Origin: Clostridiales bacterium UBA1248
GTDB lineage: Bacteria; Bacillota; Clostridia; Oscillospirales; CAG-272
Direction of reading: 5' to 3'
Assembly: GCA_002308615.1 (NCBI GenBank)
Contig: DBWC01000015.1
Location: 1 to 53,373, forward strand
Length of the DNA stretch: 53,373 nucleotides
Numbering within the stretch: the first letter of the stretch is position 1; every line of letters starts with the position of its first letter. The position numbers and the translations under genes are program-made. The notes under the pieces are model-generated. The model was not told the DNA's origin, made no database searches, and was given only the letters and a program-made list of their open reading frames with translations. Shown here one piece after another: positions 1 through 53,373 of this stretch.

Positions 1-48
1 GGAAGTTTTTCACTGCGCGTAAACGTGGTGAGTAGGTGCGCACTTAAC

Positions 49-84
49 AAAAGCAGGCTGAAAATAAAATCAGTCTGCTTTTCA
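49..84 (+). terminator. Rho-independent terminator-like hairpin, probably ending a + strand transcript that starts left of the window
   Basis: AGCAGGCTGA (52-61) pairs with TCAGTCTGCT (70-79) across an 8-nt loop with one G-U pair. A T-run follows (TTTTCAT). Confidence 0.5.
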
Positions 85-95
85 TATTCAGTCGG

Positions 96-183
96 TTTAA
101 TGAAGACGTTCGCACCACGGCGCTCACTAATGAAGCGAAGACGCCCGCGTTCCTTAATCAGCTCCGAAGGAGCGTATTCATTA
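96..183. repeat. Mosaic palindromic repeat, copy A, left part (AATGAAG blocks separated by GC-rich hairpins)
   Basis: TAATGAAG at 98-105, CTAATGAAG at 127-135 and ATTCATTA at 176-183. Hairpin GCTCC-GAA-GGAGC lies between them. Block order is homologous to 12234-12444 read in the opposite orientation. Confidence 0.6.
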
Positions 184-467
184 GCTTAGGGTAACGAGAA
201 TTATCCGAACCACGTTTTCGGACGGCATCTCGCCGCTCCTGCTTCGTTAAACCCCTTGCTGTTACGTATAGTAGCACCTGCGGGCTTTGCCTCGCAGGAA
301 CAACGATCTGTTCGTCCGAAAATCCTATAGGACTCAAACGGATGAAATTTGCAGATATTTTCGGCGCGGAGGAAGCAGGAATACGCCGGTATTCCAATGA
401 CGACAAACCGAAAAGAGCCGAAATAGCGCCGTTTGAGCGGGTTCGGATAACTCTTGTTACCCTAAGC
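184..467. other. 284-bp element bounded by 28-bp imperfect inverted repeats and containing nested helices (candidate structured ncRNA, MITE or invertible segment)
   Basis: 184-211 (GCTTAGGGTAACGAGAATTATCCGAACC) is the reverse complement of 440-467 at 26 of 28 positions. Internal pairs are 215-224/313-322 and 333-341/429-437. Hairpins lie at 277-298, 323-332 and 378-395. The only ORF here (158..475 minus) is Arg/Ser-rich and not protein-like. Confidence 0.55.
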
Positions 468-520
468 GTCTTCATTTTTCATTAGCCCGTCCCACGGGCG
501 TCTTCATTTTCGGCGCGACA
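468..520. repeat. Mosaic palindromic repeat, copy A, right part (CTTCATT blocks)
   Basis: CTTCATT at 470-476, TTCATTAG at 478-485 and CTTCATT at 502-508. Hairpin GCCCGT-CCC-ACGGGC lies between them. Confidence 0.6.
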
Positions 521-576
521 AAGAAATTCCAAAATACTTCCTTATCACGCCGCGCCGAACGTGACAGCTCCTCTTT

Positions 577-1668
577 TTATCCGAATATTTTTTTGATCTG
601 ATCAAGATAGCCTGTGCCGTAAACGTTATCGGGCAAAAGATAACTCATCTCCGTCCATTCGTTCCAGCTGTTGACCGTTATCAGGTTTACGCCGTGACTG
701 TCAGCGAATTCCTTTGCGGAAATAAGCGCCTTGCCTATGTTCTCCGGCGTGTTGTTTTTTAGTATGCCCGGTCGGAAATTAATGAACCTCGGGTTGTTGT
801 CCCAGCCGACCGATACGTGCGGATAATACGTCACGCCGAAGGATGCGAATTTCTCCCATTCTTTGACGACGTCCTTCATCACATCGTTATAATCGCGGTC
901 TATGTTTACGAAATGGACGTACTGATAGTTAGTCGTGCTGTCAAAGCCGAGCGCTCTTGCTATCTCGCTTGAATACATATGCTCGCCGTCCACGCCGCTC
1001 AGGTTATGAACGTGCTCTCCCCACAAAATAAGCTGCAGGTGCAGCCCTTTATGTCCGGCTTTAACCGTCTTTTCACGAAAAGCTTCAAGCGCGGCTTTAG
1101 CCTGATCTATGCCGCCCAACCCTTTTATGAGGTTGTCTATATCATATATCGAAAACACGGGACAGCCGTCTATTTTGTAATAATTCGGCTGACTGAAATA
1201 CTTTTGAATAACGCGGCCGCAGACTGTGTCAAACTGCACTCTGTCAACCGATCCGAGCCATACCTGCGTACACTGATCGTCGGACAACCGTTTATCCCAG
1301 GTGTAGCCCGCGTCGTGATTTGCCCACATAAGATAAAATTTCATCTTATCGCGGTTTTTCGCTTTAAGGAATCCGTCGTCAAGACAGCACTCAAGAAACG
1401 GGCGGCGGTCGTACCAGTACCAGTCGTAAATAAAGACGTTTACGCCGTGCGACGACGCAAGCTCTATCTGCTCCTCCATCGTCTCCGGCTCCGCCTCGTC
1501 TTTGTAGCCGAGCGTCGGGACGCGCGGCAGAAGATGCCCGTCAAATTTTGGCGTCGCTTTTCTTACGGACTGCCATTCGCCCTCTCCGTCCGGCCAGAAA
1601 ATGTGCGATCTCGGTTCACGGTTCGTGTAAGACGGCCATATAAAAGCCGCAATATCGTATTTTTTCAT
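577..1668 (-). CDS. GH99-like / WbsX-family (PF14307-type) glycoside-hydrolase-like protein
   Basis: ORF 577..1701, with the start trimmed to ATG 1668 (MKKYDIAAFIW), 4 nt after the upstream stop at 1673. Family-like motifs are VFIYDWYWYD, YLMWANHD and VNSWNEWTE. Confidence 0.7.
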   Translation of the reverse strand: MKKYDIAAFIWPSYTNREPRSHIFWPDGEGEWQSVRKATPKFDGHLLPRVPTLGYKDEAEPETMEEQIELASSHGVNVFIYDWYWYDRRPFLECCLDDGFLKAKNRDKMKFYLMWANHDAGYTWDKRLSDDQCTQVWLGSVDRVQFDTVCGRVIQKYFSQPNYYKIDGCPVFSIYDIDNLIKGLGGIDQAKAALEAFREKTVKAGHKGLHLQLILWGEHVHNLSGVDGEHMYSSEIARALGFDSTTNYQYVHFVNIDRDYNDVMKDVVKEWEKFASFGVTYYPHVSVGWDNNPRFINFRPGILKNNTPENIGKALISAKEFADSHGVNLITVNSWNEWTEMSYLLPDNVYGTGYLDQIKKIFG

Positions 1669-1672
1669 TTTT

Positions 1673-2359
1673 TTACCCCGCATCAAATTCCACGATATCA
1701 ATAAAGATCTGTTTATGTAAATTATATGACTGCTCGTACTGTTTGCTTCCTTTGAGCTTGTTCAAAAGGCTTTCGGACAGAGTGCCGGAGCGCAGGCACA
1801 GAACAAGATCGCCTTTCCACTCATTAAACACTTCAAAATACTTTGCAAAATCCGTGCTTTTGAAATCTATACCGTATTCGTCTATCGCACCGTTCGGGTC
1901 TTTATCGCCGAAAACGTCGGAAAGCGGTGCGAAAACGCCGCTGTTTTTCAGATTTTCATACTGCTGTTTATCGAGGATATAAATAAACGAGTTGCCGGAC
2001 ACGACCTCTGTGGATAACAGCTTTGCGTTATCCGTATTGAGCTGATTGTCGTAGTAAATATCGTTTCTTACGTATTCCGCCGCCAGCTCGCTGTTTATCC
2101 ACAAAAGGTTGCGCACGGAGATGCCGCGGGAGCTCTTCTCCTCCTTCGTCGTATATACGGCGCGCACGGCGGACGTTATATCGTCTATCTGATTTGAGAT
2201 ATTGTCCGGCCCGGCGTACGTTATATAAACGTCGAACTTCTCCTGCGCACTGCACTGTACGACGCAGAAAATGACGATAAACAACACAAAGGCCGAGGCT
2301 AACACCGGCCATCTGTAATAATACCAATAGTTTTTGAACCAGTTTACTATTTTCTGCAT
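1673..2359 (-). CDS. Hypothetical membrane-anchored protein with an N-terminal TM helix
   Basis: 228-aa ORF with an N-terminal hydrophobic segment (WPVLASAFVLFIVIFCVV). It is tightly packed against the downstream gene. No family recognised. Confidence 0.6.
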   Translation of the reverse strand: MQKIVNWFKNYWYYYRWPVLASAFVLFIVIFCVVQCSAQEKFDVYITYAGPDNISNQIDDITSAVRAVYTTKEEKSSRGISVRNLLWINSELAAEYVRNDIYYDNQLNTDNAKLLSTEVVSGNSFIYILDKQQYENLKNSGVFAPLSDVFGDKDPNGAIDEYGIDFKSTDFAKYFEVFNEWKGDLVLCLRSGTLSESLLNKLKGSKQYEQSYNLHKQIFIDIVEFDAG

Positions 2360-2370
2360 GATTTTAATTC

Positions 2371-2394
2371 GGGCTGCCGTTTTTGCGGCAGCCC
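2371..2394. terminator. GC-rich stem-loop between the SPFH gene and the next gene (possible terminator)
   Basis: GGGCTGCCG-TTTTTG-CGGCAGCCC. The T-run follows on the + strand only (TTATTATGTTTTTTT). On the minus strand it lies 11 nt upstream of ATG 2359. Confidence 0.35.
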
Positions 2395-2583
2395 TTATTA
2401 TGTTTTTTTAAAAGTGATGATTAAATCGAAGTGTGCAGTTTGGCTGCAGATTTTTTCGCAGGACGAAGCCGGGAAAACGACGATGTACTATGGTACTTCA
2501 AAGTTTTTCCGGCGATATAATGCGGAAAAAGATGTGTCAAAATGCATTCGGCGATTTATTCAGAACGTATTATTCAGAACGTA

Positions 2584-3879
2584 TTATTCGGGTCTCTTCT
2601 CTCCGCAGTCGGAGCAGAATTTACCGTTGTTTACCGTGCCGCATTTCGGGCAGGTCCAGGAAGCGGGAGCCTCCGGCTTCTTTTCTCCGCAGTCGGAGCA
2701 GAATTTGCCGGTATTCACGGCGCCGCATTTCGGGCAGGTCCAGGAAGCCGCGGGAGCGGGTTTCTTTTCGCCGCATTCAGGGCAGAAGTTGCCGGTCACG
2801 GTCGCGCCGCACTTCGGGCATACCCAGCTGTTGGCAGCGGGAGCCGCGGGCTGTGCCGGCTGTACGGGCTGATTCTGACCCATGGCGTAGAGATTGGAGG
2901 CGTTCATTCCGCCGGCGTTCATAGCCATACCCATGCCTATAAAGCCGTTCATCGCGCCGCCTTCGTTTGCCGCCGCGGTATTCATAGCGGAGATCTGACC
3001 GCCTATCATACGTGCCGCGCCGACGTTGGGATTGAGCGTCATGGAAGTTTCTTCCCACTCGGTTATCTTCTTTCTCTGATCCTCGGGTATGGACGGTACG
3101 CCTATGTTGAGCGAGTTGACCTCGATACCGCGTTTGCCCCACGTATCCTTGAGCTCTATGTTGAGAGCGTCACGGACTTCCGTCGTATGAGCGGGGATCT
3201 GGTCATACGATACGCCGTTTGCGGAAAGCACCGCCAGAGCGGGCTGCAGAGCCTGGATAAGCTCAGCCTTGAGCATTCCGTCAAGCTGTTCGCACTTGAA
3301 TTCGTCCGCTACGTTGCCCATGAAGCTGGTGTAGAGGAGCAGCGGGTCTACGACGTTGTATGAATATACGCCGTTGATCCTCAAGTCTACGGAGAGCTTG
3401 AATCCGAGCTGTTCGTTGATAACGACCTTGAACGGTACGGGATTGGCTGTTCCGAACTTCTTGTTCGGTATCTCCTTCGTGTTGAAGTAGTAAACGCGCT
3501 GATCCTTACCGGTGTCTCCGCCGTATGTAAAACGTCTGCCTATAGTCTTGAACGTCTCGATTATGGACGTGCCGAGCTTACCTGCGAAAAGGCTCGGCTC
3601 AGTGCTGTTGTCCCAGGTGAACTGACCGGGTTCGGCGCAGAATTCAACGACCTTGCCCTGTTCAACGATGATCATGCACTGACCGTCGGCAACGGCGATG
3701 CCGGAACCGTTGGAAATTATGTTGTCGTTGCCTTTGGTGTTGCTGGAACGGCTTGTGATCCTCTTTTCACCTTTGACCATAAGAGTATCTTCCGGGATGG
3801 ATTCACAGTAGAAGAATTCTTTCCACTGGTCCGCAAGAGTGCCGCCTAACGCACCGGTAATAGCTTTAATAAGTCCCAT
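2584..3879 (-). CDS. SPFH/Band-7 domain protein (YdjI / virion-core-like, COG4260-type) with three C-terminal zinc ribbons
   Basis: 431-aa ORF. The N-terminus MGLIKAITGALGGTLADQWKEFF and the body resemble SPFH-family proteins. A Gly/Met/Ala-rich linker precedes three copies of SW.CPKCG....G.FC..CGEKKP. Confidence 0.75.
   Translation of the reverse strand: MGLIKAITGALGGTLADQWKEFFYCESIPEDTLMVKGEKRITSRSSNTKGNDNIISNGSGIAVADGQCMIIVEQGKVVEFCAEPGQFTWDNSTEPSLFAGKLGTSIIETFKTIGRRFTYGGDTGKDQRVYYFNTKEIPNKKFGTANPVPFKVVINEQLGFKLSVDLRINGVYSYNVVDPLLLYTSFMGNVADEFKCEQLDGMLKAELIQALQPALAVLSANGVSYDQIPAHTTEVRDALNIELKDTWGKRGIEVNSLNIGVPSIPEDQRKKITEWEETSMTLNPNVGAARMIGGQISAMNTAAANEGGAMNGFIGMGMAMNAGGMNASNLYAMGQNQPVQPAQPAAPAANSWVCPKCGATVTGNFCPECGEKKPAPAASWTCPKCGAVNTGKFCSDCGEKKPEAPASWTCPKCGTVNNGKFCSDCGEKRPE
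2587..2826 (-). repeat. In-frame tandem repeat encoding three CxxC-x10-CxxC zinc-ribbon modules (28+28+24 aa)
   Basis: SWVCPKCGATVTGNFCPECGEKKPAPAA / SWTCPKCGAVNTGKFCSDCGEKKPEAPA / SWTCPKCGTVNNGKFCSDCGEKRPE. The roughly 84-bp DNA periodicity is visible by eye. Confidence 0.9.
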
Positions 3880-3920
3880 TTTGTTTATATCCTTTCTTTA
3901 TCGTTTATTTTTACAGATTT

Positions 3921-3949
3921 ATTTTATCACAAAACTGCCGCTTTGTCAA
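3921..3949 (-). promoter_or_regulatory. Sigma-A-type promoter for the SPFH gene
   Basis: The minus strand reads TTGACA, a 17-nt spacer, then TGa-TAAAAT (extended -10), about 40 nt upstream of ATG 3879. Confidence 0.5.
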
Positions 3950-3970
3950 TAGTCACAAGTGGTAGTTTAT

Positions 3971-3994
3971 AAAAAAAGACTGCGGTGTGCAGTC
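3971..3994 (-). terminator. Rho-independent terminator of the permease gene
   Basis: On the minus strand, GACTGC-ACACC-GCAGTC is followed by TTTTTTT. It starts at the stop codon. Confidence 0.7.
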
Positions 3995-5102
3995 ATTTGC
4001 AGATAAGAAGATTGAATACGATCAAACCGATAAGAAACGAAAAGCTTATAAGCGAATATACCAAAAAGTATTTTTTGGTATCATTCGGGTATCTCTTAGT
4101 ATACTCTCTGAACGTTATAAGGCTTGCAAGCGATGAGATCAGAGTTCCGACGCCGCCGATGTTCACGCCTATGAGAAGCGGCTTATATGCCTGTGTAAAG
4201 TTTGACAGCAGTATCGCGGACGGTACGTTGCTTATGAACTGACACGATAAGGCGGATACGAGAAGCGGGTTTTTGTTCAACAGCACGCCGAGCGTGTTAT
4301 GGAAAAAGTCTATCCTTGAAACGTTGCCGGAGAATATGAAGAAGAAAACGAACGTAAGCAAAAGCGGATAGTCGACCTTCAAAAACGCTTTTCTGTCCAT
4401 TATAAGTATCACGATCAAGATAATCGGTCCTCCGATGTAATACGGCAGAAAACGGAAAACCATAAGCACGGAAATGAGAAACAGAACGCCGTAAATCATA
4501 CTTTTCACCTTGCTCGGATGTATATGCTCGTCTATTACCTCAAGCGGCTCCGGCTTTACGTAAAAAAGGCATATAAGCGTGATGGCGGCGATGGATAGCA
4601 AAAACGACGGAAGCATTATCAAAAGAAATTCGCCCGTGCCTATATTGAATTTGGTATAAAGATACAAATTCTGCGGGTTGCCGAACGGCGTCAGCATACC
4701 GCCTAAATTAGCCGCGACCGTCTGCATTATAAAGCAGAACGTTATGTATTTCTGCCTGCCGCAGTCCTTTAACACGTAATAACCGAGCGGCAGAAACGTT
4801 AAAAGCGCCATATCGTTGGCGATCGCCATTGAGCCGATAAACGTTATGTAAACGAGCGCGAGCACGCACGCGCGCGTGTTTTTAAAAAGCTTTACCGTGT
4901 TTTTTGCAAGCGTATAGAAAAATCTGATATTGCGCAGAGCGCAGACGACGGCGAGCGTACAGAAAAGGCACGTCAGGGTCTTGAAATCAAAATATTCAAT
5001 ATATTTTCCGTCGGGCGGCACGATGAACGCGGTCAGAAGCGCCAGCAGCGCCGCGATGCACATAACGATGTTTTTATGTATGAAGGTCAGTACTTTTTTC
5101 AA
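3993..5102 (-). CDS. ArsB/NhaD-superfamily (citrate-transporter-like / SLC13-type) anion permease
   Basis: 369-aa polytopic membrane ORF. The motif GGMLTPFGNPQNLYLY is typical of this permease superfamily. Confidence 0.65.
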   Translation of the reverse strand: MKKVLTFIHKNIVMCIAALLALLTAFIVPPDGKYIEYFDFKTLTCLFCTLAVVCALRNIRFFYTLAKNTVKLFKNTRACVLALVYITFIGSMAIANDMALLTFLPLGYYVLKDCGRQKYITFCFIMQTVAANLGGMLTPFGNPQNLYLYTKFNIGTGEFLLIMLPSFLLSIAAITLICLFYVKPEPLEVIDEHIHPSKVKSMIYGVLFLISVLMVFRFLPYYIGGPIILIVILIMDRKAFLKVDYPLLLTFVFFFIFSGNVSRIDFFHNTLGVLLNKNPLLVSALSCQFISNVPSAILLSNFTQAYKPLLIGVNIGGVGTLISSLASLITFREYTKRYPNDTKKYFLVYSLISFSFLIGLIVFNLLICK

Positions 5103-5134
5103 TTTATCGCCTCAATTCCGATGAGGGATAATAG

Positions 5135-5162
5135 CACAAAAGGGGACCTTTGTCAAGTCCCC
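5135..5162 (-). terminator. Rho-independent terminator of the dockerin gene
   Basis: On the minus strand, GGGGAC-TTGACAAAG-GTCCCC is followed by TTTTGTG. Confidence 0.6.
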
Positions 5163-5184
5163 TTTATTAAATAATTTTGAAAAT

Positions 5185-6333
5185 TCAAAAGTCTTTCAAA
5201 CTCGCAGCTTTGAATTTATCAATTTCAGCGCAAATATTGGTGTCCTCCGTATCAGGATCCGTGTGTTCAGGTTCGGTAACCGGTTCTCCGGAATTGATCT
5301 CCGCGACCTTCGTTATATACATTACGCCGTCAATAAATGTGTCTGTACCTTCCCCGCTTGAATACTTCACCTCTGCCAGCACCCAAAGCTCAGCGCCGTA
5401 TGGTATGGCACGCATTATAATCTCATAATAGCCGTTTCCCGGATCCGGGAAAATGGATTTTATTTGATTTCTCAGACTTTTCACGTCAAGTTCAATGTCT
5501 TCAAACGGTTCCATTTTTGCATCGCAGGTTCTGGAAACTATTTTAAGTACATCACCGCTTTTACTGATCGTCACCGAAATATCGTCAATACGATATATCC
5601 CGTTGAATTTCTTTCTGAAAACTATACTGTATTTGTTTTCATACGTATTTACGACAACGTCACAATCGTCGGTTTCCGTACCCGCATATTCATGCAAAAC
5701 TTCTTTTGCATATTCAATTATATCATCTTCATCCGACTGTTCATTTACCGGAGGCTCAAATCCTTCCGCTCTTTCGCCCGAAAGATTTTCATACGTTGCT
5801 AATTTGCCTGATTCCTCGCAAAACGTAAACAAACCGTCATCCGACAGATACATATCATATCCTTCATCATAAGCGTCAAACGAAAATGACTCAAGATATT
5901 CAGCGATATGATTTGTGCCGAATATATTCACGGTTCTGTCATCCATATTGTTTTTGGTCTTTCTGTTATCAGACGAGAGAAATTTTTTTCCTACGTAAGG
6001 TTTAGCTGTGCCGCCACCTGTACCGCCCTGTCCCACGGCGTACAAATAAATCTTGTTTGCCGCGGACTCTGCTCCGCCGCTTAACTCTCTGAACAGCGCG
6101 ATCACATCTTTATTGTCAACGTTGCCGTCCTCATTGAAATCGTACGCCGATTCGTCTTCTGCTTTTTTCCCACCCGAAACGTATCTGAATAAAACAACAA
6201 CGTCTTTATTATCGGTTTTTCCGTCGCCGTTTATATCTCCTTTTATAATCTCGTTGTTTTGTGCCAATACAAGCGTACCGATCACGGCAGCCGTCATAAC
6301 TATCGCCAAGACTATTGAAATAATTCTTTTCAT
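5185..6333 (-). CDS. Secreted protein with an N-terminal type-I dockerin and an uncharacterised C-terminal domain
   Basis: A signal peptide (MKRIISIVLAIVMTAAVIGTLVLA) is followed by two EF-hand-like dockerin segments. These are DINGDGKTDNKDVVVLFRYVSGG and DFNEDGNVDNKDVIALFRELSGG. Confidence 0.75.
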   Translation of the reverse strand: MKRIISIVLAIVMTAAVIGTLVLAQNNEIIKGDINGDGKTDNKDVVVLFRYVSGGKKAEDESAYDFNEDGNVDNKDVIALFRELSGGAESAANKIYLYAVGQGGTGGGTAKPYVGKKFLSSDNRKTKNNMDDRTVNIFGTNHIAEYLESFSFDAYDEGYDMYLSDDGLFTFCEESGKLATYENLSGERAEGFEPPVNEQSDEDDIIEYAKEVLHEYAGTETDDCDVVVNTYENKYSIVFRKKFNGIYRIDDISVTISKSGDVLKIVSRTCDAKMEPFEDIELDVKSLRNQIKSIFPDPGNGYYEIIMRAIPYGAELWVLAEVKYSSGEGTDTFIDGVMYITKVAEINSGEPVTEPEHTDPDTEDTNICAEIDKFKAASLKDF

Positions 6334-6387
6334 AGAAATCTCACCTCTGTTATAAGTAACAACGTGCGTTAGTCAAAATCGTTTATA

Positions 6388-6864
6388 TTATTTGAATTTT
6401 ATCTGTATACTGTCCTTGTCAGGCTCAAATTTGACCAATTTTACGCCCGCCGCGCGAAGCATACGCTTGGACGCGAGAACGGACGGAGTGCCGTCGTACT
6501 TGTCGGAAAGATATACGACCTCTTTTATCCCCGCCTGTATTATCGCCTTTGCACACTCGTTGCACGGAAAAAGCGCGACGTACAGCTTTGAGCCGTTCAA
6601 ATTTCTGCCGCCGGCGTTCAATATCGCGTTCAGCTCCGCGTGGACCACGTACGGATATTTTGTCTCCTCGCCGTCTCTGTTCCACGGAAATTCATCGTCC
6701 GAGCAGCCGCGCGGAAAACCGTTGTAGCCCGTCGATATGATGCGTTTATCCTCGCCGACTATACAGGCGCCCACCTGCGTGTTCGGATCCTTGCTCCTCA
6801 TGGAGGCAAGCAGCGCCACGGACATAAAATACTCGTCCCAGCTTATATAATCTTTTCTTTTCAT
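6388..6864 (-). CDS. dCMP (deoxycytidylate) deaminase
   Basis: 158 aa. Zinc-ligand motifs HAELNA and PCNECAK are present, along with WDEYFM..A.L.S.RSKDP..QVGA, all typical of dCMP deaminase. Confidence 0.85.
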   Translation of the reverse strand: MKRKDYISWDEYFMSVALLASMRSKDPNTQVGACIVGEDKRIISTGYNGFPRGCSDDEFPWNRDGEETKYPYVVHAELNAILNAGGRNLNGSKLYVALFPCNECAKAIIQAGIKEVVYLSDKYDGTPSVLASKRMLRAAGVKLVKFEPDKDSIQIKFK

Positions 6865-6877
6865 CCCTTGACCTCCG

Positions 6878-9022
6878 TCAGTATATTTTCACGTCCGCGC
6901 CGTTTACGTATCTGAACAGCACGGCAACGTCTTTATTGTTCGGCTCTCCGTCGCCGTTCACGTCCACCGCGTAAACGTTTATTTCGACTTTCACGTTATT
7001 CAGATATCTGAACAGCAAAACGACGTCCTTATTATCGACGTATCCGTCGTCGTTCATATCTCCGGGGCTGTACAGCACAGGCTCTTTCGTCTTTTTCACG
7101 TCTATCATTCCGGTGCCAAGCGCGTTAAGCTCTGACTCATAGTCGTCGTCGATCTTGACTATGACGCGCAGGACGTGGTCTCCCTCGCCGAGCTTTTTGG
7201 TGTTGATCCTCGCTTCAAACCTGTAGCCTATGCCGCCGTTCGTATAAGGATCGAGCGCGGGATCGCGCGTCAGCGTTATGCTGCCGTCGAACACGGGCAT
7301 GCATCTGTTGAACGCGTAACCGATCTTTATCACCTCGCAGCTCACGCCGAACCAGCCTTTGATATACCACTCCGTTTCGGTCTCGTCCGTGAAGAAGCAG
7401 AGTTCTCTGCCTTCCGCGACGTCGCCCTCTCTGTCTATATATGAATTCGTGACCTTGCCTAAAACGGCGGGCGTTACATCGACCTCAAGCGGTTTTTCCT
7501 TGCCGTCGGACGTCATAAGTCCTTTGATAACGGTCCTCTCCTTTGCGTTCATCTCCGCCATTATCATAACGGAATGCTTGCCCTCGGTCAGCGCCTCGTC
7601 TTTGATCTCCGCTTTGAATCTGACCGCGTTTGTTCCCGCGTAATTGGTGACCGCGGCGTCGCCCGGCACGGTCATATCGAGCGGTATGATGCTCACGCCC
7701 TCCCATACCGTTTCGCCGCCGTCGATGCTGTAGCCTAAGCGGTTTATCTCGTAATTGCCGCCGAGCCATCCGAGCACGGACAGCGTCTGCTTGCGGTACG
7801 TCTGCGAATCTATGTAGGAATTTATTATTTTTGCGGCGTCCGTTCTGACGAGAACGTCCGGATGCGCGTTATATTCCGGCATTCCCTCGTAAACGGGTAT
7901 GAGGAACGTGTACGGCAGATCGACCATACCGTTTTCCTTGAATGAATTGTACGACGACGCAGCCATACCGATCGATCCGGTGATGCTCTGCATATACTGG
8001 CCCCAGAAGTTGCGCTTGGATCTCGGATCGACGTTGAATTTCTGTAAGTAAGGCGTGTTCTGGTAGTCGTTTACGTATTTGTTCGTCGCCGCGTACGCGC
8101 CGCCGTATATGGATTTCCAGTGCTTGTTCCAGGAAACGTCTCCGCCCCATTCCGCTTTTTTGTCGGGCGTTCCCTTTTTCGCCTCGTCTATGCCGTTTTT
8201 GTATATCTGGAAATATCCCGTGCCTGCCGAACCGATGTTGAAATAATTGTAATAGCCGTTATAGGATTTGAGCTGAGCCTCCGTATATCCGCTCGTCGGC
8301 GCGTTTATTATATGCCCGGCTGAATCCTTGCCCGTCATTTTATTTGAGTAATAATACCAGAGCTTATCTCCCACGTTGCCGTTTATCAGCGGACTCGTTC
8401 CCGCGGAGCCCTGCTCCGCGCGCACTCTTGACGCGAGATATACCGGGCTTACGCCGAGCTCCTTGCCCACGTCGTAAAAATACTGAGCGTAAGTCGTGTT
8501 TGAATACTTGTCGTCCAGCTTTTTGTTTTCCATGAACGTGCCTTTGAGCACGGCTTCTACCGCGGATAAAGTTATGCTGTCAGACCATTTAAGATCGTAG
8601 AACTGGAATATCTGCTCGTCAGTCATGAAATTGCGCGGATCCATAAAGTATTTCACCGTTTCGACCGACGCGCGCCACCAGCCCGAATCGTACTGCTGAT
8701 TTGACGGATGACGCCAGTTTTTATAAGTATCGCTGTTATATACGAGACTTCTCTTGGGATTTTCGTCCGTTTCCATATATATGACGTAATCCCAGGTGTA
8801 TTTGCCTCCGCTCATCTTCGTCACGTTGAGCGGCTCGAAGCTCCAGCTCGGGTGTCTTTCGTGAAGCGCCGCCAGCTTTTCGGCGTAATCCTCCGGAAAG
8901 CCCTTTGCTGTAAGCTCCTCCTTATACGTTTTGTCGTAAGCGGAAAAGGACACGGCGCTCACCGCCGACAGCGCCATCATCGCGGCAAGTATGAAGGAAA
9001 CGAGCTTTACTGATCTTTTCAT
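6878..9022 (-). CDS. Secreted GH73-like (N-acetylglucosaminidase-type) peptidoglycan hydrolase-like protein with Ig-like repeats and a C-terminal dockerin
   Basis: Signal peptide present. The region GVSPVYLASRVRAEQGSAGTS ... TPYLQKFNV resembles the glucosaminidase domain. The C-terminus carries dockerin segments DMNDDGYVDNKDVVLLFRYL and DVNGDGEPNNKDVAVLFRYV. Confidence 0.6.
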   Translation of the reverse strand: MKRSVKLVSFILAAMMALSAVSAVSFSAYDKTYKEELTAKGFPEDYAEKLAALHERHPSWSFEPLNVTKMSGGKYTWDYVIYMETDENPKRSLVYNSDTYKNWRHPSNQQYDSGWWRASVETVKYFMDPRNFMTDEQIFQFYDLKWSDSITLSAVEAVLKGTFMENKKLDDKYSNTTYAQYFYDVGKELGVSPVYLASRVRAEQGSAGTSPLINGNVGDKLWYYYSNKMTGKDSAGHIINAPTSGYTEAQLKSYNGYYNYFNIGSAGTGYFQIYKNGIDEAKKGTPDKKAEWGGDVSWNKHWKSIYGGAYAATNKYVNDYQNTPYLQKFNVDPRSKRNFWGQYMQSITGSIGMAASSYNSFKENGMVDLPYTFLIPVYEGMPEYNAHPDVLVRTDAAKIINSYIDSQTYRKQTLSVLGWLGGNYEINRLGYSIDGGETVWEGVSIIPLDMTVPGDAAVTNYAGTNAVRFKAEIKDEALTEGKHSVMIMAEMNAKERTVIKGLMTSDGKEKPLEVDVTPAVLGKVTNSYIDREGDVAEGRELCFFTDETETEWYIKGWFGVSCEVIKIGYAFNRCMPVFDGSITLTRDPALDPYTNGGIGYRFEARINTKKLGEGDHVLRVIVKIDDDYESELNALGTGMIDVKKTKEPVLYSPGDMNDDGYVDNKDVVLLFRYLNNVKVEINVYAVDVNGDGEPNNKDVAVLFRYVNGADVKIY

Positions 9023-9046
9023 GTCGTATGTACTCCTTAAGCGTTA

Positions 9047-9976
9047 TCAATACTGGTCTTTCTTCAAAAACCGCACGAGATCCGAAACGGACGGCACGGA
9101 CGAAACGTCTCCTCTGTTTGAAGACGCGTAGGCGTACGCCGCCGCCGCGCATTTTGCGGCTTTTTTGACGTTGCCCTCCGTTTTCATATAAGCCGAAACG
9201 AACGACGCGCCGTAAATGACCGACGCTCCGCTCTCGTCAAGATACGTGGACGGATATTCACCCGCCATATCGTGATGTATGCCGTCATATATGAAAGCGC
9301 CGCGGTCCGGTATGCGTATTATGTAATATTTCGCTTTTATATGAGACGCAAGCGCCATGGCGGCGGGCAGGAATCTGTCGTATTCATTAGGCTCTACTCC
9401 GCAGTAGGAGCTGACCTCGTTTGCGTCAAAGATCACCGCTTCAAATCTTCCCGGCAGCATTTCCGAATACCGCTCCGCGGCGGCGCACGGCTGCCAGAAG
9501 ACCGGCACGCCTTTTGAACGCGCCACGTTCACCGCGTACGACGAAAGCTCGTAGGGAAGCTCGTTTTGTATATAAAGCGCGTCCGGATATACCATAAAAG
9601 CGGCTTCTATATCGTCCTTGTCAAGGCGGCTGTTTGCCTGCGGAAATTTAATGCATCTCGGTCCGCGTCCGCTCTCGCAGACGGACAGATAAAGTCCCGT
9701 CCTGCTGCCGGCGCATTTTTTTATAAACCGTCTGTCCACTCCCGTGCGGGCAAGGAAATCCGTTATCTGTCTGCCGTATTCGTCATCTCCGACGGCGGCG
9801 GCAAAAATACTGTCAAGTCCGAGGGCGCGGAAAGTCAGCGCCGCGGTTATTCCCTTGCCGCCCGGCGCCGCCGTGTATCCTTCGCCTTCTCTTTCCGTCG
9901 ATCCGGCGGGCAGACTTGACATATGCGCGTCAAGACACATATATGCGGACGACAGTATCAAAATCCTCTTGTTCAT
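9047..9976 (-). CDS. PfkB-family (ribokinase-like) carbohydrate kinase
   Basis: 309 aa. GGKGITAA matches the GGKG.N motif region, and there is a C-terminal anion-hole-like DESGAS. Confidence 0.65.
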   Translation of the reverse strand: MNKRILILSSAYMCLDAHMSSLPAGSTEREGEGYTAAPGGKGITAALTFRALGLDSIFAAAVGDDEYGRQITDFLARTGVDRRFIKKCAGSRTGLYLSVCESGRGPRCIKFPQANSRLDKDDIEAAFMVYPDALYIQNELPYELSSYAVNVARSKGVPVFWQPCAAAERYSEMLPGRFEAVIFDANEVSSYCGVEPNEYDRFLPAAMALASHIKAKYYIIRIPDRGAFIYDGIHHDMAGEYPSTYLDESGASVIYGASFVSAYMKTEGNVKKAAKCAAAAYAYASSNRGDVSSVPSVSDLVRFLKKDQY

Positions 9977-10090
9977 CTTTTTCTCCGGAATATAGTTTTC
10001 GACATATAATAAGATTATCCGACGTTACCATTATACAACATTTTCAGTCTTTTGTAAATACATTATTCAAAAAAATGCACACCATTTACC

Positions 10091-10119
10091 TTGATTTTAC
10101 AAAGTAAATTATGTAAAAT
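10091..10119 (+). promoter_or_regulatory. Sigma-A-type promoter for the VanY-like gene
   Basis: TTGATT at 10091-10096, a 17-nt spacer, then TAAAAT at 10114-10119. Confidence 0.45.
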
Positions 10120-10171
10120 CTTTACAGACAGCAAAATTACGCGCATTCAGCGGAAAAGAAAGGCAGTTATA

Positions 10172-11089
10172 ATGGATATAAAAAGAGGTATCTGTCTTGT
10201 TCTCGCCGTTTTATCAGTGGCTTTGACCGCCTCCTCGTGCATCGTGCAGGAGCAGGGCGGAACGGACACGGACGACGTTTCGACAAACCGCCCGCAGATA
10301 ACGTCGCCCCAGCCGGACACGCTTGAGCCTTTGATCACAGCCGACACGGTCGAAACGGACGAAAAGACGGAAACGGAAACGGATAAAACGGATACGGTCA
10401 CGGAAGAACAGACGACAGAGGAAGAAACGCAGCCCGTATACGACGACCTCGGATTCAAAGCGGATCTGTCGGTGTATGAAAAATATATGGATCCGGAAGA
10501 CAGAGACGGTTATCTCATACTCGTAAATCCGGACAATCCCGTGGGTAAAGACTATAAGCCGACCGATCTTGAGCCGCTCGTTGACACGCGTCCCGACAGG
10601 AGCAAAAGATATATGCGTCTGTACGCCTCAAAAGCGCTTGAAGCGTTTTTGATAGAAGCGCGCGCAAACGGCTGCAAGGACGTTACCGTGACGAGCGCTT
10701 ACAGAAGCTATGAATCGCAGAAGGAAATATTTGACGGCGACGTTGAAAGATTCATGAAGGAGGGCTTGTCAAGAGAGGAAGCGATCGCAAAAGAACGAAA
10801 AGACACGGCGTATCCCGGGGAAAGCGAACATCAGACAGGCCTTGCCGTCGATATGCATAACCTAAGCTCCGCGCAGCTGAAATTCAAGGACACGTACGAG
10901 GCGCAGTGGCTTGCGGAAAACGCATGGAAATTCGGCTTTATACTCCGCTATATGCCCGGAAAAGAGGATATAACGACGTACACGTACGAGCCGTGGCACT
11001 TCCGCTACGTCGGCAGATACCACGCAAAACGCATATACGATATGGGTATGTGCCTTGAAGAATATATTGAATATCTGAAAACGGAATAA
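10172..11089 (+). CDS. D-alanyl-D-alanine carboxypeptidase, VanY/M15B family, probable lipoprotein with a Thr/Glu-rich linker
   Basis: The start was trimmed to ATG 10172 (MDIKRGICLVLAVLSVALTASSC), preceded by GAAAGG. Motifs SAYRSYESQ, GESEHQTGLAVD and EPWHFRYVG are present. Confidence 0.8.
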   Translation: MDIKRGICLVLAVLSVALTASSCIVQEQGGTDTDDVSTNRPQITSPQPDTLEPLITADTVETDEKTETETDKTDTVTEEQTTEEETQPVYDDLGFKADLSVYEKYMDPEDRDGYLILVNPDNPVGKDYKPTDLEPLVDTRPDRSKRYMRLYASKALEAFLIEARANGCKDVTVTSAYRSYESQKEIFDGDVERFMKEGLSREEAIAKERKDTAYPGESEHQTGLAVDMHNLSSAQLKFKDTYEAQWLAENAWKFGFILRYMPGKEDITTYTYEPWHFRYVGRYHAKRIYDMGMCLEEYIEYLKTE

Positions 11090-11090
11090 A

Positions 11091-11245
11091 ATATGCCGAT
11101 TTGGCAATAATACCTGCGAAAGGCAGATATTGCGGCATATAAACTCCTTCCGTTATGTCGATACCCGACATAACACCTCCCTCAAAGAGGGAGGCTTATC
11201 ACGGCTCCCTCTCCGAGGGAGCTGTCAGCTTGCTGACTGAGGGAG
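11091..11245. repeat. Run of five consecutive stem-loops, including three CTCCCTC/GAGGGAG units
   Basis: An imperfect hairpin spans 11091-11140. The others are GTTATGTCG/CGACATAAC at 11152-11174, CCTCCCTC-AAA-GAGGGAGG at 11176-11194, GCTCCCTC-TCC-GAGGGAGC at 11204-11222 and GTCAGC-TT-GCTGAC at 11224-11237. Confidence 0.6.
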
Positions 11246-11310
11246 TTTATCTGTATCACAATATCTGCGTTAACGCGGGTATTATTTTTTTCGAAAGGAT
11301 CTTATAAATT

Positions 11311-11754
11311 ATGGAAAACAACGTAAATCACAGTGACGAACAGGTGCTGACCGATATTTACAAAAGCTGTAAAATGGGGCTTGAATCTATCGCAAAGCTG
11401 ATGCCGGAAACGAAAGATCAGCAATTGAGACAACTGATGGGCAGCCATCTTAAAGAATACCAGGGCTTTGCGGCGCGCGCCTCTCAGTATCTGGCGGAGG
11501 CGGGCAAAGCGCCGGAGGACGCGGGATTTTTTGAAAAAATACCGTCAGAGGTCGGTATGGCGGTCAGCCGGATGATGGACAGCTCCGATTCAAAGACGGC
11601 ACAGATGATGATAAACGGCTACGTTATGGGAGTAACGGAGCTGAAAAAACAGCAGGCGGAGGTCACGGGCCTGTCCGAAAACGTCGTCACCCTCGTCTCC
11701 GATATGCTGTCCTTCCAGCTGCAGGCGATAAACGATATGAAGCAATATCTGTAA
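11311..11754 (+). CDS. Hypothetical all-helical protein; family not confidently recognised
   Basis: 147-aa ORF with protein-like composition, preceded by GAAAGGA. It ends 20 nt before the tRNA promoter. Confidence 0.55.
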   Translation: MENNVNHSDEQVLTDIYKSCKMGLESIAKLMPETKDQQLRQLMGSHLKEYQGFAARASQYLAEAGKAPEDAGFFEKIPSEVGMAVSRMMDSSDSKTAQMMINGYVMGVTELKKQQAEVTGLSENVVTLVSDMLSFQLQAINDMKQYL

Positions 11755-11774
11755 AATTTCTGCCTTAAACACCT

Positions 11775-11803
11775 TGACATATCGGCTTTTTTGTGATAAT
11801 ATA
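11775..11803 (+). promoter_or_regulatory. Near-consensus sigma-A promoter for tRNA-Gln
   Basis: TTGACA at 11775-11780, a 17-nt spacer, then TGa-TAATAT at 11795-11803. The tRNA 5' end lies 13 nt downstream. Confidence 0.65.
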
Positions 11804-11815
11804 TCCCTGTTCATT

Positions 11816-11893
11816 GGGATATAGCCAAGTCGGTTAAGGCACAAGACTTTGACTCTTGCACTGCGCTGGTTCGAATCCAGCTATCCCAGCCAG
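11816..11893 (+). tRNA. tRNA-Gln (anticodon UUG), with encoded CCA
   Basis: Acceptor stem is TGGGATA/TATCCCA. Anticodon stem is CAAGA/TCTTG with loop CTTTGAC. The T-arm is GCTGG-TTCGAAT-CCAGC, the discriminator is G, and CCA follows. The sequence resembles Firmicutes tRNA-Gln. Confidence 0.9.
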
Positions 11894-11894
11894 A

Positions 11895-11922
11895 AAACCC
11901 GATGCGAAAGCATCGGGTTTTC
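11895..11922 (+). terminator. Rho-independent terminator after tRNA-Gln
   Basis: AAAACCCGATGC-GAAA-GCATCGGGTTTT. Confidence 0.8.
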
Positions 11923-11928
11923 AACTAA

Positions 11929-12092
11929 ATCCGTCCTTACGGACGGGTTAAATCCACTGCGTGGATGAAATCGCTGCGCGATGAAATCCGCACTGACGTG
12001 CGGGATAAAGAGGACGGATTTAATTTCATCTGTCGCCATAGCGACAGATTTCATCCGGGCTTTGCCCGGATTTCACCGCGGCACCGCCGCGA
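11929..12092. repeat. Array of seven short near-perfect hairpins, mostly ATC...GAT, joined by GAA linkers in the left half and TTC linkers in the right half
   Basis: Hairpins lie at 11929-11950, 11953-11967, 11971-11983, 11987-12007, 12029-12050, 12054-12072 and 12078-12092. ATGAAAT recurs on the left and its complement ATTTCAT on the right. Confidence 0.75.
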
Positions 12093-12203
12093 TTTCATTT
12101 TTTGTTATTTCAAGCGTTTATGTTTATCGCTGAAGATCAAACTCAACTAATTCAAAATTTTTATGCGTTTTGCGCTTTTGCGATTTAGGGCGTTAAGCAC
12201 AGA

Positions 12204-12233
12204 AAAATCCCCGTCAATTGACGGGGATTTTTC
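12204..12233. terminator. Perfect 30-nt palindrome; bidirectional terminator-like hairpin
   Basis: AAAAATCCCCGTCAATTGACGGGGATTTTT, with an A-run and a T-run flanking a 10-bp stem. Confidence 0.6.
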
Positions 12234-12444
12234 AATGAAGTCGCCCTGCCCTCGGGGTCCCCGAAACGAGCTTGCCGAGTTTTGGGGAACGGGCCGACGG
12301 GGCTAATGAAGACGCTTCGCTAATGAAGAAATGAAGTCGCTCACTGCGTTCGCTAATTAAGGAACAGGGGGCGACTTCGCTTCATTAGGCGGCAAAGCCG
12401 CCGTCTTCATTAGGGCGTTAGCCCGTCTTCATTTCTTCATTAAC
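12234..12444. repeat. Mosaic palindromic repeat, copy B (forward CTAATGAAG blocks, then reverse CTTCATTAG blocks, separated by GC-rich hairpins)
   Basis: Forward blocks lie at 12234-12241, 12304-12312, 12321-12329, 12330-12337 and 12354-12362 (CTAATTAAG). Reverse blocks lie at 12381-12389, 12406-12414, 12428-12434 and 12436-12444. It is homologous to 96-183 plus 468-520 in inverted orientation. Confidence 0.7.
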
Positions 12445-12472
12445 TCCCATTCTCTCATTCCTCACATTATTT

Positions 12473-12501
12473 TGACTTAGTCACAATTATGTGCTATCAT
12501 A
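12473..12501 (+). promoter_or_regulatory. Sigma-A-type promoter with no annotated gene downstream
   Basis: TTGACT at 12473-12478, a 17-nt spacer, then TGc-TATCAT at 12493-12501. Confidence 0.45.
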
Positions 12502-12777
12502 AGATAAACACGCAGGGCGTCGGAACTGTCTGCGTACCTTGCAACGATGAAAAGTCACATTGCAGCAGAAAACCGCAGAACAGCTTGAAGAATATGTCGA
12601 AGTGTACGTTGTTTCAAAAGATTTCAACTGGGTGTATATGAAAACGCACGAGGGTGACTGCTGCGGACCGTATTTTATGAAGATATGATTTTTTTACAGT
12701 GGAAGATTAAGCCGATTTAAAACGTCCGGCATCCCCGCCTTCGCAATTGAGCGGAAGTCTTTAGTCACGTAATTCTA

Positions 12778-14031
12778 TTATCCGAGCTCAAAAATAGCTA
12801 CCCGTTGCGATTCGAGTATCAGCGGCGTCCATTTTTCAACAGAAAATGATTTGGCGCCGGGATATCTTTTGTATAATGAAGCGACAAAATCTTTTCCGGC
12901 AGTGAGAAATCCCTGCTTTCTGAAATCGTTTGCTTCAAACGGAAGACCCGCCCAGGTTCTTGTTGCGCCTATGGCGTATGTTTTCGCGTCGTTCCAGACC
13001 CAAAGGGGCGTAGGCCACAGCCTGATCGAATTTTCGATATCTATTGCCTTATAGAACTTCTCATTCGGACCGCCCTGACCGTGGTGACCCATTTGCACGT
13101 ATTCGGATTTCAGCTGCTCCGCACCGTATTTTTCCAACAGTCTGTCACCCTCCTGTGATCCGCAGTCTCCGGTAAACAGAACGGAGTGATCGCCGTATTC
13201 CATGCGAATTATGATACTTGTATCGTTTATATTAACCGAGTCCATACACCACGTGAGGAGCACACTGAATTTTACCCCGTCTATGTCTATCAAAAGACCT
13301 TTGTCTATCGCCTCCTCGGTTATTACGGCGCCGTTGATGAGGTTATAGTAATATTTGTCGTCTCCCTCGGGGGCGGTCCATTTGTCTTCAGGTATATCGG
13401 CGCCGCTGATGCCGCTGAAGCCGACTGTCGAATAATAATTCTGAAATCCTCTTATCAGCTTTGAATGCTCGGCGGGCTCATAATCTTCGTTTTGTTTGCT
13501 GTTCCATTCAACGCCGCATTCGGGAAAATCGAAATAGAAGTTGTTGATTTTGTAATTGTCTTCAGTTTTATACGAATCAAGCATTTTGGCAAGCTCGTAA
13601 TAATGGTCGCTGTGAATATGCGACAAAAACCATGCCTCAACTTCAAAGTAATCGCCTTCGCTCAATCCGAGAATGGCTCTTATTGCCGCGGGAAGGTACG
13701 GTTTTGCGTTGAAGCCCGTTCCGTAAATGCCGCCGTCGATCACTATGATCTTCCTCTCAGGCGTGACGACAACGTAACTCATCATCAGACTTGAAGATTC
13801 GGGCGCAAGCTGATACAGCTCGACTTTTTTCGGAACCTCGGGCTCCGGAGCGTCCGTCACAGTCTCGGTCTCTGCTTCTGTCGTTGTTTCCATAGTGTCG
13901 GTCTCCGTTATCTTTTTTGTTGTATTGTCGGACGAATCGGCCTGAGACTCCGGATTCTCCGAACAGCCTGCTGACGATAACACCGAGGCAAGGATCATCA
14001 GCATGGCTATAAGAACACTGATTATTCTCAT
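12778..14031 (-). CDS. Metallo-beta-lactamase-fold hydrolase, probable lipoprotein
   Basis: 417 aa with a signal and Cys (LSSAGC), a Thr/Glu-rich linker, and the HxHxDH motif (SHIHSDHYYE). Confidence 0.7.
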   Translation of the reverse strand: MRIISVLIAMLMILASVLSSAGCSENPESQADSSDNTTKKITETDTMETTTEAETETVTDAPEPEVPKKVELYQLAPESSSLMMSYVVVTPERKIIVIDGGIYGTGFNAKPYLPAAIRAILGLSEGDYFEVEAWFLSHIHSDHYYELAKMLDSYKTEDNYKINNFYFDFPECGVEWNSKQNEDYEPAEHSKLIRGFQNYYSTVGFSGISGADIPEDKWTAPEGDDKYYYNLINGAVITEEAIDKGLLIDIDGVKFSVLLTWCMDSVNINDTSIIIRMEYGDHSVLFTGDCGSQEGDRLLEKYGAEQLKSEYVQMGHHGQGGPNEKFYKAIDIENSIRLWPTPLWVWNDAKTYAIGATRTWAGLPFEANDFRKQGFLTAGKDFVASLYKRYPGAKSFSVEKWTPLILESQRVAIFELG

Positions 14032-14064
14032 TGTTTAACCTTTGTTTTTGTTGATATATGATAA

Positions 14065-14098
14065 ACGCACAAACTGCCTGAGGAGGCGGTTTGTGCGT
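14065..14098 (-). terminator. Stem-loop downstream of the surface-protein gene
   Basis: ACGCACAAAC (14065-14074) pairs with GTTTGTGCGT (14089-14098). On the minus strand it is followed by TTATCA, a weak U-tract. Confidence 0.4.
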
Positions 14099-14112
14099 TG
14101 TCTTTGTACTGA

Positions 14113-14997
14113 TTATTTTACTTTCTTTGCAACGACAACACCTGCGAGTGCGACACAGGCGACCACTGCCACAGCTATTACGGAAGCATCGGCAGTACCG
14201 GGATTCTCAGGGGCCGCGGCCTCTTTTTCCTGGGTGAAGGGAAGCTCGAACGTTGTGTCAACAAGCTCACCGTTTGCGTCAACGGCGAATATCTTTATCG
14301 TATGAGCGCCCTTGCCGGCGTTGGAGACGTCGATATCAATATTGAAGCCTTCGGCGGTCTGATCTATCGCGCCTTTTACGTCAGGTCTGTCCTGAATATA
14401 ATCGGCGGAGGATACGGCGCTGTTGCCGTCTATCGTGTAAGCGAAGCCGGTGATGGCGGTGGATATGAACGCCCAGCCGCGCACGTTGATCGTTGAGATC
14501 TCGCCCTTGACTTCGTTTTCCTTTATCCAGACGTCTGCCTGACCGGTAGCGGGCGATACAAGAGTGCCGTCAACGGTGATACCGTCCCAGGACTTGTTTT
14601 TCAGCTCAGCCGCAGAGGAAGACGACGCATCGGTTATCTCGATCTCAATGGATTCGATCCATTCGGCAGTGTTAGACCAGGGGTTGTCATTGCCGACGAG
14701 AGCGATGGTCCATTTGCCGGCGGTGAATTCGGTGTTGACGTCCCGGAGATTTTCAAGCAGATTGAACTGCGTGCCGCTGCCTACGGTCTCAACATATACC
14801 CAACCGGCGGAGCCTTCTGTGACTTCGGTTCTCTGGATACCGACCCAGTCGGTGCCTGATCCGACTGCAGTGACGAGTATGGGCTCGCCTACCGCGAACG
14901 TCGTCTTGTTTACCTGCAGTTTGCTCTCAGCGAATACTGCCGTGCACAGAGCGACGGTTATGGCAAGAATGATTGCCAGTGCTGTGAATTTTTTCAT
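14113..14997 (-). CDS. Cell-surface protein with a signal peptide, beta-sandwich domains and a C-terminal TM anchor with a basic tail
   Basis: 294 aa. The N-terminal signal is MKKFTALAIILAITVALCTAVFA. The C-terminus is PENPGTADASVIAVAVVACVALAGVVVAKKVK. An internal segment (GWAFISTAITGFAYTIDG...GAHTIKIFAVDANGE) resembles the Ig-like repeats in 6878..9022. Confidence 0.65.
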   Translation of the reverse strand: MKKFTALAIILAITVALCTAVFAESKLQVNKTTFAVGEPILVTAVGSGTDWVGIQRTEVTEGSAGWVYVETVGSGTQFNLLENLRDVNTEFTAGKWTIALVGNDNPWSNTAEWIESIEIEITDASSSSAAELKNKSWDGITVDGTLVSPATGQADVWIKENEVKGEISTINVRGWAFISTAITGFAYTIDGNSAVSSADYIQDRPDVKGAIDQTAEGFNIDIDVSNAGKGAHTIKIFAVDANGELVDTTFELPFTQEKEAAAPENPGTADASVIAVAVVACVALAGVVVAKKVK

Positions 14998-15215
14998 TTT
15001 GTGTCATACCTCCTTTATAATAATGCACAAAATATGGTTTCAAAAGTGTTAAACGTGACACCCGATAGCGGCAACCGGAAAACGCAGCGTCCGTGTATGG
15101 ATCCGCTGATTGATAAGCCTTACACTCACCGGCAGCGTATCCCGACTGCCATTATAATTATTATATACAAAGACAATAGTTTATCAAGTGGTTTATATCG
15201 CTTTATCGGGTATTT

Positions 15216-16769
15216 TTATTGCGGATCTGCTTTTTTATTCTTTTTTTTGAGGAAAAGTACAACGCAGACGGCGGCGATTACCGCGACTGCGGCAATAACA
15301 CCGATGATGATACCCGTTTTGCTGCTGTTTCCGGTGTTGTCAGCACCGGTCGTCCGGGCTTTATCGGTGTCAGTCGCCGGAGAAGTGACCTCAGCCGTGC
15401 TGTCGTTATTCTCTTTGTCCGTTACGGTCGCTTCGGTCGTTTCGGGCTTGGGGTCGGTGACGGCGTCAGTAGTGCTGTTCGGATCGTCGTATCTTGCCTT
15501 CAGGGATCTGATATACAACTCCTGACCGGGCTCGGCGTCATATGATGCAAAGTCGACCCTGATCATTCTTATCTCATGGTGCCACGTATCGTTGTCATCG
15601 TCTCGCATGTTGACCTCAAGATCCGTGAAATCATCGGCGGCGTCAATGTAGAACGTGATATGGTTATCCGTGAAGTAAACCTCCGAATACTTGGTGGAGA
15701 AGTAAATTTCCGCCACGTTATCCTCGAATCCGCCGCCGGTTTTATAGTTGAAAATCAGCGTGGTGAATTTGTCGCCGTCAAACGAGTTCGTTTCATCTAT
15801 CGGAACGTAAAAGTAAGGCTGAGGTCCGGTTACTGTCACTTTGACCGCGCCGGAATCGTCCATTTCAAGAGTGCAGCGCTGCGGCTCCGCTTTTATCATC
15901 TTGCTGAACATCTCGGGATCGGAAAAGTCAACAACAGTGATTACGTCGCCGATATTGTAATCAATGTGCTCTCTTTCCGTGACCTCTGCGGCGCCCGTGT
16001 CTACCACCTCGGGCGTGTAGGGCTTTCCGCTTCTGTACTTGTCGTCGTCGACCAGGCAGTTGTGTTTGATCTCGGCGTCAGACAGGACTCTGTCGTAGAA
16101 TCTGAAGGAGTAAACGTCACCGGACCAGCTTCTCTTGGGATTCTCATGACCGAAGAAAAGCGTGTCTGCTATGTTGATCTCAACTGGTACGCCGGATGAC
16201 ACAAGCTCGCCGTCAATGTAGATCTTACATATCGGCTCGTCGATGTCGAACGTCACCGTGAGCGTCGAATTGCTTACGAGATCACGTCCGTTTTTTGCGA
16301 TCGGTCTGTCTCTGTTGTTGTCATTATACTTGTATTCCAGATCATCAAGTCCGTCCTGTACGCGGATGAACATGGAAAATTCATCGTTGTCGGACGCGAC
16401 GAGCGTCAGCCAGTCGGTGCCGTAGTATTCGAGCTCGCCGAATGCCATTTCGATCGTATACTGCTTGGCGTTGGCGACGCTTCTGACGTTTTCGTTGAAA
16501 TACGTGCGCTTTTTGTCAACGTGGAACGCGTTTTCGGTCCACTTCGTGTTTTCATCCGTTTCAACGCTGAAGTGATATCCGTTGCCTGAGAGGTCGCGCC
16601 AGATCGAGGCGTTGAGATCCTGTTTTCCGTTCGAGTTGTTCGCGCCGTCGTAATAAGCAACTATTCCGTCCATTATTATCCCGTCCTTTGCCGAAGCGGT
16701 GAATGGAATGACCGACGCTATGATGACCGCCGCGATAAACGCGGAGAGAAGTCTTAACGTTATCTTCAT
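15216..16769 (-). CDS. LamG (Laminin_G_3 / concanavalin-like) domain surface protein with a C-terminal TM anchor
   Basis: 517 aa with a signal peptide and the LamG_3 hallmark DLSGNGYHF. A Thr/Asp/Glu-rich linker follows. The C-terminus is SSKTGIIIGVIAAVAVIAAVCVVLFLKKKNKK. Confidence 0.7.
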   Translation of the reverse strand: MKITLRLLSAFIAAVIIASVIPFTASAKDGIIMDGIVAYYDGANNSNGKQDLNASIWRDLSGNGYHFSVETDENTKWTENAFHVDKKRTYFNENVRSVANAKQYTIEMAFGELEYYGTDWLTLVASDNDEFSMFIRVQDGLDDLEYKYNDNNRDRPIAKNGRDLVSNSTLTVTFDIDEPICKIYIDGELVSSGVPVEINIADTLFFGHENPKRSWSGDVYSFRFYDRVLSDAEIKHNCLVDDDKYRSGKPYTPEVVDTGAAEVTEREHIDYNIGDVITVVDFSDPEMFSKMIKAEPQRCTLEMDDSGAVKVTVTGPQPYFYVPIDETNSFDGDKFTTLIFNYKTGGGFEDNVAEIYFSTKYSEVYFTDNHITFYIDAADDFTDLEVNMRDDDNDTWHHEIRMIRVDFASYDAEPGQELYIRSLKARYDDPNSTTDAVTDPKPETTEATVTDKENNDSTAEVTSPATDTDKARTTGADNTGNSSKTGIIIGVIAAVAVIAAVCVVLFLKKKNKKADPQ

Positions 16770-16784
16770 GAATACCTCCCTGAT

Positions 16785-18083
16785 TTATTTCTTTTTCTTT
16801 TTGATCAGGATGAACGAGACCGCAGCGGCTATGACGACAACGCCGGCGATTATACCGATGATTACGCCGGTATTGGAGCCCTTGCCCTGACTTTTTTCGC
16901 CTTCCGTCGTCGCTTCGGGCTTTGTGCCGTCCGCCTTCGCTGTCGTTTCGTCTTTCGCCTCGGTGTCGGCTGCGGTCGTCACGGCTTCGGTGTCCTTCGT
17001 CTCTTCGGTGGTCTGCGGCGCGTCTGTCACCTCTTCGGTCGTCAGCTCCTCAGTCGTGGTTTCGTCGGGATCGTATTCCTTTGCCGTTGCGGGTTCGGGG
17101 ATTTTCGAATAGCTTACGGGCTTGTAGTAGAGTGAATCCTCCGGTTCGATCGGGCCGTCCATGACTCTGATCTCGGAGATAGAGCCGGCGAACAGTCTTC
17201 TGATTATGCCCTCGGGCGCGTCCTCGTTCTTGCACTCGTTTTCATGACCGGCGCCCCATTTGCGTCCCACGCCGACTTCCCATGAGTAATTCGGATCCGT
17301 GTATAAAAGATACGGATAATCTCCGATGGTCCGCATCGGTTCACCGTCGATATAATACGTTGTGGAGAAGCCGTCGCTTGACACGAGTATATGATGCCAT
17401 TCATCCGCACCGATCAGTATCTCTTCCATCTCAACATTGACCTTCTGCGTGCCATCGCAGTGTACGTACTGCATCCACGTTTTGTTCTGACCGATCATGC
17501 CGGAGTCGGCATCATCCTGCCATTCGGACAGTGCTATCGAGAAAGGAGGCTCGTTCTGATCTTCAATGACGCCCTGTCTTGAAAATATGCCGCAGTAGCG
17601 GTTGTAATCGTTGTCAAGTTCAGGCGAAAGCTTTACAATGATGTCTATGGAAAAGCCTTCATCAAATTCATTTGAATTGAGGGGCGAACCTTTTATTGTC
17701 TCAAGGTATTTGCCGGACGTATAGCCGCCGGTCCATGAGGTCTCACCCTCGGTATACGGGTCGACCGCCGCCGCGAGCACCTTCGTATTGTTCATTTTCA
17801 GCGCGGAACCGGACTTGGATTCGCCTTTGTCGACGCCGTCGTCCCAGGTGAATATGTCGAGCTGCGAGCCGTTTCCGACGACCCTCGAAACAAGGTCGTT
17901 GCCGTTGCCGGACAGGTCGATGAACTGAAGCTCGTCTTTTTCTATGTCTCCGACGAAGTAGCCTTCGACGTTCTGCAGCTTCCAGTGCGCTACGGTCTTT
18001 ACGTCGTCAGCGTGTACGGATATGGCCGCGAAACAGCTGAAGATGACTGATATGACCGCAGCAAGTGCAATTATCTTTTTCAT
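16785..18083 (-). CDS. LamG (Laminin_G_3) domain surface protein with a C-terminal TM anchor
   Basis: 432 aa with a signal peptide and IDLSGNGNDLVS. A Thr/Glu-rich linker follows. The C-terminus is GSNTGVIIGIIAGVVVIAAAVSFILIKKKKK. It lies 15 nt upstream of the next gene. Confidence 0.7.
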   Translation of the reverse strand: MKKIIALAAVISVIFSCFAAISVHADDVKTVAHWKLQNVEGYFVGDIEKDELQFIDLSGNGNDLVSRVVGNGSQLDIFTWDDGVDKGESKSGSALKMNNTKVLAAAVDPYTEGETSWTGGYTSGKYLETIKGSPLNSNEFDEGFSIDIIVKLSPELDNDYNRYCGIFSRQGVIEDQNEPPFSIALSEWQDDADSGMIGQNKTWMQYVHCDGTQKVNVEMEEILIGADEWHHILVSSDGFSTTYYIDGEPMRTIGDYPYLLYTDPNYSWEVGVGRKWGAGHENECKNEDAPEGIIRRLFAGSISEIRVMDGPIEPEDSLYYKPVSYSKIPEPATAKEYDPDETTTEELTTEEVTDAPQTTEETKDTEAVTTAADTEAKDETTAKADGTKPEATTEGEKSQGKGSNTGVIIGIIAGVVVIAAAVSFILIKKKKK

Positions 18084-18109
18084 GTTTGTTACCTCCAGAG
18101 TTTTTTATT

Positions 18110-18138
18110 ATTATATCATCCGCAGCACTGAAAAGCAA
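18110..18138 (-). promoter_or_regulatory. Sigma-A-type promoter for the LamG surface-protein operon
   Basis: The minus strand reads TTGCTT, a 17-nt spacer, then TGa-TATAAT. It is followed by GGAGG and ATG 18083. Confidence 0.45.
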
Positions 18139-18220
18139 ATCATATTGTGTGTCAAAGTGTGCAATATTTTACTTTTTTGTGATATTTCAAAAAAAATAAT
18201 ATCAAAAAATTGTTCAGATG

Positions 18221-18249
18221 TTGACTTTGACGACTGTACGTGATATAAT
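18221..18249 (+). promoter_or_regulatory. Near-consensus promoter for the AraC-family regulator
   Basis: TTGACT at 18221-18226, a 17-nt spacer, then TGa-TATAAT at 18241-18249. Confidence 0.6.
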
Positions 18250-18278
18250 CCGCATATACGCGGAAGGAGGTGCGGCAC

Positions 18279-19043
18279 GTGTTTTACGAGGTCAGAAACG
18301 TAGGCGGGGCGGAGTATTTCCGCGTCGACACGGAAAACAATATGAATTTCCCGCGCCATTTACATCAATCGTTCGAGATAATACTCGTCACGGGCGGAAA
18401 ACTGACGGTGGACGTTGATTCCGGGACGTATACGCTTGAAGAGGGGGACGCTCTGATGATCTTCCCCCATCAGATTCACTCGCTTTCCTCGGAGGTCAGC
18501 AGACACGTAACGTATATCTTTTCGCCGCTGCTCGTGAACTCATATTTTTCCGCGCTGCGCGGCAAGGTGCCAGCGTCGGGCGCGTTCCGGATGCCGGAGG
18601 CGCTCGCCGCGGCGCTCGGTTCGCTTTCGCCGGATTCATCCGTTATTGAGAAGAAGGGCGTCCTTTATTCCGTTTGCGCGGCGTTCGACCGCGGCGCGCG
18701 GTACGTTGAAAGAAAATATAAAAACGGACCTTTCTATGATATATTCTCGTTTGTCGAGGAGAACTACACGAACGAATGCACGCTTTCGGACGCGGTGGAA
18801 CGCGTCGGCATGAATTATTCGTATATCTCCCGCAATTTCAAGAAGCTCGTCGGCATGAGCTTCAACGATTACGTCAATCTTATGAGGCTGAATCAGGCTT
18901 GTTATCTTTTGAGGAACAGCGATATATCGATCACCGACTGCGGGTACGAGAGCGGTTTCAGATCGATACACACGTTCAACCGGAATTTCAAGGAGAAATA
19001 CGGCATCTCTCCTCAACAGTACAGAAAAGAACAGAAGAATTGA
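18279..19043 (+). CDS. AraC-family transcriptional regulator (N-terminal cupin, C-terminal HTH)
   Basis: The start was moved to GTG 18279 because GGAGG at 18266-18270 sits 8 nt upstream, whereas the track start at 18270 overlaps the RBS. The C-terminus (SYISRNFKK..G.SFNDY...RL..A..LL) is a typical AraC HTH. Confidence 0.8.
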   Translation: MFYEVRNVGGAEYFRVDTENNMNFPRHLHQSFEIILVTGGKLTVDVDSGTYTLEEGDALMIFPHQIHSLSSEVSRHVTYIFSPLLVNSYFSALRGKVPASGAFRMPEALAAALGSLSPDSSVIEKKGVLYSVCAAFDRGARYVERKYKNGPFYDIFSFVEENYTNECTLSDAVERVGMNYSYISRNFKKLVGMSFNDYVNLMRLNQACYLLRNSDISITDCGYESGFRSIHTFNRNFKEKYGISPQQYRKEQKN

Positions 19044-19054
19044 GGAAAAACACT

Positions 19055-19963
19055 ATGCACATGAACCCGCAGCTCGAAACGCTTTTGAAAAACGGCTATA
19101 AAAAGGAGATCGCTCAAGGGATCGCCGCGCTTGAGGAAATGCTCGACCGCGAGCCCGGCCTCGCGGCTGAGATGGACGAGACGGTAAGACTGTATTCGGG
19201 CGAAGGAACGCTTTCCATGGACGAAGCGCTCGCAAGGATCGCCCGGATCGCCGGAAAATACGGTAAAAACGAATACAGTCTCGACCTTTTGCTGATCGTC
19301 AACAGTCTGCCGAACCTTTACGGAAAATACGTTGAAAACAACATTCCGGATTCCGTTTTCTATGAATCTATGGACGATATAAGATGCAAGGTAAACGAGT
19401 GCGTGGAATGCAAGGGAATCGTTGGTACCTTCGTCGCCGACTGGTACGACAGGTTCTTCAAACTGACATGTTTCGGCCTCGGCAGATTCCAGTACGAGGT
19501 CGCCGCGTACGGGGGGGACGATCACGTCATGAGATCCGGAAAAACGCTTAAAAACGGAGACAAATATATAAATATGCACATCCCGTCGAGAGGCATACCG
19601 CTGACGGACGACGTCCGCCTCGCATCCTACCGCGCGGCGTACCCGTATTTCAAACGGTATTTCGACGACGGCGTCGTCATTTTCGGCTGTCATTCGTGGC
19701 TGCTTTTCCCGAAGCACCTTGAATTTTTGCCGCCTCACCTTAATATCAGGAAATTCATCGGCGATTTTGAACTCATAAGCAGCGAGGAGACGGAAGAGTT
19801 CGGCGATATATGGAGAGTTTTCGGCAGGTACGCCGATCTGCCGTACGATAAACTTCCGCGCGATACGGCGCTGCGCAAAGCTTACGCCGAATGGCTCTGC
19901 TCGGGTAATAAGACCGGATACGGATTCGGCGTCTTTGAATTCGACGGTGAAAAAATACTCTGA
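19055..19963 (+). CDS. Acyltransferase-domain protein of the NAT_N/GNAT_C (DUF5596-like) family
   Basis: The start was set to ATG 19055 (MHMNPQ) after GAGGA. The longer track ORF from 18776 overlaps the AraC gene in another frame. FGCHSWLLFPKHLEFLPPHLNIRKF matches my recollection of the GNAT_C signature. Confidence 0.55.
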   Translation: MHMNPQLETLLKNGYKKEIAQGIAALEEMLDREPGLAAEMDETVRLYSGEGTLSMDEALARIARIAGKYGKNEYSLDLLLIVNSLPNLYGKYVENNIPDSVFYESMDDIRCKVNECVECKGIVGTFVADWYDRFFKLTCFGLGRFQYEVAAYGGDDHVMRSGKTLKNGDKYINMHIPSRGIPLTDDVRLASYRAAYPYFKRYFDDGVVIFGCHSWLLFPKHLEFLPPHLNIRKFIGDFELISSEETEEFGDIWRVFGRYADLPYDKLPRDTALRKAYAEWLCSGNKTGYGFGVFEFDGEKIL

Positions 19964-19988
19964 AAACAAAAAGGATCGGTACCGGTCC
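19963..19988 (-). terminator. Terminator-like hairpin on the minus strand, distal to the GH3 gene
   Basis: GGATCGGTACCGGTCC forms a hairpin. On the minus strand it is followed by TTTTTGTTTT. Confidence 0.5.
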
Positions 19989-19991
19989 TTT

Positions 19992-20038
19992 CAGACTGAA
20001 GACAAAGCCCCTTTTTCAGAGACTTTGTCTTCAGTCTG
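19992..20038. repeat. 16-bp perfect inverted repeat between convergent genes
   Basis: CAGACTGAAGACAAAG (19992-20007) pairs with CTTTGTCTTCAGTCTG (20023-20038) across a 15-nt loop. Confidence 0.7.
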
Positions 20039-20039
20039 A

Positions 20040-20065
20040 GCGCGGAGACGTCTCCGCGCTTTTTT
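20040..20065 (+). terminator. Rho-independent terminator of the + strand AraC/acyltransferase unit
   Basis: The palindrome GCGCGGAGACGTCTCCGCGC is followed by TTTTTT. Confidence 0.7.
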
Positions 20066-20076
20066 ATTTGCAAATG

Positions 20077-22329
20077 TCACGTTCTGTCCCCGCAGATCAG
20101 CGCGCCGTCTCTGACGCGTACCTCAAACGAGTAAAAGATATTCTTGCACGACGTGCCGAGCGATACGGTGTGATCACCGTCGAACAATCCGTATTCAAGT
20201 CCGGCGTTATAATACCGGAACGCCTCTTTGCCGAGCTTTACGGAAACGCGCTTTTTTTCACCCGATTCAAGCCATGTTTTCTTATACGCTTTAAGCTCCG
20301 ATACGGGACGCACCACGCCGCAGTTCCTGCTCTGCAGATATATCTGCACCACCTCCGCGCCGCGGTATTTGCCGACGTTCTCAACGTCGTACTCTACGGT
20401 CAGCCCGTTATCGTTTACCGAGCAGCTCACGTTATCTGTTCTGAATTCCGTATATGAAAGCCCGTAACCGAATTCAAACAGCGGATTCCCGTCGTTCTCG
20501 TTGTAGTGATAGCCGCGTCCGCTCGGCTTGAACGAATAGTACAGCGGAAGCTGTCCGACTGATTTCGGGAACGACATCGGCAGTTTGCCGGACGGGGAGA
20601 CGAGTCCGAAAAGCGCCTCGCAGATCGCCTGTGCGCCCTGCTCGCCCGGGTACCACGCCTCGAGCACCGCGGGGACGGTATCTATCCACGGCGTCATATC
20701 TATCGGCGCGCCGTTCAATAACACCACGGCGGAGTTTTTGTTTGCTTTTGCCATGGCGACGATCGCCGATTCCTGATCCGTACCGTCCTCCGCCCTGACC
20801 TGATCGACGATCATACCGCCGGAGTTTTCCGTCTCGAACGTCCGCATTTCGCGGGAAAGGCGTATATTGCACCTGTCGCGTCCCTCTCCCTCAAGCATTT
20901 TGGTAAAATACAGACATATATCGCATCCCGGCGCTTTTTCGGGTATTTCCGCGTCTTTTCCGGTGATTATATTTACTTTTTCACCTAAAAAAGCTCTTAA
21001 ATATCCGAGCGGCGTGTATGCGTCGTCGGCACGCCAGCCCTGATACGGGCCGGAATAATTGTCGCCGACTGGTACGGTATCGGCGCCTTCTCCGAAAACT
21101 CCCACCGTTCTGACCTTTGATTTATCAAACGGCAGGACGCTTTCGTTTTTCAACAGCACCAGACACTCCCGCGCGGCTCTGAGCGCGGTTTCTTTATGCT
21201 TTTCGCAGCGGATGAATCCGTCTATCGTATCCTCGTCGACATAAGGGTCGTCAAACAGGCCGATCGCGATCTTGGTTTTTAAAATACGGTACGCGGCGCG
21301 GTCTATATCTTTTTCCGTCAGATATCCTTTTTCGAGCGCCTCCTTAACGTTTCCGACCGAGCTGTTCGGCAGAGGCGCCTCGAGTCCGGCTTTTATGCAC
21401 ATCGCCGTCGCTTTCACCTCGGTGTCCGCCGCGTGATGAGCGTTGCAGACGTCCTCTGCCCCGTTGTAATCGGACACGACGAAACCGTTGAAACCCCATT
21501 CGTCGCGCAGGATCTTCGTCAGAAGCTTTTCGCTGCATGAGCACGGCACCCCGTCGACCGCGTTGTACGCCGCCATAACGGACATCGCTCCGCCCTCCTG
21601 AAAGCAGCGTCTGAACGGCGGCAAAAACACCTCATACAGCGTGCGCCACGACGAGTGCGACTCGTTGGAATCGCGTCCGCCGTCCGCGTAGTTGTCGGCA
21701 AAGTGCTTCGGCGTGGCTATAACGCCGTTGCTCTGAAATCCGCGGCACATCGCCTCGCCCATATCCGACACGAGCAGGACGTCCTCTCCGAAGGTCTCCA
21801 TGGTGCGTCCCCAGCGGCAGTCGCGGCTGATATTCACAACAGGCGCGAACACCTGCCTGACGCCGGCCGCCGCGACTTCTTTTCCTATTACGTCCGCGAC
21901 TTCTGATACGAGCTGTTTATCGAACGTCGCGGCAAGCGCTATCGGTTGAGGAAAGCACGTAGCCATGCCCCACTGCGCGCCGTGCAGCGCTTCTCCGTTC
22001 TCGATAGCAGGGATTCCGAACCGGTTTGCTTCGACGGATTTCCCGACGTCGCGGTTTATGAAACGCGCGACCTCTGACGGGCTCGACGTCTTTTTATCCT
22101 TCCAATGCATGAAATGCCCGGGGTTGCGGAAGCTGCCCAAACGATAGTCGCGCTTTTCTTTATATTCGCCGCCCAGCACGTCGAAGATTATCTGCGTCGA
22201 TATCTGGAAAACTTTTTCGTCAAGCGTCATCCTGTTTATAAGATCCCGCGCTCTTTCCTCCGGGCTCCGCGTTTTATCTCTGAATACTTCCAAATCGCCT
22301 TTATTCATCTGCATTTTATCACTTTGCAC
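20077..22329 (-). CDS. Glycoside hydrolase family 3 (beta-glucosidase / beta-xylosidase type)
   Basis: 750 aa. GH3-like segments are TLDEKVFQI, GFVVSDYNGAED (nucleophile Asp region) and a C-terminal FnIII-like domain (GLSYTEF...VENVG...G.EVVQIYL). Confidence 0.85.
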   Translation of the reverse strand: MQSDKMQMNKGDLEVFRDKTRSPEERARDLINRMTLDEKVFQISTQIIFDVLGGEYKEKRDYRLGSFRNPGHFMHWKDKKTSSPSEVARFINRDVGKSVEANRFGIPAIENGEALHGAQWGMATCFPQPIALAATFDKQLVSEVADVIGKEVAAAGVRQVFAPVVNISRDCRWGRTMETFGEDVLLVSDMGEAMCRGFQSNGVIATPKHFADNYADGGRDSNESHSSWRTLYEVFLPPFRRCFQEGGAMSVMAAYNAVDGVPCSCSEKLLTKILRDEWGFNGFVVSDYNGAEDVCNAHHAADTEVKATAMCIKAGLEAPLPNSSVGNVKEALEKGYLTEKDIDRAAYRILKTKIAIGLFDDPYVDEDTIDGFIRCEKHKETALRAARECLVLLKNESVLPFDKSKVRTVGVFGEGADTVPVGDNYSGPYQGWRADDAYTPLGYLRAFLGEKVNIITGKDAEIPEKAPGCDICLYFTKMLEGEGRDRCNIRLSREMRTFETENSGGMIVDQVRAEDGTDQESAIVAMAKANKNSAVVLLNGAPIDMTPWIDTVPAVLEAWYPGEQGAQAICEALFGLVSPSGKLPMSFPKSVGQLPLYYSFKPSGRGYHYNENDGNPLFEFGYGLSYTEFRTDNVSCSVNDNGLTVEYDVENVGKYRGAEVVQIYLQSRNCGVVRPVSELKAYKKTWLESGEKKRVSVKLGKEAFRYYNAGLEYGLFDGDHTVSLGTSCKNIFYSFEVRVRDGALICGDRT

Positions 22330-22626
22330 GGTCTGCCTCCCTTTATTTCATAATACGTTATTTTTCCGTTTTTCCATTTGATGTTGACTTTTGCGCCGCC
22401 CTTTGCGCGAAGCCCTCTGACTTCGCCGGACTGCCAGTCGGACGGCAGCGCGGGAAGCAGCAAGATGCCCGTCGTTGTCCGGTACGAGCATATCAAGATA
22501 GAATCTGCACGCTCCAAGCATCAGCGGGTAAGCGGTATCCCGCAAAAACTCCGCATCCTTGAAATACTCGTATTCTTCGTAAAGATGCCGGCAGAGCCTC
22601 CTCGAACAAAGCTGCCGGGCGGTCAA
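22305..22626 (-). pseudogene. Remnant of a GH95 alpha-L-fucosidase gene (frameshifted, internally deleted, N-terminus missing)
   Basis: Two frames carry GH95-like pieces. One reads LYEEYEYFKDAEFLRDTAYPLMLGACRFYLDMLVPDNDG. The other reads LLLPALPSDWQSGEVRGLRAKGGAKVNIKWKNGKI, which matches the GH95 C-terminal signature. Only about 100 of roughly 750 codons remain. Confidence 0.65.
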
Positions 22627-22656
22627 AGAATATGATGCTCATTACACTCTCCGATC

Positions 22657-23862
22657 TTATATGAACTCGAAGCCATAAAGCTCTCCGTCGTCACAAAATC
22701 CGATGACCAGCTCGTATTGTCCGTCAAAGCGGCCGATCTCCGTGACGCCGCCGTCCGTTTTTGTATGACATACCGGTTTTCCTCCGGCGTATACGTTTAT
22801 GCGGCCGCCGCTGCCGTCGGCTCTGAAGCCTTTTGCGCCGTCAAGCGCAGCGTACCGGTAAACTGCGCGGTCGCCGTGTTTTGCCGAAACGAGACCGAGC
22901 CTGTCACCGCCTATTCTGACGTTTCCGTACAGACCGCACACGGTATTCGCTTTGATATACTCGCCCGTCCCGAATCCGCCGGAGGTCATTCCGACCTCGT
23001 CGATCGTGCAGTCGTCGGATATCTGTATCCTCTCCGCACAGACGTGACGGGAAAACTCAGAACCGTGCGTGGAACGGTGATAAAACACGTACCACTGACC
23101 GTTAAAGCGTGCTATGCTCCCGTGATCGTTCCACGTGCCGGGATCGCAGCCGTAATTGTCGATTATCACGCCGCGGTACACGAATCCGCTCTGCGGATGA
23201 TCCGATACGGCGTAACCGAGACACGTCGCCATGCCGCCGGGTCTAATATCTTTATGGCGGTGAGTGTCGGTATATACGAAAACGTATTTTCCGTTTATCT
23301 TTTTTACCGAACTGCCCTCGTGAAAATCGTGCTCCGCCACGGACAAGGGCTGTGTTATACTCGATTTATCTATGCTTATCATATCGGGATTGAGCTTTGC
23401 CGAGCGAACTTTGTCGAACTGCCCCCAGTAGATATACGCCTGCCCGTCATCGTCGATGAAAACGGCGGGATCTATGCCGTCTTCTCCGTTAAGATCGAGC
23501 CGGCAGACGTCTTTGAAGGGACCGTACGGCAGCTTTGATGATGCGACGCCGCATCTGCCGTCCGGTATGCAGTAGTAAAGATAATATACGCCGTCTTTAT
23601 ATGCGCAGTCAGGCGCGTACAGCGCCTTGTACGGGCAGTCAGCCGCCCAGCCGATATCGGCGAAGCTGAAAGAAACGCCGTGGTCGACCCATTTTATCAT
23701 ATCGTCTGACGAATAAACGTGGTATTCTCCGCTGCAGTATGTTTTTGCGCCGCGGATATCATACGAGCCGTACAGGTATATCCTTCCGTCGTCCCACACG
23801 TGCGCTTCAACGTCGGGAACGAATATGTTTTCATCAAGCAGAGGATTGCGTATAACTTCCAT
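22657..23862 (-). CDS. Glycoside hydrolase family 43
   Basis: The start was trimmed to ATG 23862 (MEVIRNPLLDENIFVPDVEAHVW), 13 nt after the upstream stop and preceded by GGAG. The 69 upstream codons of the track ORF are Arg/Ser-rich and overlap the previous gene. A five-bladed propeller-type sequence is present (DPAVFIDDDGQAYIYWG, HEGSSV). Confidence 0.8.
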   Translation of the reverse strand: MEVIRNPLLDENIFVPDVEAHVWDDGRIYLYGSYDIRGAKTYCSGEYHVYSSDDMIKWVDHGVSFSFADIGWAADCPYKALYAPDCAYKDGVYYLYYCIPDGRCGVASSKLPYGPFKDVCRLDLNGEDGIDPAVFIDDDGQAYIYWGQFDKVRSAKLNPDMISIDKSSITQPLSVAEHDFHEGSSVKKINGKYVFVYTDTHRHKDIRPGGMATCLGYAVSDHPQSGFVYRGVIIDNYGCDPGTWNDHGSIARFNGQWYVFYHRSTHGSEFSRHVCAERIQISDDCTIDEVGMTSGGFGTGEYIKANTVCGLYGNVRIGGDRLGLVSAKHGDRAVYRYAALDGAKGFRADGSGGRINVYAGGKPVCHTKTDGGVTEIGRFDGQYELVIGFCDDGELYGFEFI

Positions 23863-23875
23863 AGTTTTGCTCCGT

Positions 23876-25129
23876 TTACGGTCTGATTTTTGTAAATCTG
23901 AAATCTTCGAACCTCGCCGCCTCCTCAGCTTCAGATCTGAACACGAAACAGAGGTTGTGGCTGCCGTACGTGTTTTCAAGCTCGAGCCTGAAAGTTTCGA
24001 ATCTGTCAAAGCCGCCGGTCGATCCGACTTTGAGACAGCCGAGCACGGCGCCGAACGGACTGTTCTCACGTATTTCTATCGTGCAGGGCTCATCGTTCCC
24101 GTTAGACACGCGCAGCTCTATCGGCGCGTTGAAACGCATACGCTCTACGTTCTGATAATACAGATACGAGCCGTTTTTGATTCCGCGAAGCTCAAACCCT
24201 TCCGCGTTTTCTTTCTTATATATCCCGTCCGAGGCGGCGAAATACCATTCGCCCTTTATCACGTCCCAGTTCGCGTCGTAATGGCCCACGCCGTTTATTT
24301 TGATGAACTCGTCCGTCGCTATCATCCCGTTATCCTTATAATGCGCGTAAACGATCTTGGTGGTGCGGTAATAAGGGTCTACCTTCTCATCGCCCAGGTT
24401 CTCGGGTATGCCGTAGGTGAAATACGTTTGATTGTGATACGTAAAGAACGTGCCGTGATCTGTCGTATGATCATACATGAATTTTCCGTGGAACGTATAA
24501 GGGCCGTAAATGTTGTCCGACGTTGCAAGCCGCGCCTCGTGAGTGTTAAGATAATATACGCCGTTATGCTTCGTCAGCCAGCACGCGTCGCTGTCCCAGT
24601 TCGGCTCGAGCCCTACCGGTCTCGGCTCCTCCGCCAGCGATATCATATCTTCATTCAGGCGCGCGATATAGTATTTTTTACCGATACACGTGAAGCCGAA
24701 CATTATGTAAGGCGTTTTGTTCTCATCGTCGTCGATGAATACGGTCGGATCGTAGCACGCGGTATCGACCATGCCTTTCGGTATGAGCGGCTTTCCGAGC
24801 GCGTCCTTATACGGTCCGCCAGGTCCGTTCTCACTCACCGCAACGCCGATAAGATACTGCTGATACGAAAAATACATATAGTATTTCCCGTTTCTCTCCG
24901 CCGCGTCGGTCGCGTAGCACTCCTCACATTTGCCTAAAAACGTGTCCTCGGGGCGAAGCGTATATTCGAGTTTCCAGTTGAGCAGATCGTCTGAGGAAAA
25001 GATCCTCCAGTCGTCCATTCTGAAAATCGGCTGCCCCGGTCCTCTGTCGTGCGTGGTGAACATATACGCGCGCCCGTTGAATATATGCACGTGCGGATCG
25101 CACACGCCCTTGTTATGGATTATCCTCAT
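23876..25129 (-). CDS. Glycoside hydrolase family 43 with a C-terminal CBM6-like beta-sandwich
   Basis: 417 aa. GH43-like segments are GVCDPHVHIFNGRAYMF and YDPTVFIDDDE, followed by a C-terminal carbohydrate-binding-like domain. Confidence 0.75.
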   Translation of the reverse strand: MRIIHNKGVCDPHVHIFNGRAYMFTTHDRGPGQPIFRMDDWRIFSSDDLLNWKLEYTLRPEDTFLGKCEECYATDAAERNGKYYMYFSYQQYLIGVAVSENGPGGPYKDALGKPLIPKGMVDTACYDPTVFIDDDENKTPYIMFGFTCIGKKYYIARLNEDMISLAEEPRPVGLEPNWDSDACWLTKHNGVYYLNTHEARLATSDNIYGPYTFHGKFMYDHTTDHGTFFTYHNQTYFTYGIPENLGDEKVDPYYRTTKIVYAHYKDNGMIATDEFIKINGVGHYDANWDVIKGEWYFAASDGIYKKENAEGFELRGIKNGSYLYYQNVERMRFNAPIELRVSNGNDEPCTIEIRENSPFGAVLGCLKVGSTGGFDRFETFRLELENTYGSHNLCFVFRSEAEEAARFEDFRFTKIRP

Positions 25130-25130
25130 A

Positions 25131-26534
25131 TCATATCTCCCTTAGCAGCGGATAAAGCTTTCTGTAAGTCTCAAACCCTTTATTATATTTTTCGTGTATG
25201 TCTTTATCGGGTACCGCGGCGAGACGCTTTCTGACGGTCGCTTCGGCGCACGATATAAGATCGGGATATTCGCCGCAGCCGACCATCGCGAGCATCGCCG
25301 CGCCGAACTGCTCGGTCTCCGTAACGTAAATCTCTACGCCGAGCACGTTTGACACGACGTTTTGCCACAGCGGACTTTTCGCGCCGCCGCCGCACAAAAC
25401 GGCCGACTCAACGCTGACGCCGCCCGCTTCTATGCAATCGCGAAGGGCGTAGGCGACGCCCTCGTAAACGGCCAGACACATATCCTCGCGGCTCGTCTCC
25501 GCCGACAGTCCGACGAACGCGCCGCGTGCGTTGACGTCGTTATGCGGACAGCGCTCGCCCGTAAGGTACGGCAAGAAATATACGCCGGTGTCCGCCGCTT
25601 TTTCAAGCGTGAATCCGTCGTAATCCGTCTTCAGGATCCGTTTGGTCCACCAGTCGTCACAGCTTGCGGCGGACAGGATACAGCCCATCAGATGATATTT
25701 TCCGTTGCTATGGCAGAAATTATGTAAAACCTTGCCCGCGCCGGGTTTATATTCGTCGCACGGCAGGAATACGGTGCCGCTCGTGCCGAGGGAGATACTG
25801 CAGTCGCCGTCTTTAAGCGTTCCCGTACCGACGGCGGAGGCGGCGTTGTCTCCCGCGCCCGCGCACATAACGGCGTTTTTAAGCCCGAATTCCGTCTTTA
25901 ATTTGCCCGTTATCTCATAGCTTTCGTACAGTTTCGGGAGCATATCGACGGTCATACCGCAAATCCCGCACATTTTCTCCGACCATTTTTTATGCTCCGC
26001 GTCGAGCAGGAGCATTCCCGCCGCGTCGGAGTAGTCTGTCGAGAAAACACCGGTGAGCATATAAGCGAGATAGTCCTTCGGAAGACAGATCTTTGTGCAT
26101 TTTGCAAAGTTTTCCGGCTCGTTTTCTTTCACCCAAAGAATTTTCGGCGCGGTAAAGCCCGGGAACGCCGTGTTGCCCGTTTCCTCAAACGTTTCTGAAA
26201 TGACGTTTAAATAATTCGTCTGCTTTTCGCTTCTGCCGTCGTTCCAGAGGATCGCGGGGCGTATCACTCTGTCGTTTTCGTCGAGCATTACGAGCCCGTG
26301 CATCTGCCCGGCAATGCTGACGCCTTTTATATCGTCCTCAATGCCTTTTGACAAGGCCTCCAATATTTCGACCGCCGCGTTATACCAGTCCGCCGGGTCC
26401 TGCTCGCTGTAATTCGGCGCGGGATTGCCTACTCCGTATTTTACGCTGTGGCTGCCGTAAACTTTTCCGAATTTATCAACCACCGAGCCCTTGCACGAGC
26501 TCGTCCCGAGGTCGATGCCTATATAATAATTCAT
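25131..26534 (-). CDS. xylB: Xylulokinase (FGGY family)
   Basis: 467 aa. The N-terminus YIGIDLGTSSCKG and the motif SEQDPADWY are present. It lies in an operon with xylA and is 1 nt from each neighbour. Confidence 0.8.
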   Translation of the reverse strand: MNYYIGIDLGTSSCKGSVVDKFGKVYGSHSVKYGVGNPAPNYSEQDPADWYNAAVEILEALSKGIEDDIKGVSIAGQMHGLVMLDENDRVIRPAILWNDGRSEKQTNYLNVISETFEETGNTAFPGFTAPKILWVKENEPENFAKCTKICLPKDYLAYMLTGVFSTDYSDAAGMLLLDAEHKKWSEKMCGICGMTVDMLPKLYESYEITGKLKTEFGLKNAVMCAGAGDNAASAVGTGTLKDGDCSISLGTSGTVFLPCDEYKPGAGKVLHNFCHSNGKYHLMGCILSAASCDDWWTKRILKTDYDGFTLEKAADTGVYFLPYLTGERCPHNDVNARGAFVGLSAETSREDMCLAVYEGVAYALRDCIEAGGVSVESAVLCGGGAKSPLWQNVVSNVLGVEIYVTETEQFGAAMLAMVGCGEYPDLISCAEATVRKRLAAVPDKDIHEKYNKGFETYRKLYPLLREI

Positions 26535-26535
26535 T

Positions 26536-28299
26536 TTATACCCCCTTGATCTTTTTCAAATTCATAAATATAACGCTGTTGCCGTATATCGTTTTTTCGT
26601 CTTTTATCAAATCGTATTCATCGCTGTTAAAGCTGAAATCACGTACGGCTATCTGATAACTTGACGTTATCTCGTAGCCTTGTACCGATATTTCACACGG
26701 AGCCTCGTCTCTGTTTATCACAGACATATATAACTCGCCTTCGTGTTCGGTACATAAAACGTCAAGCGCAGCATCGGCAGTACACGCGCAAACGTTTCCG
26801 TTTTTATGGTTTTGCATCAGCTTAAACAGTACTCCCGACGAATCCGTTTTGCAATCCGCGCCGTTAACCGTTATCATACCCTCGTTTATCGGCATAAAGA
26901 ATCTTGCCTCACGAATGTGATATTTTTCCGCGTTGTGTGCAAAAAAGTGCATTTGATATGCATTTGACAGTAAAAGCGCGTTGTTCGAGCCGCTCCCCCA
27001 ACAGAAATTCCATTCGTCGACGCAGATCTTGACTTTGTCCCAAACGGCAGAAAACAGCTCGTTTTTATAAAATTCAAGTCCCTCGTCCGTATCGTGTAGA
27101 TACGTATGCTTCAAACGTTCGCACGCAGCCGCACCGTCAGACTCCGCCGTCGGTCCCGTGCCGTAATACCAGTGGTAAGAAACGTACCCGTACGGGCAGT
27201 CAAGGCGCTCCATAAACGCTTTGCTCCAAGGCTGTAAATGTTTATCCGAAACAAGTCCGATCACAGCTTTTATATCCGGGTCAACCGTCATCATCGACTT
27301 TACTATTTCATTCGTTCGCTCCGCCGCCAAACCTCCGTCAAACCTGTAAGGACCGCCGAAATAGTATGATTCGTTTCCTATATACCATACTTTTATATCA
27401 AACGGAGCAAATCCAAGCGCCTCGCGTATCGCGCCGTATTCGGTATCGGCCCCGCCGTTACAGTATTCTATAAGGCAGCGTGCGTCCTCACCGTCTGACT
27501 GCAGATGGCTTACCGTGTATTCGGGCTCCGCGCCTATCTCACGGCAAAGCATTATGAATTCGTTTAACCCGATCTCAACGCAATCCTGATGATACGTATC
27601 GCGCAGCATAAAGGCTTTGCTTCTGCCGTCCACGGGCTTGCGGAACTGCGGCGCTTTGAGACTTTCCCTCCACTCAAAATGGTCAGCGTAGCAGCCGCCG
27701 GGAAAACGGACGGCAGCAGGCGAAAGCTCGCGAAGAGCCTCGATCACATCGCGCCGCATACCGTAAAAATAGTCCGTCGGAAGTAACGACGCCTCAAATA
27801 CCGCCGCCTCGCCGAAAACGTTTATATAAAACGTTTCGTTATCTGCGTCCTCTCCGTCAAACGTGAAAGACAGTTCTTTATATTTGAAATCGTCTGAGAC
27901 TAATTCAAACGTCTTTTCGTGCGACGAGACGCCGAGCGTGACAGTTACCTCGGCGGAGAGCGCTTTTACCCACGCTTTTGCCTCGTATTGCTTACCCTTG
28001 CGCAGAGCGATCAACTCGGACTTTTGCCGCATCGTGCCGTCATTTAAAATAACGTAATTACTGTCGCACAGGCTGTCCCGCGGGTGATCCGTTACACGTA
28101 TTGCGCCGTTACAGTCCCATCCGTCAACGGAATCCTCGCCCGCGTACAGTTTTCTGTTATTTAACATCTGCGCGCAGATACCGCCGTAAAAGCCCTTGCG
28201 CGTGACCTCCGTATTTATCCCGAAAAGTCCGTTCTCAAAACTGAATTTCGGACCGTTTAAATCGGGTATAATACGTTTTATTGCTGTCGCTTTTTGCAT
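26536..28299 (-). CDS. GH51-like alpha-L-arabinofuranosidase (clan GH-A) with an N-terminal CBM-like domain
   Basis: 587 aa. Segments are RFPGGCYADHFEW, the acid/base region WYIGNESYY and the nucleophile region CVDEWNF. Confidence 0.6.
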   Translation of the reverse strand: MQKATAIKRIIPDLNGPKFSFENGLFGINTEVTRKGFYGGICAQMLNNRKLYAGEDSVDGWDCNGAIRVTDHPRDSLCDSNYVILNDGTMRQKSELIALRKGKQYEAKAWVKALSAEVTVTLGVSSHEKTFELVSDDFKYKELSFTFDGEDADNETFYINVFGEAAVFEASLLPTDYFYGMRRDVIEALRELSPAAVRFPGGCYADHFEWRESLKAPQFRKPVDGRSKAFMLRDTYHQDCVEIGLNEFIMLCREIGAEPEYTVSHLQSDGEDARCLIEYCNGGADTEYGAIREALGFAPFDIKVWYIGNESYYFGGPYRFDGGLAAERTNEIVKSMMTVDPDIKAVIGLVSDKHLQPWSKAFMERLDCPYGYVSYHWYYGTGPTAESDGAAACERLKHTYLHDTDEGLEFYKNELFSAVWDKVKICVDEWNFCWGSGSNNALLLSNAYQMHFFAHNAEKYHIREARFFMPINEGMITVNGADCKTDSSGVLFKLMQNHKNGNVCACTADAALDVLCTEHEGELYMSVINRDEAPCEISVQGYEITSSYQIAVRDFSFNSDEYDLIKDEKTIYGNSVIFMNLKKIKGV

Positions 28300-28332
28300 A
28301 TCGTCTCCTTATGCTGTTTTACACCGTCTTTA

Positions 28333-31239
28333 TCATTTATAGAAGCGTATCGACATAATTGCAATGAACGTGCCGGCGGGATTGTGTACCGAAACCCATA
28401 CGTCGCCGTTATAATCAACGTCGGTTAAGTCCACGACCGCAACTCTTGCGCCCGCGGCCCACGAACGCTCAACGAAAACCATATCCGTATGCGCTATATC
28501 GCCGTCAAATATATCTTTTTTATCATAACCGTACGTTTGGTTGTCGCTCTTGAGGCCTATTGCAAGAGAGGACGCTTGTTCAAACCGGTCGCGCGTTATA
28601 TCGCTGCCGTCGCAGCAGTATTCTATCTGCACTCTGGAATACTGCGAGAGGTCTACACTGCCGAGATATGCGCTGAAACCGTATTCAAGATACATAAACG
28701 GCTCGTATATCCCTTGCGGGTGACTTTCTTTTACGTATCCTTTCTGATCGCTCATTTTGGAAATATCGACCGTCCACGCGGGCAGCTCCGTCAAGCCTTC
28801 GTCGGGCGTGATATAATAGAATTCATGATCGCCGCCGAGGCTCAAAACCGGCTTTTCGCCCTTACATTCCGCGTATTCGACGCGAATTTTGTGATAGCCT
28901 TTTTCAAGGATAATGCCGCCTTTTACCGTCTTTGTCTTGTCTGTCGATTTCGGATCGTACGAGCCGTCGGCGATAAGTCTTCCGTCGATAAACAGCTTTA
29001 CGCCGCCGCTATACGTTATTTCAAAATCATATTTTTTGATCTCGCCGGCGTTGAAATAACCTTCATACACCGCGCCGGTATTGCCGCCATCGGGCAGCGC
29101 GTCTGCTGATATTTTGTCCGTTTCCGTATAACCCGAAAACAGCGCGTCAATAAGTCTGAAATCGGGCTGAGCCGGGTAATTTTCGGGCAAAGGATAAAGC
29201 GACAAAAGCAGTCCGCTTTTCACCTCGTCAGTAAGTTCGATACCGCGCATACCGCAGATACCGTTTTCACGCTTTTGCAATATATTCTCGCCCTCGCCGG
29301 TATACGCAATTTCAAGCCGTGCGGCATAATCGTTGCGGCGTTCCGGCGCGCTGTCCCCCGTGGTGAACCACGCTTCAAGGTCATAAATATCGATGACGTT
29401 GTCAAGCCAGTGGAAATTGATGTTGACCGCCTCGCCCGTAAGTCCGAGGAGAGAGCGCGGCACCGTTATCATCATTCTGTCACCCTTTGCAGCGTATGAA
29501 ACGGAGCCCGTCTCCCGCCATACGCCGTCCTTATATGCGCAGAGCGTTGTAACGGTATCGGATATTACATCATAGTTTATCAGGTAATCGTAGCCCTCCC
29601 AGCCTGTCGATTTATTATTATCCGCGTCAATAAACAAAAGCATCCAGTTCGGTGAATCTTTATACGGCGTTATATCTGCGGTGGCGCGGACGTAAAAATA
29701 TACGTTTGATTTATCCGCCGTTATACGCGCCTCGACTATGTCGTTTCTTCCCGTGTCGTTTACGTATTGTATTTTGCCCGTCGTATCGGGATGGTCGCGG
29801 CGCGACGTATCGCCTTCAAAATCGGTATATACGGGGTAAATATTCTCCCATTTTTCAAAAACGTCCCCGTCCGTTTCATTCATCGTATGAGCGCCCGACG
29901 CGCCATCTGCGGGCAACACGCCCTTGAAACGGCGGATTATCGAGCACATTTGATAGAAATAATTATCAGTAAATCCGCCCTTCATCGGCTCGATATCGCG
30001 GGAAAACTCCGGGTTGAACTGGTCGACGAAGCCGGTGTCAGTATATTGTTCCACCGTGAAATTCTGCGCGACCCACTCATTCCAACGCGAGATAAGAAGC
30101 ACCTGACACTCGGGGTTTTCCTTAATCAGCTGCTTATAAGCGTTTTCAAACACCGTGCCCTTTCCCATCGTATCCGTTTCAAGAAACGAGTTAAGATAAT
30201 TTTTCGCCGATTTTGAGCCGCTTCTGCCGGCGCCGTAATTGGCGAAGCCCGCGCAGCCTATGCCTGTACATTCCGCCGTTTTCTCGTTTTCAACCCAGCC
30301 GTAGCCGTAGCCGAAATTGACTAAACGGTTGTCCTCCCAGTACATCTCGCTGTACTTATCGGGACTTACCCAAGCTTTGCGGAACGTCAGCTTGTCTTTA
30401 TAGGATCCGTCGTCAAGTATCGGGAAAGTACCGTCGTCCGTCGGTTTTATCATCGCGAGCGGCTTGCCCTCCCAGTAAAACCAGAGATCGGCGTATTTTT
30501 CATCCGTCATAAACGTTTTATAGAATTTTCCAGTGTCGCCGTTGCCTTCAATAGACGTGCCGAAGCACCACGGCACGACGTACGGCGTCATCTGCCCCTC
30601 GGCTCGAAGCTGTAAGCAGGTGTCTAAAAACACCTTCATCGCGTTTTCATACAGATAGCCGTTCGTCATGTCAAAATACAGAAAATCAACGCCCACCATA
30701 GCGAAATAATACATATCGCGTCTTATCTGCCACACGTCGTCGGCGCGGTGATAGCCGGTCTCCGGCTCCGACCACCAGCAAAAGCTCCAGCGCGGACCGA
30801 AATCCGGCTTGTACGGGTTAACCGCGAGCGATTTTGCGTTGTCGTTGTCGCAGGTCGAGCCGACCGTCCAAAGCGAATAAAACAACCCGACGTACTTGCC
30901 CGCCTTCGGCAGCCCCGCCTCCTCAGACGTCGGCAGAGCGCGCCCGAGCGCGTCAGTCGCGACCTCATTATAGTTTGTTATAATTATCTGCGGCGACGCG
31001 CCTTTCTCGGTCAAAATCTGCCCCTCGGGCGACGCGGGCGTGAACGTCAGAAACTCACGGCTCAGCGTCGGCGGAGTTTCCGGTTCGTTGTTTTCTTCTT
31101 CCGTTTCGCTCTGTACCGCTTTCGTTGTGTCATTATTCATTGTTGTTTCCTCATTTGTTTCGTTGCTGCATGATACCGAGATAAGCATAAGAGCTCCAAG
31201 TAAACATATAAATAATTGTCTGAAAATACATTTACTCAT
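28333..31239 (-). CDS. Large secreted probable lipoprotein with an unassigned GH-like TIM-barrel module, a beta-sandwich, a PA14-like domain and a C-terminal domain
   Basis: 968 aa with a signal and Cys (LISVSCSNE). It shares a roughly 450-aa module with 41324..44005. Shared motifs are KYVGLFY, WSEPETGYH, VGVDFLYFD, SRWNEW, DQFNPEFSRDIEPM, YVNDTGRND and TGWEGYDY. A PA14-like stretch is GYFNAGEIKKYDFEITYSGGVKLFIDG...GYHKIRVEY. Confidence 0.6.
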   Translation of the reverse strand: MSKCIFRQLFICLLGALMLISVSCSNETNEETTMNNDTTKAVQSETEEENNEPETPPTLSREFLTFTPASPEGQILTEKGASPQIIITNYNEVATDALGRALPTSEEAGLPKAGKYVGLFYSLWTVGSTCDNDNAKSLAVNPYKPDFGPRWSFCWWSEPETGYHRADDVWQIRRDMYYFAMVGVDFLYFDMTNGYLYENAMKVFLDTCLQLRAEGQMTPYVVPWCFGTSIEGNGDTGKFYKTFMTDEKYADLWFYWEGKPLAMIKPTDDGTFPILDDGSYKDKLTFRKAWVSPDKYSEMYWEDNRLVNFGYGYGWVENEKTAECTGIGCAGFANYGAGRSGSKSAKNYLNSFLETDTMGKGTVFENAYKQLIKENPECQVLLISRWNEWVAQNFTVEQYTDTGFVDQFNPEFSRDIEPMKGGFTDNYFYQMCSIIRRFKGVLPADGASGAHTMNETDGDVFEKWENIYPVYTDFEGDTSRRDHPDTTGKIQYVNDTGRNDIVEARITADKSNVYFYVRATADITPYKDSPNWMLLFIDADNNKSTGWEGYDYLINYDVISDTVTTLCAYKDGVWRETGSVSYAAKGDRMMITVPRSLLGLTGEAVNINFHWLDNVIDIYDLEAWFTTGDSAPERRNDYAARLEIAYTGEGENILQKRENGICGMRGIELTDEVKSGLLLSLYPLPENYPAQPDFRLIDALFSGYTETDKISADALPDGGNTGAVYEGYFNAGEIKKYDFEITYSGGVKLFIDGRLIADGSYDPKSTDKTKTVKGGIILEKGYHKIRVEYAECKGEKPVLSLGGDHEFYYITPDEGLTELPAWTVDISKMSDQKGYVKESHPQGIYEPFMYLEYGFSAYLGSVDLSQYSRVQIEYCCDGSDITRDRFEQASSLAIGLKSDNQTYGYDKKDIFDGDIAHTDMVFVERSWAAGARVAVVDLTDVDYNGDVWVSVHNPAGTFIAIMSIRFYK

Positions 31240-31259
31240 AGTTTTTACCTCGTTTAAGT

Positions 31260-32561
31260 TTATGAAAAGAGTATATCATTCATAACGGCTTCAAGGTATT
31301 CCTGTCTGCCGCTTTGCACCTTTATATCTTTCAGATCGGCGGCGTAGGTGGCGAGGGATTCGAGGGTTTCTTTGCCGTCGACTATGCGTTTGCCTATACC
31401 GCTTTTGTATGAAGCGTAACGTTCCTTGATGAACGCGTCAATCCTGCCGTCGTCTATGATCTGATACGCCTTGATAAGCCCGAGCGCGAACGCGTCCATG
31501 CCCGCTATATAAGATAAAACGGTATCTTCAAGAGTGTTCGACTGGCGTCTTGCCTTTGCGTCGAAGTTGAGGCCGCCGTTTGTGAAACCGCCGGCTTTAA
31601 TGACCTCGTACATGGCGAGCGTCGTATCGTATACGTTTGTCGGGAACTGATCCGTATCCCAGCCTAAAAGCATGTCGCCCTGATTGGCGTCTATGCTTCC
31701 GAACATGCCGTTGACCGCTGCGACGCGCAGCTCGTGCTGGAACGTGTGGCCGGCGAGCGTGGCGTGGTTAGCCTCTATATTGAGTTTGAAATCAGCTTCA
31801 AGCCCGTTCGCTCGCAGGAAATTCGCGCACGTCGCCGCGTCGAAATCGTACTGGTGCTTCGTCGGCTCCTTCGGTTTCGGTTCAATATAGAAATCACCGT
31901 CAAAGCCGTGTGATCTTCCGTAATCGCGCGCCATGCGCATGAATCTGCCGAGGTTTTCAAGCTCCAGCGCCATATCGGTGTTGAGCAGCGTGTCGTAGCC
32001 CTCGCGTCCGCCCCAGAAAACGTAGCCCTTTGCGCCGAGCTTTACCGCGGCGTCGATACCCGCCTTGACCTTACCGGCGGCGATCGCGAAAACGTCCGCG
32101 TCCGGACTTGTAGCCGCGCCCGCCATGAACTTTTTGTCACCGAACATATTGGCGGTGACCCACAGCGGTTTTATGCCCGTCTCTTTCTGCTTCTGCAGCA
32201 GATATTCTGTCATTATCTCAAGGTTTTTCACACTCTCGCCGAGCGTCTTTCCCTCAGGCGCAACGTCGACGTCGTGGAAGCAATAATAGTCGATACCGAG
32301 TTTTTTCATGAACCCGAACGCGAAATCGGCTTTGGCTTTATACATATCCATTCCGGACAGACCGAAGGTCTTATCCATAGTGTCGCCGCCGAACATATCC
32401 GTGCCCGAAGCATTGACGGTATGCCACCAGCTCATGGCGAATCTGAGCTGTTCTCCCATGGTCTTTTCGCCTACGACTTTATTCTTGTCGTAAAATCTGA
32501 AACTGAAGGGATCCTTTGATTGACTGCCCTTGAAACTTATTTTTTCGATCTGATCGTACAT
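31260..32561 (-). CDS. xylA: Xylose isomerase
   Basis: 433 aa. Typical class-II XylA sequence is present ([38 protein letters not shown]). Confidence 0.9.
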
Positions 32562-32714
32562 AACGGCACCTCTTTCTTTATTACTGATATCATTATAATA
32601 CGGCGTGCGTTTTCAAGCAAGCACGAATTTGCGTTTTATTAGTCATTTTTTGTCTTTTTCGTTCAAAAACCGCATCATTATACAAAAATTATGTCATAAA
32701 TTTATAATTCTCCG

Positions 32715-32743
32715 TTGACACGGATCACCCGGCGATGTATAAT
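32715..32743 (+). promoter_or_regulatory. Consensus sigma-A promoter for the second AraC regulator
   Basis: TTGACA at 32715-32720, a 17-nt spacer, then TATAAT at 32738-32743. The track start codon at 32735 lies inside this promoter. Confidence 0.6.
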
Positions 32744-32761
32744 ACTCTCCGGAGGGTTGGG

Positions 32762-33565
32762 ATGAAAAACGTATTCTATGAAACAGGTCACGGGATCGGC
32801 GCCGATCAGTTCATGATCGAACGCAACACCGATTATTCGTATCCGCTGCACCTGCACCGATGCTTTGAGATAATATATCTGCACGAGGGAGAGATGAACG
32901 TCACCCTCGACGATGACGTTTTCACGCTTCATTGCGGCGAGATGATAATCATCAAACCGCATCAGATACACGGGCTGCACACGCCCGTACACAGCCGTCA
33001 CACGCTTTGTATCTTTTCTCCCGAGCTGATAGGCGGCGCGGCGGAGCTTTTCAATTCAAAAGAGATAGATCCTCCGGTCGCAGCAGACACGGACGGTTTT
33101 TTCGGCCGCATTTTTTCCGAGGCGTCCGAGAACGACACGATATACAGGATAAAGGGGTTTCTTTATTATCTTTGCGACGCGTTCGCCGAAAACGTGAAGG
33201 ACGGCAATGAAGCGGCAAAGACTGACAAGGATCTTCACATCCTGCACTGCATCCTGACATATATCGAAGAAAACTACGCCGGCGAATGCTCTCTCGGATC
33301 GATCGCGCGGAGACTGAATTACAGCTATACATATCTTTCACGTATATTCTCCGACAGCGTCGGCATAGCGTTCTGCCCGTATGTTACCCAGCTGCGCGTC
33401 AGCAAAGCGTGTTCGATGCTGCAGAACGGCGGCGCGAACATAATGAGCATATCGTACGGCTGCGGCTTCCCGTCGATCCGCAGCTTCAACCGCAGTTTTG
33501 CGCGATATACCGGCAAAACTCCGTCCGCATATAAGAAAGAGTACGAAAAAGCGAAAAACGGCTGA
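32762..33565 (+). CDS. AraC-family transcriptional regulator (cupin + HTH), paralog of 18279..19043
   Basis: The start was set to ATG 32762 (MKNVFYE), 6 nt after GGAGG at 32751-32755. It shares VFYE, HLH..FEII, PHQIH.L and IFSP.L with the other AraC. It is divergent from xylA. Confidence 0.8.
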   Translation: MKNVFYETGHGIGADQFMIERNTDYSYPLHLHRCFEIIYLHEGEMNVTLDDDVFTLHCGEMIIIKPHQIHGLHTPVHSRHTLCIFSPELIGGAAELFNSKEIDPPVAADTDGFFGRIFSEASENDTIYRIKGFLYYLCDAFAENVKDGNEAAKTDKDLHILHCILTYIEENYAGECSLGSIARRLNYSYTYLSRIFSDSVGIAFCPYVTQLRVSKACSMLQNGGANIMSISYGCGFPSIRSFNRSFARYTGKTPSAYKKEYEKAKNG

Positions 33566-33612
33566 CGTGTTCAAAACGATGAGAAAAGGGGCTGTAAAAA
33601 AATAGCCTAATA

Positions 33613-33654
33613 GAAAACAGAGACAAGGACAAAAGCGTCCGAGTCTCTGTTTTC
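33613..33654 (+). terminator. Terminator-like hairpin after the AraC gene
   Basis: GAAAACAGAGAC (33613-33624) pairs with GTCTCTGTTTTC (33643-33654) across an 18-nt loop. Confidence 0.45.
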
Positions 33655-33809
33655 CGTATAAAAAAGAAAAAATGAAGTGAAGAAGATAACACTAAAAGAC
33701 CTGTGGAAACAAGTGATATTTTCACGGGTAAAAAATATGTATGAGGCCTTCTTTTGCGAGTCTTGCGACCATGTAGTCGGATTCTGACGCACTGCGCGCC
33801 TAACTCATT

Positions 33810-34159
33810 ATGGCGGATCTTGTGGAAAGCCGCGACCAGTGCACCGGAGATCACGTCCACAAAACAGCGGCATACACGCGCATAATAATGGAGCAGCTGC
33901 GTAAGAACGTCTCTTACACGGATCAGCTTACGGACGCTTTTATCGAAGACGTGGTGCGCTCCGCGCCTCTTCACGATATAGGCAAGATCCAGGTCAAGGA
34001 CGCGATACTGAACAAACCGGGAAAACTTACGGAAGAGGAGTTTGAAGAGATAAAGAGCCACGCCTCGGCGGGACGCATTTTGACCCGCTGATCGTTTCAG
34101 CGTTTTTGAACGCGGAAGAAGATATCCGCAGGGTCGCGGAGAGCGTGCCGAAGAAATAA
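33810..34159 (+). pseudogene. Remnant of an HD-GYP domain (c-di-GMP phosphodiesterase-type) gene
   Basis: Frame a reads LVESRDQCTGDHVHKTAAY...APLHDIGKIQVKDAILNKPGKLTEEEFEEIKSHASAGRIL, then stops. Frame b reads HFDPLIVSAFLNAEEDIRRV, a typical HD-GYP C-terminus. The GYP-containing middle and any N-terminal domain are missing. Confidence 0.6.
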
Positions 34160-34175
34160 GCCGTACAAAAGCAAA

Positions 34176-34198
34176 TATGCCGGGGAGTCCCCGGCATA
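34176..34198 (+). terminator. Rho-independent terminator
   Basis: TATGCCGGGG-AGT-CCCCGGCATA is followed by a T-rich tail (ATTATTATTGTTTTT). Confidence 0.6.
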
Positions 34199-34232
34199 AT
34201 TATTATTGTTTTTCCGAATGTGCGCAAAAGCA

Positions 34233-34261
34233 TTGACAGCGGCGATAATATATGATAGAAT
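34233..34261 (+). promoter_or_regulatory. Sigma-A-type promoter for the TVP38-PlsC fusion gene
   Basis: TTGACA at 34233-34238, a 17-nt spacer, then TGa-TAGAAT at 34253-34261. Confidence 0.5.
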
Positions 34262-34336
34262 AAAGTATATAAAATCAGGTATTATATTTTCATATAGACA
34301 GACCTTATAAAATCGTTATGGACGGTGGGCCGGATA

Positions 34337-36199
34337 ATGGAAAAAAGCCGAAAAAAAATAATAAAAGAGCGAATAGTTATATTATGCATAGCCGTATTCG
34401 TAATAGGGCTTTTGATATATTTTCTGTCCGATATATTTTTCCCTTTTATAAAGCTTGAAGCGGCGCAGGATTTCGAAGGGGCAAAAAAACTGCTGCTTGA
34501 AAGCGGATTTGTCGGCTTTCTGACGGTTTCGATAATCGAAGCTTTGCAGATGGTCGTTATTTTCATTCCGGCAGAATTCATACAGCTGAGCAGCGGTATG
34601 TCGTATCCGTGGTGGCTTGCGATAATACTCTGCGATCTCGGCGTTATAACCGGGGCGTCTATAATATATTTTCTCGTTAACGTTTTCCGCTTCAACGGAG
34701 ATATTTTCAATAAAGAAGACAGGATAAAAAAATACGAACAGAAATCAAAAACGCGCAATACCATCATATTTATGTATATCCTGTTCATCATGCCGATAAT
34801 CCCGTTCGGCGCGATATGCTATTACGGATCAAGCAAAAAGATACCGTATCATAAATATCTGCTGACGTGCGCCACGGGCGTTATACCGTCTATTTCCACG
34901 TCTATACTCATGGGCAGCGCCATAAAAAAATTCATAGCCGATTCTCTGCCGATATGGGCGCTTATCCTTATTATCGTTCTGGCGGCGGCGATACTTTTTA
35001 CTCTTCTTGTATTCGTGCTGAAAAAATTCTTTTTTAAAAACGAGGAAGGCTACACGCCGTTTCTTGTAAATATTCTCGAAAAGCTGGCGTTTAAGATACT
35101 CTCGTTAAAGATCCGATATAAAGTAACTGGAGCCGGATCCGTGCAGGAGCTGACCGGACCTTTCATTTATCTTGCGGAGCACCATTCCGCGCTCGATTTC
35201 GCGGCGCTTTACAAAATAGACCCGGATAAAGATATGGCGGGCGTCATAAACGAACATCTTTTCCGCATACCCGTGCTCGGAAAGCTCATACGCAAAAGCA
35301 GTCATATCAGCAAAAAGCTGTTTTATCCGGACGTGATGTGTCTTAAAGGCATTATGCGGACGATAAAGCGCGGACGCCCCGTTGCGATAATGCCGGAGGC
35401 GAGGCTTTCTACCGACGGCGGTCCCTCGTACGTTGACGAAAACATCGCCGGTCTTTGCAAAAAGCTCGGCGTTCCGGTGGTCCTGGTCGAGATAAGGAAC
35501 AATTATTTTATCCTGCCGAAATGGCGCAAAAGGATCTTCCGCGGCGTATGCGAGGTCGAGATAAAACGCATTGTTACGCCGGAAGAGCTGAAAGAAATAA
35601 GCAGTACGGAGCTTGCAGGGATAATACGCGAAAACCTGTCTTATAACGAGTTCTCATCAAAAATATCGGAATTCAGATCAAATAACAAAGCTAAAGGACT
35701 GCACAACGTACTGTATATGTGTCCGCACTGCAGAACGCTTTATTCTAACGTATCAAATGGCAATACGCTTACGTGTACTCACTGCGGAAAGCAGTATCAC
35801 ATAGGCAAGGATTACAGATTTGTTGAAAGCGATATACCCACGATATTCGACTATTACGCGAAGATCAAAGATGCAGAAAAAGAAACGCTGCTAAGCGTAA
35901 ATCTTGACATACCGGTCGACGTTAAGATCTTCAAAGATCAGGTAAAGGATGTGCGGGTCGAAAAAGGCGTATTTCATCTCGATCACGATAAAGTATCTTT
36001 CAGATCGGATATAAGCGATCTGTATTTTGAATACACGACGGACCGGCTGGAAGGCATTGCTTACTCCGTAAACGAGGAATTTGAAATGTACTATCAGGAC
36101 GAGCTTTATTATTTCTATCCGCCGAAGGGCGAGCGCGCGGTCTGCACGCGCGTTGCGCTTTTGCACGAGCTGTTGAGAGGAGAACTTCAAAATGGGTAA
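34337..36199 (+). CDS. Fusion protein: TVP38/TMEM64 (DedA/VTT-like) membrane domain, a lysophospholipid (PlsC-type) acyltransferase, and a C-terminal zinc-ribbon domain
   Basis: ATG 34337 (MEKSRKK); GTG 34325 is an alternative start. The N-terminal half is polytopic. The HX4D motif is in AEHHSALD and the second acyltransferase block is AIMPEARLS. The zinc ribbon is CPHCRTLY...CTHCG. Confidence 0.7.
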   Translation: MEKSRKKIIKERIVILCIAVFVIGLLIYFLSDIFFPFIKLEAAQDFEGAKKLLLESGFVGFLTVSIIEALQMVVIFIPAEFIQLSSGMSYPWWLAIILCDLGVITGASIIYFLVNVFRFNGDIFNKEDRIKKYEQKSKTRNTIIFMYILFIMPIIPFGAICYYGSSKKIPYHKYLLTCATGVIPSISTSILMGSAIKKFIADSLPIWALILIIVLAAAILFTLLVFVLKKFFFKNEEGYTPFLVNILEKLAFKILSLKIRYKVTGAGSVQELTGPFIYLAEHHSALDFAALYKIDPDKDMAGVINEHLFRIPVLGKLIRKSSHISKKLFYPDVMCLKGIMRTIKRGRPVAIMPEARLSTDGGPSYVDENIAGLCKKLGVPVVLVEIRNNYFILPKWRKRIFRGVCEVEIKRIVTPEELKEISSTELAGIIRENLSYNEFSSKISEFRSNNKAKGLHNVLYMCPHCRTLYSNVSNGNTLTCTHCGKQYHIGKDYRFVESDIPTIFDYYAKIKDAEKETLLSVNLDIPVDVKIFKDQVKDVRVEKGVFHLDHDKVSFRSDISDLYFEYTTDRLEGIAYSVNEEFEMYYQDELYYFYPPKGERAVCTRVALLHELLRGELQNG

Positions 36200-37622
36200 A
36201 AACGAGAGTAAACTTGTAACCATATCCCGCAAGTCTTTTATCTCCGTGCTCATTCTTCTTGCCGTTCTCATGGCGGCATCCATTGTTCTGACTTACGTTA
36301 TCCCCAAGGGAACGTATGAAACGACCGTCGTTGACGGCGAGGAAGTCGTTGATTATCAAAGCTATACGGCGCTTGATGACGCGGACGGCATACCGGTTTG
36401 GAAAGGCGTTCTGGCTCCGTTTTTACTGCTCGGAAGCGGAGACGGGATAAATATAATAATGCTTTCCGTTTTTCTGATCGTAATCGTCGGAACCTTCCAG
36501 GCGATGAACGACAACAACGGAATAAAAGTCATAGTCGACAGAGTGATCGCAAAATTCAAGAACCGCCGTTTCCTTTTATTGAGCATAGTTGCTTTCGTAT
36601 TTATGATCTTCGGCGCGATGCTCGGTCTGTTTGAGGAAATGCTGACGCTTTTGCCGGTAATGGTCATTTTATCGCTTTCTTTAGGATACGATTCTTTTAC
36701 CGGATTTCTTATATCGATAGTCGCCTGCGGCTTCGGTTTTTCATCGGCGATAACCAATCCTTTCACGGTTTTGTTCGCGTCGCAGATAATAGGCGTCAAC
36801 CCGATGACAAACGTATGGTACCGTATAATAATCTTCTTTGTGATGTACGGACTTATAGAGCTTTCTTTACTGCTTTATACAAAAAAGATAGAAAAAAATC
36901 CGGAGTCGTCCTTTACTTACGAGCGCGACGCAAAACTGAAAGGCGAGCTTTTCAAAGAAGAAAAAATCGAAAACGAAAAAAAGATATTTTTCTCGTATAT
37001 CGTATTTTTCGCCGTTGTTTTGGCGACTCTCATCACGTTTTCCGCAATAGATTCCATACGCGATTACACGGTGGTCGCGCTTATCGCCGTATTTCTGATC
37101 GGGGGCACGCTTGCCTCCCTTATCGCCTCCGGATCCAAATTCAAAGCGACGTTCAAGTCGTTCGGCAAAGGCGCTTTGAGCGTTATCCCCACGATCTTAT
37201 TCATACTTATGGCGTCGTCGGTCAAATACATACTCGTACAGGGAAAAGTTCTGCCGACGATCACGAACACGATAAACGGCATTGTGGAAAACAGAAATCC
37301 GTATTCGCTGGCTCTTATACTTTTTCTGATCGTTTTAGTGCTTGAATTCTTCATCTCCTCGTCCACGGCAAAGGCTATATTCGTTATGTCCATTTTAGGA
37401 GTTCTGACGCTTGACATAACAAAAGAGATGCAGGTTTTGATATACACGTTTGCGGACGGCTACACGAATCTGCTCTTCCCCACCTCGCCGGTCCTTCTTA
37501 TAGGGCTTTCAATGATAGAGTTCTCGTATTTCAAGTGGCTGAAAAAATCGTGGCCGCTGTTTGCCGCCACGTTTGCGCTCGTTATAGTATTTCTTGTACT
37601 CGGTATTTTAATAGGATTCTGA
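36192..37622 (+). CDS. YfcC-family (DcuC/ArcD-like) membrane transporter
   Basis: 476-aa polytopic ORF. The N-terminus (SFISVLILLAVLMAASIVLTYVIPKGTYE) and overall layout resemble YfcC. It overlaps the upstream gene by 8 nt. Confidence 0.65.
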   Translation: MGKNESKLVTISRKSFISVLILLAVLMAASIVLTYVIPKGTYETTVVDGEEVVDYQSYTALDDADGIPVWKGVLAPFLLLGSGDGINIIMLSVFLIVIVGTFQAMNDNNGIKVIVDRVIAKFKNRRFLLLSIVAFVFMIFGAMLGLFEEMLTLLPVMVILSLSLGYDSFTGFLISIVACGFGFSSAITNPFTVLFASQIIGVNPMTNVWYRIIIFFVMYGLIELSLLLYTKKIEKNPESSFTYERDAKLKGELFKEEKIENEKKIFFSYIVFFAVVLATLITFSAIDSIRDYTVVALIAVFLIGGTLASLIASGSKFKATFKSFGKGALSVIPTILFILMASSVKYILVQGKVLPTITNTINGIVENRNPYSLALILFLIVLVLEFFISSSTAKAIFVMSILGVLTLDITKEMQVLIYTFADGYTNLLFPTSPVLLIGLSMIEFSYFKWLKKSWPLFAATFALVIVFLVLGILIGF

Positions 37623-37637
37623 TAAAGGAGTTAATAT

Positions 37638-38468
37638 ATGTTTTATATAGGCTGTCATTTGTCGTCGTCTGACGGATATCTCGCCATGGGAAAGCAGGCG
37701 TCGGAAATAGGCGCGAACACTTTTCAGTTTTTTACGCGCAATCCGCGCGGAGGCTCGGTCAAAAAGTTTGACCCGGAGGACGCCGCCTCACTCGTATCGT
37801 ATATGAAAGAAAACGGCTTCGGCAGAATAGTCGCGCACGCGCCCTATACGCTTAATCCCGCGTCAGCCGAGGCGAAAACGCGCGAATTTGCGGATATGGT
37901 ATTCGCGGACGATATAGCCGTACTCGAGCACATCCCCGGCGCGCTTTACAATTTTCATCCCGGTTCTCACGTCGGTCAGGGCGTTGACACAGGCATTAAA
38001 TACATACTTGAAATGCTGAATAAAAATATGTTTTCCGGTATGAAAACTACGGTATTGCTTGAAACCATGGCGGGCAAAGGAAGCGAGATAGGTTCGACTT
38101 TTGAAGAGCTGCGCACGATAATAGACGGCTGTGAATACAAAGAGCATCTGGGCGTCTGCCTTGACACGTGCCACATCTCCGACGCCGGCTACGACGTGGG
38201 AGACGGACTTGACCAAACGCTTGAAGAGTTTGATAAAATAATAGGACTTGACAGACTTTTTGCAATACATTTAAACGACAGCAAAAACCCGCGCGGCGCT
38301 CATAAGGACAGACACGAAAAAATAGGTCAGGGATTTATAGGTTTGGATAATATAGAACGCATTATCAACCACAAATGTTTGGCTGAGTTGCCGTTTGAGC
38401 TTGAAACGCCGAACGATATCGACGGCTACGCCAAAGAGATAGAGCTTTTGAAAGGGTTGAGAAAATGA
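37638..38468 (+). CDS. nfo: Deoxyribonuclease IV (endonuclease IV)
   Basis: 276 aa. Matching segments are YIGCHLS, GANTFQFFTRNPRG, HAPY.LN, LETMAGKGSE.G, CLDTCH and HLNDSK...G...DRHE.IG.G. Confidence 0.85.
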   Translation: MFYIGCHLSSSDGYLAMGKQASEIGANTFQFFTRNPRGGSVKKFDPEDAASLVSYMKENGFGRIVAHAPYTLNPASAEAKTREFADMVFADDIAVLEHIPGALYNFHPGSHVGQGVDTGIKYILEMLNKNMFSGMKTTVLLETMAGKGSEIGSTFEELRTIIDGCEYKEHLGVCLDTCHISDAGYDVGDGLDQTLEEFDKIIGLDRLFAIHLNDSKNPRGAHKDRHEKIGQGFIGLDNIERIINHKCLAELPFELETPNDIDGYAKEIELLKGLRK

Positions 38469-39625
38469 AGTATACAGCCGAAAAATACAATAGATTCACC
38501 GTAAAATACCATAGTGAGGTCCCCGCCGTCGCAAGCTTTTACTTCACCTGTGAAGGACAGACCGTAAGAGAGCTGTTTTATCTGCCAGCTGATAAAAACG
38601 GAGAATTTATCAGCTGCACCGAGGGATTTCTTGAGGGAAAGCTCGCATACGGCGTTTTTGATCTGCGCATAGAGCCGCGCGGAGACGGCGAGGCCGTTAT
38701 AGACGATATATACGTCAGTATCGCCGACGTTCCCGCAAGCGGTACATACTTTATTGAGAACGATATACTTAAAGTCGGCGTGGAGCTCGTATGGGGCGGC
38801 GGCCTTTCGTATTACGAGGACAAGCGCTGCGAGGTCGAAGGCCTATCAAATATGCTCAACCACGCGGACACGGGAAGGCTTGTGCAGCAGTCGTACTACG
38901 GCACGGGCGAGCCGCCGTACGTTAAAGGCGAGTTTATGGGCAATCCGTGGAGCTACAACCCCGTTCAGGGCGGCGACCGCGGCAACTGCAAAAGCAAGCT
39001 GATAGACTTTGCCGTAAAGGAAAACTCCGTATGGGTAAAATGCCGTCCGAGAGACTGGGGCCACGTCGGTTCGTATACTTACAGCTATATGGAAAACACG
39101 TACACTATAGACGGCGACGTTCTTCGCGTTGACAATAAATTCACGGACTGGTCCGGATACGAGCATCCCGAAGCGGGGCAGGAGGTCCCGGCGTTCTATA
39201 CGGTAAGTTACTTAGATAATTTCTATTTCTATAACGGTGACAAGCCGTGGCAGAACGAGCCGCTCCAGGTCCGCCGCGACCTGATATTCTGGCCGGAGGA
39301 CTGGCCGAGGCACAGATTCCCCTTAAACGAAAAAAACACCGAGACGTGGTGCGCCTGGGTGGATATAAACGATTACGGGATAGGACTGTACGTCCCCGGT
39401 GCGACGATGCTCATAGGCGGCCGTTTCAGCCACAACGGAACAAAGGACCCGGCGGCGGGACCGACGAACTACGTCGCGCCGCTTTACCGGCTGAAGCTCA
39501 TTTCGTACAAACCGCTTGAATACAGCTATATAATAACGTCTGGTCGGCTATCGGAAATAAGAGAAAAATTTAAAGAAAACAAAGACTTTACGGACAACGC
39601 TTCTTTTACAGATTACAACAAATAA
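38465..39625 (+). CDS. Hypothetical protein, translationally coupled to nfo
   Basis: 386-aa ORF whose ATG overlaps the nfo stop (ATGA). Its composition is protein-like (NHADTGRLVQQSYYG, WSYNPVQGGD). No family confidently recognised. Confidence 0.6.
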   Translation: MKYTAEKYNRFTVKYHSEVPAVASFYFTCEGQTVRELFYLPADKNGEFISCTEGFLEGKLAYGVFDLRIEPRGDGEAVIDDIYVSIADVPASGTYFIENDILKVGVELVWGGGLSYYEDKRCEVEGLSNMLNHADTGRLVQQSYYGTGEPPYVKGEFMGNPWSYNPVQGGDRGNCKSKLIDFAVKENSVWVKCRPRDWGHVGSYTYSYMENTYTIDGDVLRVDNKFTDWSGYEHPEAGQEVPAFYTVSYLDNFYFYNGDKPWQNEPLQVRRDLIFWPEDWPRHRFPLNEKNTETWCAWVDINDYGIGLYVPGATMLIGGRFSHNGTKDPAAGPTNYVAPLYRLKLISYKPLEYSYIITSGRLSEIREKFKENKDFTDNASFTDYNK

Positions 39626-40079
39626 CCGCCCATTCTTTAATAAGTCTGTCAAGCGAGTACGCGGCGTTTGCCGGACTCGTTGACGGCAGACACATGTGCG
39701 GAATATCGCATTTTATATATTTTTCATACAGCTTGTTTGCCAGTCTGCCGTTCAAATACACGGCTTTGATATCGGCGGTCTTTAACAAAGGCGTTATATC
39801 GTTAGGTATAACGTCTTTTATGCTTGAATCGGACGATCCGGTCACCGTGCATGACGAAATTACGTCCCATAACGCAACGTTGTTGTCAAGCAGAAATTTT
39901 GTCTTCTCTTCTTTGCCGTCGCCGCAAGGCTTGCCGACGACGGACGATAAAACGCGCCAGAAGCGGTTCTGCTTATGCCCGTAGTAAAAACCCGAGCGCC
40001 TTGACGCCTCCGACGGAAAGCTGCCTAATATGAGTATTTTTGAGTTTTTGTCGTATACCGGATCAATTTCGTGTTTCAT
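39606..40079 (-). CDS. DNA-deoxyinosine (hypoxanthine) glycosylase, UDG superfamily
   Basis: 157 aa. Matching segments are ILILGSFPS, FYYGH..NRFW, ALWDV and LPSTSPAN. Confidence 0.75.
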   Translation of the reverse strand: MKHEIDPVYDKNSKILILGSFPSEASRRSGFYYGHKQNRFWRVLSSVVGKPCGDGKEEKTKFLLDNNVALWDVISSCTVTGSSDSSIKDVIPNDITPLLKTADIKAVYLNGRLANKLYEKYIKCDIPHMCLPSTSPANAAYSLDRLIKEWAVICCNL

Positions 40080-40085
40080 GCTTTT

Positions 40086-40114
40086 ATTCTACAACGTTTT
40101 TGCAAAAATGTCAA
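40086..40114 (-). promoter_or_regulatory. Sigma-A-type promoter placed so that the glycosylase mRNA would be leaderless
   Basis: The minus strand reads TTGACA, a 17-nt spacer, then TAGAAT. Only 6 nt (AAAAGC) separate the -10 element from ATG 40079, and there is no SD. Confidence 0.45.
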
Positions 40115-40155
40115 TATAAAATTTGCCTTTCCCAATGGGTGAAGGCAAATATGCA

Positions 40156-40183
40156 AAAAAGCGGTCAGTTGACCGCTTTTTTA
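40156..40183 (-). terminator. Bidirectional-type rho-independent terminator immediately after the surface-protein gene stop
   Basis: AAAAAAGCGGTCA-GT-TGACCGCTTTTTT. Confidence 0.75.
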
Positions 40184-41314
40184 TCATTTCTTCTTTTTTG
40201 GTATCACAAGCGCTAAAACCGCTATGATAACAACGTCCGCCGCCGCGGCGATGAGGATAATCACTGTCTTTTTGCTCACACCGCCTTTTTGTTCTTCTGC
40301 TTTTGTTTCTTCGGCTGTGTCAGGCGGCTCTGTCTGCGATATTTCCGTTTCGGTTTCCGTCTCCGTTATTATATCGGTTTCCGTGACGGTGTCCGGCGCG
40401 GCCGTCGTCGTTTCGGGTATCACGCCTTTTTCGGCGGCTTCTATAGCGCCATCCCCGAAATATATCTTTAAATTATCCACGTACGCCGTTTCGTTTCTCG
40501 TCGCTATCGCAAGCTGTGAGCCGTTGTAATGTAAGCGCGTGTTCTCCACGTCAAGCAGCTGTGCTCCGTCTTTGTCAAATACCTTTGCGTTTTTATAATA
40601 CCTGACGTTCGTTCCGTCGCTTTCATAGACCGTGCTTTCGTCCGAAAGCTCGGCGTACGCGATCAGCTCACCGTTTACGTAAATGCTTATACGCTTTGCG
40701 TCGTCCGTTATCTTAACGTCCGTATATTCGCCGATCACAACGCTTTCGGGATAACCGACCGTACAGCCGTCTGACGCTACGGTAAGAGAATCCTCCGCGT
40801 ATTTTTTGACGGTAAGCGTTATGCCGTTATCCCGGAAGGATATCGAAATGCCGGAGCCGCCGACGCCGGAGCCGCCTTTGCCGTTGTTTTCAGCGTACCA
40901 GTCCCATTCGAAATAGTTGAACACCTGCATTATACCGTTGTTTCTCGGGTTCTTTTTTTGCAGCGCCCCCGGCATTTCGCCTCTTACGAATACGTTGACC
41001 ATATTCGTGGGTTTTTGTACTTTTATTGAGAGAGAGAAAACGTATTCCGCGGGGATATAGTCCATGGTGCGCAGGTCGGAATACCCGGACAGTCTCATAA
41101 CGTTCCCGCCATCGCCCTTCATGACGTCGCAGGCGCTGTCAGGCGTGGCGTTCAGCCACTCGAAATAGCCGTATAACGCGTCGAGCGTGAGCGGATCGTC
41201 GCCGGGATAAGCGGAGTCAAAATTTTCTTCTATCAAAGTCAGCGCCGCCGCCGGAAACACCGTCATACATACCGAAAGGAAAAGACAGATGATAACAGTA
41301 AATATTTTTTTCAT
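40184..41314 (-). CDS. Surface protein with a signal peptide, a LamG/DUF1080-like beta-sandwich, a Thr/Glu-rich linker and a C-terminal TM anchor
   Basis: 376 aa. The signal peptide is MKKIFTVIICLFLSVCMTVFPAAA. The C-terminus is KKTVIILIAAAADVVIIAVLALVIPKKKK. It lies 9 nt downstream of the previous gene, with GGAG between them. Confidence 0.6.
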   Translation of the reverse strand: MKKIFTVIICLFLSVCMTVFPAAALTLIEENFDSAYPGDDPLTLDALYGYFEWLNATPDSACDVMKGDGGNVMRLSGYSDLRTMDYIPAEYVFSLSIKVQKPTNMVNVFVRGEMPGALQKKNPRNNGIMQVFNYFEWDWYAENNGKGGSGVGGSGISISFRDNGITLTVKKYAEDSLTVASDGCTVGYPESVVIGEYTDVKITDDAKRISIYVNGELIAYAELSDESTVYESDGTNVRYYKNAKVFDKDGAQLLDVENTRLHYNGSQLAIATRNETAYVDNLKIYFGDGAIEAAEKGVIPETTTAAPDTVTETDIITETETETEISQTEPPDTAEETKAEEQKGGVSKKTVIILIAAAADVVIIAVLALVIPKKKK

Positions 41315-41323
41315 TTTATCTCC

Positions 41324-44005
41324 TCACTTTCTCTTTATCAGTATTATCACTACGGCGGCCAGGGCGATCACCGCGACGGATACCGCGCAGACAAGCACGA
41401 TAAACGAAGCGGAAACTTCCTCAGTTCCATTACCGTCAGTCTGTGTGTTCTCCGTATCCGTATCTGTCACCGTATCTTCATCGTATACGACGTTTTCTCC
41501 GGCGTAGCCGACGTATAAATAAGCGAATCTGTCGTTAGGCGCGGCGTCGCCCAGGTCCATAAACTCCATCACGTTGCCGGACGTCGTTGAATTATCCGCC
41601 CATTTGAACGTAAAATTCTGAACCTCAGACGCGCCGATAACGCTTTTATCGAGTTTGATCGCCATATACTGTCCGTCGATATAGTATTCCGCTTCACCGA
41701 TCTTTTCAGATTTGAAACCGTCTTTAAAGCGCTCGACGGAGACGGTTTTGTCCGTTCTGCTCCTGTTGAGCACGTAATCGTAGCTTTCCCAGCCGGTCGT
41801 TATATCGCCGTCCGCGTTTATAAACAGGTTCATGAAATTTTCTTTATCGTCCGTTTCTATATCGTAAACGCATTTTGCAAGGAAATACAGATATTTTTCA
41901 TCCTGAGATACCTTGGCGTAGTCAAAATCGTTTCTGCCGGTGCCGTTTACGTATCTGTATTCTGAATCGTAGCTTACGGTATTGCGCAGCGCCGTGTCTC
42001 CTATATTGTCTTTGTATTCGGGTCCCACGCCGTCCCACGTTGATATGTCGCTCAGCTTGATGCTTTTCTGACCGCTCGCCTCCGTCGTTTTGCCTATGCC
42101 TTTGAATTTTCTTATGTAATCACAAATCTGATAGTAGTAGTTGTCGCCGAAGCCTACGCCGTCGCGCAGACGCATTGGCTCCGCGTCGCGGGAGAATTCC
42201 GGGTTGAACTGGTCTATATACATATAGCCTTTAACGGAAGTCTGCGCGAAGAACCTGTTGCTTGATTCGTGGCTGCAGCCGGCTATCCATTCGTTCCAGC
42301 CGGTTATCAGCATAACGGTCGGATCAAAGCTTGTCGCCGCGTTGAACTGGAATTCAAAGCATTTGCCCTCTCCCACGCCTTCAAGGCTGAAGTTGAAATC
42401 GTTGTTTTTCGTATTCGGCTCAACGCCGTTTACGTAGCTTCTGCCCTTGCTTGTCGCGGGATGGTGACCCAAGCATACGGAAAGCTCCTCAAAATTGCCG
42501 TCCGCGTCTCTGCCCTTGCCGCCGTCAACCAAGGAATACGTATCGGTCTTTTGATCGTATCTGTAATCCTGCAGCCAGCTCCAGTAATTGTCCTTATTGC
42601 ACCACGCCCAGTTGCCGCGTACGGTGAAGCCGGAAAGCCATTCCGTACACTCGGCGTTTATGCCCGTCGTGTTTCCGAATATGAGCGGCTTGCCGTCCCA
42701 CATAAAGAACAGCTCCTTGTATTTTTCATAGTTCTGCGACGCGTAGACCGTCTTTTTCAAATGTTCTATATCCTTCTGGAATATGCTCGGCGTATCACCG
42801 CAGAAGAAGCAGATCTGCGGCGTCATTCCGCCCTCTTCTCTTATTTTCAGCCACGTGTCGAACAGCGCAAGATGACCTTTGTCGAACGTCGCGCCGTTTG
42901 ATATGTCAAGGAATATGAAATCGACGCCCGCCGCTTCAAGCATGTACGCGTGCTTTCTGTATACCCACGTATCCGTGTTCAGATAATATCCGAAATAAGG
43001 CTCCGACCAGTACGCCTCGCCGCCGTTGTCCTGCAGATATTTTTTAAGGTTCTGTTTTCCCATGTCGAGATACAGGCTCGTTATATCCTGAACGTGTATG
43101 CCCGCGCCTACCCAGCACAGAAAATAGAACAGACCGACGTACTTTTCGTCCTTCGGGTCGCCCGCCTCGGCGTTCGACGCAACGACTCTTTGAAGATCGT
43201 CCGACGCGGTCCAGGTCGTGTAGTCTATCTGCCTGTCTTCCGTTGAGGGAAGACTCTGGTCGACCTTGTAATTTGTAAATTCCAGATCGTCAATATACCC
43301 GTCGACTCCGCCGTCAAAGCATACGGCGAAATAACCGGAGTTATAAAGCTCACAGCCGTCCGCCGACGCGGCTTCCGCGCCGCTTTTATCGTATACGGAG
43401 AGCTTGCCGTTATCGAGCGTTACGGTGCAGACCGTCCCGCCGTTCAGCTTTAATATCATCTTATCGAGCTTTTCTTCAAAGCGGACTTTCACTTTGTCCG
43501 ACGTCTTTACGCCGGCAGGTATTTCCGCCGATAGTCCCGTGTCTCTTTCGGTCACTTTTATTTTATCTGAGCCGTCAAAGGCAAACCATATACCGCGTCC
43601 GTCGTTAAAGCTGCCGGCTTTAGTCATACGCACGCCGAGCGAGATCACGCCGGACAGCACCTGCATATCAAATTCGACGCAGCCCTCGGAGCGGCCGTAG
43701 TCGTCTCCGACAAAGATGTTTGAGCCAAACGACATAGGCTGCTGTGAAGAATTGCGCAGCACCATGCTTTCCACGTTCATGGATGCTCTGTTGCCTATGG
43801 CAAGATTTTCGTTTCTTACGTACGTACTCATCATCTGCTCGGAAAAGTCGAATTTCAGCACCTGAAGCTTCGCCTTTGCGCTTTTCGGCAAATAGCTTAC
43901 GGGCAGATCCGTATCCGTCTGTGCGGCGTACACGGTTCCCGCCGCTGCAGGCAAAATCAAAAACACCGCAAGCAGAAAACACAGACAGCTTACCGCTTTT
44001 TTCAT
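41324..44005 (-). CDS. Large surface protein: signal peptide, N-terminal beta-sandwich, an unassigned GH-like module paralogous to 28333..31239, and a C-terminal TM anchor
   Basis: 893 aa. Motifs shared with the 968-aa protein are KYVGLFY, YWSEPYFGYY, AGVDFIFLD, TGWNEW, DQFNPEFSRDAEPM, YVNGTGRND and TGWESYDY. The C-terminus is SASFIVLVCAVSVAVIALAAVVIILIKRK. Confidence 0.65.
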   Translation of the reverse strand: MKKAVSCLCFLLAVFLILPAAAGTVYAAQTDTDLPVSYLPKSAKAKLQVLKFDFSEQMMSTYVRNENLAIGNRASMNVESMVLRNSSQQPMSFGSNIFVGDDYGRSEGCVEFDMQVLSGVISLGVRMTKAGSFNDGRGIWFAFDGSDKIKVTERDTGLSAEIPAGVKTSDKVKVRFEEKLDKMILKLNGGTVCTVTLDNGKLSVYDKSGAEAASADGCELYNSGYFAVCFDGGVDGYIDDLEFTNYKVDQSLPSTEDRQIDYTTWTASDDLQRVVASNAEAGDPKDEKYVGLFYFLCWVGAGIHVQDITSLYLDMGKQNLKKYLQDNGGEAYWSEPYFGYYLNTDTWVYRKHAYMLEAAGVDFIFLDISNGATFDKGHLALFDTWLKIREEGGMTPQICFFCGDTPSIFQKDIEHLKKTVYASQNYEKYKELFFMWDGKPLIFGNTTGINAECTEWLSGFTVRGNWAWCNKDNYWSWLQDYRYDQKTDTYSLVDGGKGRDADGNFEELSVCLGHHPATSKGRSYVNGVEPNTKNNDFNFSLEGVGEGKCFEFQFNAATSFDPTVMLITGWNEWIAGCSHESSNRFFAQTSVKGYMYIDQFNPEFSRDAEPMRLRDGVGFGDNYYYQICDYIRKFKGIGKTTEASGQKSIKLSDISTWDGVGPEYKDNIGDTALRNTVSYDSEYRYVNGTGRNDFDYAKVSQDEKYLYFLAKCVYDIETDDKENFMNLFINADGDITTGWESYDYVLNRSRTDKTVSVERFKDGFKSEKIGEAEYYIDGQYMAIKLDKSVIGASEVQNFTFKWADNSTTSGNVMEFMDLGDAAPNDRFAYLYVGYAGENVVYDEDTVTDTDTENTQTDGNGTEEVSASFIVLVCAVSVAVIALAAVVIILIKRK

Positions 44006-44120
44006 ATCGTATAGACCCTTTCTTAAATGAGTTTTTTATATTATATCAAAACAAAAGCCGTTTGTCAACATTACATACGAACTGTTATCATATAATATTA
44101 TAAAGTACACGGGGGATATT

Positions 44121-44636
44121 ATGGAGATTACGGATATTGCGGACAATAAAACGGATACGGACGGCGATATAAAGCGCCGGACTTTTATAAATTATCCTCA
44201 GGTAAAATGCTGCGGCAAGGCGGAAAAGCGCATAAACGCTTTTATTATAAAAATCGTTGACGCGTACAAAAAGGACGCGTCTGCCGCGTCCTCATACAGT
44301 TATCACAGGCTGAAATACCGGGTCTGCCGCCATAAGCCTTTGTCCCTGTTTTTTGAAAGCGAAAGCAGGGGCAAAGACGGCTTGTTTTCATACGCTCCGT
44401 TTTCCGTCACGTTCTCGGAGCACGGTTACGCCGTGCCGCTTTCGCTTGATAAAAAACAAAAACGGAAAGTCAAAAGATATTTTTCGGATAACGGTATCAG
44501 AATTTCATACCGTGATATGAAATACTCGTATTATATTGATAATAACGGTGATACAGTTATATACGCAAAGAAATCTGATAAAAGACGCGCAAAAAGAAGC
44601 GTTGTAGAATATCGTGCCCCTTCATTCGCAGAATGA
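44121..44636 (+). CDS. Hypothetical protein (possibly a DUF4163/DUF3298-like fold; low certainty)
   Basis: 171-aa ORF with basic, protein-like composition. The segment YPQV...EKRINAFI is reminiscent of DUF4163 N-termini. Confidence 0.45.
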   Translation: MEITDIADNKTDTDGDIKRRTFINYPQVKCCGKAEKRINAFIIKIVDAYKKDASAASSYSYHRLKYRVCRHKPLSLFFESESRGKDGLFSYAPFSVTFSEHGYAVPLSLDKKQKRKVKRYFSDNGIRISYRDMKYSYYIDNNGDTVIYAKKSDKRRAKRSVVEYRAPSFAE

Positions 44637-44641
44637 CGTGA

Positions 44642-44674
44642 GGGGACAGGGGGGATGGGGGGTGTGTCGAGGGG
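44642..44674 (+). other. G-quadruplex-forming motif in a convergent intergenic region
   Basis: GGGG-ACA-GGGGGG-AT-GGGGGG-TGTGTCGA-GGGG. Further G-runs and small hairpins follow, including GGCGATC-ATC-GATCGCC. Confidence 0.5.
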
Positions 44675-44775
44675 TTCCCCGTTGCGAACGAACGTGAGCA
44701 ATGGGGGTTCACGAGAGGGGTGGGAATCCCCCGTCGCAGCGGCGATCATCGATCGCCCGTCTTAATTCTGAATTC

Positions 44776-45741
44776 TTAACTCTTCAATTTCTGCATCCGG
44801 ACGTCTCTGCCCGTGAACATATACGGCAGAAATTCACCGAAAAGACGGGAGACAACGCGGTCGTCATACATTGCAAGCAGTTCTGTATGAGATAAATTCG
44901 TATTTATAACGGTCGACAAGCCGGAATTTATCCTTTGGTTCAGCAGACTGTATAAATACGGTACGATGTCCCTGCCGTTCAGCTCCGTGCCGAGATCGTC
45001 TATGACGAGCAGCTCGCACTCGCCGTACTTCGCCGTCTTTGACGGCGTTTTGTCGTCGTTTTTAAAACGCTCGTCGCGGAAATCCGAAAACAGCTTTTCT
45101 GACGGGCAGTAAACGCAGTAATATCCGCGCTCTATGACCTTTTTGATTATTGAAACGGACAGATGCGTCTTGCCCAAGCCCGTGCCGCCGAAAAACAGCA
45201 AAGAACCCGAGCCTGTTCCGGAAAACGATTCGGCGTATTCTCTGGCTTTCCGCAGAACAAGCTCCATATTTGCTCTGTCTTCGCCCGAATAATACGACAG
45301 ATCGAAATTATCAAAGCTCATTTTGCCGCAAAGACCGGCTATACCGGCGGACTCGTACCCGGCTTTGATAAGTTCGGCGCGCATACAACCGCACATTTTG
45401 CCGTCTATGTTTCCCTCGTCGCGGCACAGCGGACATCTGTATTTTATATCAAGATAATCCTCCGGATAGCCGTTTTCGGAAAGCAGTTTTTTCTGACGGC
45501 GTATAAGCTCCTCCGTCTCGTATCTTATATCGGCGAGCCTTTGTTCGTAATTATCCCTGCCTTCAAGCGCGGCGGCGTAGATCTTAGGTCCGGTATCTCC
45601 CAGACTGTCGCATATTTTTTTCATCTCCGGAAGCTTTGAGCATACCTCCGTCTCGCGTCTTTTTAACTGATCCTCCGCGTTTTTCCGGCGCGCCTCAAAG
45701 CTTATCTTTACGTTTTTGTAATCTTCGCGGTTAAATGACAT
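44776..45741 (-). CDS. DnaC/DnaI-like AAA+ helicase loader
   Basis: 321 aa. A zinc-binding-like CPLC...CGC is present, along with Walker A (GGTGLGKTHL) and Walker B (LLVIDDLG). GGAGG lies upstream. Confidence 0.75.
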   Translation of the reverse strand: MSFNREDYKNVKISFEARRKNAEDQLKRRETEVCSKLPEMKKICDSLGDTGPKIYAAALEGRDNYEQRLADIRYETEELIRRQKKLLSENGYPEDYLDIKYRCPLCRDEGNIDGKMCGCMRAELIKAGYESAGIAGLCGKMSFDNFDLSYYSGEDRANMELVLRKAREYAESFSGTGSGSLLFFGGTGLGKTHLSVSIIKKVIERGYYCVYCPSEKLFSDFRDERFKNDDKTPSKTAKYGECELLVIDDLGTELNGRDIVPYLYSLLNQRINSGLSTVINTNLSHTELLAMYDDRVVSRLFGEFLPYMFTGRDVRMQKLKS

Positions 45742-45753
45742 AACGTCCTCCGT

Positions 45754-46740
45754 TTATTTTTTGCCGTAGCTGCGCTTTATGGCAGCTTCCATGAATTCGT
45801 CCGCGTCAAAGCTTTCTGCTTCCTTTGCGGCAGCTTTTTTGCTTTTGACGGATTTCTTCTGCTCAGGTTTGCCTGAAATATCGCCGTCTATCTGTTCCGT
45901 CGTGCGTATGCCCTGCTCGTACCAGCGTTTCATTATGGCGCCCGCGTAGTCGAGCGACGGCTCGTTGATGCTCTTTATCGTAAGCTCATACGCGCGGTTT
46001 ATAACGTTCATATCATATTCGTAGACCTCCGTCCACGTTTTTATAAGAGTTTTCTCGTGCGTGATGAGAGCGCGCTTGCCTATGCCGAACAGATCTCTTA
46101 TCCTCTGTGTTATCTCGTTTTTTCTGCGCTCGCGTTTTATGTATTCGTCGATCGCCTCCGGAGTTGTGATATCCGCGTCAAAAAGGCTGTACGCCGTACG
46201 CTCGACAACTCTGAAAGAAACGGAGCCGTTCACACGGCAGTATTCTATTATTTTTACTATACTTTCCGCGTTCAGCCGCAGATAGTCGTATAATGAAACG
46301 AGTATCATCGCCTCGTTCTGACTTACGGCTTTTCCCGTGAGTCTCGGAACGTCGCTGTTTATTATACGGTGCAGATCGGCGTTGCGCTCTATTATGCCCG
46401 CCGTCTCGTCCTTGCTGTATACCGGGCTGTCCGCCTTTACGCTCGCCTTGCTCTTTTTGGCTTTCGTATCGGTTTCCGGCTGTGATGCGGTCTTATCGTC
46501 CGATACGAAAAATCCGCGCGAGGTAAGCGACGCTATTGCTTCCTCTATCGCCGCCCACTGCATATCGAGCGTTTTTATGGCGTAAGCTCTGTTTGAATCC
46601 GTATCCGCGCGAAACGCCGGATCAAAGCAGACAAACAAAAGCACCTTAAGCTCGTCCGCGGACATGGAGCCGAGATTGCCGGCGACCGCTTCCGCAGGGA
46701 TATTTATTATTGAATCTTTATAATTAAGATTTATTTTCAT
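45754..46740 (-). CDS. DnaD-domain replication initiation / primosome protein
   Basis: 328 aa. Two DnaD-like segments are present: IVKIIEYCRVNG...VERTAYS and INRAYELTI...SLDYAGAIMKRWYEQGIRT. Confidence 0.7.
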   Translation of the reverse strand: MKINLNYKDSIINIPAEAVAGNLGSMSADELKVLLFVCFDPAFRADTDSNRAYAIKTLDMQWAAIEEAIASLTSRGFFVSDDKTASQPETDTKAKKSKASVKADSPVYSKDETAGIIERNADLHRIINSDVPRLTGKAVSQNEAMILVSLYDYLRLNAESIVKIIEYCRVNGSVSFRVVERTAYSLFDADITTPEAIDEYIKRERRKNEITQRIRDLFGIGKRALITHEKTLIKTWTEVYEYDMNVINRAYELTIKSINEPSLDYAGAIMKRWYEQGIRTTEQIDGDISGKPEQKKSVKSKKAAAKEAESFDADEFMEAAIKRSYGKK

Positions 46741-47461
46741 TCTTTTCTCTTTCCTGTTTCAGTGACATCTCATACGTCAGATACATGAGCGAATCCGCCG
46801 TACAGAGGTTTACAACGGGTATACCGAGCTTGTTTTCGTCTATTTCACACGGGCAGAAATTGAAGACGCCTTTTACGCCCGTGCCGTCAAGCAGAGATTC
46901 CAGCTCCGACGGATCGGATGAAGGTATGCACAAAACGGCGATATCTATTTTTCTGCTTTTACAGAACTGTTTAAGAGCGGATACGTCGGATACCGTGTTT
47001 TCGCCTATAACCGTGCCGATAACGTCTTTTGATATATCAAACACGCCCTTGACCCAGACGCCGCGCTGTTCGAGAAGCAGACTGTTTGACAGCGCTTTTC
47101 CGAGGTTGCCCGCGCCTATGATCACCGCGGTATATTTTTTGCCGACGCCGAGCCGCTCGCTTATCCCCGAATAAAGCCGCTTTACGTTATAACCGTAGCC
47201 GCGCTGACCGAGGCCTCCGAAATATTTAAGATCCTGCCGCAGCTGCGGCGCGCTTACGCCGGTTATATTTGATAGCTCATTTGACGATATTTTCATAACG
47301 TCGCGGTTCAAAAGCTCCCGCAGGCAGCGGAAATAACGCGGCAGTCTTCTTATGACCGCGTCGGGTATTTCATCCCCCGCGCGCGAAACCGTCATATCAG
47401 CTATCGCGGGGATGCCGATTATATCGAGATCTTCTTCATATGACTCTTTTTTTCTTCTCAT
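46724..47461 (-). CDS. rex: Redox-sensing transcriptional repressor Rex
   Basis: Matching segments are IPDAVIRRLPRYFRCLREL, LRQDLKYFGGLGQRGYGYNV and the Rossmann motif IIGAGNLGKAL. ATG 47461 shares one nt with the upstream TGA; the internal ATG 47395 (MTVSRAG) is an alternative start. Confidence 0.85.
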   Translation of the reverse strand: MRRKKESYEEDLDIIGIPAIADMTVSRAGDEIPDAVIRRLPRYFRCLRELLNRDVMKISSNELSNITGVSAPQLRQDLKYFGGLGQRGYGYNVKRLYSGISERLGVGKKYTAVIIGAGNLGKALSNSLLLEQRGVWVKGVFDISKDVIGTVIGENTVSDVSALKQFCKSRKIDIAVLCIPSSDPSELESLLDGTGVKGVFNFCPCEIDENKLGIPVVNLCTADSLMYLTYEMSLKQEREKNENKS

Positions 47462-48624
47462 CAAAGCTGCTCCGCAACGTACTGCGCGTATTCATCGCAG
47501 GTCGCTCCCGTGTCTCTGCCGGTTATGACGAGTTTTCTGTCCTCGTGCATGCAGAAATCAAGCGCCTTCGTAAGTCTTTCCGCCTCGTTCTGTTTGCCTA
47601 TGTGGTTCAACAGCATCGCCGTGGCGCGGAGCATCGAGCAGGGATCGGCGTATTTTGCTCTTCCCTCTTCGACCATTCTCGGAGCCGAGCCGTGTATCGC
47701 CTCGAACATCGCGTAGCGTTTGCCTATGTTAGCCGAGCCCGCAGTGCCGACGCCGCCCTGAAATTCCGCCGCCTCGTCCGTGATTATATCGCCGTAGAGG
47801 TTGGGCAAAATGAACACTTCAAAATCTCTTCTGCGCTTTTCGTCAACGAGCTTTGCGGTCATTATGTCGATAAACCACTCGTCAGTCTGTATCTCCGGGT
47901 ATTCTTTGCCTATCTCTTTGCAGATATTCAGGAATTTTCCGTCCGTCGTCTTTATAACGTTTGCTTTTGTGACGATAGATACGCGCTTTTTGCCGTTTTT
48001 GCGCGCGAATTCATACGCCAGCCGAGCTATTCTTTCCGTGCCCTCGGTCGTCGTTACGCAGAAATCGACCGCCAGATCGTCGGATACGTTTATGCCCTTG
48101 CTTCCGACGGCGTAAGAGCCCTCCGTGTTTTCGCGGAAGAACGTCCAGTCTATGCCCTGCGCCGGAACTTTAACGGGGCGTACGTTTGCAAACAGATCGA
48201 GTTTTTTTCTCATCATAACGTTTGCACTCTCTATATTGGGCAGACCGTCGCCGGCGTGCGGCGTCGTAGTCGGACCTTTCAGAATAACGTGGCAGCCGTA
48301 AAGCGTATCAAGCACGTCGTCCGGTATCGCCTTGCCGCAGGCTATCCTGTTCTCTATTGTGAGACCGTCTATATTTTTTATTTCTATTCTTCCACTGTCT
48401 ATATCATCCTTTAACAGAGCGCGCAAAACCTTTTCCGACGCCGCGGTGATGGTCGGACCTATACCGTCTCCGCCGCATACGCCTATAACGAGCCTGTCAA
48501 GTTTATCGTAATCCGTAAAGTCTTTTATTCTCTTGATATCGTCCGCTCTCTGCAGCTGTTCGTACATGAGCGCCCTGTATTTTTCGACAGCCGCCTCGAC
48601 CTGTGAGTCGTATTTGTTTTCCAT
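47461..48624 (-). CDS. Isocitrate/isopropylmalate dehydrogenase family enzyme, isocitrate-dehydrogenase-like
   Basis: The start was set to ATG 48624 (MENKYD) after GGAGG; the track start is a TTG 27 nt upstream. Motifs are GDGIGPT, SANVMMRKKLDLFANVRP and NLYGDIITDEAA. Confidence 0.75.
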   Translation of the reverse strand: MENKYDSQVEAAVEKYRALMYEQLQRADDIKRIKDFTDYDKLDRLVIGVCGGDGIGPTITAASEKVLRALLKDDIDSGRIEIKNIDGLTIENRIACGKAIPDDVLDTLYGCHVILKGPTTTPHAGDGLPNIESANVMMRKKLDLFANVRPVKVPAQGIDWTFFRENTEGSYAVGSKGINVSDDLAVDFCVTTTEGTERIARLAYEFARKNGKKRVSIVTKANVIKTTDGKFLNICKEIGKEYPEIQTDEWFIDIMTAKLVDEKRRRDFEVFILPNLYGDIITDEAAEFQGGVGTAGSANIGKRYAMFEAIHGSAPRMVEEGRAKYADPCSMLRATAMLLNHIGKQNEAERLTKALDFCMHEDRKLVITGRDTGATCDEYAQYVAEQL

Positions 48625-48744
48625 AATTCCCTTTGCCTCCGGATTTAACAATTATTTAACATTTTATATGTTGTGAGTTAATATGTCCTTTTTCGGTGTC
48701 CTGAAATAGTTTTTCTGTATAATTAGTCTCGTTAAGTATTTTAA

Positions 48745-49055
48745 TTATCCGCGTTAACTGAATAATTATCACACAAGGTAATCCACAAATTCCACAGGGT
48801 TATCCACAGTTTTTACGTTACCCGCGGTTTTCAAACCCTTGTAAAAGCCTTATTTAACGCTATTTTCATTATTTTTTGCCTTTTTTATGTGGAAAATTTC
48901 AAACCGCCGTTTTTAATGAAAGTTTGTGAAATTTTATACCGCCGCGCCGTTCACAAGGCTGAACAAGGCGGTTTTCGGCGCGACCTCTGTTACAATTTGT
49001 TCACAATAAAGGTTGATAAAACAGTACAAAATTCGCGCTGTGATTTTGTGAAAAA
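48745..49055. promoter_or_regulatory. DnaA-box cluster, AT-rich, between the tsaD 3' end and the 5' end of the IDH-like operon
   Basis: A perfect TTATCCACA lies at 48800-48808. One-mismatch matches to TTATNCACA lie at 48779-48787, 48888-48896 (reverse complement), 48997-49005 and 49047-49055 (reverse complement). Weaker cores lie at 48745-48753 and 48788-48796. Confidence 0.6.
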
Positions 49056-49103
49056 TAAACCAAATTTTTTTATTTTTCAAATGCCTCTTGACAGCGATTT
49101 TGC

Positions 49104-50132
49104 TTAATAGCTTTTCCAGTCGTCTTTTGACGACGGTTTCCCGTCAAGGCTCATATCGGAGTGCGCGCCCGCCTCATACTCGTATTTCGCGGCGGCGGCT
49201 ATCATCGCCCCGTTGTCTCCGCACAGCGAAAGCGGCGGCATGTGAAGCGTTACGCCGTTTTTTTCGCAGTACTGTGTCAAGGCGGCTCTTAAATGCGAGT
49301 TTGCAAGCACGCCGCCCGCGGCGAGCAGCGTTTTTATTCCGCTTTCCTTCAAAGCCCGGTCAAGCTGATATATGACGGATCCGCATATGACCTTTGTAAG
49401 CGAAGCGCAGACGTCTTCTCTGCTTATCGGTTCGTTTTTCATCTCCGCGGTGTTGAGCAGATTTATTATATACGTTTTAAGACCCGACAGAGAAAAGTTA
49501 TACGAGCCGTCCTTCATATGGACGGCGGGAAGCTTGTACGCGTTCGGGTCGCCCTTTGCGGCGAGCCTGTCCATCTCCGCGCCGCAGGGGTAAGACAGCC
49601 CCATCCTGCGCCCTATTTTGTCAAAAGCCTCGCCCACCGCGTCGTCAAGCGTGCGGCCGACGGTCTCAAAATCCGTATATGACGAAGCCTTGATCATAGA
49701 AGTATGACCGCCCGACGCGACGAACGCCATAAACGGCGTCTGTACTTTACCGCACAGATAATTCGCGGCGACGTGACCTTTTATGTGATTTACGCCGAGC
49801 AGCGGTTTGTCAAACGAATACGCGAAGCCCTTTGCGAAATTTACGCCGACAAGAAGCGCGCCGATAAGTCCCGGCTCTGTCGTCACCGCCACGCGGTCGA
49901 TCTGCTCCGGCGTTATGCCGGCGTCCGCTATCGCTTTATACGTAAGCGACGAGATCGCCTCTATATGCGCGCGGCTCGCTATTTCAGGTACCACGCCGCC
50001 GAATTTGGCGTGGACGTCCACCTGCGACGCAATTACGTTTGATAAAATTTTGAATTCATCCACACCGTCAGGCGACTCGACGACGGCGACCGCCGTTTCG
50101 TCACAGGACGATTCTATTGATAGATACAGCAT
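49104..50132 (-). CDS. tsaD: tRNA N6-adenosine threonylcarbamoyltransferase
   Basis: 342 aa. Matching segments are ESSCDETAVAVV, ASGGHT and CGDNGAMIA. Confidence 0.9.
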   Translation of the reverse strand: MLYLSIESSCDETAVAVVESPDGVDEFKILSNVIASQVDVHAKFGGVVPEIASRAHIEAISSLTYKAIADAGITPEQIDRVAVTTEPGLIGALLVGVNFAKGFAYSFDKPLLGVNHIKGHVAANYLCGKVQTPFMAFVASGGHTSMIKASSYTDFETVGRTLDDAVGEAFDKIGRRMGLSYPCGAEMDRLAAKGDPNAYKLPAVHMKDGSYNFSLSGLKTYIINLLNTAEMKNEPISREDVCASLTKVICGSVIYQLDRALKESGIKTLLAAGGVLANSHLRAALTQYCEKNGVTLHMPPLSLCGDNGAMIAAAAKYEYEAGAHSDMSLDGKPSSKDDWKSY

Positions 50133-50569
50133 TACAGATCCTTATCAAGCAGCACGGCGTCTTCTTTCGGCGCCGTATAATAACCGCGTCTCGTGCCGAC
50201 GCGCAAAAACCCGTTTTTCTCATATAAAGACAAAGCGGCGGTATTGGAAGCTCTTACCTCGAGACAAAGGTTTGACAGTCCTCTTTTCCTGCCGGCGTCG
50301 GATAACGCCTCTATCAGCGCGGACGCAACGCCGCGCCGTCTGTATTCGGGAAAAACGGCTACGTTGTTTACCATTCCGAGCCCGCATACGGAATACATAC
50401 CGGCGTATCCGGCAAGCTTGCCGTCGACGTAAGCGGTAAAATAATCGGAATATTTCAGTGATGCGGAATCAAGCAGCGCCTGCTCGCTCCACGGGGATGA
50501 AAAGCAGAGCTGCTCCAGCTCTGCGATCTCATGCGAGTCTTCCGCTTTGAAAGGCAAAATACTGATCAC
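50132..50569 (-). CDS. rimI: Ribosomal-protein-alanine N-acetyltransferase (GNAT)
   Basis: 145 aa. The GNAT motif A is VFPEYRRRGVASALI. Its stop overlaps the tsaD start (TAATG). Confidence 0.75.
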   Translation of the reverse strand: MISILPFKAEDSHEIAELEQLCFSSPWSEQALLDSASLKYSDYFTAYVDGKLAGYAGMYSVCGLGMVNNVAVFPEYRRRGVASALIEALSDAGRKRGLSNLCLEVRASNTAALSLYEKNGFLRVGTRRGYYTAPKEDAVLLDKDL

Positions 50570-50571
50570 CG

Positions 50572-51048
50572 TCAGTTTGTTATGCTGTCGTCGTTTAATA
50601 TCCAGTCGCGGACGTTATACGATACAAAGCACGTGGGAGAGCTTCTTACGATGACTTTTGATATGCCGGCGTTTATTATGAGCCTCTTGCACATCTGGCA
50701 GCTGCAGGCGTTATTGATTATCTCCCCGGTCGCCGCGTCTATACCGCAAAGGTAAAGCGTGGAGTCGAGCATCTGCTCTCTCGTGGCGGAAATTATGCAG
50801 TTTGCCTCCGCGTGTACGGAACGGCAAAGATCGTATCTTTCCTCGCCTTTGCATTTCGCTTCTTCACAGACGCATACGCCCGTGTCGGAACAGTTCTTTC
50901 TTCCGCGCGGCGCGCCGTTATATCCCGTTGAAACGATGGAATCGTTTTTTACGATTATCGCGCCGTACTTGTGCTTGAGACACGTGCTTCTTTCCAGTAC
51001 GGTCCCCGCGATGTCGAGGTAATAATTTGTCTTTGATACTCTGTCCAT
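50572..51048 (-). CDS. Cytidine/deoxycytidylate deaminase family protein (second dCMP-deaminase-like paralog, with a Cys-rich insert)
   Basis: 158 aa. Motifs are HAEANC and CSCQMC. The insert is RGRKNCSDTGVCVCEEAKCKGEERYDLCRSV. Confidence 0.7.
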   Translation of the reverse strand: MDRVSKTNYYLDIAGTVLERSTCLKHKYGAIIVKNDSIVSTGYNGAPRGRKNCSDTGVCVCEEAKCKGEERYDLCRSVHAEANCIISATREQMLDSTLYLCGIDAATGEIINNACSCQMCKRLIINAGISKVIVRSSPTCFVSYNVRDWILNDDSITN

Positions 51049-51080
51049 AATGCTCCCTCTCTTTATTATATTAACACGCC

Positions 51081-51959
51081 TTACAGCGTTTTTGACAGTT
51101 CGATGAGATACTTTCTGAAGTCGTCTTTAACGTCCGGATGCTTGAGAGCTTCTTCTACGTTCGCCTGTAAAAATCCGAGCTTGCTTCCCATATCGTAGCG
51201 TTTACCCTCGTATTCGTAGGATATGACGCCCTTGGTGCGCGCAAGCTGTTTCATCGCGTCGGTCAGCTGCAGCTCGCCGCCTTTGCCGTATTCCGTATGC
51301 TTCAACACGTCGAATATATCGGGCGTAAGGGCAACTCTGCCCAAGATAGCGAGGTTTGAAAACTTCTCCGCGTCGGTCTGCGGCTTTTCGACCATATCCG
51401 TAGTCAGATACGTGCGGTCGGCAAGCTGTTTTTCCGTCTTCATTGAGCAATATCTTTTTACGTCTTCGTCGGATACGCTGCATACGCCCACAACGGCTTT
51501 TCCGTATTTTTCGTACACGTCGCAAAGCTGTTTCGTAACGGGCTTTTCGGCTACCATAACGTCGTCGCCGTAAAGGACCGCGAACGGCTCGTCACCGACG
51601 AATTTCTCCGCACACAGCACGGCGTGGCCTAAGCCCTTCGCCTCTTTCTGCCTTAAAAAGTAAATGTTTGCAAGCGAACAGACCTCTTCCATTTCGGCAA
51701 GCTCTTTCCGCTTGTTTTTCGCCTGCAGTATATCTTTATATTCTATCGAATAATCAAAATAGTTTTCTATGGCTTCTTTGTTTCTGCCTGTTATTATGAG
51801 GATATCCTTTATACCGGAATCCACGGCTTCCCTGATAAGATATTCCATTGAAGGTCTGTCCACTATGGGCAATATCTCCTTCGGTACCGTTCTTGAAATC
51901 GGGAGCATACGCGTGCCGAGGCCCGCGGCGGGAATTACGGCTTTAGTTATTTTTTTCAT
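51081..51959 (-). CDS. galU: UTP--glucose-1-phosphate uridylyltransferase
   Basis: 292 aa. Matching segments are KAVIPAAGLGTRMLP, VPKEILPIVD and VLYGDD. Confidence 0.9.
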   Translation of the reverse strand: MKKITKAVIPAAGLGTRMLPISRTVPKEILPIVDRPSMEYLIREAVDSGIKDILIITGRNKEAIENYFDYSIEYKDILQAKNKRKELAEMEEVCSLANIYFLRQKEAKGLGHAVLCAEKFVGDEPFAVLYGDDVMVAEKPVTKQLCDVYEKYGKAVVGVCSVSDEDVKRYCSMKTEKQLADRTYLTTDMVEKPQTDAEKFSNLAILGRVALTPDIFDVLKHTEYGKGGELQLTDAMKQLARTKGVISYEYEGKRYDMGSKLGFLQANVEEALKHPDVKDDFRKYLIELSKTL

Positions 51960-52518
51960 TTTTGTTTTTCCTCTTTCCGGTTGAAATAAGATCTGAAAGT
52001 CCTGTTTTTGATAAAGTGAACAGAAGCGGAACGCCTAACGCGTAACAAACTACCGTTTCACCTATTGCCACGGTAAGCATATTTAGGAACATGACGCCCG
52101 TTTGAGCCGCCTCCGAAAGCTCAAAGAAACCCTCTCCGGGATAGCAGAAGGTGATCATAACGCCCACGATGACGCCGTTTAAGATTATGACCGGCAGAGG
52201 CGATAAAAACTTCACAAGCTTTCCCGACGATATTTTACCCATCTGCGCCGCTATCAGCACCGCAAGCATCGAGGCGAGCGTGCCGAAGATTATATCCCAT
52301 ATTACGCCGCCGCCGAACAGATTTGCGAGAAGGCATCCCACGGTCAGCCCTATCCACGATTCCGGGAACAAAAGCGGCAGAAGCATAAGCGCTTCCGATA
52401 TTCTAAACTGTATGCTGTAAAAGCTGATCGGCTGGAACGCAAGCGTCAGCGCAACGTACAGCGCCGCGATCACTCCGGATATCGCGATCTTCCTCAAAGT
52501 GATTTTTCTGTGCATCAT
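51943..52518 (-). CDS. queT: QueT-family queuosine-precursor transporter (ECF S-component-like)
   Basis: 191-aa membrane ORF. IQFRISEAL and the overall pattern are typical of QueT. It overlaps the galU start by 17 nt. Confidence 0.7.
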   Translation of the reverse strand: MMHRKITLRKIAISGVIAALYVALTLAFQPISFYSIQFRISEALMLLPLLFPESWIGLTVGCLLANLFGGGVIWDIIFGTLASMLAVLIAAQMGKISSGKLVKFLSPLPVIILNGVIVGVMITFCYPGEGFFELSEAAQTGVMFLNMLTVAIGETVVCYALGVPLLFTLSKTGLSDLISTGKRKNKNEKNN

Positions 52519-52550
52519 ATTTCCTTAACCAAACAATATTCTTATTTTAC

Positions 52551-52579
52551 ATTATATACTATCATTTCGGGAAAATCAA
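52551..52579 (-). promoter_or_regulatory. Sigma-A-type promoter for the queT-galU unit
   Basis: The minus strand reads TTGATT, a 17-nt spacer, then TATAAT. This leaves a 5' UTR of only about 28 nt, containing AAGGAA. Confidence 0.5.
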
Positions 52580-52683
52580 TACTATTTTTTTTGTTTTTTG
52601 TGTATTTATAGTATTTACCGTAATATTTTTCTTGATTTTTATAAGAATATATGATATACTTTAGAAAAGAACGGAGGTGCGTT

Positions 52684-53289
52684 ATGTCGTACGAAGATAA
52701 AAAAAGAGAATTTACGGAAATATATAAAAAATGCATAAAACGGGAAGGCGCGGATAAGCTGCTCGATTACCTTGAAAACAGGTCCGATTTCTTCACCGCC
52801 CCGGCATCGTCTCAGTATCATCTCTGCCGCGAGGGCGGTCTGTGCGAGCACAGCATAAACGTATATAACTGCCTCGTCGATTATCTTTCGCGTCCGCGCG
52901 TAAAGGAGCTTTACGGATTGAACGTTTCGGAGGAGACGGCGGCGATAGCGGCGCTTCTGCACGACGTCTGCAAGACGGACTGCTATATCCCTTCGTTCCG
53001 CAACAAAAAAGACAAAGCCACGGGAAAATGGATAGAGGTCCAGTATTACGAATACAAGGACAAAATGCCCTACGGTCACGGCGAAAAATCCGTTTACATA
53101 ATCTCCGGCTTCATGCGTCTGACGCGCGAGGAGGCGTTTGCGATAAGATACCACATGGGGTATTCGAACACTGATGACACGAGAAACGTAAGCGCCGCGT
53201 TTGAGATGTATCCGCTTGCTTTCGCGTTATCCACGGCGGATATGGAAGCGACGTATTATATAGAAAACAAGGAGAGTGCGGAGGTATGA
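52684..53289 (+). CDS. HD-domain phosphohydrolase-like protein
   Basis: The start was set to ATG 52684 (MSYEDKK), 6 nt after GGAGG at 52673-52677. Matching segments are SSQYHL, LLHDVCK and HMG. Confidence 0.65.
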   Translation: MSYEDKKREFTEIYKKCIKREGADKLLDYLENRSDFFTAPASSQYHLCREGGLCEHSINVYNCLVDYLSRPRVKELYGLNVSEETAAIAALLHDVCKTDCYIPSFRNKKDKATGKWIEVQYYEYKDKMPYGHGEKSVYIISGFMRLTREEAFAIRYHMGYSNTDDTRNVSAAFEMYPLAFALSTADMEATYYIENKESAEV

Positions 53290-53373
53290 CGCAGTTTTTT
53301 TCCGGAGCCGCACCCGTGACTGACTCTGTCAAGTCTTCCGATCTGATAACGTATTTAAAAAACGGCGGGAGTT
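53286..53373 (+). CDS. Partial CDS (5' end only), unknown function
   Basis: ATG 53286 overlaps the upstream stop (ATGA) and follows GGAGG. The frame stays open to the window edge (MTQFFSGAAPVTDSVKSS...). Confidence 0.3.
   Translation, partial: MTQFFSGAAPVTDSVKSSDLITYLKNGGS

Follow-up and report, generated by a model that had tools for sequence, protein, structure and literature searches.

The window, by which we mean the whole 53,373-nt stretch of DNA analysed here, is contig DBWC01000015.1 of Clostridiales bacterium UBA1248. Near its left end an element bounded by long inverted repeats lies in the intergenic region between two convergent genes, a plus-strand gene that ends near position 47, ahead of a hairpin at 49-82, and a minus-strand gene (577-1701) that encodes a WbsX-type glycosyltransferase according to Pfam. 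The element is surrounded by a cluster of short units with the plan TTCATTA-[small hairpin]-GTCTTCATT. The motif GTCTTCATT occurs seven times in the window, where 0.45 occurrences are expected, and the units form two clusters, at 90-515 and at 12220-12450. In both of them AATGAAGAC-type copies are located on the left and GTCTTCATT-type copies on the right, so that either cluster could adopt a large, branched palindromic fold. A tRNA gene (65 bits), with a match to the Rfam Gut-1 RNA motif directly after it, lies at 11815-11992 of the window; the Gut-1 match (RF01706) scores 57.5 bits against a gathering score of 50 and opens a run of small hairpins with ATGAAAT/ATTTCAT spacers that extends to about 12100. 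The clusters of hairpin units look like a host-specific intergenic repeat, in style like the Gut-1 region.

An inverted-repeat search recovered the arms that a sequence-only reading had described at 184-211 and 440-467, complementary at 26 of 28 positions. With as many as three mismatches tolerated, the arm pattern occurred in the window only at these two sites, and none of 100 shuffles contained any match. The inverted-repeat unit therefore stands, while the extent of 184-467 assigned to it proved to be 5 nt too wide on each side. GCT and AGC, the three outermost bases of the arms, lie outside TAGGG and vary among 80 copies, and thus belong to the target flank and not to the element. The unit proper (189-462) measures 274 bp, has a G+C content of about 50% and is flanked by TA on both sides. 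Its 23-bp terminal inverted repeats, GGGTAAC...TTATCCGAACC, contain two mismatches and are kept in all copies, including those of a second subfamily (subfamily B) described below. The features are listed in Table 1.

Table 1. Positions of the element, its parts and its target sequences in the window.
Feature	Position	Strand	Evidence or remark
Left target flank, TTCATTA + GCT	177-186		Left half of a TTCATTA-[hairpin]-GTCTTCATT unit; GCT varies among copies
TA, left copy of the target-site duplication	187-188		Single TA at orthologous empty sites (L029 versus L002 and L032; L032 versus L029 and L001)
Left terminal inverted repeat GGGTAACGAGAATTATCCGAACC	189-211	+	Identical in 41 left ends from public MAGs; conserved in subfamily B
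Left arm: closing helix 215-224/313-322, long imperfect stem 224-312, apical hairpin 258-278	215-322		Folding and compensatory changes between subfamilies
Central linker, palindrome TCCTATAGGA, poorly conserved	323-332		About 80% paired across copies; non-palindromic replacement in subfamily B
Right arm: closing helix 333-341/429-437, inner stem 359-413, apical hairpin 378-395 (GGAATAC-GCCG-GTATTCC)	333-437		Conserved on both strands
Right terminal inverted repeat (reverse complement GGGTAACAAGAGTTATCCGAACC)	440-462	-	Identical in 39 right ends from public MAGs
TA, right copy of the target-site duplication	463-464		Comparison of filled and empty sites
Right target flank, AGC + GTCTTCATT	465-476		Right half of the hairpin-repeat unit
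Paralogous unfilled hairpin-repeat unit TTCATTA-GCGAAGC-GTCTTCATT	12304-12329	-	Local alignment with the excised locus

If the element is excised and one TA is left behind, the locus reads TTCATTA-GCTTAAGC-GTCTTCATT. Local alignment of this excised locus with the reverse complement of 12250-12335 gave about 80% identity over about 80 nt, and at the aligned position the second cluster carries, in reverse complement, only the 7-nt hairpin unit. The alignment thus confirms the short paralogous site without the element that had been noticed from the sequence alone. No orthologous empty site was obtained for the window locus itself, since the sole contig with the neighbouring WbsX protein stops 44 nt past the gene.

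When the arm pattern was used to scan bacterial genomes, one for each species, it yielded 72 loci in seven rumen MAG species labelled Ruminococcus or Clostridia. Nearly all of these loci are 50-140 nt away from a contig end and point outward, a position that would be a product of the assembler where a repeat longer than the k-mer breaks the graph. Every end runs on into sequence that is 95-100% identical to the window element, and where 220-278 nt are available the match to the window copy is full-length, showing that the repeat breaking the contigs is the unit of about 278 bp itself. The element thereby explains broken assemblies: in one MAG, dozens of contig ends stop inside the repeat. A relaxed scan of metagenome contigs added 39 loci. 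Altogether, 123 element ends with 116 distinct 25-nt flanks were found in public genomes and metagenomes (rumen Clostridia/Ruminococcus MAGs), and the 42 ends in MAG RGIG3597 alone correspond to at least about 20 copies. The flanks reveal a symmetric target preference, with C at position -2 in 46 of 80 flanks, T at -1 in 39 of 80 and G or C at -3, so that the preferred insertion context is S-C-T-TA-A-G-S. A blastn search of phage and plasmid collections gave no match to the element, and the scan of viral contigs contained no copy; five viral matches to the relaxed pattern, all in the same conserved phage gene, had no partner repeat and were taken as chance. Two further loci were rejected as full-length elements because they are solo terminal repeats with interiors unlike the element, L071 962-989 next to a tRNA-like sequence (by eye) and L082 1305-1328 beside a ParB-HTH gene; both are probably what is left of old or truncated insertions.

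Three pairs of orthologous filled and empty sites were found between RGIG3597 and RUG14256, in both directions, and two of the three show a single clean TA at the empty site. The first pair reads CTCCT-TA-TGGTATC when empty and GTCCT-TA[element]TA-CGGTATC when filled, the second CCG-TA-TTATTAT and ACG-TA[element]TA-TTTTATC, respectively, and the third is a diverged site whose length is consistent with a 2-bp duplication. As empty sites carry a single TA and filled sites two, the unit comprises 189-462 and TA is duplicated; in sequence, a duplicated TA is indistinguishable from an element with A...T ends inserted within T|A. Locus L062, the flank of an insertion in RGIG3597, matches window positions 10023-10122 at 87%, and the window site (about 10023-10165) has no element; this is probably a further filled and empty pair, with its junction in diverged sequence. 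In the complete copy L007 4246-4523 the right-hand TA is mutated to TT. This copy has the flank context GCT...AGC in common with the window copy at a different locus, which fits the GCT-TA-AGC target preference.

The copies are far more uniform than the DNA into which they are inserted. Over the terminal 85 nt, identity to the window copy is 99.9-100% in three MAG species, each of which contributed 12-42 ends; 25 of these nucleotides are biased by the exact-match pattern used for the search, and the other 60 are near-identical as well. Orthologous flanking DNA, compared among those MAGs or with the window, shows only 75-87% identity. Near-identical copies in such diverged flanks argue for recent movement in each lineage, and the element has probably crossed species boundaries, or its uniformity is maintained by a shared active source. 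Its presence is a marker of recent DNA exchange or of recent transposon activity among the species of uncultured rumen Clostridia.

The open reading frame at 158-475 (105 amino acids) gave no Pfam match, and among the copies open frames vary in strand and frame and are interrupted. A coding function was rejected on these grounds, in agreement with the initial view that the frame is not protein-like. The element is multi-copy, occupies many sites flanked by a TA duplication, is polymorphic for presence and absence, is near-identical across species and has no conserved open reading frame. Each feature of bacterial MITEs that was tested is present, except an identified partner. We consider it very likely that the 284-bp inverted-repeat element is a copy of a non-autonomous, non-coding DNA transposon (MITE), and the suggestion of a mobile module such as a MITE, made from a single locus, has held up well against the 116 flanks, the filled and empty TA sites, the near-identical copies in several species and the agreement of the excised window site with its paralog. 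The element is of an ordinary kind and no new kind of system; what sets it apart is a two-armed fold kept by compensating mutations.

The enzyme family, mobilisation in trans and whatever role the two-arm fold may have are inferences. The transposase would be supplied from another locus and is most likely of the IS630/Tc1-mariner type; it would bind both terminal repeats, excise or copy the unit and insert it at a TA in the context S-C-T-TA-A-G-S, with duplication of the TA upon insertion. In the window, the insertion would have taken place at the TA within a small intergenic hairpin repeat between the convergent genes. The two-arm hairpin may assist the short element in bringing both termini into proximity, or it may serve as a stable RNA structure upon read-through from neighbouring genes.

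Candidates for an autonomous partner were searched in all loci (about 710 kb) and the window with a fuzzy terminal repeat (up to eight mismatches) paired at 150-3000 bp, and none was found. Neither did a search for generic inverted repeats 800-2500 bp apart reveal an autonomous element in the fetched loci, nor did the metagenome scan contain a match that combined the terminal repeat with an interior other than that of the MITE. As no autonomous partner was found, it is the TA duplication by itself that points to IS630/Tc1-mariner. MAGs commonly lose multi-copy IS, so that the missing partner is weak evidence. Two subfamily-B copies, L094 297-572 and 4355-4630, lie in the same orientation 3.8 kb apart around genes for an HNH endonuclease, a LytR-family protein and a sortase; Pfam identified no transposase among the genes between them. 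The pair could behave as a composite unit, and there is no sign of movement.

A modest chance remains with a non-IS630 transposase as the mobilising enzyme, for instance one from an IS5-family group that makes 2-4-bp duplications, as some groups of that family do. The GG at the termini directly after TA and the duplication of only 2 bp would be compatible with such an enzyme, as would the failure to find an IS630-type partner. However, the classical hallmark of IS630/Tc1-mariner transposition is a TA-specific duplication together with a palindromic target context, and RUP, a TA-flanked bacterial MITE with a proposed partner, points to IS630 as well (PMC2229807).

The whole 284-nt segment folds with -123.2 kcal/mol on the plus strand and -132.3 kcal/mol on the minus strand (z-scores against dinucleotide shuffles -8.8 and -9.9, respectively). 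Folding of the interior without the terminal repeats was better than that of shuffles in all six copies tested, with z-scores from -3 to -8. The nested pairs listed in the sequence-only reading are all present as exact inverted repeats, including 215-224/313-322, 333-341/429-437 and 237-245/372-380. The metagenome scan also revealed subfamily B, whose members share about 70% identity with the window copy and are 276-279 bp long (L114 716-994, L113 1675-1951 and the two L094 copies; partial copies in L097 and L076), the two subfamilies differing by indels of 1-2 nt. Each subfamily-B member has the same plan, a terminal stem followed by two arms, each of which consists of a 9-10-bp closing helix and a 7-8-bp top hairpin.

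Compensatory changes were counted in alignments of both subfamilies. RNAalifold predicted 45 pairs from an alignment of 19 sequences, 20 of them with changes on both sides. In an independent count, 97.7% of the cells were paired, compared with 27-47% when the partners were slid by one to three columns, and the 20 compensated pairs compare with 1-5 in the slid controls; none of 500 shuffles reached any of the observed pairing measures. These counts draw on only about five independent lineages, and the structure scored was derived from the same alignment. The hairpin at 378-395 is paired in 100% of cases, with four of its seven pairs compensated, and the closing helices 215-224/313-322 and 333-341/429-437 were recovered on the minus-strand alignment, the first with compensated pairs. 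The multi-helix interior perceived in the single copy is therefore real and conserved through compensatory changes. Two of the proposed pairings did not survive the comparison: the crossing pair 237-245/372-380, taken as a possible pseudoknot, is broken without compensation in subfamily B, and the palindrome at 323-332 is poorly conserved as a helix. Two further ideas were rejected. TTTCGG/CCGAAA, present in five copies in the subfamily of the window element, is not conserved as a subterminal binding repeat in subfamily B, and an origin as a head-to-head dimer is at odds with left and right halves that are not significantly alike beyond the ends (z 0.8-2.6).

When the same 13 sequences were folded on both strands, the plus strand gave 61 pairs with -54.9 kcal/mol and the minus strand 67 pairs with -58.4 kcal/mol, and 24 pairs were compensated on each. 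These near-equal consensus folds, with equal numbers of compensated pairs, indicate that the fold has no strand preference. Copies are likewise placed without orientation bias towards neighbouring genes, the left end pointing toward the gene in 26 cases and the right end in 25, with 31 left and 32 right ends pointing away, at median distances of 43-88 nt from gene ends.

These observations bear on a different view of the element, that of a mobile structured RNA module in which the two-arm fold would be a stabiliser, a processing site, a regulatory RNA or a small RNA gene and the inverted-repeat ends the vehicle. We regard it as rather unlikely. The fold strength of the six interiors, the pairing of 97.7% of the cells and the 24 base pairs retained through two-sided changes between the subfamilies would all suit it, read-through of the WbsX gene would transcribe the window element, and RNA structures of MITEs that act on neighbouring mRNAs are already known (PMC2229807). 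However, the equally good consensus fold on both strands and the unbiased orientation of the copies speak against it, including the RNA gene that had been suggested from the sequence, and no promoter-like or terminator-like site was found inside the element. Rfam 15 gave no match over the element at gathering thresholds, in line with the first inspection, which recognised no tmRNA, RNase P, SRP, 6S or riboswitch signature, and at E<=10 over positions 1-700 only chance-level snoRNA and miRNA matches (E 1.5-10) appeared. The small number of lineages behind the covariation counts against it as well. Moreover, template-switch correction in short palindromes can generate compensation without selection.

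The compensatory conservation of the internal helices is not required by a simple cut-and-paste model and is to that extent a point against the plain MITE reading. The consensus of the family reflects the copies that propagate, and the conservation of the two arms would thus favour a role in propagation or persistence over a locus-specific function for the host. It appears doubtful, yet is conceivable, that the two-arm fold has been selected as a single-stranded structure and that the element is a mobile vehicle for a functional RNA or ssDNA module, which it would need in order to propagate or which the host would exploit in either orientation. If this were true, gut Clostridia would harbour a distinct class of structured MITE, marked by the 274-bp length and the covarying arms. 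The conserved two-arm fold makes the element a tractable system in which to ask whether the secondary structure of MITEs is under selection for transposition or because it influences the transcripts next to it.

Inverted repeats of 23-28 bp around a short non-coding segment are also what would be expected of an invertible DNA segment acting as a phase-variable switch, a possibility raised in the original description. It is very improbable. The 116 different flanks, the TA duplication and the filled and empty polymorphism oppose it, and at five loci, each represented in two to three independent assemblies, the same end was always joined to the same flank. The lack of an internal promoter is a further point against a switch, as is the lack of an adjoining recombinase gene: none was present among the scannable neighbouring genes (the plus-strand gene ending near 47 runs off the window), with the WbsX glycosyltransferase gene as neighbour on the other side. 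An IS200/IS605-derived palindrome-associated element, which would have subterminal hairpins, no terminal repeats and no duplication, was rejected too, since the element has repeats that extend to its outermost bases and is flanked by a duplicated TA. That the element is merely an outsized member of the host's TTCATTA-[hairpin]-GTCTTCATT repeats, as its position exactly in the hairpin slot of such a unit might suggest, is refuted by the flank survey, in which the motif was found in none of 115 other flanks and the flanks were unrelated.

As a MITE, the element can be compared with several known families. Bacterial MITEs typically have terminal inverted repeats, terminal TA and target-site duplications, and RUP (repeat unit of pneumococcus), the usual bacterial example of a MITE linked to a relative of IS630, is presumed to move to TA sites by the action of IS630-Spn1 (PMC2229807). 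RUP resembles the element in being non-coding, in its terminal inverted repeats and insertion at TA, in its many, mostly intergenic copies and in its presumed mobilisation in trans (PMC2229807). It differs, in a comparison by description and not by sequence, in its length of 107 bp, its host Streptococcus and its repeats that match a known IS, whereas the element described here has 274 bp, is found in rumen Clostridia, contains a two-arm interior and has no partner that could be found. The Correia elements (NEMIS/CREE) of Neisseria are likewise TA-flanked MITEs, with inverted repeats of about 26 bp, and the structures formed by their transcripts influence the mRNAs next to them (PMC2229807). 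They are proteobacterial, 100-155 bp long and form one long hairpin with an IHF site and promoter parts, in contrast to the two-arm fold without a promoter-like site found here. Correia transcripts are processed by RNase III.

The predicted structure of the CIR repeats of Caulobacter and Brucella, two long inverted-repeat arms and a linker, is phylogenetically conserved and similar to the plan of the element (PMC2229807). CIR repeats contain a conserved GANTC methylation motif, and it is unclear how they move, whereas the element has classic inverted-repeat ends and a TA duplication. IS630/Tc1-mariner elements share the TA target duplication and the terminal inverted repeats with it but encode a DDE transposase and are 1-1.4 kb long, while the element lacks a conserved open reading frame. 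Classic bacterial MITEs are shorter than 200 bp and A+T-rich (PMC2229807) and form a single hairpin, which contrasts with its 274 bp, its G+C content and its two arms. Reports of MITEs in rumen Ruminococcus-like bacteria were looked for in the literature, and none was found.

Two further observations were made in the window. Dockerin type I domains are present in two proteins, encoded at 5185-6333 and 6878-9022, which fits a Ruminococcus-like host that bears a cellulosome or amylosome. The protein encoded at 2584-3879 contains an SPFH/Band-7 domain and C-terminal zinc ribbons, and its sub-threshold matches to the Cas12f1-like TNB zinc ribbon look like generic zinc-ribbon similarity.

Follow-up and report, generated by a model that had tools for sequence, protein, structure and literature searches.

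Gut-1 has been an orphan motif since 2010. It was listed as a probable sRNA and graded 'certainly RNA' from covariation, with an occurrence restricted to human-gut metagenomes and no sequenced organism (Weinberg et al. 2010, Genome Biol 11:R31, PMC2864571). In Rfam (RF01706) it is entered as a 77-nt sRNA of unknown function. The model reads UGAAAU, hairpin, GUGAAAU, hairpin, GUGAAAU, hairpin, UGAAAU; UGAAAU linkers connect three or more hairpins whose sequence is free. No discussion of Gut-1 after the original description was found in the literature searched, nor any paper that ties Gut-1 or PF05635 proteins to arrays of hairpins and words.

Dispersed, modular intergenic mosaics near the 3' ends of genes have been described as BOX elements in Streptococcus pneumoniae and as BIME/REP elements in enterobacteria. 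These vary in the number of internal units, and their terminal modules pair with each other. Two further systems are analogous only in the way they work. In the trp and hut leaders the ring-shaped proteins TRAP and HutP bind short RNA words at even spacing; by analogy, an oligomeric ring could read four to five copies of a short word in single-stranded RNA just upstream of a gene. In the heptad operators of Omega (pSM19035) and ParG a small cooperative protein reads direct and inverted 7-bp words near a promoter. Omega is a ribbon-helix-helix protein whose heptads adjoin one another in double-stranded DNA, with no hairpins between them.

The 23S rRNA intervening-sequence (IVS) proteins ride inside stable-RNA operons. 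With the relatives of Avd they make up PF05635/TIGR02436, a large family for which we know of no function outside DGRs. Representatives include PDB entries 2RLD, 2GSC and 4DWL. Homology between PF05635 and the Avd protein of DGRs has been reported (PMC10053308). Arrays of hairpins and words have not been described for Avd or for IVS proteins in the literature searched.

Here we describe an array of hairpins behind a tRNA-Gln gene of Clostridiales bacterium UBA1248. The window is the whole stretch of DNA analysed, 53,373 nucleotides of contig DBWC01000015.1 from this metagenome-assembled genome (MAG). The array is two mirror-image copies of the catalogued Gut-1 motif. It is a module of an element that combines an array with a gene for a four-helix-bundle protein, and the window copy is without the gene. 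The motif itself is already catalogued. Its mirrored architecture with a closing helix, the dialects of its words, the polymorphism of the tRNA site and the tracking of word with protein are absent from the literature searched.

The mirrored array and its repeat unit

The features of the locus are as follows.

11815-11892, + strand: tRNA-Gln (UUG), from ARAGORN, 65.2 bits with the Rfam tRNA model
11893-11922: T1, terminator-like hairpin, GAAAACCCGATGC-GAAA-GCATCGGGTTTTC, a 13-nt perfect inverted repeat with symmetric A/T tracts
11923-12007, + strand: first half of the array, L0-X (AACTAAATCCGTCC) and H1-H4, a Gut-1 copy matching RF01706
11931-11946: H1, CCGTCC-TTAC-GGACGG
11954-11964: H2, perfect hairpin
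11972-11980: H3, perfect hairpin
11988-12003: H4, perfect hairpin
12008-12022: centre of the array, where GGACGGATTT pairs with AAATCCGTCC to form a closing helix around the first half
12023-12098, - strand: second half of the array, ATTTCAT-H5-ATTTCAT-H6-ATTTCAC-H7-ATTTCAT, an inverted Gut-1 copy
12030-12047: H5, perfect hairpin
12055-12069: H6, perfect hairpin
12077-12091: H7, perfect hairpin
12099-12201: AT-rich tail of 103 nt ending in GTTAAGCACA, common to the other copies of the unit (contigs C8 and C84) and in part to sister species G010
12202-12233: T2, second terminator-like hairpin, a 16-nt perfect palindrome that opens the next module
12234-12441: second mirrored array, word AATGAAG/CTTCATT, from repeat analysis and sister-species orthology
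12472-12500, + strand: promoter TTGACT-17-TATCAT without a gene, from a promoter scan, homologous to the promoter of a gene in sister species G003

The seven perfect hairpins span 11931-12091, 3' of the tRNA-Gln gene. A reading of the sequence alone had recognised seven hairpins in a mirror organisation; the array is real and not random. The minimum free energy (MFE) is about -103 kcal/mol on each strand, against -61 +/- 4.6 for 200 shuffles (z = -9.2 and -9.6 for the two strands). A scan for at least three identical 6-mers separated by hairpins recovers 23 half-arrays in the genome and none in a shuffled genome. The linkers of the left half are GTTAAAT, ATGAAAT and ATGAAAT in order; those of the right half are ATTTCAT, ATTTCAT, ATTTCAC and ATTTCAT. 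Degenerate words in the window copy are ACTAAAT, GTTAAAT and GATAAAG.

The same reading had found no known motif in the array, a claim overturned by the Rfam covariance-model search. The left half matches RF01706 at 11922-11992 on the + strand with 57.5 bits (E 8e-11), and all three stems and four linkers of the model are recovered in the alignment. The inverted right half matches at 12018-12100 on the - strand with 46.6 bits (E 5e-8). The gathering score of the family is 50 bits; by score the + copy is a member of Gut-1 and the inverted copy lies below the threshold. The array follows the grammar of the model, which is the one that the earlier reading had described. The canonical Gut-1 linker is GTGAAAT, and the window array belongs to an ATGAAAT sub-family in which the AT of the linker extends the stem. 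The constant ATC/GAT boundary claimed for the hairpins is specific to this sub-family.

The Rfam model covers half of the object, which runs through about four forward words with their hairpins, a centre, and about four inverted words with other hairpins. This makes a mirrored array of about 180 nt. In the full array L0-X, just 5' of the first word, pairs with the centre (X'-L'0). In the window AAATCCGTCC (11927-11936) is complementary to GGACGGATTT (12012-12021), and an inverted-repeat search extends the match to 15 nt at 93%. This long-range complementarity had been noticed before; the pairing stands, with positions that were one base too high. The MFE folds of both strands contain the closing helix. 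Across 48 composite arrays drawn from many genomes, 34 show perfect complementarity of at least 10 nt between the two segments, against a median of 6 when the arrays are paired wrongly. At least eight different closing-helix sequences are present (for example CCACCC, CCGTCC, TTGCCC, AAATCC and TTCGCC). The closing helix is a covarying long-range helix outside the Rfam model.

In line with the earlier reading, the array is neither a CRISPR nor a simple terminator array. Its repeats are 7 nt long and its spacers are palindromes of 9-18 nt, which sets it apart from a CRISPR. The accompanying statement that there are no U-tracts was not quite right. The sequence ATTTCATTTTTT, flagged as terminator-like, lies directly 3' of H7, and T1, a 13-bp hairpin of A- and T-tracts, precedes the array. 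T1 is a terminator-like hairpin that, judged by its structure, may act as a terminator.

T1, the array and the AT-rich tail form a repeat unit of 309 nt (11893-12201), whose first base directly follows the CCA end of the tRNA-Gln. Near-identical units, T1 included, lie 3' of tRNA-Leu (one copy, C8) and tRNA-Asn (two copies in tandem, C84). Between copies the stems differ yet still pair, and the words are unchanged. H2, for example, is CCAC-TGC-GTGG, CAC-TTC-GTG, CAC-TCC-GTG or CCATC-TTC-GATGG, and its length differs among homologous copies (11 nt vs 9 nt). Open reading frames of 57-61 aa cross the array, but they are broken by 2-nt indels in the hairpins between copies, and protein coding was rejected.

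A MITE would have terminal inverted repeats, a target-site duplication and an autonomous partner that encodes a transposase. The unit occupies this site in some genomes and is missing from it in others, and a 7-nt direct repeat, CAGAAAA (11891-11897 and 12200-12206), flanks it. This bracket may be just the common start of consecutive modules. A transposase partner of the MITE type was not found for the unit, and the only linked gene is that of the four-helix-bundle protein. An origin in phages or plasmids was rejected: 11893-12460 has no blastn match in 50,697 phage and 72,556 plasmid records.

The tRNA-Gln site and the distribution of arrays

A second module is stacked behind the first. The ATGAA core is common to the ATGAAAT array and to the AATGAAG array 140 nt downstream, a relation that had been suspected from the sequence and is upheld. 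A mini-element of about 45 nt (12249-12293) is nested in the loop of the first hairpin of the AATGAAG array and is missing in two sister species (G004 and G009). Orthologues of the AATGAAG array come immediately after tRNA-Gln in four sister species (G003, G004, G005 and G009), and the T2-site stem differs in sequence in sister species. From T2 to just past the promoter (12202-12502) the window aligns end to end with the upstream region of an AATGAAG-type gene of G003. The homology ends at TATCATA, which marks the promoter at 12472-12500 as the leftover of the promoter of a four-helix-bundle gene.

A coding remnant of such a gene is absent from the window in a tblastn search with 30 four-helix-bundle proteins. 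The window array has the architecture of the element: a terminator-like hairpin, about four words, a pairing centre, about four inverted words, and hairpins as spacers. A full element would have a PF05635 gene directly 3' of the array, and there is none in the window. We class the window copy as a gene-less derivative because it has no PF05635 gene and the second array has just the gene promoter. What stands behind the tRNA-Gln is two stacked gene-less modules with the words ATGAAAT and AATGAAG.

The upstream gene and tRNA-Gln flank was located in 11 genomes of the genus. After the tRNA-Gln, G003, G004, G005 and G009 have a terminator-like hairpin and an AATGAAG array without the Gut-1 unit, and G010 has the Gut-1 unit without the AATGAAG array. 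Two genomes (G001 and G002) retain short AATGAAG remnants. In G008 a GTGAAGT array is followed 15 nt on by a four-helix-bundle gene, and in G006 tandem heptamers are followed by such a gene. Every species has its own stem in the terminator-like hairpin of this site. The presence and absence of modules, the differences between stems and the CAGAAAA bracket together mark the tRNA-Gln 3' end as a hot spot for the gain, stacking and loss of modules. The sequence-only reading held that hypervariability between strains, with no conserved hairpin boundaries, would speak against function. The site is indeed hypervariable between species, yet the linkers and the pairing of the hairpins are conserved.

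Similar arrays were found elsewhere in this genome and in related ones, as that reading had proposed to search for. The MAG has 29 matches to RF01706, six of them above the cut-off and many at contig ends. Gut-1 matches are present in 30 of 41 relatives (1-62 copies each) and in none of the other 11. Within the genus (12 genomes, this one included) each of the 11 others carries 7-62 copies. That reading had also asked whether arrays always follow tRNA genes; they do not, and most come after the terminators of protein genes. They are enriched behind tRNAs all the same: just 16 tRNAs were detected in this MAG, and 4 of its 33 loci with arrays are found 30-40 nt after one of them.

A pattern scan of species-representative genomes provides examples and no census, and it includes chance matches and unrelated tandem-heptamer matches from other phyla. 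Among the matches listed, the canonical composite occurs in many uncultured Clostridia from the guts of ruminants, horse, chicken and human, in the Oscillospiraceae, Ruminococcaceae, Acutalibacteraceae and Christensenellaceae. Among the same listed matches a tRNA gene and a terminator-like hairpin very often immediately precede it.

The grammar is not confined to one word. Within an array the words are identical and the stems between them differ. Other heptamers with the same grammar in this genome are GTGAAGT, ATGATAT, GCTAAAT, AATGAAG, ATGAATT, TTATGAT and TCGATAT. The arrays agree with Gut-1 in that (G/A)UGAAAU links at least three hairpins of variable sequence, and in their occurrence in gut Clostridia. 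They differ from the Rfam entry in being mirrored, in the closing helix that covaries and the terminator-like hairpin joined to the array, and in having sister arrays with other words and linkage to PF05635 genes. Unlike the human-gut occurrence given in Rfam, multi-copy arrays are also found in MAGs from the rumen and other animal guts.

Arrays and four-helix-bundle genes

A listing of flanking open reading frames revealed a recurrent small gene (MAESKLR..LS.DFA...) directly after several arrays. The array-linked proteins are about 120 aa long and belong to PF05635/TIGR02436, the same family as Avd and the IVS proteins. Their closest solved structures are 2RLD (E 3.5e-28) and 2GSC, with five chains each. 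PF05635 genes occur in 24 of 30 Gut-1-positive relatives vs 1 of 11 Gut-1-negative relatives (Fisher p 6e-5). With one genome per genus the counts are 16/19 vs 1/11 (p 9e-5, Spearman rho 0.85).

The association is also one of position. A mirrored array of words and hairpins lies within 420 nt upstream of 24 of 30 sampled four-helix-bundle genes, counting one locus cut by a contig end in which one word is visible and two with just one clear half. Five more of the sampled genes are preceded by tandem heptamers without hairpins, and one has nothing upstream. The usual layout of a gene-linked array is four forward words, then four inverted words. In public genomes, among the matches listed, 10 of 120 loci with the GTGAAAT pattern have a four-helix-bundle gene within 150 nt.

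The words follow the proteins. On the protein tree 18 word labels require 17 changes, which is the minimum possible; shuffled labels require a mean of 26.5, and none of 200 shuffles gave a count this low. The GCTAAAT words (six rows) and the GTGAAAT words (four rows) each form one clade across several families. Related proteins have related words, as in AATGATG/GTGATGT and GTGAATT/TGAATTG. A chimeric protein in G006 has about 38 N-terminal residues of the GTGAAAT clade and a C-terminal part of the AATGAAG clade, and its word is TGAAAT. The clade tracking and the chimera could reflect co-inheritance alone, as the word and the 5' part of the gene are physically linked.

The same genome has the counterpart of the window array. 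At locus L203 of G006 lies a homologue with 79% identity over 228 nt that take in the 3' end of the tRNA, the terminator-like hairpin and the greater part of the array, and the gene of the chimeric protein follows 25 nt downstream. Another 0.8 kb along, the terminator of the next gene is followed by an AATGAAG array. Our MAG has two four-helix-bundle genes by tblastn, one behind a GCTAAAT array (C126) and one behind a CAYATCGAK array (C65); a cognate gene for either word of the window was not found by tblastn in this 79%-complete MAG. Arrays also occur in genomes without any PF05635 gene. G010 has 22 matches and no gene at 90% completeness, and G001 and G004 likewise have arrays and no gene.

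Known systems that use this protein family, or that pair a small protein with repeats, do not account for the loci. At the array-linked loci examined there is no reverse transcriptase and no TR/VR pair next to the four-helix-bundle genes. The single RVT_1 match in this genome is on C115, apart from the four-helix-bundle genes on C126 and C65, and a DGR was rejected. A type III toxin-antitoxin or other known defence system was rejected as well: the protein is PF05635/TIGR02436 and not of the ToxN/AbiQ type, and no PADLOC family matches.

Proposed element, alternative explanations and meaning

We consider it probable, with considerable reserve, that the window array is a solo copy of an element of protein and array in which the heptamer is the recognition word of the protein. 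A complete element begins with a terminator-like hairpin, often directly 3' of a tRNA gene. The array follows, with about four units, each a 7-nt word and a perfect hairpin of variable sequence, then a centre complementary to the start of the array, and about four inverted units. A promoter, or directly a ribosome-binding site, then leads into the four-helix-bundle gene. The heptamer would be read by the element's own oligomeric protein. The hairpins would be spacers free in sequence and obligatorily paired, so placed that the words are shown single-stranded at fixed spacing, most likely in a + sense RNA leader. The protein may bind its own leader or operator in an autoregulatory, TRAP-like wrap-around, and solo arrays would be relics or decoys after the loss of the gene. 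The binding by the protein, the choice between RNA and DNA and any present function of the solo copy are inferences.

Two patterns argue for one common reader. All eight or so words of one array stay the same as the stems between them turn over, which is not expected of pairwise RNA pairing, and the words switch together with the protein clade. The association with the four-helix-bundle genes lends indirect support to a protein that reads the linkers. More broadly, and tentatively, Gut-1 and its sister arrays may be the cognate partners of TIGR02436/Avd-like proteins. Each clade would have a private word, set by the N-terminal 38 or so residues and shown four to five times. The whole would be a self-contained element behind tRNAs and terminators that leaves solo arrays upon loss of the gene. 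The likeness to TRAP and HutP is limited, as the protein fold is another one, the words have 7 nt, hairpins serve as spacers and binding is putative here. Omega-like contiguous heptads are present in some clades.

The nucleic acid that would be read may be RNA or DNA, and the evidence is mixed. Internal mismatches in the first-half stems (4 vs 271 pairs) are too few for G.U pairs to inform on the strand of function. In the second half there are 38 purine-purine mismatches vs 1 pyrimidine-pyrimidine mismatch on the strand of the upstream gene and the four-helix-bundle gene. Nearly all of the former are due to one hairpin with tandem G.A/A.G pairs, YGAGC-loop-GCGAR, which recurs in six word families. 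The first half has TNC triloops and the second G(N)NA loops. By this pattern of loops and mismatches, the well-formed strand of each half is the one whose 5' to 3' direction leads outward from the centre. In roughly half of the four-helix-bundle genes, those of the GCTAAAT and TGAAAT clades included, no promoter is recognisable in the 14-58 nt that separate the last word from the ATG, and the second half must there belong to the mRNA leader. The remaining genes have a good promoter that starts -3 to +50 nt after the last word; this puts the array outside the gene's own mRNA, and a DNA operator fits better there than an RNA leader. A DNA operator role is possible, and for a double-stranded operator the hairpins lack an explanation. 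Taken together, these patterns moderately support a single-stranded, gene-sense (RNA) role for the second half.

A selfish or structural repeat of the REP/BIME or BOX kind is an unlikely alternative. Such a repeat would settle behind terminators, perhaps as a barrier to exonuclease or transcription, and the protein genes would be co-tenants. The arrays are dispersed, multi-copy and modular with units in either orientation. They show insertion and absence polymorphism and tandem stacking, carry further small repeats nested in hairpin loops, often lie at contig ends and persist without a four-helix-bundle gene. Like BOX and BIME they are mosaics with terminal modules that pair. Against this, the Y1/RAYT transposase (PF01797) is absent from all 12 genomes of the genus, this one and the 11 others. 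REP palindromes are conserved and have a fixed 5' tetranucleotide, whereas these stems vary within an array as well as between arrays, and the sole constant part is the 7-nt linker. Unlike BOX and BIME, full copies carry a specific small protein gene. A word that follows the protein tree at the minimum of changes, and an array upstream of 29 of 30 genes (24 mirrored and 5 tandem), are hard to obtain from a shared preference of site.

A stand-alone sRNA, the form in which Gut-1 is entered in Rfam, seems improbable to us for these arrays. The RNA would act in trans, have three hairpins with UGAAAU linkers and run toward the terminator-like hairpin, and the protein genes would be irrelevant. The covariance model matches, compensatory changes between copies keep the stems, the closing helix covaries, and the symmetric terminator-like hairpin at one end could stop a - strand transcript. 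The 'certainly RNA' grade also favours it (PMC2864571). But 20-60 copies per genome and a patchy presence among relatives are atypical of an sRNA gene, and the tail (12099-12201) has no promoter-like site on either strand in a promoter scan. Nearly all pairs in the stems (926 pairs) are Watson-Crick, and G.U makes up about 1%. The sRNA leaves unexplained the identity of words within each array, their tracking of the adjacent protein clade and the many sister words.

A protein-free ladder is very improbable: left words would pair with right words, in a transcript or in extruded DNA, as a rod in which 7-bp helices alternate with four-way junctions, and the words of the two sides are indeed exact complements in matched numbers (about 4 + 4), and in the rod register of the window copy L1, the one left word that starts with G, faces L'3, the one right word that ends in C, but that match is lost in the two C84 copies and was discounted as covariation, folding favours local hairpins and the closing helix over pairing between words, rod pairing needs no identity of words along one side, and five gene-linked arrays are tandem heptamers without hairpins.

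For the window alone the meaning of an element of array and protein is modest. The array is an ordinary gene-less copy, and the element accounts for the orphan promoter at 12472-12500. For the family it is wider. Hairpin arrays come in many dialects, each dialect lies before its own four-helix-bundle clade, and the 3' ends of tRNA genes are hot spots at which such modules arrive, pile up and lose their gene. These three results turn two orphans into one testable question. If the reading is true, it would supply a function for an orphan Rfam family and for a large family of 'hypothetical' proteins that includes the 23S rRNA IVS proteins, and these proteins would be a new class of programmable, word-reading rings.

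A small repeat in the loops of array hairpins

The genome carries a small repeat of approximately 45 to 55 nt that is distinct from the arrays of hairpins and heptamers and consists of (A)GGGGTTCCCCG, a short hairpin, and YGGGGGTTCMCG. With the two strands counted separately, the MAG gives about 50 pattern matches in all, and because several copies match on both strands the number of distinct copies is lower. Examples are:

Window 12249-12293, one copy
Window approximately 44671, one copy
Contig C84, 19300, one copy
Contig C65, 8359 and 8973, two copies
Contig C136, 3854, one copy
Contig C61, 11417, one copy

The repeat is located within the loops of array hairpins. The copy at 12249-12293 interrupts the hairpin GCCCC-TTC-GGGGC of a window array, which is uninterrupted in two sister species (G004 and G009). 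On C84 the hairpin loop GTAA occurs twice, flanking the repeat on either side. The repeat looks like a mini-insertion element that targets hairpin loops.

Variation among hairpins and heptamers

Directly 3' of tRNA-Gln, each species has its own stem sequence in the terminator-like hairpin, in contrast to the conserved tRNA on one side and the conserved array on the other (G000, G003, G004, G005 and G009; loci L042, L044, L045, L051 and L052). A few terminator stem types, such as AAAAAAGCACGC...GCGTGCTTTTTT, are found again at other loci, as though these hairpins could be swapped like cassettes.

In their second halves, arrays of six different word families have kept a hairpin of consensus YGAGC-loop-GCGAR that contains tandem G.A/A.G mismatches (L031, L033, L034, L036, L104, L190, L196, L197, L199, L200, L203 and L213). 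In every case this hairpin lies on the strand that is co-directional with the downstream gene, and it may represent a specific structural or protein-binding motif.

Upstream of some clades of the four-helix-bundle gene (PF05635) the tandem heptamers are contiguous and lack hairpin spacers (L047 on G006:C152, L055 on G011:C20, L208, L210 and L211; also L189 and L215). One type has TTTTCAC/TCTTCAC followed by inverted GTGAATA/GTGAAGA, and the other has TGCAGAA/TGCAAAA. The common denominator is therefore the heptamer and not the hairpin.

Arrays and the four-helix-bundle gene

On C65 (8400-9500) of the same genome, a four-helix-bundle gene lies between two arrays of the word CAYATCGAK, the upstream one full and mirrored and the downstream one a repetition of the first half. 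The window contains a promoter without a four-helix-bundle gene:

Window 12472-12500, 'orphan' promoter TTGACT-17-TATCAT

It is homologous to the promoter of an AATGAAG-type four-helix-bundle gene in the sister species G003. Downstream of it the gene is absent and unrelated sequence with short ORFs is found.

GTGAAAT-plus-hairpin arrays are also present in Akkermansia and Akkermansiaceae MAGs (L065, L070 and L127), and in a Chlorobi MAG (L090) a GTGAAAT pattern lies 42 nt from a PF05635-like ORF. The association of arrays with PF05635 may therefore extend beyond Clostridia.

What the first reader, a model, noticed from the sequence alone, without database searches (positions are those of the whole stretch)
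48745..49055. DnaA-box cluster outside any visible oriC context, next to tsaD and upstream of an operon ending in dnaD/dnaC-like genes
Within about 310 bp there is one perfect TTATCCACA (48800-48808). Four one-mismatch matches to TTATNCACA are also present. They are TAATCCACA at 48779-48787, TGTGGAAAA at 48888-48896, TTGTTCACA at 48997-49005 and TGTGAAAAA at 49047-49055. Degenerate cores lie at 48745-48753 and 48788-48796. My hand estimate for a random 310-bp stretch is well below one site at this stringency. The region is AT-rich. It is the only large non-coding gap between the tsaD stop (49104) and the start of the minus-strand operon (IDH-like, rex, DnaD-domain, dnaC/dnaI-like). Two readings are possible. 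DnaA may regulate the helicase-loader operon transcriptionally. Alternatively this is a DnaA-titrating cluster like the B. subtilis DnaA-box clusters, one of which I recall lies beside gcp (tsaD). If that memory is right, the tsaD-adjacent position would be conserved across distant Firmicutes.
Basis: partly seen in the sequence, partly recalled or inferred. Interest (0 to 1): 0.6.

Follow-up and report, generated by a model that had tools for sequence, protein, structure and literature searches.

The report
Conserved DnaA-box cluster behind tsaD
The non-coding gap after the tRNA-modification gene tsaD holds a real, conserved cluster of binding sites for the replication initiator DnaA; it is the rumen-Clostridia counterpart of a known but unexplained Bacillus subtilis site, and here it also lies in front of the operon that encodes the helicase-loading proteins.

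Summary
The 477-bp, 34% G+C gap 48627-49103 holds six matches to TTATNCACA (at most one mismatch). Local dinucleotide shuffles give 0.66, and the window's other gaps give 0.71 per 477 nt.

The core is three co-oriented boxes at 48779-48808. On the gene strand they read TGTGGATAA-CCC-TGTGGAATT-TGTGGATTA (9+3+9+9). This is the best-conserved 30 nt of the gap in six related rumen genomes.

The same layout recurs downstream of tsaD, always co-oriented with it, in Clostridia and in Brevibacillus. Bacillus relatives carry an equivalent cluster between tsaD and the convergent ABC-F gene.

It is not oriC: there is no dnaA and no skew switch.

The regulatory reading also has support. The gap is the only intergenic space ahead of a tightly packed IDH-like/rex/dnaD/dnaC-like operon. 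The array-to-promoter distance is fixed at 122-124 nt. Separately, 23 of 49 sampled dnaD-dnaC operons without tsaD nearby carry their own DnaA-box cluster.

DnaA binding and function remain untested. Verdict: new member of a known kind, moderate interest.

The parts
48779..48808 (-). Core triple DnaA-box array. On the gene (-) strand it reads TGTGGATAA-CCC-TGTGGAATT-TGTGGATTA (9+3+9+9). On the + strand it reads TAATCCACA, AATTCCACA, ggg, TTATCCACA.
   Evidence: It is the most conserved 30-nt window of the gap in six genomes, with identity 0.89 against 0.66 for the rest; 20 of its 30 columns are invariant. The same layout lies downstream of tsaD in 23 other genomes.
48888..48896 (-). DnaA box TTTTCCACA (exact to TTWTNCACA), inverted relative to the core array.
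   Evidence: At the homologous place the relatives have TGTGGAA or the palindrome TGTGGAATTCCACA.
48997..49005 (+). Weak box TTGTTCACA, one mismatch to TTATNCACA.
   Evidence: It is partly conserved as T.T.AA.A in alignment A1.
49047..49055 (-). Box TTTTTCACA, exact to TTWTNCACA.
   Evidence: The CACAAA core is invariant in six genomes; two relatives have TCCACAAAA or GCCACAAAA here.
48745..48753 (+). Degenerate box TTATCCGCG (two mismatches); membership is doubtful.
   Evidence: Only G.ATAA is loosely conserved. It overlaps a weak promoter-like match, GTGATA-17-GATAAT.
48661..48689 (-). Predicted sigma-70-type promoter of the downstream operon: AGGACA, 17-nt spacer, TAAAAT. Relatives have T(T/C)GACA as the first hexamer.
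   Evidence: Consensus scan. It lies in the second most conserved block of the gap. Its distance from box 3 of the array is 122-124 nt in all six genomes. No transcription start data are available.
49104..50132 (-). tsaD (gcp), the upstream neighbour. The array is co-oriented with it and starts 296 nt after its stop codon.
   Evidence: Pfam TsaD 2.3e-87. NCBIfam TIGR03723 scores 390.8 bits, above the cutoff of 296. Distance.
44776..48624 (-). Downstream operon of four genes: IDH-family dehydrogenase (47461-48624), rex (46724-47464), DnaD-domain protein (45754-46740) and DnaC/DnaI-type AAA+ loader (44776-45741). Gene junctions overlap by 4 and 17 nt or are separated by 12 nt.
   Evidence: The gap 48627-49103 is the only intergenic space upstream of the loader genes.

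Best explanation
The gap holds a selected, non-origin DnaA-box cluster of the type linked to tsaD. It is the positional and architectural counterpart, in an uncultured rumen Clostridia bacterium, of B. subtilis DBC[gcp-ydiF].

**Inferred mechanism.** DnaA, preferentially the ATP form, nucleates on the perfect box and spreads cooperatively over the three closely spaced, co-oriented boxes at 48779-48808. The outlying boxes at 48888, 48997 and 49047 add to the complex.

**Likely local consequence in this lineage.** The complex sits about 90 nt upstream of the -35 element of the only promoter region serving the IDH-like/rex/dnaD/dnaC-like operon. DnaA occupancy therefore probably also tunes the supply of helicase-loading proteins. 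I put about 40% on this part.

**What is shown.**
- The boxes and their statistical excess.
- Their conservation, layout and orientation.
- Their linkage to tsaD in many Bacillota.

**What is inferred.**
- That DnaA binds the cluster.
- That binding prefers ATP-DnaA.
- That binding has any effect on transcription or on replication initiation.
For: **Excess over chance.**

**Purifying selection.** The array is the best-conserved 30 nt of a gap that is otherwise 66% identical across six genomes whose TsaD proteins are 76-92% identical to the window's.

**Linkage to tsaD.**
- 23 of 120 genome hits to TGTGGA-N6-TGTGGA-N3-TGTGGA lie 44-615 nt downstream of tsaD, and all 23 are co-oriented.
- In 76 tsaD loci chosen without reference to boxes, the relaxed triple occurs co-oriented downstream in 8, against 1 hit in 888 kb elsewhere.
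- Box density downstream of tsaD is 5.6 times that elsewhere.
- The cluster is present in 11 of 70 loci that have no loader operon downstream.
- The downstream gene varies: murJ, a convergent symporter, tyrS, an SLT transglycosylase.

**Match to the Bacillus site.** In B. thuringiensis, 8 boxes lie between tsaD and a convergent ABC-F gene, the ydiF position. They include an abutting pair and a pair with 12-nt spacing, co-oriented with tsaD.

**Published binding at the B. subtilis site.**
- In vivo binding: PMC2533591.
- In vitro Kd 0.15 uM with ATP against 0.33 uM with ADP, and a 16-fold ATP preference at 55 nM: PMC4447404.

**DnaA specificity.** The base-contacting residues of DnaA are conserved in Firmicutes including clostridia (PMC7561715).

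**Support for the regulatory part.**
- Tight operon structure.
- Array-to-promoter distance of 122-124 nt in six genomes, while the tsaD-to-array distance varies by about 19 nt.
- In L007/L008, boxes lie in the spacer and just downstream of the predicted dnaD promoter.
- 23 of 49 sampled dnaD-dnaC operons without tsaD have their own cluster, and no clusters occur elsewhere in those loci.
- B. subtilis dnaB is reported to be repressed by DnaA (cited in PMC2533591).
Against: - There are no binding data for this organism, and no usable RNA data.
- The window's cluster is weaker than typical members. It has one perfect box, units 2 and 3 are degenerate, and it lacks the fourth co-oriented box that many relatives carry 35-45 nt upstream.
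- In B. subtilis, deleting DBC[gcp-ydiF] alone left the oriC/terC ratio unchanged (0.99). Re-inserting it did not rescue the strain lacking all six clusters (1.35) (PMC3245932). A titration role is therefore unproven even in the model organism.
- The array lies roughly 90-120 nt upstream of the predicted -35 and does not overlap the promoter. The promoter itself is only a consensus match.
- The tsaD-linked cluster is patchy: about 20% of sampled Bacillota tsaD loci carry it.
- Related genomes carry TGTTCAAAA-type units at the same place. These are poor DnaA boxes.
Confidence: 0.8

Rival explanations
1. The cluster is primarily a transcriptional operator. DnaA represses or activates the IDH-like/rex/dnaD/dnaC-like operon, and the position next to tsaD is incidental synteny. 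This is not fully exclusive of the best explanation.
For: - The gap is the only intergenic space ahead of the loader genes.
- The array-to-promoter spacing is fixed at 122-124 nt.
- The synteny tsaD, cluster, (IDH), rex, dnaD, dnaC recurs in several clades: L099, L116, L179, L180; L007/L008 have tsaD, boxes, dnaD, dnaC without rex.
- Independent clusters lie upstream of dnaD-dnaC in 23 of 49 loci without tsaD.
- There is precedent in DnaA-repressed dnaB of B. subtilis.
Against: - Layout and orientation follow the tsaD type, with TGTGGATAA read along the gene sense. The tsaD-independent dnaD-dnaC clusters read mostly TTATCCACA along the gene sense.
- The same array persists behind tsaD where the next gene is murJ, tyrS or a convergent gene.
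- The boxes do not overlap the predicted promoter.
Confidence: 0.35
2. The cluster is a replication origin or part of one, either a split oriC or a secondary origin.
For: There is a cluster of DnaA boxes in AT-rich DNA, and genes for helicase-loading proteins lie nearby.
Against: - There is no dnaA or dnaN in the window.
- GC skew keeps the same sign on both sides, and the flanking genes on both sides of the gap point the same way.
- The Firmicutes origin context is rnpA-rpmH-dnaA-dnaN (PMC7561715).
- The homologous B. subtilis site is not an origin.
Confidence: 0.02
3. The motifs are chance matches in AT-rich DNA, or they belong to another element such as Rex operators or a structured RNA.
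For: - The gap is 34% G+C.
- Several of the listed boxes are TTCACA or TGTGAA words that resemble Rex half-sites.
- rex is in the downstream operon.
Against: - Shuffles and the other gaps of the window reject chance.
- No Rex palindrome is found with fewer than 3 mismatches.
- No Rfam family comes near its threshold.
- Folding of the tsaD-proximal part is unremarkable, z = -1.76.
- Conservation is concentrated on the TGTGGA cores.
Confidence: 0.04

Closest known systems
Bacillus subtilis DnaA-box cluster DBC[gcp-ydiF] (Ishikawa 2007, PMC2533591; Okumura 2012, PMC3245932; Smith and Grossman 2015, PMC4447404)
   Same: - It is a non-origin cluster of DnaA boxes immediately downstream of tsaD (gcp).
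- Its boxes are mostly co-oriented with tsaD.
- It is built from abutting pairs and pairs with 12-nt spacing, as seen in the Bacillus relatives L212, L256 and L204.
- It is conserved among relatives.
   Different: - The window has 1 perfect box, against 4 perfect among 8 boxes in B. subtilis.
- The boxes are spread over about 310 bp with a 30-bp core.
- The downstream gene is co-directional, an operon with rex and the loader genes, not a convergent ABC-F gene.
- Binding is untested here.
DnaA-controlled promoters of B. subtilis (dnaA, sda, ywlC, yydA, and dnaB as reported by Goranov 2005, cited in PMC2533591)
   Same: Several DnaA boxes lie in a promoter-bearing gap upstream of replication genes. 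dnaB of B. subtilis encodes a DnaD-like (DnaB_2 domain) co-loader and sits in an operon with dnaI.
   Different: Here the array lies about 90-120 nt upstream of a promoter that is only predicted. No expression data exist. Two unrelated genes (IDH-like and rex) come first in the operon.
E. coli datA and DARS1/DARS2
   Same: They are non-coding DnaA-box clusters outside oriC that act on the DnaA pool, with fixed box geometry.
   Different: There is no evidence here for IHF or Fis sites, for ATP hydrolysis or for nucleotide exchange. The lineage and the layout differ. This is a functional analogy only.
DnaA-box clusters upstream of dnaD-dnaC in Lachnospiraceae-type genomes
   Same: They use the same building blocks (abutting boxes, the 9+3+9+9 layout) and lie ahead of the same type of loader operon.
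   Different: They lie after a murC-like gene, not tsaD. They form two arrays 100-200 nt apart. Their boxes are near-perfect and read TTATCCACA along the gene sense, which is the opposite orientation.

Membership tests
Non-oriC DnaA-box cluster of the tsaD/gcp-linked type (DBC[gcp-ydiF]) | Several DnaA boxes (TTATNCACA, at most one mismatch) packed in one intergenic region, in excess of chance | tested here: met
   Six boxes against 0.66 expected. Other gaps of the window give 0.71 per 477 nt.
Non-oriC DnaA-box cluster of the tsaD/gcp-linked type (DBC[gcp-ydiF]) | Lies directly downstream of tsaD (gcp) | tested here: met
   tsaD scores above the NCBIfam cutoff. The array starts 296 nt after its stop codon and is co-oriented with it.
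Non-oriC DnaA-box cluster of the tsaD/gcp-linked type (DBC[gcp-ydiF]) | Conserved at this position in related and distant genomes | tested here: met
   Conservation is patchy, about 20% of sampled Bacillota tsaD loci.
Non-oriC DnaA-box cluster of the tsaD/gcp-linked type (DBC[gcp-ydiF]) | Not part of oriC | tested here: met
   No dnaA in the window and no skew switch.
Non-oriC DnaA-box cluster of the tsaD/gcp-linked type (DBC[gcp-ydiF]) | Lies between the 3' ends of convergent genes, so no promoter is nearby (the B. subtilis arrangement) | tested here: not met
   The downstream operon is co-directional and its predicted promoter lies in the same gap. This feature also varies among the other members.
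Non-oriC DnaA-box cluster of the tsaD/gcp-linked type (DBC[gcp-ydiF]) | Stable DnaA binding in vivo or in vitro, with a preference for ATP-DnaA | not testable with these tools
   Known only for B. subtilis.
Non-oriC DnaA-box cluster of the tsaD/gcp-linked type (DBC[gcp-ydiF]) | Proximity to oriC on the chromosome | not testable with these tools
DnaA-regulated promoter | DnaA boxes within or next to a mapped promoter | tested here: inconclusive
   The promoter is predicted only. The array lies about 90 nt upstream of the -35, with spacing fixed at 122-124 nt in six genomes. No RNA data are available.
DnaA-regulated promoter | Expression changes with DnaA level or with box mutation | not testable with these tools
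   This needs an experiment.
Chromosomal origin oriC | Adjacency to dnaA/dnaN, an unwinding element with DnaA-trios, and a switch of GC skew and gene orientation | tested here: not met
Rex operator | An 18-bp palindrome, TTGTGAA-N4-TTCACAA or TTGTTAA-N4-TTAACAA | tested here: not met
   The best matches in the gap have 3-4 mismatches.

The most novel reading that the evidence does not exclude
The tsaD-linked cluster may be the surviving operator of an ancestral Bacillota gene arrangement: tsaD, DnaA-box cluster, rex, dnaD, dnaC/dnaI. In that arrangement DnaA fed back on the supply of its own helicase-loading partners. Several Clostridia clades, including this window, would still use it that way.

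In Bacilli the loader genes moved away, while tsaD, the cluster and a nearby rex stayed. That would explain why B. subtilis DBC[gcp-ydiF] sits, apparently pointlessly, between convergent genes.

Together with the independent clusters ahead of dnaD-dnaC in 23 of 49 sampled loci, this would make DnaA control of helicase-loader expression a widespread and so far undescribed circuit in Clostridia.
Probability: 0.2. Interest if true: 0.7.

Novelty: new member of a known kind. Interest (0 to 1): 0.5.

Why it matters
DBC[gcp-ydiF] is one of the strongest DnaA-binding sites in B. subtilis and among the most ATP-DnaA-selective of its eight high-affinity regions. Its function has been unknown since 2007.

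This window, with the cross-genome sampling done here, shows three things:
- The site is not peculiar to Bacillus. It is kept behind tsaD, with fixed orientation and a fixed three-box geometry, in distant Clostridia.
- In several clades it sits directly in front of the genes for the helicase loaders that DnaA recruits.
- dnaD-dnaC operons located elsewhere often carry their own DnaA-box clusters.

Together these give a concrete, testable hypothesis: DnaA feeds back on helicase-loader expression. They also offer a possible evolutionary explanation for an orphan site in the model organism.

No paper in the held library links DnaA boxes with tsaD, or describes DnaA boxes upstream of dnaD in Clostridia. 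A 2026 review still lists the six clusters without a mechanism.

Tried and rejected
I substituted window-level background and cross-genome sampling.

**Alternatives tested and rejected**
- Rex operators as an explanation for the TTCACA/TGTGAA words: no palindrome with fewer than 3 mismatches.
- A structured RNA: Rfam gave only far sub-threshold hits, and folding gave z = -1.76.
- oriC: rejected by skew, gene orientation and the absence of dnaA.

**Evidence sought but not obtained**
- Transcript evidence: only DNA metagenomes, plus one run of unknown type stored as low-depth contigs. No start sites could be read.

**Partly followed, unresolved**
- Relatives carry TGTTCAAAA-type units at the homologous place. 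I asked whether these reflect an altered DnaA specificity. A scan found 39 loci, 12 of them behind tsaD and 27 elsewhere, none next to dnaA. This remains unresolved.
- L078 has the triple array about 1 kb from the 3' end of dnaA. This was not informative.

**Limits on the surveys**
The dnaD-dnaC survey therefore rests on one sample of 49 usable loci.

Full report
**1. What is there**

The window has a 477-bp gap of 34% G+C at 48627-49103.
- On one side is tsaD (49104-50132, - strand; NCBIfam TIGR03723 scores 391 bits against a cutoff of 296).
- On the other is a four-gene operon on the same strand:
  - an isocitrate/isopropylmalate-dehydrogenase-family gene (47461-48624)
  - rex (46724-47464)
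  - a DnaD-domain gene (45754-46740)
  - a DnaC/DnaI-type AAA+ gene (44776-45741)
- The operon genes overlap by 4 and 17 nt or are 12 nt apart. The gap is therefore the only intergenic space ahead of the loader genes.

**2. More than chance**

- Dinucleotide-preserving shuffles of the gap give 0.66 sites (TTATNCACA, at most one mismatch) against 6 observed. They give 0.13 against 3 for the strict consensus.
- All other gaps of the window give 0.71 sites per 477 nt.
- Three of the nine exact TTWTNCACA matches in the 53 kb lie in this gap.
- Contigs from an independent metagenome run reproduce the sequence.

**3. Anatomy**

- The core is three boxes on one strand at 48779-48808. Read along the gene strand they are TGTGGATAA-CCC-TGTGGAATT-TGTGGATTA: 9 nt, a 3-nt spacer, 9 nt, and 9 nt abutting.
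- Outlying boxes lie at 48888 (inverted), 48997 and 49047.
- A sigma-70-like promoter is predicted at 48689-48661 (-): AGGACA, 17 nt, TAAAAT. Relatives have T(T/C)GACA as the first hexamer.
- No terminator-like site passed the scan.
- A hairpin at about 48938-48972 (-), followed by UAUAAAAUUU, may be a weak tsaD terminator.

**4. Not an origin**

- GC skew is negative throughout the window.
- The genes on both sides of the gap are on the - strand.
- No DnaA homologue is encoded in the window.

**5. Conservation in close relatives**

Five rumen metagenome-assembled genomes whose TsaD is 76-92% identical to the window's share the synteny. In the alignment of the gap:
- The 30-nt array is the best-conserved 30-nt stretch, with identity 0.89 against 0.66 for the rest. 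It scores above the promoter block.
- The distance from box 3 to the promoter block is 122-124 nt in all six genomes.
- The distance from tsaD to the array varies by about 19 nt.

**6. Linkage to tsaD across Bacillota**

*Pattern scan.* I scanned one genome per species for TGTGGA-N6-TGTGGA-N3-TGTGGA.
- 23 loci have tsaD in the same 8-kb block.
- In all 23 the array lies 44-615 nt downstream of tsaD and is co-oriented with it.
- The taxa include Brevibacillus reuszeri (Bacilli), Alkaliphilus, Carboxydocellales, Clostridiaceae, Oscillospiraceae and Dysosmobacter.
- Many also carry a fourth co-oriented box 35-45 nt upstream of the array.
- Other hits lie next to dnaA in Actinobacteria. This fits DnaA as the binding protein.

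*Sample chosen by TsaD similarity, not by boxes.* This gave 76 usable loci.
- 15 have at least 3 boxes within 600 nt downstream of tsaD.
- Box density is 2.15 per kb there and 0.38 per kb elsewhere.
- A relaxed 9+3+9+9 triple is found co-oriented downstream in 8 loci, against 1 hit in 888 kb elsewhere.

*Bacillus relatives.* B. thuringiensis has eight boxes between tsaD and a convergent ABC-F gene, which is the ydiF position. They include an abutting pair and a pair with 12-nt spacing.

*Independence from the downstream gene.* The cluster is found whatever gene follows: murJ, tyrS, convergent transporters or hydrolases. It is present in 11 of 70 loci with no loader operon downstream.

**7. What is published**

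- Ishikawa et al. 2007 found stable DnaA binding at gcp-ydiF in B. subtilis. [quoted passage not shown]
- Okumura et al. 2012 showed that deleting all six clusters causes early initiation. Deleting this one alone does nothing, and re-inserting it does not rescue the six-fold deletion.
- Smith and Grossman 2015 measured a Kd of 0.15 uM with ATP and 0.33 uM with ADP, and a 16-fold ATP preference at low DnaA concentration.
- DnaA's base-contacting residues are conserved in Firmicutes, including clostridia.
- I found no paper that links DnaA boxes with tsaD, or with dnaD promoters in Clostridia. A 2026 review adds nothing on mechanism.

**8. The loader-operon reading**

Several observations support a regulatory role in addition to the tsaD linkage.
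- The operon is tightly packed and the array-to-promoter spacing is fixed.
- In a more distant clade (L007/L008, TsaD 54% identical) the order is tsaD, boxes, dnaD, dnaC, without the IDH-like gene or rex. One box lies in the spacer of the predicted promoter and another just downstream of it.
- The order tsaD, cluster, (IDH), rex, dnaD, dnaC recurs in L099, L116, L179 and L180.
- In a sample of dnaC/dnaI-like loci from metagenomes, 23 of the 49 with enough upstream DNA carry a cluster of at least 3 boxes just upstream of dnaD.
  - None of these has tsaD nearby, and no clusters occur elsewhere in those loci.
  - Typically a perfect abutting pair follows a murC-like gene, and a second pair or triple lies about 80-180 nt before the dnaD start codon (10 of the cluster-bearing loci inspected), ahead of a TGcTATAAT promoter.
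  - These arrays read TTATCCACA along the gene sense, opposite to the tsaD type. They are therefore not simply the same element carried along.

**9. Verdict**

- The element is best filed as a new member, in rumen Clostridia, of the known tsaD-linked DnaA-box cluster. In this lineage it probably also acts as an upstream operator of the helicase-loader operon.
- DnaA binding, nucleotide preference and any effect on transcription or initiation are inferred, not shown.

Earlier notes from this scan describe the same element in other genomes. They agree with my reading. I did not count them as evidence, and I tested their claims independently here.

Noticed in passing
L009-L017 downstream of tsaD; L139-L177: In a neighbouring Clostridia lineage the homologous place behind tsaD holds the same 9+3+9+9 layout with poor DnaA boxes: TGTTCAAAA-CTC-TGTTCAAAA-TGTTAA(A/T)AA. 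L013 and L007 are intermediates that mix TGTTGA and TGTGGA units. A scan for this variant found 39 loci. Twelve lie behind tsaD. The other 27 lie at other sites with varied neighbours (OGG/SpoIIE, PadR and others), and many of them also have an inverted GTTTTGAACA and a TGTTTATAA nearby. None is next to dnaA. It is unresolved whether DnaA specificity has shifted in this lineage or another protein binds.
   Followed up: partly
L060, L070, L134, L269-L330 (metagenome and genome loci): DnaA-box clusters with near-perfect abutting TTATCCACA pairs and triples lie between a murC-like gene and dnaD-dnaC operons in 23 of 49 sampled loci. I did not find this described in the held literature.
   Followed up: partly
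window 2009-2017 (-) and 2095-2103 (+): Two perfect TTATCCACA boxes lie 78 nt apart in inverted orientation, inside an ORF (1673-2359, - strand, 228 aa) that has no Pfam or NCBIfam match. About 0.4 perfect boxes are expected by chance in the whole window.
   Followed up: no
window 49088-49093: TTGACA on the + strand (TGTCAA on the gene strand), starting 11 nt after the tsaD stop codon, is invariant in all six related genomes. No suitably spaced -10 element follows. Its function is unknown.
   Followed up: no
window 48643-48662: A conserved direct repeat on the gene strand, ATGTTAAAT-AAT-TGTTAAAT, overlaps the 3' end of the predicted -10 and continues downstream of it, in the leader of the IDH-like gene. 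It is a direct repeat rather than a palindrome, so it is not Rex-like.
   Followed up: partly
window 48938-48972 (-): A hairpin (CCGCC...GGCGG) followed by UAUAAAAUUU lies between tsaD and the array. It may be a weak tsaD terminator, but it did not pass the terminator scan.
   Followed up: partly
L021, L039, L056, L059, L079, L080, L093, L095, L119, L130, L136, L138: In Mycobacterium, Nocardia, Rhodococcus and related Actinobacteria, the same three-box pattern recurs next to DUF4328 and rhodanese-domain genes. This looks like a conserved non-origin cluster of that phylum.
   Followed up: no
L212, L231, L242 (Bacilli); L179, L180, L116, L262 (Clostridia): rex lies within about 0.2-3 kb downstream of tsaD in both Bacilli and Clostridia, so the tsaD-rex neighbourhood appears to be old.
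   Followed up: partly
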